This document shows, in pieces, positions 1 to 43,457 of a stretch of 43,457 nucleotides of DNA. The notes under the pieces are model-generated. The model ran no database searches and was not told where the DNA came from. It worked only from the letters and a program-made list of their open reading frames with translations. The translations under genes were made by a program, and so were the position numbers. The stretch lies in the NCBI RefSeq assembly GCF_001194135.2, contig NC_069002.1:21249939-21293395 (forward strand). Direction: 5' to 3'. Numbering within the stretch: position 1 is the stretch's first letter; each line of letters opens with the position of its first letter. This DNA comes from Octopus bimaculoides (lineage: Eukaryota).

Positions 1-4
1 TAAC

Positions 5-550
5 ATGAAGAACATTTCACAGATAATATCTGCACACAATATGAGGCTTTTACATCCACTAGAGAGTTCAAACAGTAATATCATTGAACCAAACATTATT
101 AACCTTTACCAAAATAACAATAATAACACTAATAATAATAATATAGGGAACAATATTAATAACACGACACATAATAGTAATAGTCTTAACAACAAAATCA
201 TTATTTCAGAAGTCAATTCCAAAAGAATTAGTTTTTTAAGTGAAAATGTGAGACTCAGAAACACTATCTACCAATGTCAAGTTAGTACTCCTCAAAACAC
301 TCACTTTTACGTAGGTTCTTCCTCTACACATTTATCCACTAGAATTTCTAACCATTTTTCATCCTTTAGAGATAGAAGCAAACGTAATACCACGAACCTT
401 AGCAAACTAATTTGGGATCTTAAAGATAATAACATTAAATTTAAACTAGACTGGCTTATTCTTTCTATTTTTATGCCATATGAAAAGGGTGGAAAATTCT
501 GTGATCTCTGTGTAACAGAATTTCTTTTTATTTTATACATAAATACATAA
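5..550 (+). mobile_element. Penelope-like element (PLE) ORF C-terminal fragment with GIY-YIG endonuclease domain
   Basis: The translation contains the PLE-type motif MKNISQIISAHN, an Asn-rich linker, the GIY-YIG-like pair IYQCQV...FYVGSS, RISNH, T-x-LSKLIWDLK and a terminal C-x2-C (CDLCVTE). The RT would lie upstream, outside the window. Confidence 0.85.
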
Positions 551-554
551 ATAC

Positions 555-1375
555 ATTGATTGTTCCATTAGGTGGTAGCAATTCAAAATGAATTACTCCT
601 TTGCAATCCCATCAGATAGAGAGAAGAAACTTTTTCCCATGAAGTTCTTTTCTCGGTTGTGGTTGAGCTTTTTCCCTTTTACCAAGCCACTGTTTACGAC
701 ATTTAACATTTCGATAGAAGATCCATTTTTCTTCACTAGTCACAAGTCTATTCAAAAAGGGTGAAATGAGTTCACCAGAATGGAGAGAAGAGCATATGTC
801 TACTCGGGATTTTCGGTTGCTTTCGGACATTTCATGAGGCACCCATTTTCCAAGTTTAGGAAGTTTTCCAAGTTGTTGAAAATGACCATGAACAGTTGTA
901 TGATTTGAACTAAGCTTTATTGCCAATTCTTCAACTGATAATGCAGGATTTTCTTCAAGTAGTGCCTCAAGGAGCTTATCATCAAACGCAACTGGACATC
1001 CTGTTTGATCTTCATCTTCAAGGCTGAAATCTCCACTTCTGAATTTTGCAAACCATCTTCTGGAAGTTCTTTCATTCAAGTATTCTTTCCCATAAACTGA
1101 GTGTATGTTTCGAGTTGCATTAGCTGCAGAGTTTCCTTTTTTGTACTCATAAAGCATTATGTACCTTAAATGCTCTTTGGATACTTCCATGTTAGAAAGG
1201 GCTTTAATCAAAGAAATTTTAATTCTATTATTCTGTAAAATTATATTTGATTAGGTTAAATGTACACAAATGCATAAAAGTAATTCTTAATTCCATTAGA
1301 CATTCTAAAATACTATTAAATTTTATTCAATTTAAAAAAGGTAAAATCGGACAGAACTTATGGGATGACCTTATA
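555..1375 (-). mobile_element. Truncated mariner (Tc1/mariner, DD34D-type) DNA transposon: 5' TIR plus N-terminal two-thirds of the transposase
   Basis: ORF 1211->612 has a mariner HTH (EHLRYIMLYEYKKG...RWFAKFRSGDFSLED), WVPHEM (WVPHEL motif) and LVTSEEKW (VTGDEKW with catalytic D->E). The frame continues past TGA 614-612 as *WDCKGVIHFELLPPNGTIN to about 555. A TIR-like end reads TA|TAAGGTCATCCCATAAGTTCTGTCCGA on the minus strand from 1375. No 3' half or second TIR is seen. Confidence 0.9.
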
Positions 1376-2047
1376 ATTTCAAATGTAGTCCACACAGCAT
1401 TTCCTCTCGCCTAGCTTCCAGATTACTTCAGTCTTTATTATAACCAGTAAATATTATAGGTGCCAGAAATTTAGTAGATACGGCATTATTTCCTTTCAGA
1501 AACAGTCAAAAGGCCAGAGAATGTTACTGGGTACCAAATAGCGCATAATCAATTGAACTGATGCACATATATTGCTGGCTCGTTACGATAGCTTTAAATC
1601 AATTTCAACGTTGAGATAAGAGGCAGCGGACAATAAATTCGTAATGTAGATTACGATACTCATTGTGCAACACACACAAATGCATTCACACATGCACACA
1701 TGCACACGCAGACGCACGCACTCGCACATGCACGCAGGCACAAACTCACGCACAAAGTCAAACACACACACATTCATAGGTGTACGAGTACGTGCCTGTG
1801 CTTGTGTATATACACCGTGGGGTTGTTGAGATGAGGTAAAGATACATCAAATAATTTCAGCCCCAGAGAGGGAATTAATTTGATCCATCTCTTCAAGAAT
1901 TTTCTTCGGAGTTTATCTGAAATTCAGAGTAATGCAGTTTGGCTGATCTTATACCGTAGTAGGACATATTTACACACATACACACATCCAAACACACGCA
2001 CATACACACACTCACTCATACAAACACATATATATTTCACACACACT

Positions 2048-2088
<41 letters not shown>

Positions 2089-2474
2089 TTACATTTATAT
2101 ATGTATGTGCGTGTATGTGTGTATTTATTTATATATTGTAAGGAGTCCTTTCTTTAAAACGGACAAGAGAAAAAGCAACTCAACCTTCCCAATAACAATT
2201 ACTACCTGCGGGCTAACTGACAACATAGTTCTGTATTTCTTTCTTTCCACTTTTCTTTCCAATATTATTTTACGATATCTTTTTTACTAGACTATATTTT
2301 TCACGATAAAGTTATTGTATGTGCATGCAACTACAAACACACGTACGCTTTTATGTCCATTTGCCTAAATGTATGTCTGTGTAGTTAGTGAGTGATTGTA
2401 TACCTTATTTCCCAGCATATATAAATATGGTTTATCATTTAAACACACACACACATACACACATATATTTACAA

Positions 2475-2518
<44 letters not shown>

Positions 2519-4630
2519 NNNNNNNNNNNNNNNNNNNNNNNNNNNNNNNNNNNNNNNNNNNNNNNNNNNNNNNNNNNNNNNNNNNNNNNNNNNNNNNNNN
2601 NNNNNNNNNNNNNNNNNNNNNNNNNNNNNNNNNNNNNNNNNNNNNNNNNNNNNNNNNNNNNNNNNNNNNNNNNNNNNNNNNNNNNNNNNNNNNNNNNNNN
2701 NNNNNNNNNNNNNNNNNNNNNNNNNNNNNNNNNNNNNNNNNNNNNNNNNNNNNNNNNNNNNNNNNNNNNNNNNNNNNNNNNNNNNNNNNNNNNNNNNNNN
2801 NNNNNNNNNNNNNNNNNNNNNNNNNNNNNNNNNNNNNNNNNNNNNNNNNNNNNNNNNNNNNNNNNNNNNNNNNNNNNNNNNNNNNNNNNNNNNNNNNNNN
2901 NNNNNNNNNNNNNNNNNNNNNNNNNNNNNNNNNNNNATACCATCCTTCCTCTAACGCTCACGTATTACCGATGACAGAGCGATCACTTTAGGCACAATAT
3001 GTGTAACTAGGGAATATTACAAGCAACATCCCACGGATATTCCTAAATATTAAAGCAAGCCTATCTCCAAACCTATTGGCATCAACTTATGGTGAATTTG
3101 TTTAAGTCATAGATAATGTCCTGCGGTATATTTAGCTTAGTTTGTTATTTGCTTTCTTAAATGTTTTTTTCAACGAAATGTTTATTTTGTCTTGCATACA
3201 TATTCACAATTGTGAGAGTGTACAGGGCATCGGTAAATTATTTACTAAGCAATACATTCGACGTCTACAGCACATTTTGTGTATCCAAAACTGTCAATAG
3301 ATTACTAATTGTATATTTTTCCAATATACTGTGCAAACCAACAATTTATCTAATGCATTGGTCGCCTCTAATCCATTCATATTACGATGTAACAATCATA
3401 GACGTACTTTTGGAAATAATAACCAAACTATGGCAGCCACGAGGGAATTGACATATAGATTTTGAACTTAGAATCGAAAACTCCCGCAAAAGACACTTAA
3501 GAGTATACAAAAAGTACTCGATAATATTTTTTAACGTTGGCCACAGTCTTCGTAAGCATATTAAAGCAATTTGTCCATGCGAATTTAGAAGCCCTACAAT
3601 TATATCCATTTTAGATCATATATTTTCGCTCACTGGGAAAAAAATCTGCATGGATGTATACCCAATTAACTACCATCTAATTTAATTTAAATAATTACTG
3701 TCAAATCTTTATAAATCTACGTACCTTACTGAACAAGTAATTTTCTTTCAAATTACAGAGTTCGTTACACAATTTCACAATTAACTATTCGAATTTAAAC
3801 CTGTAATTTTAGCCACTTTTGTTATCATTCTTACAAACACTGAATCTACAAGCAAAAACCTCATACCATGATCGAGGGCTGATATAACAATCATGTCTCT
3901 TCCAATGATGAGAAAACAATAGGGAAGACATATTTCATAACGGCTATTCAAATTTATAAAGCATCATGGCAAACACACACTTCTTAATCCTGAAAAGCAC
4001 TGAACTAGACTTTAATTAAATCCTTCTGATACGGTAGAATTCTCCTGGCGAAAACACAATTTTGAGATAGCAACATCAGCATCCACATTGTCTCTTCGCT
4101 TCAGTGCCAATATACACAATTGCGCCCAACAATTGTAGAGGCCGACATAGATTTTATAACTTTTACACTTCTTGAATGATGACACCAAAATAACCCCGTT
4201 TTTTGATAAATCTCTCTAACCCTCCTTTGATATACTTTTTACTTTAGAGTTTCTCTTTGTTCCTTTCTTCATTGAGTTTTGAGAAGCCATTTTGAAAAGC
4301 GTACTCACAATGTTCCATTATATACATACACACGTGTGTGTTTATGCATATGTATATATATATATATAGCTAAATAAGTAAATATATAATTTTAGTCTAA
4401 TATATTTTGAATTATTATACTTTTTCAATAAATCTTCTCTATTGGTGTTAATAAGCTACATATACTTTACCATAGTATTAGTAATTAAGCTATTTTATTC
4501 CTTTTCTGCCTTACTTGATTATTTCATTTCATTTCTTCATTCATTTATAATTAGCCTTTATTTATCCATAAAATTAAGCTAATCTTTGTATCTCTATAAA
4601 TTCAGACTTAGCTTATATAAACTAAATATA

Positions 4631-5032
4631 GGCGTCGGATTGGATGTGTGGTAAGTAGCTTGCGTAGAAGACACTTGCCCAAGGTGCTACGCAGTGTCTT
4701 TTACTATAGCCTCGGGCCGACCAAAGCCTTGTGAGTGGATGTGTTAGACGGAAACTAAAAGAAGCCCTTCGTATATAGGTATATATATATATGTATGTGT
4801 GTGTGTTTGTATGTTTGTGTGTCTGTGTTTGTCCCCAACATCGCTTGAGAGCCGACGGTGGTGTGTTTACGTCCCCGTAACTTAGCGGTTCGGTAAAATA
4901 GACCGACCGAATAAGTACTAGGCTTACAAAGAATAAGTCCTGGCGTTGATTTGCTTGACTAAAGGCGGTGCTCCAGCATGACCGCAGTCAAATGACTGAA
5001 ACAAGTAAAAGAGTAAAAGAGAGTAAAAGAGT
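4631..5032 (+). mobile_element. tRNA-derived SINE, family A (Octopus-type), with internal inversion/deletion
   Basis: Matches the other copies (24388, 28779, 10670, 38205): GTGTGGTAAGTAGCTTGC head, GGCCGACCAAAGCCTTGTGAGTGG body, internal (TA/TG)n, and tail GCGGTGCTCCAGCATG...CAGTC-AAAT-GACTGAAACAAGTAAAAGAG. Confidence 0.85.
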
Positions 5033-7906
5033 ATATTGGTATATTCACAACTTATAAAAAAAACTGCTTGGATTATAATTTTATTAATATATAATTAGAA
5101 AGTTCTTTTACCTCAATACTCCTTTATTAATACCAGTATATAGTCAAAACTATCCATAAATTTCTATCCTTTTGTTAATATATTCCTCTTATTAACCCTC
5201 TGAATAGCCATAAACTTTATTTGTATACAATATAGCAAAATTGTTTCAAGACATTTAACTATAGTACTACACGATAAGACTTCTGTTTCATTATCAATGG
5301 TCTGCTAGTGGGCGAACCACCTTAGTTGTCAGCCAACATCTTGTTTTAAGTTTTCCTTTACCAAACCTCATAATTTTTATGACTATACTAACTATGATTT
5401 CTGTCTGCTCTCTCAGCCCTACCCCTAACAGATAATGCCCTTTACTCTTTCAGCTTAGATATACAAGGTTTGATAAACTGGTCTATAAATTAAAACTGAC
5501 TCCAGAGAAACAAATAAAATCAGTGACAGGCAGAGTCTTCTTGATAATTTAGTAACTTCTATGCTGTAGTAGAGGCAACATGTTGTTTGTATATTTCCTT
5601 AACTTCTTGGAGATTTTAAGTATAATTATAGTTATGTGTCTATCTGTTCTACTCTATGTCTTTCTGCCACCGAGGATTGCTCTGCATTTCAAACTGATGT
5701 AATGAATGCATTGTTCAATTAAATGGAGTTGCATGAAACGATCGTACTGCATTACCTTTGGATATAATTGTAGCTTATTTTAATCACCTTACTTTGAAAT
5801 TGTATGGATAATACCGTAGTAAATTCCGGTGCCTCAACTTAAGTACCATATTCATCTGAATCTAAAGTTATATATATNNNNNNNNNNNNNNNNNNNNNNN
5901 NNNNNNNNNNNNNNNNNNNNNNNNNNNNNNNNNNNNNNNNNNNNNNNNNNNNNNNNNNNNNNNNNNNNNNNNNNNNNNNNNNNNNNNNNNNNNNNNNNNN
6001 NNNNNNNNNNNNNNNNNNNNNNNNNNNNNNNNNNNNNNNNNNNNNNNNNNNNNNNNNNNNNNNNNNNNNNNNNNNNNNNNNNNNNNNNNNNNNNNNNNNN
6101 NNNNNNNNNNNNNNNNNNNNNNNNNNNNNNNNNNNNNNNNNNNNNNNNNNNNNNNNNNNNNNNNNNNNNNNNNNNNNNNNNNNNNNNNNNNNNNNNNNNN
6201 NNNNNNNNNNNNNNNNNNNNNNNNNNNNNNNNNNNNNNNNNNNNNNNNNNNNNNNNNNNNNNATATATATATATATATATATAACCCTTCTCTCCTACCC
6301 TGCCAATACTTCTTGCTTTTATCTTGTTTGGTCTTCGTTTTTGGTGGGGGAGATTCTTTCCACTTTTCTTTTTCGCGCTCCCCTCTCTCACATTTCTTGG
6401 TCTTTCCTTCATTCTCACTTTCCCTCCTCTTTTACCTCACTTTCCTTTTTCTTCATCGTCCCTCCCTAATTCTTCTACCCCTCTGACCATACCTCTCTCC
6501 TCTTCTTCCACGTGACCGGTGTTCGGCCAAACCGGACCTTTCTTTCTTGGTTTGACTACCATCCGTGCAGCATCTCTCGTATTTCTTCTCATGACTTTTA
6601 TCTTCTATGTTCCTACTGTAAGGCTTCACTTCCACACACGCCAGTTTAATTTAATTTGTCCTTATTCGAAAGACACCTGCTATCAATGTTCCGTTGTTTG
6701 TATTTGTACTTGTGTACCATTTCTCCGTTTTTTTTCGTCCTTTTTTTATACATTCGCTTGCTTTCTTCCAAGTAATCTTGTGCGCTTAGCTTAGATTTTC
6801 TTGGGGCTGGCGAGACTGGAGCAGTCGTTTTTTCAACAAATTGTATTCAACAAAAACAATATGTAATATAACAAAACCGTCTTTAAATGATTATTCCGGG
6901 GCATATTCACCATCTACTTCAATTACTACTTCCCATTTGCTTGGCACGCGGTCAGATTGTTATTTAAAGATGTTTTTCTTAAATATTGTTATTGGTTTTG
7001 TTGAATAACATTTTTTGAAAAAAAAAGCTGCAAAGATTATGCACCAACCCAATATATCTGGGTGGTTTCCCGTTTCGCGAGCGAAAGTTTACGGAGTGGG
7101 CTATGCTTATGTGTTGAAGATTTGCCAGTGCCCAACGTGTCTGATATATATACAGAGAAAGATTGGTAAATCGATAGATAATTAGGTGGATGTACATTTT
7201 GAGTCTTATGTTCCAGGCAAGAAATAATTGAATTTCTCAAACATATTTAAAGACTACAAACGTTAACTCAAGCGTCAGCCTGTAATTATTCGTTCATTTG
7301 TGATGTTACTATTTATAAAGGAAGTTCATTAAGCGAAGAGGCAAGCTGTCAGCTATCCATTCTACCGAGGGTACGTATTTTTGCACCCGGCTGTGGAGTT
7401 TCAAATAGACATTACAACGTGGGTTTGCGTTTCTGTCCATATGGACTCCTCTTTCAGCCAATATAATACTCTAGATATATATAATTACTCCTGAAGAGAA
7501 TACAACTGCATCTCTGTGATGTGTTTGCCAGATTAAATATACATATTTTTACCTAATATTAAGTTATTCGTCTTGAAAACATATCGAATTCTCAGAGTTA
7601 GCGCAACTAATATATGCATCTATTAAAAGTTACGCATTGGGAGTAACTTCTCATTTACCAGGTTTTTCAAAAACGGCTACATATAATATTCTGCAAGTAT
7701 ATTTCACGTGATCTTACTGACCATGAGATTGAAATTTTCAATAATCGTTATTCAACGAAGATCTATATCTAAGGTGTTCGATTAGATATTTACTTAGCAA
7801 GCAAGAAGCTAGCTACTTACGTATATTATAATACTTAATTCTTTTCACACAGGCACAAAAACACACATAGGCGCACGCACACACACACACACACACACAT
7901 ACACAC

Positions 7907-7968
<62 letters not shown>

Positions 7969-8104
7969 GCACACCTACATACATGTATGAAATGCGTAAT
8001 GTCGGTCAACCATTCCCTCGTGGTCACAAGGTTTAACAGCCCCCTATTGTTTATTGTGCGTTGCATCATTTTGTGCGCTTATGTCTAAGAAAGTACATCA
8101 TGTT

Positions 8105-8156
8105 GCTGTTGTTTTTGTTTTTGTAAGTGGTGGTGGTGGTTCTGCTACTGCCGTTT

Positions 8157-8193
<37 letters not shown>

Positions 8194-8300
8194 CGATGAT
8201 GATGTTGATGATGATGATGATGATGACGACGATGATGATGACGACGATGATGATGACGATGATTATGACGACGATGGCGACGATGATGATAATGATGATA

Positions 8301-8383
<83 letters not shown>

Positions 8384-8420
8384 AATAATATCGATTACGA
8401 TGATGTTGTTGATGCTGTTG
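8105..8420. repeat. Compound (GTT)n/(GAT)n/(GAC)n trinucleotide microsatellite
   Basis: Directly visible; it generates the poly-V/D/M/H ORFs in the track. Confidence 0.95.
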
Positions 8421-8874
8421 GTATGCGTTGAGATTGTCGGCCATGTTTCCTTTGGCTCTTCTATACCGTAGATGATTAAAAGATGAAACTACTTGAAAAA
8501 AGAAAATGTTTTAATGCAGTGTCTCTAAATAGGAAATAAGGTAGTATAATTGTTTGCATTATTTGTTTCCCACTTTCGTGGGGGAAAATTACTTCTAATT
8601 TACGAAAGAAAATTGTTTCTTTTCTACTACTTGTAAACAAGTACATCGGCAGTGCGTGTAGAAACGCCCCCGCAAAGTAGTCGAACGAAAACACTTTTCT
8701 CCAAACAAGAGTAAACCGAAAATAAAAGCAGATACTAATTTCGGTTCTCAGCAGAATTCATTTATTTCACAACAACATTTATTTCGCAGCAACAATAATA
8801 CATCCGCAGGTGTTCTATAGACTTCTTGCTTTCGTTTGAATTAATTACATTGATATTTTGGTGCGAATTTTCAG

Positions 8875-8913
8875 GTAGTGAAAAATATTTACTGTGCAGA
8901 TCCGTGCAACAAG
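8875..8913 (+). other. Candidate 39-nt micro-exon (possible upstream exon of the RGS locus)
   Basis: Acceptor ...gcgaattttcAG (8873-8874) and donor aag|GTAAGG (8914). In phase 0 it reads VVKNIYCADPCNK with no stop, which is phase-compatible with the putative acceptor at 9360-9361. Confidence 0.35.
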
Positions 8914-9061
8914 GTAAGGTATATCAACGGCTTATCAAACAGCGTGAAAAAATGAATACGTTGTGCACCACGCAAGAATCATCGGGTTTTTTTCATTTTC
9001 CTAGTAAGTATAGTACAATTATAATTGCCAGTTGTTGATTAGGAAACCATATAATATTAGT

Positions 9062-9258
9062 TACAAATTTATGGCACAAGGCCATCAAGCTGAGGGGAGG
9101 GGCTAAATCGACTAGATCGAACCCCACTGCTCGACTGGTACATATTTTATCGAGCCCGAGAGGATTGAAGGCGAAGTCGACAACGCCGGAATTTGAACTC
9201 AGAACCTAAAGAGTTACCGCTAAGCATTCTACATCCTAATGATAGATAACTTGTCGCC
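9062..9258 (-). mobile_element. tRNA-derived SINE, family B (degenerate)
   Basis: The reverse complement contains ATGCTTAGCGG, TTCTGAGTTCAAATTCCGGCGTTGTCGACTTCGCCTTCAATCC, GTACCAGTCGAGCAGTGGGGTTCGAT and the tail GGCCTTGTGCCATAAATTTG, homologous to copies at 10694 and 35995. Confidence 0.75.
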
Positions 9259-9321
9259 ATGTATTCTTCCCGGCGTGCAAAGATTCTGCAGTTATCCCTC
9301 GAGCAGTAATCCCTCGAACTG

Positions 9322-9408
9322 AACATTTCTGACCAATTAACCAGTTCCGTCTTCTTGCTAGAACAACAGTAGCAAGAAGACGGAAATGGTTAATTGGTCA
9401 GAAATGTT
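9322..9408. repeat. Inverted repeat / stem-loop: 39-bp arms (38/39 paired), 9-nt loop
   Basis: Arm 1 (9322-9360) is AACATTTCTGACCAATTAACCAGTTCCGTCTTCTTGCTA, the loop (9361-9369) is GAACAACAG, and arm 2 (9370-9408) is TAGCAAGAAGACGGAAATGGTTAATTGGTCAGAAATGTT. The single mismatch is G9344/A9386. Confidence 0.97.
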
Positions 9409-9873
9409 AAATTTCAAATTTATAAAAAAAGACAGAGAAAATGAGCCACAAAATACATCAGACCATGGACAAGAAAACCCAAATGAAGCTAAAAACAAAT
9501 ACAATAAATGGGGAGAGTCCTTTGTAAGCATGATAAATGATGATGAAGGTTTCAGTATATTTCGAGAATACCTTCTCAATACTGTGATGAAAACTTAGAT
9601 TTCTGGAAAGCAGTTGAATACTTCCGAATCGAACCTGATGACACCCAAATTCGTGCCCGGGTTGGTGCCATTTATAAAAGATTCATCATGTAGGGAGCAC
9701 CACGTTGTATAAATTTGCGCTCAAAAAGTCGTGAAAAACTTGGTGAACAGCTGAAAGGCCCAATTACCCGATTTTTATTCGATGAAATGCAGAAAAAAAC
9801 TTTAGAAGTCATGCAAAGGGACCCTTAACAGAGGTTCTTGAGATCGGAGTATTATCGAAACTTATGTACATAG
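9386..9873 (+). pseudogene. Regulator of G-protein signalling (RGS-box) pseudogene, small RGS-type
   Basis: Frame 1 reads MVNWSEM...EAKNKYNKWGESFVSMINDDEGFSIFREYL. After a frameshift at 9575-9576, frame 2 reads QYCDENLDFWKAVEYFRIEPDDTQIRARVGAIYKRFIM*GAPRCINLRSKSREKLGEQLKGPITRFLFDEMQKKTLEVMQRDP*QRFLRSEYYRNLCT*. This has the RGS hallmarks W-x-ESF, F-x-EYL, ENLDFW, IY-x2-FI...AP-x2-INL, FDE-x-Q and D-x3-RFL-x-S. In-frame stops are TAG 9691-9693 and TAA 9826-9828; the terminal stop is 9871-9873. Confidence 0.9.
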
Positions 9874-10044
9874 ATTCATATGAAGATGGTTGGAGGGGAG
9901 GGGGGCCTTACTACTGCCACCACAACTGCCATTGTCATCACCACTGTTAACACTACCATCATTACTAGCACCACTAGTTACTATCACTACAACTATTGCC
10001 TCCAACACAAACACTAACACTATAAACCAACAAATGAGCCTCTA

Positions 10045-10066
10045 TATTATTATAATTATAATTATA

Positions 10067-10117
<51 letters not shown>

Positions 10118-10209
10118 TTATGTTTGACTTTTGTTTTGCATTTGTACAAGTTGGATCCAAGTCTCACCCAGAGACCTCAAGAGACAACAAGTTATTATTA
10201 TTATTATTA

Positions 10210-10290
<81 letters not shown>
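10045..10290. repeat. Two (ATT)n microsatellite tracts
   Basis: Directly visible at about 10045-10118 and 10190-10290. Confidence 0.95.
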
Positions 10291-10669
10291 CTTCTAAATT
10301 ACTGATCGTTTATCTCAATGCCTGCTGAAGAAAAAAATTATCTTTCTTCGACATATCCTTACTTCAGCTTTTTATATTCATCACAACATGGTTTCTCGAT
10401 GCAGGAGTGCCTGGAACACCAACAAGGAATATCATAATGAACATAACAAAACACTTTGCAACTGATAACACAAAACAAAACAAAAAAACTAAATTCAACA
10501 AAGCATCAATATATAGAAGTAATTGAACGCATTTCTAACAAGTGACAACATTAATGTAGACGATTCCAAAGAAGGTACCGTCAACTCCTGCCACAAATGT
10601 TCACCTTACAACAAGAGTTACAGAAAATATTTATTATTGCACAGTTTCTGAAGAAAAATCATGGACATA

Positions 10670-11278
10670 GGAGCAGGTGTAGCTGTGTGGTAAGGCGACG
10701 AGTTGGCAGAAACGTTAGCACGCCGGGCGAAATGCTTAGCGGTATTTCGTCTGCCGTTACGTTCTGAGTTCAAATTCCACCGAGGTCGACTTTGCCTTTC
10801 ATCCTTTCAGAGTCGATAAAGTAAGTACCAGTTACGCACTGGGTCACTGTAATCGACTTAATTCCTTTGTCTGTCCTTGTTTGTCCCCTCTATGTGGGCA
10901 ATAAAGAAATAAGAAGCTTGCTTTCCAACCACATGGCTCAGGGCTCACTCACTGCGTGGCGCCTTGGGCAACTGTCTTCTACTACACTCTCAGGCCGACC
11001 AAAGCCTTGTGAATGGATTTAGTAGTCGGAAGCTGAAAGGGGCCCTTCATGTATACATTTATGTATATATATTTATGTGTGTGTGTTTTGACAACCGATA
11101 TTGGTGTGTTTATATCCCCGAAACCTAGTGGATCGCTAAAAGAAAGCGTGCGATAGAATAAGTAATAGGCTTACAAAGCGTAAGTCCTGGGATCGATTTC
11201 TTCGATTAAAAAGCGGTGCTCCAGTATGGCCGCAGTCAAATGACTGAAACGTATAAAAGATGGAAATAATAAAAGAGT
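10670..11278 (+). mobile_element. SINE family A copy interrupted by a nested SINE family B
   Basis: The head GGAGCAGGTGTAGCTGTGTGGTAAG (10670-10694) resumes at 10914 as AAGCTTGCTTTCCAACCACATGG and runs to the CAGTC-AAAT-GACTG tail at about 11235-11250. Confidence 0.85.
10694..10913 (+). mobile_element. tRNA-derived SINE family B nested in family A
   Basis: GGCGACGAGTTGGCAGAAACGTTAGCACGCCGGGCGAAATGCTTAGCGG...GAGTTCAAATTCC (B-box-like)...GTCGATAAAGTAAGTACCAG..., bounded by TAAG at 10691-10694 and 10910-10913. Confidence 0.85.
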
Positions 11279-11381
11279 ATATGGTTCTGGAATGTTACTA
11301 AAAGACGTATCACCTTTCCTTAGGAATTTATCCAACACTAGGCAGGAAGGAATGTGACTTATCTCTGCTTCATAAACGTCT

Positions 11382-11441
11382 GAATGGATATCCAGAGAAT
11401 GGATATCCAGAGAATGGATATCCAGAGAATGGATATCCAGA
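11382..11441. repeat. Perfect 15-bp tandem repeat x4 (GAATGGATATCCAGA)
   Basis: Four identical units at 11382, 11397, 11412 and 11427; each contains the 10-bp palindrome TGGATATCCA. Confidence 0.97.
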
Positions 11442-12339
11442 GAGGGAAGTCACACAAAAATATAGAGATGGCACAGCTCAGAGAATGCAATGCGTTGAAT
11501 TTATAAAATTTGATTTTAAACCTTAATTTGTGAAATCAGGAACCAGTTAAATTACTAACTTCAAACTAATCCACCGTTGTTTCACGAATTTTGCGGCATT
11601 GTTCCAATATGAGAAATTATTAATGAGTTATGTAAGACCTCATAGTACAATCTCAGCCCTGTCTTGATTGTCTCTCCTATCTGCAGGATCAGTACAATTA
11701 CAAATCTAATTAGTGAGGCCAATTTAGTAGAGATCACGAAGCATGTATTAGGAATCTTTCATTTTATAGTACACAGTTTCTCTTTGAGGTTTTCTCGATC
11801 CTCATGTCATACTCTAAAAACATGTCACCGTCGTTCGTTTGATTTTGGATTTAGCTTTTGTCTTCTTAAATGTCAGCTACTAGGTCTTTGTTTACTGTAA
11901 TAATATCATTCTTGATAATAGTATTATTATTCGTTTTCCTCCTCGTCCCGCTTCTTTTTGCGCAAGAATAAAGAATAAAAGTAGGAAGACAGGACGAAGA
12001 AACTCATGAAAGAAGGAAATGTGATTGCAAGAAAGAAAAAATAAACGCGTAAAAAAGAGGGAGAAAACAGGAATAATGAAAGAAAGGAAGGAGAAAAGAA
12101 TGAGTGATTGAAATAAAGAAATGTAAAATATGGAAAAGAAATCATGGGATTGAAAATGAAGAAAGGAAAAAAAATCTTCTAAAGAAGAAAGATAAAGAAA
12201 GAATGGAAAACACTCAGGAAAACCATCTCCCGTCCCACCACCACCACCAAGAATCATTTAAATCATTCAGCATGATGTCATGAATAATTGCTCAGGTTAA
12301 TTAAGTTTGATGTTTTAATGGGTGTAGTCCTGTTTGAAT

Positions 12340-13027
12340 ACAACAGCAAACATTTTAACAACAACAACAACAACAACAACAATAGTGAATAGAGCAACAA
12401 CACCAGCATCAAGAATAATATGAAAATTAAAACTGATATCATCATCATCATCATCATCATCATCAATGCTAATAATATCGTTATCATTACTATGGTGCTA
12501 AACAGCCCGGCAAACATAACATCAATATTAATTGCAATATACACCATCAACACAGTTCCAATAACAATAATAATAATAATAATAACAACAATAATAATAA
12601 GAATAATAAAATTATTATTTTTATGATTATTATTATTATTATTTCATTTTATATTTATAGTCATCATTCTCAGTGTCTTCACTAACATCGTCATCAACAG
12701 CATCAGTACTATCCTAATCATGAAAACCAATATCTACGTCATCATCACCATCATCATTACCACCACCACTACCACCACAAGCACCACCATCATCATCATC
12801 ATCATCACCATTGCCATCATCATTGCCATCATCATCAGCCCAATTTTCATTATTTTCAGCCTCATTGTCTCCACCATCTTCATGAAAAGTCAGCACCTCC
12901 ACCACCATTAACACCGAATTCTCTTTCTCGGGTCTTCTCCAACGTCTCACGATAATTACCCATATGTTAATTAGAAAATCGCCATCCACTCTATTCTCAA
13001 CAATAGCAATATTATTATGATATTAGT

Positions 13028-13061
<34 letters not shown>

Positions 13062-13500
13062 GTCCTAGTCACTGATAACAAAACCGTATCAATAATACCA
13101 ACACCATCCTCTAAGCATTTCTTAATGCCGTCATTATACTTATCCTCACTGATATTGTCACCGCCAACCTCATCGACTTCATCATCATCTTCAGCAGCAT
13201 CATCATAATTATCATCCTCGTCCTCGTCATCGTCATCATCACTCTCAACTGCTCCATTCTCCGCCCACCACATCTTCTCATCACCTTTCACTCAGTCGCG
13301 TTTGCATCTCCGCCATCACCATTATCTTCGTCATCGTCGTCGTTTTCATCATCTCGTCAGTTGCCACCATAATCAGCATACATCGGTTCGTCCTCAGTTT
13401 CACTTATCATCTCCCCCTCTTCTTACTCGACCACCAGCTACTCATCAACATCATCATCACTACTCTCATCATCAGAAGCAACAGCAGCACCATTAATATT
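12340..13500. repeat. Low-complexity (CAT/CAC/AAT/CAA)n trinucleotide-rich region
   Basis: Directly visible degenerate trinucleotide tracts; source of spurious poly-I/H/D/S ORFs. Confidence 0.9.
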
Positions 13501-13832
13501 ATCATTACAACCATTTATTTCTGGACGCCGGACAACGGAAGTGCGTTTAAATATATCAACATGAAAACTTTGCGTTGTTGTTGGTGTTGTTGTTGTTTAC
13601 CTCCAGGTAATCTAACAACATAAAAACTCAGCTGCTTCAACAGCATTGATATTATTTACAGTATAGCAATACCGTAAATAATGAAAAATGCAACGTAATT
13701 CTTCACAATGCCATTGGTGTCAATATGCAGCAACATTGATCCGCCTGTTCAGGATCTCCCAAATGACCGCACGACCTGCTAAAGAAGACAGCCAAATCTC
13801 CTTAACTTCAGCCCTAATAGTTTAGGCAGAAA

Positions 13833-13890
<58 letters not shown>

Positions 13891-13894
<4 letters not shown>

Positions 13895-14714
13895 GGGCTA
13901 AACTAAATGCGAAAGAAATAGACAGAGAAAAATCCCAGCAAAGGCTCAGAAGTTCAGGGCTCAAAGCAGAGACTGAAGAATTTTTAATTGCTGCACAAGA
14001 CCAGAGCCTCCCCACCAGAAATTACCAAAAACATATAATGAAAAGACATATAACAAGTAACTGTAGAATATGTGGAGATCGACAAGAAACAATAAATCAT
14101 ATTATCTCTGGCTGCCCAGTCCTGGCTAAGAAGGAATATATTCACAGACACGACAGAGCTGGGACCTATATACACTGGAAGCTATGCCAATACTATGGAA
14201 TAACAACAGAAAAAAGATGGTATAAACACACGCCAGAAAAGGTCACAGAAAACGAGAAAGCAACCATACTCTGGAATATGCCAATACACACAGATAGAGA
14301 AATTAAGGGAAATAGACCAGATATAGTTGTCAAAGATCATGAAGGAAAAAAATGCTTTCTAATTGATGTATCAATACCAGCAGATGACAACGTTTCTCTA
14401 AAAGAAATGGAAAAACTTTCAAAATACAAAGACCTGGAAATAGAGATAACTCGAATGTGGAATCTAAAAACAGAAACAATTCCTATCATAATAAAAAAAA
14501 TATTCAGACAAATACATAACAAAAATACCAGAACTTACAAATATATATAACATACAGAAAATTGCACTACTGGGTACTGCACACATTCTACGCAAAACAC
14601 TTTCAATACAGTAAATATAAGAGCACCACAGCAAACCACAGCACATACCCAAGGCGCACAGAGCTGCGCTCGGTAGTGAAGTGAAAGTACGTTATAAAAA
14701 TAAAACTACTGAAC
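13891..14714 (+). mobile_element. 5'-truncated non-LTR retrotransposon with CCHC zinc knuckle and restriction-like endonuclease (R4/Dong-like clade)
   Basis: The frame from 13891 reads YWAKLNAKEIDREKSQQRLRSSGLKAETEEFLIAAQDQSLPTRNYQKHIMKRHITSN, then CRICGDRQETINHIISGC (CCHC), RHD, NRPDIVV...LIDVSIP...EKLSKYKDL (PD..D/ExK nuclease). After a deletion/frameshift near 14490 it ends KYSDKYITKIPELTNIYNIQKIALLGTAHILRKTLSIQ* (14612-14614). A 3' UTR runs to 14714, with (AAT)n on both sides. Confidence 0.9.
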
Positions 14715-14843
14715 AATAATAATAATAATAGGAGAGCACGTAGAATAATACAGTTTTAAATGTGCACAAACAGGTTCTCAACCACAATATACCTAGGACT
14801 ACATTGTCCAATGTCATATTGCATCTGTGAAGGATGTTATTTG

Positions 14844-14890
<47 letters not shown>

Positions 14891-15269
14891 TGTGCTAGAG
14901 AGAAAGAAAGAAAGAAATGGAGAGAGCTGACTGTTATTTCTAGCAGCCTCTACAACCACCGACTTCGTTGGTTGAAAAATAACGGCAACAGCAACAAATG
15001 TCATGGTCACCACTACATAAATTTTATAGAGGGCGCTACTTGGTTGTAGATATAAAAGAACTTTTTTGCAGTACTTAATGGCGTCTCTATTTATCTCGAT
15101 TCTCAAGTCCCATGAGATTCACTGTGTCTCTGATCTTTCATAATCTAGGATCGATAAGATATTACCAATAATAGAGCGAGAGACGCGTCAATTGAATAGA
15201 TGTTTCTGTTGACGAAATTTGGCATTACATCAACCAGAAGTACCATCATCATCGTCGTCGCCGTCGTCC

Positions 15270-15301
<32 letters not shown>

Positions 15302-15504
15302 CGTCGGGTTAATGAAGGAAATGACTTGGCGTGTAAATCAGCATAACTACAACCGCATCAAGAACAACCAACAAATTAGTTACAAACCATAACAATATTA
15401 AAATCAACATCTAAAATACAGAAGACACAATAAAACTAATGAAGACACACACACACATATATATATATCATAAAAATGATAACAAAAGGTAAATAGAGGA
15501 TTTT

Positions 15505-15581
<77 letters not shown>

Positions 15582-17789
15582 AATAGCAAAACCTTCTGCA
15601 TCACAGAGAGGCGAAGCCCACAGAGAGAAAGATAAGATTATGAAATTTACAAGATAAATTAGCAAAAAACACCACGACTACGATAAACACTTCGGACAAC
15701 AGTGAATATGTCAAAAGCAAGAAGCAGGATAAACAGGAAAATCAAGAGTGAAAGCGGCAATAATAGAGTTAGTATCGGGAGAGATTGAACAGCGAGTTTC
15801 ACTTGAATCTAATAAAAATAAGAACAACAATAATTTTCGATGCAACGTAAGAACCAAACAAAACAACAACCAAAGCAAAATCAAGAAACGAAACAACTGT
15901 AATTCAATAAAAGGATTATGGAAGCCCAGCAGCTCCACAATTATTGTAATATTAACATAAAGAACCACAAAGCAGTCATAAATATAAATATGTATTTTTC
16001 TAAATATAACATAATATATATAATTGGTTTTGTCTGTGTTGCTGATGTTGTTGGCCAGGGTTGGATTTGCAGAGCAGACCTTTGAATAAAGGTGTTCTAC
16101 CCTTAGCAACTCGGTCTTCTCTCAGGGAAACGAAGATCATTTTATCCAATAGGTTCCGGCTTTTTATCATGTTGCCACACCTCTTTCAACCACGTGTTAC
16201 CTTCCCCCAATAATCTGAGACGGCAGCGTAGTAAAAACAAACTTCCATAAATTGACTTAAATTCAATTTTTACCTAAATTAATTTATTCAATATTTTAGC
16301 CACCCACCACCAAGGCCAATGCTAGTGTGTCCATAACGTAGCCAGACCCTGCCAAGGTTAACACATGTTACACAAACTCAAACACGCGCTTATACATTCA
16401 TTCACCCATCCACTCACCGCCTGTCGAACTTTTCCTTGTTTTCCCTCCCATATGACCTCTGCCTATTGAACTCTAATCTTAAATCTTATCGCCATAAGCC
16501 AACAATTAACATCAGAGCTGTAAGCGACATATTTCAAATTTAGTTTCTATATTCCCCTAAGCTCCATTTTGCGGAATTATTATCTCCAACGCCGATCACC
16601 GCAGAAACCAATTCATCAAAACAAAATTTAACCACTTGTTCGTTTGTTTCTTCATAGCATGATAACATCAGATATTTGAATTTTAAGTAGAACTTTAGCT
16701 ATAAATAAAAAAAGAATGGTATCAGCTGACTTCCTACCGGCTTAATCTATACATACACTGACATACACATTTATACAGCTGCATGAACACAGCTGCATAC
16801 ATACACACAACCGAATAACGTACTAAATAATACAAAACACATCTGGAAAATCCCAAATCCTCGTAAACGAAGAATTCAAACCAGAAATTATCTACCACCC
16901 ACCATCCCTGATTTGAAAAGGTACAGAATCCATGAAAACGTTGAACTCAATAAAATACCTCAATTTTCCTGACGCTTCATAACAGGGATTGAACCTGGTG
17001 TCTCTCCGTTGCCTGTTGAGTTTGTCTATTTCCAGAATAAATTATTGATTGTTGTTGTAAGTGTCCCTTGTACTGATATCACTTCATCTCAATGCCGGTA
17101 CTTCCAATTAGACCTTACGCACAGGTACNNNNNNNNNNNNNNNNNNNNNNNNNNNNNNNNNNNNNNNNNNNNNNNNNNNNNNNNNNNNNNNNNNNNNNNN
17201 NNNNNNNNNNNNNNNNNNNNNNNNNNNNNNNNNNNNNNNNNNNNNNNNNNNNNNNNNNNNNNNNNNNNNNNNNNNNNNNNNNNNNNNNNNNNNNNNNNNN
17301 NNNNNNNNNNNNNNNNNNNNNNNNNNNNNNNNNNNNNNNNNNNNNNNNNNNNNNNNNNNNNNNNNNNNNNNNNNNNNNNNNNNNNNNNNNNNNNNNNNNN
17401 NNNNNNNNNNNNNNNNNNNNNNNNNNNNNNNNNNNNNNNNNNNNNNNNNNNNNNNNNNNNNNNNNNNNNNNNNNNNNNNNNNNNNNNNNNNNNNNNNNNN
17501 NNNNNNNNNNNNNNNNNNNNNNNNNNNNNNNNNNNNNNNNNNNNNNNNNNNNNNNNNNNNNNNNNNNNNNNNNNNNNNNNNNNNNNNNNNNNNNNNNNNN
17601 NNNNNNNNNNNNNNNNNNNNNNNNNNNNNNNNNNNNNNNNNNNNNNNNNNNNNNNNNNNNNNNNNNNNNNNNNNNNNNNNNNNNNNNNNNNNNNNNNNNN
17701 NNNNNNNNNNNNNNNNNNNNNNACATATATATGTATGTGAGTGTGCATGTGTGTGATTTTCGTCATATCATACATAATCACCACTGTTA

Positions 17790-18737
17790 CAATGAAGAAG
17801 AGGATGAGAGGAGGTGAGGGAGAGAGGAAGAGAGGAAGGGTAAGAAGAAAAGGAGGAGGAAAAGAAGGAACGAGAAGAAAAAGAGGAAGAAGAATGAGGA
17901 GGAAGGGGTCATGATGATGATGGTAGTCGTGGTGGTGGTGGTGGTCGACGTCGTGATGGTGGTGTTCGTGGGGAGTGGTGGTGGAGACGGAGGGCGGTGA
18001 GAGGTTAGATGTGGTTGAGGTGGCTGAGAATCCGAATAACTTAACAAAACATATTCACGCAAAGATAACTGAGTTGCAGGGGTTCATGCCTAAAATGCAC
18101 CTTTTCGGGTTCACGTACATTAAATATAGTGCCAAATAAGGATGAGGGGGGGGCGTGGNNNNNNNNNNNNNNNNNNNNNNNNNNNNNNNNNNNNNNNNNN
18201 NNAGTGGTAGTGGCGACGGCGGCGGCGGTGGCAGTGGCGATGACGACGGCGGCGTTGTCGTGGTGGTGGTGGTGGTGGTGGTGGTGGTGGTGTTCAGTTG
18301 TGATTGTGCAAATGGTGTAAATGATAATGTTAATGATATCAAAGATAATAACGATAACGCTAATGACGATGATGATGGTGTTGGTGGTGGTGGTATTGAA
18401 GATGGTGATCGTGTTGCTCGCTGAAAGCAATACCAAGCGTAAGAGTGCACGTGACAATGGTTATAGTACAATGAAAGAGAATTGGGTGATCAATCGCCAA
18501 GAAGACACGGAATCTAAATGCGTCTGAACCATTTTAAAACACAGATTTAATTCAATTACTTTAAAATGGTGCCTTGTGTTTGAATCATTTCTTTATCGTC
18601 ATCATCATCATCATCATCATCATTATCATCATCATCATCACCATCGTCATCAACATCATCATCATCTTCATCACTACCACACCGGCGGCCTCGTTGTTGT
18701 TGGGATTAATTTGTATTTTATTTCATCTTCCGACCGG

Positions 18738-18823
<86 letters not shown>

Positions 18824-18900
18824 ATATTATCATCATCATCATCTTAAGAATATTTCGTTAAAATATTTCTTGTTTCTTCTCTAAATATATATATATATAT
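17790..18900. repeat. Purine-rich, (GGT/GAT/CAT)n and (ATT)n low-complexity region
   Basis: Directly visible simple repeats with a 44-N gap. Confidence 0.85.
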
Positions 18901-19249
18901 TCCGCCAGAGCTACAGAAGGCTATTTACAACATTTTCTATATGCGATCTCTGTTTCTCTTCCCCTCTCCCTCTCTCTCTCTGTCTCTCTCTACTCTCTTT
19001 TCGCCTCAAACTCTCCATCTCTCGGACCCCTCCCCCACCTTCCTCTTCCTCTTACACTCATCTGTGTGTTTCTAAAAACAATATTTCCTAGTGTCTCAGT
19101 AATATTTTTACATTCAATATTCTATATTCACCGCTATTCATTTCTCTTTATTCTCTGTTCTTGCATTCGTTTCCTTCTTTCTGCCTTTTTTTCCTTTTAG
19201 TCGCAACTTGTTTTTATTCACCCAAATTCTAGTCTTCTCTCCCTACCCC

Positions 19250-19306
<57 letters not shown>

Positions 19307-19482
19307 TTTGTCCTAAATATTTTATTTGACATTAATTTAATTATTTATTTATTTATACTTTATACTAATGGCTTTACCTTACCGCCGATGCAGTTTTTAT
19401 TTGTTTTATTTTTCTTGTTTATGTCTTTCTAATTATACTCATCATTATTATTGATGGTATAATAATAATAATAATAATAATA

Positions 19483-19516
<34 letters not shown>

Positions 19517-19637
19517 GCATTATCGCTAATGTGATTATTGTTGTTAGTGTTACTTTTGTTATTATTTTCGTATTGTTCCGAGTGTTGTAATAAGTATTCT
19601 CACTATTATCATCATCATTATTATTATCATTATTATA

Positions 19638-19673
<36 letters not shown>

Positions 19674-19844
19674 GTTCAGTAGTTTTATTTTTNNNNNNNN
19701 NNNNNNNNNNNNNNNNNNNNNNNNNNNNNNNNNNNNNNNNNNNNNNNNNNNNNNNNNNNNNNNNNNNNNNNNNNNNNNNNNNNNNNNNNNNNNNNNNNNN
19801 NNNNNNNNNNNNNNNNNNNNNNNNNNNNNNNNNNNNNNNNNNNN

Positions 19845-19949
<105 letters not shown>

Positions 19950-20640
19950 GTCATCATCATCATCATCATCTTTATTATTATTTTATTTCTATTAGCACTA
20001 ATACGATTATTAACATTGTCGATGGGGCTATTGTTTTCCTTTTTTGTTTTTTGTTTTTGTCTTTTGTGGTTTCTTTTGTGATTTCTATTAGAGGCTCTTT
20101 GTTTCAACCGTGATTTTATCACTCATTAGTCCCTGTGAACTTCCGACATAATTCTCATAAATTCTACAGCATTTAACTGCTGCAAAACATATATTTTCCT
20201 CACCCGATTCTCCTCCATCATCCCCTCACATCATCACCATCGTCTCCACCATCATCACCATCATCACCATTGTCATCATGATCATCGTCCTCGTTATTAT
20301 CATAAACAACGACAACAAAAAACAGGAACAAAAACATCATCGTCATCATCATCGTTTATATAATCGTCGTGTTCTCTAGAGAGAGAAACTTCAGTTATTT
20401 CATATTATTGTTATTACTAAACTGACGGTTGATTTGGTAGAATGATTTTTGGCATATATATTTTCGCAACCCTAGATGACAAAGACTATGTTCTTATCTC
20501 CATTAATTTTATTCAAGGGAAAAGATCCCATTACACCACCACAACGTGTTGTTGATAATCCACAGCAGTAATTGTTGTTCTCACTTCAATAGACGTCAGT
20601 GATTGGTTGAAATTACCGAAATACGACAACNNNNNNNNNN

Positions 20641-21056
20641 GAACCGTGTCTGTAGATCTTCTCTCGAACTGGTAGTGCGTCCCGATAGCAATGCCAAGCC
20701 AGGGATCTCTGGAAGTTATCCATAGGCCCCGACTCGAACGTCGTCCCGAAAAGGCGAGTTAGGAATTTCTCGTCGACACCCAAGTTTGTCCCGAGAGTAT
20801 CGGCGGACCTCCTCTCCACTAGTCCTGTATAGAACGCATTGGTCGTTTGGAAGTTGCACAAATTTAATCACGGACAACACAGCTGTTCTAGAGCTTGGTG
20901 ACACTGGCGGTGCCAATTGCCCAGTTTCGGTCTCTTTTTTATCCATGTTTGCAGTTATGTGAGTGAGACGTCACTGAAGTTCCAGAGATGCCGCAGTCTC
21001 AGCGCGTGTCTGCGCATCATCAACCACGGCATCCCCAGTCCTCCATCTAACGGACG
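20641..21056 (-). mobile_element. L1/Tx1-like non-LTR retrotransposon ORF2 fragment (post-RT region)
   Basis: One minus-strand frame reads RPLDGGLGMPWLMMRRHALRLRHLWNFSDVSLT*LQTWIKKRPKLGNWHRQCHQALEQLCCP*LNLCNFQTTNAFYTGLVERRSADTLGTNLGVDEKFLTRLFGTTFESGPMDNFQRSLAWHCYRDALPVREKIYRHG. GGLGMP matches the L1-clade GGLGLP motif, and W-x4-ALPVREK-x2-RHG matches the segment preceding the L1/Tx1 C-terminal Cys-His knuckle. The segment is markedly GC-richer than its flanks, and its 3' end is lost in the N gap. Confidence 0.75.
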
Positions 21057-21095
21057 AGATAGATAGATAGATAGATAGAAAGANNNNNNNNNNAC

Positions 21096-21145
<50 letters not shown>

Positions 21146-21285
21146 GGTAGGTAGGTAGGTAGGTAGGTAGGTAGGTAGGCAAGAAGGTATATTATTAGAT
21201 AGAGAGAGATAGGCAGATAGGTAGATAGACAGATAGATAGATAGACAGATAGGTAGAAAGAGAGAGAGAGAGAGAGAGGGGGGAG
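21057..21285. repeat. Compound (GATA)n/(GA)n/(GGTA)n/(GACA)n microsatellite
   Basis: Directly visible. Confidence 0.95.
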
Positions 21286-22809
21286 GGGAGACGTTTGAGG
21301 GCACAAAGGAAAGAAAGCAATCAGCACATGTTGGAGGCGTTGCATACATTATTTGGTAACAGTTTGATGCCGTCTATTTTTAGCATACAAGGGATCCATA
21401 TAGTGATATCTCATATTGTTTATACTTAAATCAATTTAATTTAAAACAATGTTAATTCCAAAACATGTTGCTAAAATCACTTCATAATACATACATACAT
21501 ACATACATACATACATACATACATACATTACATACATTACATACATACATACATACATACATACATGCATGTATGTATACATACATGTAAACATGCATAG
21601 ATACATACATATATATGTATGTGTGTGTGCGTATATTATATTATAGTGTATTATATATTCATTAAATAGTTAATAAATNNNNNNNNNNNNNNNNNNNNNN
21701 NNNNNNNNNNNNNNNNNNNNNNNNNNNNNNNNNNNNNNNNNNNNNNNNNNNNNNNNNNNNNNNNNNNNNNNNNNNNNNNNNNNNNNNNNNNNNNNNNNNN
21801 NNNNNNNNNNNNNNNNNNNNNNNNNNNNNNNNNNNNNNNNNNNNNNNNNNNNNNNNNNNNNNNNNNNNNNNNNNNNNNNNNNNNNNNNNNNNNNNNNNNN
21901 NNNNNNNNNNNNNNNNNNNNNNNNNNNNNNNNNNNNNNNNNNNNNNNNNNNNNNNNNNNNNNNNNNNNNNNNNNNNNNNNNNNNNNNNNNNNNNNNNNNN
22001 NNNNNNNNNNNNNNNNNNNNNNNNNNNNNNNNNNNNNNNNNNNNNNNNNNNNNNNNNNNNNNNNNNNNNNNNNNNNNNNNNNNNNNNNNNNNNNNNNNNN
22101 NNNNNNNNNNNNNNNNNNNNNNNNNNNNNNNNNNNNNNNNNNNNNNNNNNNNNNNNTATATATATACATATATATATATGTGTGTGTGTATGACTGTATG
22201 TATATATATAATCATATATATATTTAGATGACATATAAAGAAGCAATTATGCAGTAATAGCTTACACCTGTTTCTGTTACGTGATGAAGTGCACTCAAAG
22301 ATGTGTACTTCTACATCACGTTATAGATTCCTTGAAGCTTCTAATATGAAGTGCAAATATATTTGGAAAAGCATTTACATATAGCATCGAAAATATAAAA
22401 CCATATAGAGTGTGAAGTATGAAAGCCACTCCAGAAGTATGTATGTTCAGATCATTTTGTGTATATGTATATCTATGTATACACATATGCGCTTCGGGAA
22501 TCCCTCTATACATAACTATCTGTATGCATTTATAAAAAAAAAATAGACAAAACACGTGTGTACAAAATACTGACTGTAAGAAACGGGATATAAGAATGTG
22601 AATGGTGACATATAGAAAGGGGGAGAATTTAAAATCTAGAGAGAGTAGAAAAAAAACAGGTAATGAAAAGGCCTGCTCTGGTCGTCATAGTTCTTGTCAT
22701 GCTCTTTACTTGTCTGAAGCTTTACTTTGAACCATGTGCATTATGAGTTATAATTAATAATAACCAACCCCAGGTTATTGATATCGGAACGCAGAAGCGA
22801 AGTATTGAC

Positions 22810-23139
22810 GTACATACATACATGCCTAGAAACATACATGCGTACATACACACACATACATACATACATACATACATACATACACACATACATACATACA
22901 TACATACATACACACACATACATACGTACATATATACATACACACATACACACATACATACATATTTACATACATATATGCATACATACATTCATTCATA
23001 CATACATGCATACATACACACATACATACGTACATACATGCATACACACACATACGTACATGCATACATACACACATCCATCCATCCATCCATCCATGAA
23101 TATATACATACATACATACATACATACTTACATACATAT
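22810..23139. repeat. (TACA)n/(CA)n/(TCCA)n microsatellite
   Basis: Directly visible; source of the HTYI/MYV ORFs. Confidence 0.95.
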
Positions 23140-23421
23140 GTCGCTAATTGGTTCGGCTTCTCGCACTCAAAGTCGAGAAATCGTGGTTTCGAATCCCAGA
23201 CTGGCTGCGAAGTGAGTTCTTGGGCAAAATACTTCATTTCACTTAACTTCACTCCACTCAGCTAGCAATGTGTAACCCTACGACGGGCTTCCGATCAGGG
23301 AGGTCGTTGGCTACCCTCGCCTACCCAATCGGATGGCGTCTAATTGAAAGCTAAAACGATGCAAAGTGCATTGTGGGCATCGATGTATAACAGCATCCGA
23401 TAGTCTGATTGGTCTCGTGAT
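23140..23421 (+). mobile_element. tRNA-derived SINE, a third family (C)
   Basis: A-box-like GCTAATTGGTT and B-box-like GGTTTCGAATCCC, followed by CTTGGGCAAAATACTTCATTTCAC...CCACTCAGCT...AACCCTACGACGGGCTTCC...CAGGGAGG, typical of SINE central domains. It ends in (TACA)n. Confidence 0.6.
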
Positions 23422-24387
23422 ACATACATACATGCATACATATATATTATGCATACATACATATATATAGACACATAATTATTATAATGTGTGACGGTAA
23501 CTAGTAGAAAACTACACAAGAAAGGTATTTCTGATAACTCTAGCGACAATGATTTGGGTTGAAAGCCATTCCTAGAATTGATGATAGAATCGCTCAAATT
23601 AAACCCAGTTCTCGTCAATTTCGAAGAAATAAATGCTGGGCGATACCTGATATAATTTTAGTTGAAATTAAAATGTAAAAATTTCGAACAGCCTTTGTGT
23701 ACAACCTTCAAAGTAAAAGTGTTTTCAAAGCTACTGATGTTACCAAAATAATTAATGTTAATGGCTTGTTACAACTGATGTTAATTTCCTTAAATCTATT
23801 TCATTTATCAATTAGCGGAACGCTCTAATCAAGTTAAACATTGACAAGTTAATAGAGAATACTTTATTTCAATAGATACATAAACACACAAATACAGACA
23901 TTTATACGCATACGTATGTATGTATGTATGTATGTATGTATGTATGTATGTATGTGTGTGTGTATGTTTGCAAGCATGTATGTGGGTATGTGTGTTTGCA
24001 TATATGAATCTATGTATTTATGAACATATCTATGCATGCATGCATGTATATGTATATGTGCGAAGAAAGGGACATTTATTTCCTTCACTCTCTTTCTCTC
24101 TCTTTCATTCAAAACTTTTACTAAAATGTTTTCTACAGCACATATAACAATGCCCAATATGTTTCTACTACAGCAACTGCACATTGCTCTGTATGCAATT
24201 ATGCATCCTAGTCGCTGCAATTTCATCACCCGTTCATCACTTATGGCGTTTTCTAAGCGAACTAATTCAAACAAGCTTCCTGCGTTGATATTCAGTTGAA
24301 GGTTATAGCATTACTTCGTAAATGGAATTGAATTCTGGTCTTATAACCACGTCTACTGGTATTACAATTGAATCGTGGTTTTCAAGA

Positions 24388-24780
24388 TGGGTATGTGGTA
24401 AGTAGCTTGCTCACCAACCACATGGTTCCGGGTTCATTCCCACTGCGTGGCACCTTGGGCAAGTGTCTTCTACAATAGCCTCGGACCAACCAAAGCCTTT
24501 GAGTGGATTTGGTAGACGGAAACTGAAAGAAGCCTGTCGTATATATGAATATGCATGTATATGCGTGTGTGTGTAAATGTCTCTGTTTGTCCCCCTAACA
24601 TCGCTCGACAACCGATGGTGGGGTGTTTACGTCCCCATAACTTAGCGGTTTGGCAAAAGAGACCGATAGAATAAGTACTAGGCATCAAAAGAATAAGTCC
24701 TGAGTCGATTTTCTCGACTAAAGGCGGTGCTTCAGTATGGCCGCAGTCAAATGACTGAAACAAGTAAAAAAGTAAAAGTG
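24388..24780 (+). mobile_element. tRNA-derived SINE family A, near full length
   Basis: A box (GTGGTAAG region), B box GGTTCATTCCC, CCTTGGGCAAG core, internal (TA/TG)n and CAGTC-AAAT-GACTG tail. Confidence 0.9.
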
Positions 24781-24930
24781 AGAATGCAATTAATTGTCGC
24801 AGATTTGTTTACATTTACAAGTAAAAAAGTAAAAGAGAGAATGCAATTAATTGTCGCAGATTTGTTTACATTTACAAGTAAAAAAGTAAAAGAGAGAATA
24901 CAATTAAATGTCGCAGATTTGTTTACATTT
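24760..24930. repeat. 57-bp tandem repeat x3 spanning the SINE 3' tail and flank
   Basis: Units start at 24760, 24817 and 24874: ACAAGTAAAAAAGTAAAAG(T/A)GAGAAT(G/A)CAATTAA(T/A)TGTCGCAGATTTGTTTACATTT. Confidence 0.95.
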
Positions 24931-26011
24931 CACTGTATGGAGTACATTATTTATTCAGAGGTATTTCACTTATTTTGAGTTTATACGGTCAATTAATATT
25001 ATTGTTGTTGCTGTTGTTATTATTATTATTATAGTTATTAATATTATTTGCATAAATGACATTCATTATCATAATCATTATTTTAACTATTATAATTATA
25101 GTAAGTGAACAAACGAAAGAAAAGGGCACTCAACACGTTTAATAGGAGATACATGTATGGTTGAAAGTAGTCTGATTTGCTTCCATGCAACTTATATTGT
25201 TCGTCGGCCATTAGCAGAAGCCTGTCTCTTTCAAACTTTAACGGCAATATAAACCCTGAACGAACGTGCTTCCGGCAAAGGCGTAATTCGTGAACGGAGC
25301 AAAGGATCCGACATAATCACAGAACGCAAAAGCATATGTTCCCTTCGCAGACACCAGTGGAAGCCACAGAATTGCCATGCAGTATCGCAATGATTGGAAA
25401 AGAACCCTGAAAAGGTATCCACGAGGATAGGAAAAAGATTTTATAATTTTGCACTACTTCTATTTTATTCATTTAAATTACTTGCAATTTCTTATTTATC
25501 CCATATTCTAGCTTATCCTCTTCACAGTTTCAATTTTTCACCGCTATCTACTGTATAAATTTTCACCAAGTTTCTCGATTCAACTGGTGTTTATATTTTG
25601 CATGAATCTATTTCTCACTTCTGCTCAATTCTACGTAGTCATTTAAAAAACAAATACTTGCCCAATCAGCACTAAATGTTTATTCGCTATTCCCTAACTG
25701 CTTATATTTACTCACAATTTATAAAACTCCCTCGTTAGACTTTACTATCACAAATGTTTGATAATCTACAACGACTATCTCCAATATTTGTGAAATATTC
25801 TTCGACTTGGATAAAATACTATATACATATATATATATATACATATATTAGTGTGCAATGTATAGGAAAGATCCAAGGGAATAATTACAGGGTAGCCAAA
25901 TGTTGCTTGAGTGTCCTAGGAATCAAATCATACTTGTGTGTGATTTGATTCCGGAATAAGTAAGTCGTATTTCGGAGAAAATAGGAAAAATTGAAAATGG
26001 AGACAAACGCT

Positions 26012-26467
26012 CAGGATGTTATTAAAACATTTATATCTTCATATCTTCTACATATGTTTCGATGGATTCATCGAAAGTACGTCAAACAGGAAGAATTTTG
26101 GTCAGCTATGCATCAATCTCATCAGGAAAGATATAAATAGTCATTTTCTTATCAAATATAGGAAGCCCTATAAAATGAGACGTATTTATACGTATATGCA
26201 CACACACGTACACACAGGGATATATGCGGATGTGCATGTGTGCGTGTGTGCGTGTGTGTGTGTGAGCGTATGCATATAAATATATCACATGTTCTAGGGC
26301 TTCCTATATCTGTAAAAATGTCTATTTGATGAGTGTTGTTGTTTATATCTTTCCTGATGAAATTGATGCATAGCGGATCATAATTCTTCCTGCCTGAGGT
26401 ATTTTGAATACATCCATCGAAACATATGTAGAAGATATGAAGCTATAAATGTTTTAATAACAGCCTG
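26012..26467. mobile_element. Foldback/MITE-like element with long (about 160-170 bp) imperfect terminal inverted repeats
   Basis: 26012-26170 (CAGGATGTTATTAAAACATTTATATCTTCATATCTTCTACATATGTTTCGATGGAT...TATAGGAAGCCCTA) is the reverse complement of 26295-26467 (TAGGGCTTCCTATA...ATCCATCGAAACATATGTAGAAGATATGAAGCTATAAATGTTTTAATAACAGCCTG). Termini are CAGG...CCTG with TA on the right flank (Tc1/mariner-like). The spacer is (CA)/(TG) microsatellite. Confidence 0.8.
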
Positions 26468-26558
26468 TAAGCTTGATTCCTTTTTCACTTTTTCCCATAT
26501 ATATGGCTGATAGTTAGCAAGGTGAGACACACATAAGAAAGAAGAAGGAAACAAAGGA

Positions 26559-26598
26559 CCACTGATGAGGTCACAGAAGTGTGACGAAAGAACTCTGG
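26559..26598 (+). ncRNA. Putative minimal type I hammerhead ribozyme
   Basis: CCA (stem I) CTGATGA (core) G GTCAC-AGAAGT-GTGAC (5-bp stem II) GAAA G-AA-C TC (short stem III, CUC cleavage triplet) TGG (stem I partner). Predicted cleavage is after C26595. One extra nucleotide precedes stem II, and stem III is very short. Confidence 0.6.
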
Positions 26599-26723
26599 CC
26601 GAAATAAGATTAAGATTAAGATTAATGTAATATAAAGCTGAAAAAAAAAAAAAGAAAATTAACACCAAATATACAGTGCGTGTGTTTTTATTGGCTAAAC
26701 TGGCAACATGACCATCCCCAAGT

Positions 26724-26764
<41 letters not shown>

Positions 26765-27468
26765 CAGGCGTGAAGATCAAGAAAACGTTAAACCAAAGAC
26801 GAAAAGTCAACCATAATAAACAAAGAGGAATTGAAAAAAAGCCGGAAGAAGAGAAAAACAAAGTTGAAAAGGTTAACTGCTATAAAACTGTCAGACTGAC
26901 AATGTTGTTGTTCTTAAGTGTTTGATTTGTGCAATCGATAATGTTGATTAGAGCAATGACGTTATCATCTTACGTTCTGCTGAAATTTAGTATATATCTA
27001 AGGGTTAATGTATGTATAACTGAAGCAAAAACATAATTACCGAATCAGTTTAGCGTGTATATAAATGTGTTTAATTAAAATTTAATGAAATTGGTACCTG
27101 CCATGATTAAATAAATCACAAGTGACAAGGTTATGAACGGATAAATATTTCTTTAGACATCTCTCCCAATTTCTATTTCACTGTCTTTTTCGCTCTCTCC
27201 CTCTCACGCAAACACATGCACACACACACACACACATGCACACACAAATACACACACTCACATATATTCCATTCTATCAACACCTCAATATACATACATA
27301 TGTATTTATGTTTGTGTATATATATATATAATATATATATATATTCGTGTATATATAGAGAGATTTACGAGTATACATATGTGTGTGTATGTGTGTGCAT
27401 ATACATGTTCGTCTCTCTCTCTATATATATATAAATACATATATATGCATTCATCCATATACATCATA

Positions 27469-27526
<58 letters not shown>

Positions 27527-27528
<2 letters not shown>

Positions 27529-28756
27529 GTCGCTGGACAAAATAATAGAAATACCTCGCATCATCGTATCATAATTTTGAAATATCTATAAAATTGTCAA
27601 AAGCTTGTTTATTTTGATGTTTTTTTTATTTATTATAAGTTTCGCTTTATATGTTTTGTTAAACTTACTGTTTCGTTTGAGATATCACCAGAAGAAGGTA
27701 ATTAAATGACAGATCTATCGGACTTTTAAAGAGTTCCAATTGTTGCTGCTCGTATGGCAGGCGCTAGCTTAACGAAAACAGGCGAGATATTTGATGTATC
27801 AAGCAGTCCTCTCTCGAAAGTAATGACAGCCTTTGAGAAAGAGGAAAAATAAACTTCTTGTTGAAACAAAACTCATGAAGAAAACCAACATTTTGAGATA
27901 GGGACCGTCGGATTCTTACGCGAATTGTTAGAAAGGATCACAAGAGTACAGCTCCCAAAATTACTGCAGAGCTTAATGACCACCTCGTAAACCCAGTTTC
28001 CACAAAAACCGTTCGCTGGGAACTGCACAAAGCCGGATTTCATGGGATGGCTGCAATTAGGAAAACCACCACTTACAAAAACAAACGTTGCAACGCGTTT
28101 AGAGTGGAGTAAAGACCTACAAAAATGGTCCGTCGAGCAGTGCAAGACTATTTTTGGGGCGGACGAGTCATCCTTTACCTTATTTCCGACCACTAGCCGA
28201 GTATACGTGTGGAGACAGTCAAAAGAAGCATTTGACCCAGAATGCCTTTTTCCAACTGTTAAATATGGAGGAGAATCTGTGATGATCTGATGGACTATAT
28301 CTTCAAAATCCGCCAGCTCAATGGTCTCCCTTCATAGCAAAATTAATTGTCAAGACTATTTAAGCATTTTATCTGAACAAATTCATCCTATGGTTGTGGA
28401 ACTGTTTCCGGAGGGAAACGCAAACTTCATGATGATAATTCATCAATTCACACCGCTAAAGTTTTTACTGAATAGCACGAGGGACATTCTAGTGAAGTTG
28501 AATATCTTATCTGGCCACCACAGTCCTCAGATCTCAATCTTATTGAACATTTATGCTGCATTTTAGAAAAAACAAGGAGTCAATATCCTCCACCATCATT
28601 ACTACAAAAACTGGAGACTGTTTTAGCTGAAGAATGGACAAAAATTCAAACTTTGAATGAGTCCATACCTCGTAGACTTCAAGGTGTAATTACTGCCAAA
28701 TTAAAATAAATGTGTTTGAAATTTTAAGTTGTTTTCATTATTTAGTCCAACCCCTG
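27527..28756 (+). mobile_element. Full-length decayed Tc1-family (DD34E-type) DNA transposon
   Basis: Imperfect TIRs: CAGTCGCTGGACAAAATAATAGAAATAC (27527) and the reverse complement of the right end, CAGGGGTTGGACTAAATAATGAAAAAC (ending 28756, followed by TA). The transposase spans 27706-28709 across stops and frameshifts: MTDLSDF*RVPIVAARMAGAS..., DRRILTRIVRK...TVRWELHKAGFHG, FGADESSF, VWR, TVKYGGESVMI, FHDDNSSIH, WPPQSSDLNLIEH, SIPRRLQGVITAK. Confidence 0.92.
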
Positions 28757-28778
28757 TAAATATATATATATATATATA

Positions 28779-28919
28779 TGGCTGTGTGGTAAATAGCTTG
28801 CTTACCAACCACATGGTTCTGGGTTCATTCTCGCTGCGTGGCACCTTGGGCAAGTGTCTTCGGGCCGACCAAAGCCTTGTGAATGGATTTGGTAGAAGGA
28901 AACTGAAAGAAGCCCGTCG

Positions 28920-28953
<34 letters not shown>

Positions 28954-29198
28954 TGTATGTATGTATGTATGTATATGTATGTATGTGTGTGTTCGTGTGT
29001 CTGTGTTTGTCCCCCAACATCGCTTGACAACCGATAATGGTGTGTTTACATCCCCGTAACTTACCGGTTCGGCAAAATACCAATAGAATAAATACTAGGC
29101 TTCAAAAGAATAAGTCCTGGGGTCGATTTGTGCTCGACTATAAGCGGTGCTCCAGCACGGCCGCAGTCAAAAGGACTGAAACAAGTAAAAGGGTAAAA

Positions 29199-29200
<2 letters not shown>
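28779..29200 (+). mobile_element. tRNA-derived SINE family A
   Basis: Same head, body and tail as the other family A copies; separated from the Tc1 right end only by (TA)n. Confidence 0.9.
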
Positions 29201-29296
<96 letters not shown>

Positions 29297-32200
29297 GGAA
29301 TATATCCTAGACTTTTCAAATGTTATTGATGAGACTTAATGACAGAAGGTGACATTGTTTTCCCCAGAGGAACCCGAAACTATGTCTCCTGTATTGAAGC
29401 CCTATTGTAAATACATAATATTACATACAAACAACATTTCCCAAGGCTTCAAGTTGTTACTACATCAGCTCTTAATGAGTGTTCCATAAATTTTGAATTC
29501 CGAAATTGAGGTCTTAATTGAATTTTAATAGACGGCTACGACGTCGACGACGACCATAATGATGATTATGATGATGCTTATGATGGTAATTCTGACACCG
29601 AGTAGGAGGAATCGGAGGAGTACGATGTTAATAACTGATGGATTATTGAATATTTTACGTCCAGAAGGTAGTTAGATATGAAATTGGTAACACAGTGACA
29701 ATGTTCTGTTATGCGTTATATACACCTGTAATTCTATACGTAGATATAAAAGTAGAATTACATTGAAGAGTTTAAAATACCTGAGATGACTAATTGTAAA
29801 ACAATTCTATTTTAATTTAAATGACTCCTTGTCATCGTTAGACATGAATATTTGCTTTTAGACACTCCTATCCGCTCCGATCGTCATCATTTAACTAATT
29901 CCGAGTAATGTCCTTAGCAGCCGATTTGATTTGAGCTGAGATTCAGCAGTTTCGACCTATCGAAGAGAAAATCAGAATGTAACGAATGGTGACCAATTCC
30001 ATCTAAACTGAATATAGGCGGACATACTATAAAGCCCTTTCTTTTCTGATAATAAAGTTAATAATCCGAAAATTTATAATCGTATGCATTAGTTTTATTA
30101 TGTAAATTAGCGTGTGTCTAATCAATTTGTTCTTTGTATTAGAAGAACTGTGTGACAAAATATTGATTTCTTTGTCGATATCTTTATTTTTTTATCGTTG
30201 GTTGCATTATATTTTGCAGTGTAGACATCGGTTATCTAATCAATCAAATTAATTTGTTTATTCGGAAGACTTTCCCCCAGACACTACAATTTACATTTTG
30301 TACTTTATCGAAAAAACTTTTTTTTTTTTTCATCGAGTAAGTTTACCTGTTGTTTCCGAAACAGGAAAACCATGGAAAAAAATGGGAGAATTTATTCTTG
30401 CATGTGCTTCTCAAACGACATTGTTGTGCTTCGGTTTATTATAGATTTTATATATTTTTACGATATATAGTTATTATATATGGTATTGATGAATTCAAAT
30501 AGTGAAAACGGTATAAAATATATAAAACTCTTTTAGAAGTATTGAAATATGAAAGTTTTGCTTACAAAATAAGTCTCTTGTGAACCATCAATCCTTCTAG
30601 TTTGTTTGCATAATACACAGATGCTTTGTCGGTTCCGTCTATTGATACTTCAGGGGTGAAATTGCAATAAACAAAGTCAGCAATATAGATTATCATCTCT
30701 AGTTCTAGTCGCACGCGCACGCGCACGCACACACACACACACACGCACACACGCACACATATATTCAAATATTTCAAAAGAAAACTAAAAACCTATAATT
30801 ATAAAGCTCTATTTACCTGCGCGCGCTCGCGCGCACACACATACACGCATAAACGCACATCACACATTAGATAAACAGCTATATTGATATATTCCGGCAC
30901 AAGGGACAGCTCTCACCTCCAATGCTTGGATTCCAACAAATAAATTCATAACCTTTGAATATTTACACTCTACCATACAGTTCCAAATTTCTGCTGTGGA
31001 GCTTTTCAAGACAATGGCTCTCACGTGATAAATTATTCACATCAACTCCTTGCGACAAGGAGTTCGAGTACTCTTGGACTGAGATAAACGTTCTTTATTT
31101 ATAATTGAAATATAGGCTCTGATGCATCCGCCACCGTATATGACCTAGATACACTTCGACATTATATTTTTTTCAGAAAATCAATCTCCCCAAGCTGCCT
31201 TTCTAGCCATATGCATTTAAACATCACTCTATGAAATCCTGTATAATTGTACTTGAATAGAAAATTAAATATTGCAAATAAGTTGTGTCGGTGTACTCAC
31301 TAATCAAAAGAGATGTTCTACTCAATACATAACCTAATCCATCAGTTACAATTTGAAGAAAAACTATTGAGTGAAACTCTTTGATGGAGACTAATGATTC
31401 AGATATGATTTTTTGCTGTATAATTTCATTTCCGTGCAGCTGTCAGCAATAAGATTGCTTGTCTACACAGATTTGATGTGAAAGACAAATATTTTATTGG
31501 AGTTTCTCGATCGCCTGAGCTATATCTCAACATTTAATCATTTGATGTTTACAAGCCACCGACATCTTCCGATTATTGCTGATATTTTTCTAAATTTCGG
31601 TTTCAAAACTTACAAGTGTTGGCCTTTTTCATTGATATTTAGCGTTGGATCGAATCGGATCGAGCAGATGTATAAACAAAGCCGTTACCGTGTTTTCAAA
31701 TAACATGTATTACCAAACACTACACAATTCGGTGCAATATAACTTATAAAATCTTATACAAAGTAATTCGAGGTTGAATTGGTTTCTATGTCAATTGGTT
31801 TCAGTTAATGGATTCCATTAAAGCTACAGCAAATATTATGAACGAATTTGTAGAACTATGTCTATGGTATGAGATATATGTGTTGGAAAAAATTAAAAGA
31901 TATTTTATTTGAACATTTTCATGATCAAAAAGTACTGAATTGATTAAATATTCCTTAGGCATAGCTAAATAATGAGACACCATTTTGGCTATTGCATATG
32001 TTAACCACCATGTTTCTTAAAGATAACATGATTGCACTCGGTTAAGAAAAATAGCTGAGATGTTAAACGTATTTTCAAAGCTAATGCTTTTTGTTTCTTT
32101 TTTATTAATCTACTAATTTGGCACATTCCTTATCACCTCATTCAAACAATCTTTGATATTTTATTATCATTTATATCACAGCTTAAAGCACAAATTACTG

Positions 32201-32721
32201 AGAGCGCAATTTTAATTGTTGTTACCGTTTTATTATTTTTCTTCTAATATTCGCATTAACGCATGTTTTTTTTTATCTTAAAACTTCATCGAAGATCAGA
32301 ACTAATTCTGTTTTTATTATATAATTGCTGTGGAATTCTATTGCATTTAACAGCCTTTATTGGAAGTCGCCTCAAATGCTCTCCTCTGTAAACCTTTACA
32401 ACTTCGGCACACACACACACATATACATATAAAATCATTGCAAGTATACCACTATTTTATATTGTCAATTGTACAAAATTTAAATATTTCTTTCCTATCT
32501 TTTATTTTCCGGTGCTTTATCTCAACATCTCAATTTGCGATACCAAATGCAAACAGTAATGGAAAATGTTTTCGCTACTATTACGTTTTCACAAAATGAT
32601 ATTCTGATACAAAATTTCATGTTTAAAATTTAGATATAAATACTTGATAAAAATGTTTAAAGAGTTTGTTGAAAATAGAATTCAGTTAATTAGTTAATTA
32701 AAAGCGATGTTGATGTATTTT

Positions 32722-32758
<37 letters not shown>

Positions 32759-33037
32759 AAAGGTGGCATTCCTGTTTGAAAATATTCGATAACAACAAAA
32801 CACCGCTTTCGCATATTATCACCTGGGAATTTCTTCTTTCTATTCTTTGCTGCTTTAGATCTATAAATATTAACTTAGCCATATGAAAAACAAACATTAA
32901 ATAATTTTCTTCTCTTTTATATATTTTCTGTGTTTTCTTCTTTATTTCTCCTCAGCATCTCATTAGAATTTTCTGAATTTCATTTGAATTTCTTGAAATA
33001 GCTGTTGTCAGTTGGGTTTCTTTTCTCTCCACTTCAG

Positions 33038-33177
33038 GCACAACATATTACATATTAAGTAGCGTCGATTCGCAGATTCTTAGTAAAAACAATGTCTTTG
33101 AGTTTTGGTACTGGAACCCATCAAATGCATTAGTCAATGATACTGATTTCTTAAAGGATCGATTTCCAAGATTCTAG
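33038..33177 (+). CDS. Candidate terminal coding exon of an unidentified host gene
   Basis: Strong acceptor TTTCTTTTCTCTCCACTTCAG (AG 33036-33037). The phase-1 frame reads TTYYILSSVDSQILSKNNVFEFWYWNPSNALVNDTDFLKDRFPRF and ends in three consecutive stops, TAG TAA TAA. No family recognised. Confidence 0.4.
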
Positions 33178-33911
33178 TAATAAGTCTCTAAAGGAGAGAA
33201 TACAATCAACATAACATTCAAAAGAATTAATATTCTATCTGTTGGGGAAACAAAGAAGGTGTTCCATTGGACAGCTGATTGAGGAATAGGGATGCTTCAC
33301 AAAAATCACGGTGGAACAACATCAAAAACAATGATAAGGAACTGATGAGAAATAGTGAAAAGAGGAGTCACTTCATTGGTAACATTAAGCGGTGATAGGA
33401 AATAAAGTTTGAGACATAACGATCACAGAATATTTATTGAGTAAAGATAAAGGAGTAACGTCACTACAGTGAGACAGAGAGAGAAGGGGAAGAGATGGAG
33501 AGAGAGAGAGAGAGAAGGGGAGAGATGAAGAGATAGAGAGAGAGAGCACTCATACTGACGTTTAGCAACTCAAAAAGTAACGCAATATTAGAAATTCGCT
33601 TATTAAATAAAGCAAAGTGAGAGAGCAGACGGCAAGATGCATAAATGTAACAACAATATTTAATACGAGAGCGAATAAGAGATTTATATATGGGGAGAAT
33701 ACATTGGGAGGGCAAACAATGTTGTGGTGAACATAGATAAACGTCACTAAGAGAAATAAGACACGTGTTAAATGAATGAGATTACAGAATCGGCATAAAC
33801 GGCTGACATACAAAAATGAATGAAAAATAGAAGAGACAACAAATTGGCTAATGAAACGATAACACAATATAGAAACTGGCCAATAAACATCGCATTCATA
33901 ATCAATTTGTG

Positions 33912-33962
<51 letters not shown>

Positions 33963-34004
33963 CATTTGTGTGCGTGTATGTCTGTGTGTGTGTATCTGTA
34001 TACT

Positions 34005-34295
34005 GTGAACTCTTCTGTCGTTAGGCGATGTATAATAGTCAGCAATTTCTTGCTGAACAACCACACACATGATTTGTTTATAGTGATCAAATGTTTGTAT
34101 ACACGTAAGCTGACTCCCGCCATCAAATCGACATTACTTGTACAGGTGCAACTGCGTGCCACATGCCAGATGAGGAAATGATCACAGAGCAACATGAAAT
34201 TAAATGTGCTGCTCAAGAATACAATGCAACGCCCGGTCTGCGAATCGAAACCACTATCTCGGAATCGTGCATGCAACAACCTAACTACTAAGTCT
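34005..34295 (-). mobile_element. Degenerate tRNA-derived SINE
   Basis: The reverse complement starts CTTAGTAGTTAGG (A-box-like)...GTGGTTTCGATTCGCAGACCGGGCG (B-box-like)...CTTGAGCAGCACATTTAATTTCATGTTGCTCTG. Confidence 0.55.
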
Positions 34296-34698
34296 TCGCA
34301 CACGCACACGTGTATGTGTGTGTGGATGGAGGGAGTTTGCGAGTATGCACATGTATGGGTGGTATATCATTAGTTACAATTCCTTTTAGGAAGGGTTAAA
34401 TGAGTAATAGATTCGTTGAAAGAATTTAAATGTTATAATGATAATATAATACGGATTATCTTGAAGTAATGCAGTGAAATTAAGAACTGGAGAGGACAAT
34501 AATAAATTTCTTTGGCAAAACGTTAACTTAAACAATCTCTGAAATAAAATTGTAAATATATTTGATATTTATTGAAAACTATCATGTTTTTAGAGCATTT
34601 GTGACCTAATATTGACGTAGCAGTGTGATTTGTGAAATAGTCGATATCTCACTAACATATTACACTAGAATTGGGAATAATGTGAAATATATAATATG

Positions 34699-34754
<56 letters not shown>

Positions 34755-35081
34755 NNNNNNNNNNNNNNNNNNNNNNNNNNNNNNNNNNNNNNNNNNNNNN
34801 NNNNNNNNNNNNNNNNNNNNNNNNNNNNNNNNNNNNNNNNNNNNNNNNNNNNNNNNNNNNNNNNNNNNNNNNNNNNNNNNNNNNNNNNNNNNNNNNNNNN
34901 NNNNNNNNNNNNNNNNNNNNNNNNNNNNNNNNNNNNNNNNNNNNNNNNNNNNNNNNNNNNNNNNNNNNNNNNNNNNNNNNNNNNNNNNNNNNNNNNNNNN
35001 NNNNNNNNNNNNNNNNNNNNNNNNNNNNNNNNNNNNNNNNNNNNNNNNNNNNNNNNNNNNNNNNNNNNNNNNNNNNNNNNN

Positions 35082-35164
<83 letters not shown>

Positions 35165-35656
35165 TTGTTATAGATATATGCCGGAATCTCAAGGAGATAG
35201 TGTAATTATTGTGGTTACTTAAGAAGATAGATTCACGGCAATACCTGTCGGTTTTGCTGAAAAGTAGTTAGAGAGTAGTTGTCTATAACAAGAATAAAAT
35301 CGAAAGAAAGAAAATAAAGTGTTTGCAAGATATAATTTTATCATATATCTCCAGGATAGGATCCGATAGCAGAGTAATAAAATACTACTACTACGACTAC
35401 TGCTGCTACTACTGCTACTACTACTGCTGCTACTACTACTGCAACTACTATAACGGAAACAGTGAAAAGAAAGCTAGCATTAGGAGTAGGATGTTATTAA
35501 AAGTTTTGCTTGGATTCATCGTGGTTCCTGTCCCAACCGCGCAGCAAGCGATTTTGCTGAAGTATCTTTGCTAATCGACTAATCATAGCGACAGAGCTGA
35601 ACCACTCCCTTATATATATACATATATTTCTGAGTGTGTGTGTGTGTATGTGTGTG

Positions 35657-35708
<52 letters not shown>

Positions 35709-35994
35709 TGTAACATTCATATGTCTATGTAAATGTAAAAATATCTATCCATCTGACATCGCTTGTCAACTGTTGTCCGTTCGAGTGTTAACCCCTTAAA
35801 CAGTTGTTCGAGAAAATCTCTCCCGTAGAACAAATAGGAAACGAAAAAATGTGTGATAGGAACATTTTCATGTAGAAAACATTTCAAAATCGTGCCTCGG
35901 TCTGGCCGTGGTGTATGACTGAAATAAGTAAAAGAACACATAGCAAAATGCTAATATAACAACTATCATTGTTATTAAGGAAGTAGTGAAATAA

Positions 35995-36206
35995 TAGAAT
36001 CGCTACTATACTGGACAACATGCTTAGCGGCATTTCGCCCGTCTTTACAGTCTGAGTTCAAATTTTATGGAGATTGATTTTTGCCTTTAATCCTTGGGGG
36101 GCGGGGGCGATAAAATAAGAAAATAAGTACGACTTGAGCACTGTATTCGATGTTATCGACTTTTCCGTTCCCTTAGAAAGTTTCTGGCCTTGTGCCAAAA
36201 GTAGAA
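35995..36206 (+). mobile_element. tRNA-derived SINE family B (degenerate)
   Basis: ATGCTTAGCGGCATTTCG...CTGAGTTCAAATT...GCCTTTAATCC...CGATAAAATAAG...GGCCTTGTGCCAAAAGTAGAA. Confidence 0.75.
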
Positions 36207-37654
36207 TGAAGTTAGTAGAGGACGGCAGTGGTAACGAAGATGAGGATCACAAAAATCTCTATGGAAATTCGATTGATTACTTTTGTGACGAATAAAAGTG
36301 TTTTTCTTGGGTCAGGGTTAAGTTTATTTGTCTTCCATATTTATCATACCTATGTGAATATCACTACGGGTAATATTGTTAGTCTTCATACTAGGATACG
36401 TAATTGTTTCGCATTGTAAACGACTACAAGCATCAAACACCTTTCTCTACACTAAACTATGTAACATAATATCGAGAAACACAGAAACATTCTTATGTCA
36501 GTCGTTTTTACACAAATATACTTCGATTTCAAATCTACAAGTTCTGGTAATATAGGTATTTTCTTGTTGTGGTGTACTTACTTAAGAGCAGGTGAGCCAC
36601 GATCAACCACTATCCCAGTTTTTAGTATATCTACGTACTACATCATATTCAGTATTCTTTTTTAAAAACGGTTTGTTGTAATTTCAGTGGGGTTTACTTG
36701 TGTTTTTAGTGGCCAGAGCTGGCCATAATTGATCTAAAATTTCGTAAGCTGGAAACCTGAAGAAAACAATTTTATAAGACATACAGAATTTTTTTACACA
36801 AAATTTAAAACCTATCAAATAAAATTAGAAATTTTGTCGACGCGTCTGTACAAATGAATATTTATTTTTAACGATACTAAAATTGACAGCATCACTAATT
36901 ATTTGTCTTATTATTTGAATCTAATTTCGATCCATTTATTCATATTTAGTGATTTGTATTAATCATATTTTACTTCTTCCAGAATGGTAGATGTAGTATC
37001 TACAACTGTATAGTTTACAAACTAGCTTATAATATTTGTTTATTTAGCATGTGATTTGAAACCCAAACGAAGACGCTTTTGATTTTCCTTACTTTGAAGA
37101 CTATCAACGAGAACCCAACTATATATTGCAGGATTTAATTCTGTCTATAAGAGATACAATTCAATCAATACTTCAGATTTTATCACAATGCTTGAGGAAA
37201 AATAGATACGTAATTCAGACCGTTTAAACTCCAATCAATGCTGTTTACCATGGAAGATTCTATTGCAAAGACAGCAAGTAAATATCTTTATAAATGAACA
37301 CATGACATCTACTTCCCATTATAGGGATTCCACCTGGAAGCGTTTTATATAATGACCCATTGTAAAATATACTTTAAATTTCTACGAATATATCCTTGAA
37401 GCTGGACCCATTTATAGTAATCTCAAAAACAAAGAACTGTCTGGTTAATACATTTATCGTAATCTCAAATATGAAGAAGGATGTGAGATAATATAAATAA
37501 ATATTATAGGAGATTCAGCAACATTCTTGTGCGTCTAGACTAGCAAGAAATGTGATGTTGTTCAATAATTCAATTGTATAGGACATTATCAGTTAATATA
37601 ACACTAATGACTTTCTACAAATGCACACACACACACATTCACATATATACATAA

Positions 37655-37690
<36 letters not shown>

Positions 37691-38204
37691 TTACATAAGT
37701 ATATATACATGCAATTTTCTATCAGAACTCTCGTTTTTTTCCGCCTAAAATCAGTAAATCGCTTCAAATAACCTATGCATATTTATATACATAATATATG
37801 TGTGTGTTTGAGTGTCTGTATGTGAGTGTGAGAGTGTATGTGTAAGTGTGCGTCAATGTGTGTCTGTGGGTGTGAGTGTGTATGTGTGTATGCGTGTCGT
37901 AAACGAAAGGGTTGCAGGCTGTTGTTTCCAACACGGGTCAATCGCAGGTTCACTGCATTTCGAACATAAATATAAAATTTGTAGGAAATATATTTTTAAA
38001 CGAATCCACAATTTTCATCGGTTGTCGATAAACATCGGCGGTGCACACATGCACACACACATACAAACACACACGCACCCACATACACATATATAGAGTA
38101 TGTCTTTAAATATAGATACAAATACACCTATATACACATATATATATTTCCCCATATAGATATATCTACATATTTGTATATACACATATGCGTATATATT
38201 TTAT

Positions 38205-38666
38205 TTTCTTCTGTTATTTGTTTCTCACATTTGAAGGCGACCATGCTGGAGCACCGCTTTGAAAGATTTTAGTCGAAGAAATCGACCTCAGGATTTGTTT
38301 TAAGCCTAGTACTTGTTCTATTTGTTTCTTTCGCCGAACCGCTAAGTTACGTTGACGTAATGACACAAACACCAGTAGTCAAACAGAGACACAAAGACAC
38401 ATAGATGTGTATATATACATATATATATACACACATATATATGTATGTGTATATATATATGTGCGTGTGTATGTGTGTGTGTGTATTTATATATGTATAG
38501 ATAAATAGATAGATAGATATCCGACAGGCTTCTTTCAGTTTCCGTTCACCAAATTCACTTACAAGGCTAAAGAGGAAGACACTTGACCAAGGTGCCACGC
38601 AATGAGACTGAACTGGAAAGCACGTGGCTAAGAAACAAGCTTCCTACCACACTGCCACGCTTCTGC
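38205..38666 (-). mobile_element. tRNA-derived SINE family A (degenerate, reverse orientation)
   Basis: The plus strand shows CGACCATGCTGGAGCACCGC, AGTCGA...ATCGACCTCAGGA, CGCCGAACCGCTAAGTTACG, GACAGGCTTCTTTCAGTTTCCG and GAAGACACTTGACCAAGGTGCCACGCA, which are reverse complements of family A blocks. Confidence 0.85.
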
Positions 38667-40489
38667 CTCTATATACATATACCAACATGTATATATGTGT
38701 GTATCTATGCGGCCCAGGCAGTGTCATGAGCCACAAACGTTTTCAACTTCTTAAACTAATCAGGCCCGGAGCAGTTTTTTCACACTGGTTCGCTATTACG
38801 TGCCAAAAGTGAAAGACTAACATGTATGTTTTAATTTTACTCTTCCGGTTCATAACAATGCTTCACCTTCATTGCACATTTACAGTTTTATATTAAGACT
38901 TTAATTAACTTGCTATCACGTAACAGCTATTTACGATAACAGCGTGTCGTTCATAAATTAACATTCCTTTTGTCTGTGATTCGAAACAGATTCACAAATT
39001 TTCCTCCAAGTAAATAACTTCATCTTTCTGTCATGGACAATGCAAGTTGACACTTCGTAACATTTAACGCATGGTTTGGCCACGTCTGATGGATGTCTTT
39101 CCGCTTCATCTATAACCTTTTCAGGTTACCTAGAGTTTACAAAAACAAACTGAGATATTAACCCCCGCATTAACATTTAATATTGTGCTTCCATCGTTCA
39201 TTCCCGAACACCCTGTATGGTGTACGGTTGTTTCCCATTCAACAACTTCTGTCCAACTGGACAGAATCTAATTCAACTCGTCTTATTTTATGGAGTTATT
39301 TATATCGATTCATTTCAACAACCATTATAATTGATGACAACGCTGTTACATAGCAATACTGATCAGGTGAAACCCATTCATTCATTCTGCTGAATTCGGT
39401 ACGTAACCTTCTTCATTCGTAAATTGGATAAGTTTTGATAAATGCACCCGCACGTGTTTCACTACAGAAAGACAAAAAGGATTTTTTTGTGTGGAAGTAC
39501 CCCGAACTCGTAATATGCTACAAACCTCCTATTTTTCTTCAGAATCAAAACAAGGGTTGTGGTGGTGGATCTCGGATTTTCTCCCGAAAGTCCGAGGTAC
39601 CCCATTTTCTACAGAAAATGAAAGATTTGGCTGCTATTTCTCCCACGCGCTGCTNNNNNNNNNNNNNNNNNNNNNNNNNNNNNNNNNNNNNNNNNNNNNN
39701 NNNNNNNNNNNNNNNNNNNNNNNNNNNNNNNNNNNNNNNNNNNNNNNNNNNNNNNNNNNNNNNNNNNNNNNNNNNNNNNNNNNNNNNNNNNNNNNNNNNN
39801 NNNNNNNNNNNNNNNNNNNNNNNNNNNNNNNNNNNNNNNNNNNNNNNNNNNNNNNNNNNNNNNNNNNNNNNNNNNNNNNNNNNNNNNNNNNNNNNNNNNN
39901 NNNNNNNNNNNNNNNNNNNNNNNNNNNNNNNNNNNNNNNNNNNNNNNNNNNNNNNNNNNNNNNNNNNNNNNNNNNNNNNNNNNNNNNNNNNNNNNNNNNN
40001 NNNNNNNNNNNNNNNNNNNNNNNNNNNNNNNNNNNNNNNNNNNNNNNNNNNNNNNNNNNNNNNNNNNNNNNNNNNNNNNNNNNNNNNNNNNNNNNNNNNN
40101 NNNNNNNNNNNNNNNNNNNNNNNNNNNNNNNNNNNNNNNNNNNNNNNNNNNNNNNNNNNNNNNNNNNNNNNNNNNNNNNNNNNNNNNNNNNNNNNNNNNN
40201 NNNNNNNNNNNNNNNNNNNNNNNNNNNNNNNNNNNNNNNNNNNNNNNNNNNNNNNNNNNNNNNNNNNNNNNNNNNNNNNNNNNNNNNNNNNNNNNNNNNN
40301 NNNNNNNNNNNNNNNNNNNNNNNNNNNNNNNNNNNNNNNNNNNNNNNNNNNNNNNNNNNNNNNNNNNNNNNNNNNNNNNNNNNNNNNNNNNNNNNNNNNN
40401 NNNNNNNNNNNNNNNNNNNNNNNNNNNNNNNNNNNNNNNNNNNNNNNNNNNNNNNNNNNNNNNNNNNNNNNNNNNNNNNNNNNNNNNNN

Positions 40490-40532
<43 letters not shown>

Positions 40533-41184
40533 CATAACATGAAATAATTATAAGCTAAACAATGTAAATTACATCATTAGAACTTATTGCAACATTGTCG
40601 GAGACATATAGCTTTATACGTTCCACTCTTGTATGTTAAAAGTTGTTAACAAAATTCATCATCGGAGGGATGGCTAACAACTCTCTGCAACATTGCCACT
40701 CGGTTTTCTAACAAGTGATGCAATTAAACTACACGACTCGAAAAAGACATTTGAAGTTCTAAATTGTGGTCATGCACTTTAAGCTTAAAATGAACTACCT
40801 AATTAGATACAAACAAATATATACATATATGCGTGTTGTGCGTGTATGTGTGTGTATCTGCGCGTACGCATACGTGTGTGTATCTTCTGCGTTTCAGTTT
40901 TATTTAATTTCTTCTCAGAAGAGATCAAACCGGTCGCTAACGAAGTAACATGACTTTTTGAGTTGTATGTATATATACATATACGAATTCATGCACGTAT
41001 GTATATATATACATGTATGCATCTATGCATGTATGTGTGTATATCAATTGAATCAGAATAAGAAGTCAAAGATTTCATCTATCACATTTTTATTATCAGC
41101 TACAGCTATTCTTGCCCAACTTCGGTTCCTATATCGTCGTACTCCAATGATTTCACGAGAAAGGTCATGTCACATTGCCGATTG

Positions 41185-41257
<73 letters not shown>

Positions 41258-41518
41258 NNNNNNNNNNNNNNNNNNNNNNNNNNNNNNNNNNNNNNNNNNN
41301 NNNNNNNNNNNNNNNNNNNNNNNNNNNNNNNNNNNNNNNNNNNNNNNNNNNNNNNNNNNNNNNNNNNNNNNNNNNNNNNNNNNNNNNNNNNNNNNNNNNN
41401 NNNNNNNNNNNNNNNNNNNNNNNNNNNNNNNNNNNNNNNNNNNNNNNNNNNNNNNNNNNNNNNNNNNNNNNNNNNNNNNNNNNNNNNNNNNNNNNNNNNN
41501 NNNNNNNNNNNNNNNNNN

Positions 41519-41570
<52 letters not shown>

Positions 41571-41743
41571 ATGTGTGTGTGTGTGTGTGTATATGTATGT
41601 ATATATGTATATATTATATATATATACACAATTACATGTTTAGAGATACATATAAAATGTACATGCATATGTAGGTGTGTGTATATATATATATATATAT
41701 CGAGAAAACCAACATTTTTTTAAATATCTGAGCGAAAGAGCTA

Positions 41744-41946
41744 CAGTTACAGTACCGAATAGTAATCTTTATATGGCAACATAACGTGGCAGTCCTATAA
41801 AAGACGATGTTACTGTTATTTTAGCCCCAGAAAAAGTCTTTTCCAGTTGGTTATCGAAATATAAACTAAAACAACACTAACACCGTCCTTTATAGGACTA
41901 CTACGTTATGTTTGCATATAAACATTACTATCCGGTACTGTTACTG
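41744..41946. mobile_element. MITE with 63-bp terminal inverted repeats (Tc1/mariner-type, TA target)
   Basis: The left TIR 41744-41806 (CAGTTACAGTACCGAATAGTAATCTTTATATGGCAACATAACGTGGCAGTCCTATAAAAGACG) and right TIR 41884-41946 are near reverse complements. TA flanks the left end and CA the right. Confidence 0.85.
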
Positions 41947-42180
41947 CATTTCCCTCACTCAGAGTTTTGAAACATGCTTTTCTCGATACCGAGATCAGCG
42001 ACTGCGTGTCGCTTAAAGAATATATAGTATTTTCGAGTGGAGATAATTTTCGTCACTAGCTGGTGGTTATCTCACACTGAGGATAGATAACCTAGGCCTG
42101 TAAGTATCACGTAAGGCTAGAAGAAGTGGGAGCGATGACCTTCATTGCAAATGCTGTATACAGACACAAACTGTGTGTCG

Positions 42181-42265
42181 TTAGCCATCTGGAAAAGACG
42201 TTTTCCTGGAGCTAAAACAACAGTAGCATTGTCCTTTATAGGACTGCCACGTTATGTTGGCATAT

Positions 42266-42268
<3 letters not shown>
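42181..42268 (-). mobile_element. Partial second copy of the same MITE family, inverted relative to the first
   Basis: The reverse complement TTTATATGCCCAACATAACGTGGCAGTCCTATAAAGGACAATGCTACTGTTGTTTTAGCTCCAGGAAAACGTCTTTTCCAGATGGCTAA matches about 41768-41854. It is truncated at (CA)n followed by an N gap. Confidence 0.8.
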
Positions 42269-42312
<44 letters not shown>

Positions 42313-43419
42313 CACATACGCACACACACACACACCCNNNNNNNNNNNNNNNNNNNNNNNNNNNNNNNNNNNNNNNNNNNNNNNNNNNNNNNNNNNNNNN
42401 NNNNNNNNNNNNNNNNNNNNNNNNNNNNNNNNNNNNNNNNNNNNNNNNNNNNNNNNNNNNNNNNNNNNNNNNNNNNNNNNNNNNNNNNNNNNNNNNNNNN
42501 NNNNNNNNNNNNNNNNNNNNNNNNNNNNNNNNNNNNNNNNNNNTATATATAAACACACGCACAAGCACACATATATATACGGAAGATTTAAAATATTAAG
42601 TAACAACAGCCGACGAGTTTTCTTTTTTAATGGGGTTATATGCTGATGCTTTAGAAACAATCATGTAACAATGTTACATTGAACACAATGCTCATGGAAA
42701 GCAAGTTATAAATGTGTGTTGATATATGCGTGCTGATGTTTCTCTGTATCTGTCTGTATCAGTCTGTTTGTTTCTGTGCGTGCGCGCATGTATGTGTTTG
42801 TGTGCGCCTTTATTCAGTGCAGTACGACATATGAAGAAAGTTGAAAACTTCATATTTCGAAAGATCTGTTCTTGAAGAAAAATTGAATTATATTTCGAAA
42901 TATCTTCTAGTAGTTAGCCATCAATATCCTAAACACAGAATATATATATAAAAAACGAAAAATTCAGAATCTATTTTACTTTTATTTCATGTATTCTCAC
43001 ACGTGTGACATTGCTTTAAAAACGCCAACTGTTCAAGGTATGACGTCTCAATCACCAAATCTACATCACCAAATCATCAGATAATGTGTAACAAGAGAAT
43101 AATTGGCCTTAAACCACTTTACTGCCTTTAGCAGATATATCGTTTCAACAGAATTCCACTTCTGTACTGATAAATGTCAATTTAGATGCGTTAACAAAGA
43201 GAAGCGTTTCATTTCACAACAGTAATAGCACTCTGAAGATTTTGTTCCATTGATGCGGATAATTTTAAGATATTAGATCTCTAGCAGAAGGGATTTATTT
43301 GTATTTGATAAAACGTGGGTAATTAAAAGTTTTACTGACACTCGTGGTCTAGAATATCCATGATATACATTTACATGTCTGCATTGAGACGTGCATGCAG
43401 GAGCAATCACCCATATATG

Positions 43420-43457
<38 letters not shown>

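What the first reader, a model, noticed from the sequence alone, without database searches (positions are those of the whole stretch)
9322..9408. Hairpin that pairs a complete putative 3' splice site with the start of the RGS exon, with the only mismatch on the A of the ATG
Seen in the sequence: 39-bp arms with 38 pairs and a 9-nt loop. The 5' arm contains a branch-point-like CTGAC (9329-9333) and a pyrimidine tract (TTCCGTCTTCTTGC), followed by TAG (AG 9360-9361) at the stem/loop junction. Splicing there gives AAC AAC AGT AGC AAG AAG ACG GAA ATG, in frame with ATG 9386. The 3' arm encodes SKKTEMVNWSEM, and the single mismatch (G9344/A9386) is exactly the A of that ATG. Inference: folding would mask the branch point, acceptor and start codon together. 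Possible readings are (a) a structure- or ADAR-controlled splicing/translation switch (A-to-I editing is extensive in coleoid cephalopods), (b) a pre-miRNA/hpRNA-sized (87 nt) hairpin born by inverted duplication that could target an intact parental RGS mRNA in trans, or (c) the foldback lesion that inactivated this RGS copy.
Basis: partly seen in the sequence, partly recalled or inferred. Interest (0 to 1): 0.8.

Follow-up and report, generated by a model that had tools for sequence, protein, structure and literature searches.

The report
Fold-back scar on RGS retrocopy
The near-perfect 87-nt hairpin is real, but it is most likely a neutral scar left when the DNA copy of a spliced octopus RGS messenger RNA folded back on itself as it was pasted into the genome, and not a splicing or translation switch.

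Summary
Window 9322-9408 folds into a 39-bp stem with one mismatch and a 9-nt loop (-60.6 kcal/mol, z = -16).

The RGS sequence at 9359-10045 is an intronless processed pseudogene. It matches, end to end, the four exons of a 163-aa RGS4-like gene that spans 16-19 kb in Octopus sinensis and O. vulgaris, and exons 2-4 of the O. bimaculoides gene. All three introns are removed exactly. The copy carries a 4-nt deletion and two premature stops.

The right arm plus the loop is the parental 5'UTR and start of the coding sequence. The left arm is simply its reverse complement. It sits exactly where homology to the parent ends, and it is absent upstream of exon 1 in both species where that can be seen.

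The supposed branch point, pyrimidine tract and AG are mirror images of coding and UTR sequence. The single mismatch is a change in the left arm; the right arm keeps the parental ATG.

The best explanation is that the 3' end of the cDNA snapped back on a 2-nt TA microhomology and copied about 39-44 nt of itself before the 5' junction formed. This junction type is documented experimentally for non-LTR retroelements. No poly(A) tail or target-site duplication is present. Function is probably none, and interest is low.

The parts
9317..9358 (-). Left arm. It is an inverted (reverse-complement) copy of the first ~39-44 nt that follow the loop in the retrocopy (parental 5'UTR plus codons 1-8). Identity is certain from 9322 to 9358. 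Positions 9317-9321 match only 3 of 5, so the outer boundary is ambiguous. It carries the one arm difference, G9344 (T expected).
   Evidence: (window 9322-9359 = reverse complement of O. sinensis exon 1, L001 9986-10023, 97%).
9359..9369 (+). Turn of the hairpin. TA 9359-9360 is the inferred 2-nt microhomology that primed the fold-back. The 9-nt loop GAACAACAG (9361-9369) follows. Direct homology to parental exon 1 starts here, at T9359 = L001 9974.
9370..9413 (+). Right arm. This is parental sequence: 5'UTR AGCAAGAAGACGGAA plus ATG 9386 and the codons for MVNWSEML. It is identical to exon 1 of O. sinensis and O. vulgaris except T9370 (G in those species). The left arm shares that T/A state.
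   Evidence: The O. sinensis and O. vulgaris proteins P0004 and P0003 start MVNWSEMLNFKFIKKDR.
9359..9416 (+). Exon-1-derived segment of the RGS retrocopy.
   Evidence: 98.3% to L001 9974-10031, which is followed there by the donor gtaaga.
9417..9545 (+). Exon-2-derived segment.
   Evidence: L001 23202-23330; L002 9888-10016.
9546..9708 (+). Exon-3-derived segment. It carries a 4-nt deletion after 9571 (frameshift) and TAG at 9691-9693 (AAG in the parents).
9709..10045 (+). Exon-4-derived segment. It holds the rest of the RGS domain with TAA at 9826-9828 (TAT in the parents), the parental stop TAG at 9871-9873, and 172 nt of 3'UTR. Homology to the parents ends at T10045, 19 nt after a TATAAA at 10021-10026.
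9288..9317 (+). A 15-nt tandem duplication (GCAGTTATCCCTCGA / GCAGTAATCCCTCGA) that abuts the outer end of the left arm. It may be a templated insertion made when the 5' junction was joined (inference only).
10045..10121 (.). A (TAT/ATT)n microsatellite that directly follows the 3' end of the retrocopy, where a poly(A) tail would be expected.

Best explanation
Window 9359-10045 is a processed pseudogene (retrocopy) of an octopus RGS4-like gene. It was made by reverse transcription of a fully spliced mRNA.

The hairpin is a fold-back (snap-back) 5' junction. When first-strand cDNA synthesis stopped at the position equivalent to T9359, the free cDNA 3' end (...CTTGCTACTGTTGTTCTA-3') looped back. 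Its terminal TA paired with the internal TA 9 nt away. A polymerase then copied about 39-44 nt of the cDNA itself before the end was joined to the upstream chromosome. That polymerase could have been the retroelement reverse transcriptase or a repair polymerase.

On the plus strand this gives [reverse complement of the arm] - loop - [arm], followed by the rest of the retrocopy, which is exactly what is seen. The hairpin is therefore a mutational scar of integration. It has decayed at about the neutral rate, and it most likely has no function.

Shown: retrocopy status, which arm is parental, the apex coinciding with the 5' end of homology, and absence of the left arm from the parent genes of two species. 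Inferred: the timing (during integration), the TA priming, and the enzyme.
For: (1) Precise intron loss. Four contiguous window segments match four exons spread over 19.3 kb in O. sinensis, with canonical ag/gt borders in the parent. Exons 2-4 match the O. bimaculoides gene at 93-95%.

(2) The copy has a 4-nt deletion and two premature stops.

(3) Direct homology to exon 1 starts at 9359, inside the turn of the hairpin. Everything to the left for 39-44 nt is the reverse complement of the sequence to the right, and contains nothing that is not also in the direct copy.

(4) O. sinensis and O. vulgaris have an A-rich tract, not the left arm, upstream of TAGAACAACAG.

(5) The parental cDNA end alone has no hairpin (-1.9 kcal/mol, z = -0.4), so the structure is created wholly by the duplication.

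(6) Both arms share the T9370/A9360 state, which differs from O. sinensis and O. vulgaris (G). One arm was therefore copied from the other, or both from the same molecule.

(7) Age is consistent. Retrocopy-specific substitutions are 15 in about 610 nt (2.5%). That predicts about 1.9 mismatches between 39-nt arms as old as the insertion. One is observed, or 3 in 44.

(8) There is precedent. Snap-back 5' junctions, in which the cDNA 3' end primes synthesis complementary to the cDNA before 5' junction formation, are a recorded class for R2-protein-mediated insertion (PMC11371274). L1 insertions show inverted duplications with 2-bp TA/AT microhomology and a small hairpin (bioRxiv 10.1101/2024.12.14.628481). 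Reverse transcriptases self-prime hairpin cDNA on 2-nt complementarity (PMC9984361).
Against: There is no poly(A) tail and no target-site duplication of 7 nt or more, so the insertion is not a textbook LINE target-primed event and the integration route is unclear.

Exon 1 of the parent gene in the closest genome (O. bimaculoides) could not be retrieved. It is not within 10 kb upstream of exon 2, in a locus that contains gaps. Absence of the left arm from the parent is therefore shown only for two other species.

The timing cannot be separated by sequence alone from a later DNA-level fold-back. The 2-nt microhomology depends on T9370, which is G in the two parents that could be seen. No read-level or expression data were available.
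Confidence: 0.75

Rival explanations
1. A DNA-level fold-back after insertion. A double-strand break or stalled fork inside an already integrated, longer retrocopy was resected. The 3' end folded back on microhomology and was extended by a cellular polymerase (Pol delta or Pol theta). It was then rejoined with loss of the remaining 5' part.
For: Short (5-34 bp) templated inverted duplications arise by exactly this route at DSBs in yeast (PMC11724301), and at L1-induced breaks. The product is identical in sequence to a snap-back. One mismatch in 39 is also compatible with a somewhat younger event. The adjacent 15-nt tandem duplication looks like a repair-polymerase footprint.
Against: This route needs an extra, independent break plus deletion of the upstream 5'UTR. 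The apex coinciding with the end of the cDNA comes for free if the event happened at integration. There is no trace of RGS 5'UTR sequence upstream of the left arm.
Confidence: 0.12
2. Twin priming (the L1-type 5' inversion). A second primer from the opposite target strand annealed inside the mRNA and made an inverted cDNA, which was then joined to the first.
For: Twin priming is the commonest source of small inversions at LINE-mediated insertions (abstract of bioRxiv 10.1101/2021.12.20.472354, listed).
Against: In twin priming, as I recall the model (Ostertag and Kazazian 2001; not re-read here), the inverted piece comes from RNA lying 5' of the direct piece. Here the inverted piece lies entirely inside the direct piece, with its inner end 9 nt from the direct 5' end. 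The poly(A) tail and target-site duplication that accompany twin priming are also absent.
Confidence: 0.03
3. The inverted repeat already existed in the 5'UTR of the parental RGS mRNA in this lineage and was simply retro-copied.
For: The parental exon 1 of O. bimaculoides, the closest genome, could not be inspected.
Against: The left arm is absent in O. sinensis and O. vulgaris, whose exon 1 and upstream regions are nearly identical to each other. This rival would also require the mRNA 5' end to coincide by chance with the outer end of the left arm.
Confidence: 0.04
4. Assembly artefact: a fold-back chimera created by the assembler or by library preparation.
For: The assembly is gap-rich (12 N-runs in 43 kb), and palindromes are known trouble spots.
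Against: The arms differ at one position. The left arm ends after 39-44 nt in unique flanking sequence. The hairpin is more than 3 kb from any gap.
Confidence: 0.03
5. A functional hairpin, whatever its origin. It is transcribed and acts as an hpRNA or miRNA precursor whose left-arm products are antisense to the 5' end and start codon of the parental RGS mRNA, or as an ADAR- or structure-dependent splice or translation switch.
For: A 38/39-bp duplex is long enough for Dicer. The left arm is 97% complementary to parental exon 1. Pseudogene-derived hairpin siRNAs are known in flies and mouse oocytes (my own knowledge, not checked here).
Against: No known RNA family is matched. The best score is 53.6 bits against a gathering score of 90, with equal scores on both strands. 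The host ORF is broken, so there is nothing to switch. The splice signals are mirror images of coding sequence and are absent from the real gene. Arm divergence fits neutral decay. The arm sequences appear in no searchable paper.
Confidence: 0.03

Closest known systems
Processed pseudogene / retrocopy of a protein-coding gene
   Same: The mRNA-derived copy has all three introns removed exactly. It sits at a locus unrelated to the parent, lacks parental upstream sequence, and has accumulated a frameshift and stops.
   Different: It has no poly(A) tail and no target-site duplication. Its 3' end abuts an (ATT)n microsatellite, and its 5' end carries an inverted self-copy.
Snap-back 5' junctions of non-LTR retroelement insertions (R2-protein PRINT insertions, PMC11371274) and small-hairpin inverted duplications at L1 insertions (bioRxiv 10.1101/2024.12.14.628481)
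   Same: Antisense insert sequence lies directly upstream of the 5' end of the insert. There is a short loop and a 2-nt TA microhomology at the turn.
   Different: Those cases are experimental or somatic events in human cells with known enzymes. In the L1 examples the duplicated DNA is flanking genomic sequence. Here the event is an old germline one in an octopus, on a cellular mRNA copy, and the enzyme is unknown.
Microhomology-mediated fold-back inverted duplications at DNA double-strand breaks (yeast, PMC11724301)
   Same: Arm length is of the same order (5-34 bp there, 39-44 nt here). Both show microhomology priming and joining of the extended end by end-joining.
   Different: Those events start from a chromosomal break, not from a cDNA end.
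L1 twin-priming 5' inversion
   Same: There is an inverted segment at the 5' end of a retroposed sequence.
   Different: The inverted segment here duplicates sequence already present in the direct part, instead of representing the RNA upstream of it. There is no target-site duplication or poly(A).
Hairpin-RNA (hpRNA) and young miRNA loci born by inverted duplication
   Same: A near-perfect inverted duplication of part of a target gene.
   Different: There is no evidence of transcription, processing or conservation. The stem is 39 bp, against hundreds of bp in typical hpRNAs.

Membership tests
Processed pseudogene (retrocopy) | Collinear with the spliced mRNA of a multi-exon parent; introns removed exactly at the exon borders | tested here: met
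   The four exons of the O. sinensis gene (L001 9974-10031, 23202-23330, 26549-26715, 29155-29472) are contiguous in window 9359-10045. The same holds for exons 2-4 of O. bimaculoides.
Processed pseudogene (retrocopy) | 3' poly(A) tract | tested here: not met
   Homology ends at 10045 and is followed by (TAT/ATT)n.
Processed pseudogene (retrocopy) | Flanking target-site duplication | tested here: not met
   No shared word of 7 nt or more between 9230-9330 and 10040-10420.
Processed pseudogene (retrocopy) | Disabled reading frame | tested here: met
   A 4-nt deletion after 9571, TAG at 9691-9693 and TAA at 9826-9828.
Snap-back (fold-back) 5' junction | Antisense copy of the insert lies directly upstream of the insert's 5' end and contains only sequence that is also present in the direct copy | tested here: met
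Snap-back (fold-back) 5' junction | Short loop with microhomology at the turn | tested here: met
   The loop is 9 nt. TA 9359-9360 both matches the parent directly and pairs with TA 9370-9371.
Snap-back (fold-back) 5' junction | Inverted arm absent from the source gene | tested here: inconclusive
   Absent in O. sinensis and O. vulgaris. Exon 1 of the closest parent (O. bimaculoides) could not be retrieved.
L1 twin-priming inversion | Inverted segment represents RNA lying 5' of the direct segment | tested here: not met
   The inverted segment maps inside the direct segment.
miRNA precursor (Rfam families) | Score at or above the family gathering threshold | tested here: not met
   The best hit is mir-2300 at 53.6 bits against 90, with the same score on both strands.
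miRNA / hpRNA precursor | Small RNAs mapping to the arms with Dicer-type ends | not testable with these tools
   No read data were available.
Regulated 3' splice site | Branch point, pyrimidine tract and AG present at the homologous position of the functional gene | tested here: not met
   The parents have an A-rich run there. The signals in the window are the reverse complement of 5'UTR and coding sequence.
RGS domain protein (PF00615) | Full-length match to the RGS profile above the curated cut-off | tested here: met
   The score is 98.3 bits against 23.9, on a conceptual translation with the frameshift and stops bridged.

The most novel reading that the evidence does not exclude
The fold-back created, in one step, a transcribed mini-hpRNA. 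Its left arm would yield small RNAs antisense to the 5'UTR and start codon of the parental RGS4-like mRNA, giving trans-regulation of a G-protein-signalling gene by its own retrocopy in a cephalopod.
Probability: 0.03. Interest if true: 0.55.

Novelty: new member of a known kind. Interest (0 to 1): 0.15.

Why it matters
The main value is as a corrective. A striking hairpin that seems to combine a splice site with a start codon turns out to be the mirror image of ordinary mRNA sequence.

It also has modest positive value as a clean, naturally fixed germline example, in a mollusc, of the snap-back 5' junction so far documented mainly in engineered or somatic human-cell insertions. It marks to the nucleotide where cDNA synthesis stopped.

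A genome-wide count of such scars at retrocopy, LINE and SINE 5' ends could show how octopus retroelements complete integration. The side observation that the O. bimaculoides RGS gene models lack the conserved first coding exon is useful for annotation.

Tried and rejected
1. Splice-switch reading. I compared the window with the real exon 1 in two species. The putative acceptor signals are absent there, so this reading was rejected.

2. Known RNA family. An Rfam scan at permissive E-value gave only sub-threshold, strand-symmetric miRNA-precursor hits.

3. Target-site duplication and poly(A). An exact-word search of the flanks and a tandem-repeat scan found neither.

4. Longer 3' extent of the retrocopy. 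The parental 3'UTR beyond the break point has no match downstream in the window. The only further match is an interspersed repeat.

5. O. bimaculoides exon 1. It is not present in the 10 kb upstream of exon 2 (L002). Only an alternative exon encoding MNPWQLGKYEE lies at about L002 6806. The older model P0001 is not on record for a locus look-up.

6. Independent sightings of the locus. The 70-aa ORF from ATG 9386 is not on record in any assembly. The 25-nt apex sequence has no exact match in JGI metagenome contigs. The arm sequences appear in no searchable paper.

7. Other copies in the window. Self-BLAST found no second RGS copy or extra arm copy.

8. Orthologous empty site. The window contains only transposon remnants and no host gene that could anchor a look-up, so this could not be attempted.

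Full report
**Observation.** The hairpin is real and far beyond chance.
- Window 9322-9408 folds into a 39-bp stem with 38 pairs and a 9-nt loop. The energy is -60.6 kcal/mol against -13.8 +/- 2.9 for shuffles (z = -16.2).
- With two more mismatches the arms extend to 9317-9360 and 9370-9413.
- It is the only high-identity, complex-sequence, short-loop inverted repeat in the window.
- It lies more than 3 kb from any assembly gap.

**What the RGS sequence is.**
- The frame downstream of ATG 9386, bridged over one frameshift and two stops, is a full-length RGS domain (PF00615, E = 4.8e-28).
- Its only close relatives in the protein collection form one cluster of octopus RGS4-like proteins.
- The O. 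sinensis (XP_036364033.1) and O. vulgaris proteins begin MVNWSEMLNFKFIKKDR. That is exactly the peptide encoded by the right arm and what follows it.
- The O. sinensis gene spans 19.3 kb. BLAST of the window against that locus splits window 9359-10045 into four abutting pieces that match four separate exons:
  - 9359-9416 = exon 1
  - 9417-9545 = exon 2
  - 9546-9708 = exon 3
  - 9709-10045 = exon 4 plus 172 nt of 3'UTR
- The exon borders in the parent have ordinary ag/gt sites.
- The O. bimaculoides gene (L002) matches exons 2-4 at 93-95%, better than O. sinensis at 89-94%.
- The window copy is therefore a processed pseudogene, from O. bimaculoides or a close relative. Its lesions are a 4-nt deletion after 9571, AAG to TAG at 9691-9693 and TAT to TAA at 9826-9828.

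**What the hairpin is.**
- Direct homology to exon 1 begins at T9359 (= L001 9974). It runs through the loop and the right arm (98%).
- The left arm (9322-9358, possibly from 9317) matches the same exon only in reverse complement (L001 10023-9986, 97%).
- Upstream of TAGAACAACAG, both O. sinensis and O. vulgaris have an A-rich run (...gaaaaagaaaaa), not the left arm.
- The right arm is therefore parental and the left arm is a derived inverted self-copy. The apex of the hairpin coincides with the 5' end of the retrocopy.
- The parental sequence by itself has no hairpin potential.
The pyrimidine tract is the reverse complement of the purine-rich 5'UTR.
- The one mismatch is a change in the left arm (G9344). 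The right arm keeps the parental GGAAATGG. That it faces the A of the ATG is a 1-in-39 coincidence.
- Both arms share T9370/A9360 where O. sinensis and O. vulgaris have G. This fits one arm having been copied from the other.

**Mechanism (inferred).**
- The minus-strand cDNA ended ...CTTGCTACTGTTGTTCTA-3'.
- Its terminal TA can pair with the TA 9 nt upstream.
- Extension from there copies ...GCAAGAAGACGG... onto the 3' end of the cDNA.
- On the plus strand this is exactly the observed CTTCTTGC-TA-GAACAACAG-TA-GCAAGAAG.
- About 39-44 nt were copied before the end was joined to the chromosome.
- This snap-back geometry is a recorded class of 5' junction in R2-protein-mediated insertions. [quoted passage not shown]
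- Small-hairpin inverted duplications with 2-bp TA/AT microhomology occur at L1 insertions (bioRxiv 10.1101/2024.12.14.628481).
- Reverse transcriptases self-prime hairpin cDNAs on 2-nt complementarity (PMC9984361).
- Cellular polymerases make 5-34-bp fold-back duplications at breaks (PMC11724301).
- An equivalent route is a fully hairpin-capped double-stranded cDNA opened off-centre. It would give the same sequence and cannot be told apart here.

**Age.**
- In a three-way comparison over about 610 nt, there are 15 retrocopy-specific substitutions (2.5%), 13 specific to the O. bimaculoides parent, and 20 on the O. sinensis branch.
- Two arms as old as the insertion should differ at about 1.9 of 39 positions. 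One is observed (or 3 of 44).
- The stem is therefore decaying roughly neutrally. Neither selection nor a very recent origin needs to be invoked.

**What does not fit.**
- There is no poly(A) tail. Homology ends at T10045, 19 nt after a TATAAA, and is followed by (TAT/ATT)n.
- There is no target-site duplication of 7 nt or more.
- The insertion is therefore atypical of textbook L1-type target-primed insertion. Possible reasons are endonuclease-independent capture, target deletion, or later loss of the 3' end, and I could not decide among them.
- A 15-nt tandem duplication (9288-9317) abuts the left arm. It may be a templated insertion from end-joining, but that is only a suggestion.
- The left flank is an interspersed SINE-like repeat (9053-9228) with copies in the O. 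sinensis and O. bimaculoides loci.

**Rivals.**
- A later DNA-level fold-back gives the same product but needs an extra break and a deletion (0.12).
- Twin priming is disfavoured because the inverted piece lies wholly within the direct piece (0.03).
- A hairpin already present in the parental mRNA is unlikely, given two species without it. It remains untested in the closest genome, whose exon 1 I could not retrieve (0.04).
- An assembly artefact is unlikely, given the mismatch, the unique flank and the distance from gaps (0.03).
- A functional hairpin has no support. Rfam hits are sub-threshold and strand-symmetric, the ORF is dead, and the splice signals are mirror images. However, expression could not be tested (0.03).

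**Verdict.**
- Interpretation (c) is right in kind. Interpretations (a) and (b) are not supported.
- The feature is a new example of a known kind of integration scar, and interest is low (0.15).

Noticed in passing
L002 ~6806 and 9888-16061; proteins P0001 and P0002: The O. bimaculoides gene models for this RGS gene look incomplete. XP_014784321.1 starts with an alternative exon (MNPWQLGKYEE) about 3 kb upstream of exon 2. XP_052829148.1 starts inside exon 2. The first coding exon conserved in O. sinensis, O. vulgaris and the retrocopy (MVNWSEMLNFK) is not within 10 kb upstream, and the locus contains gaps.
   Followed up: partly
window 9053-9228 (-) and 10731-10843 (+); also L001 (four full-length matches plus one 25-nt match) and L002: An interspersed SINE-like repeat flanks the retrocopy on both sides. 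Copies are 71-80% identical across loci. A further possible remnant of its head, separated by a ~40-nt insertion, lies at 9270-9292, close to the 5' junction.
   Followed up: partly
window 612-1211 (-): A mariner/Mos1-type transposase remnant (HTH_48 E = 3.7e-21; partial DDE domain).
   Followed up: partly
window 14038-14550 (+): A 170-aa ORF with a weak zf-RVT match (E = 1.8e-4, below the cut-off). It is probably the C-terminal end of a LINE reverse-transcriptase ORF.
   Followed up: no
window 10045-10121 and 10192-10289: Two (ATT)n-type microsatellites (26 and 33 units) lie 70 nt apart, directly 3' of the retrocopy. Their relation to the missing poly(A) tail is unexplained.
   Followed up: no
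window 11382-11443: A perfect 15-nt tandem repeat, GAATGGATATCCAGA x 4.1.
   Followed up: no
window 41718-41972 and 26153-26312: Longer but degraded short-loop inverted repeats (107-nt arms at 81%; 64-nt arms at 80%). They may be old MITE-like or fold-back elements.
   Followed up: no
L001 7972-8182, 16996-17196, 32448-32786; L003 29674-29771: The O. sinensis RGS locus holds three unrelated 200-340-bp near-perfect palindromes with 11-23-nt loops. One is bounded by TTAA...TTAA, and one is shared with O. vulgaris. Short-loop palindromes therefore seem common in octopus genomes. They could be MITEs or fold-back duplications.
   Followed up: partly
window 8054-8471: A long GAT/CAT-type trinucleotide low-complexity tract, which gives poly-Asp, poly-His and poly-Met ORFs in different frames.
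   Followed up: no
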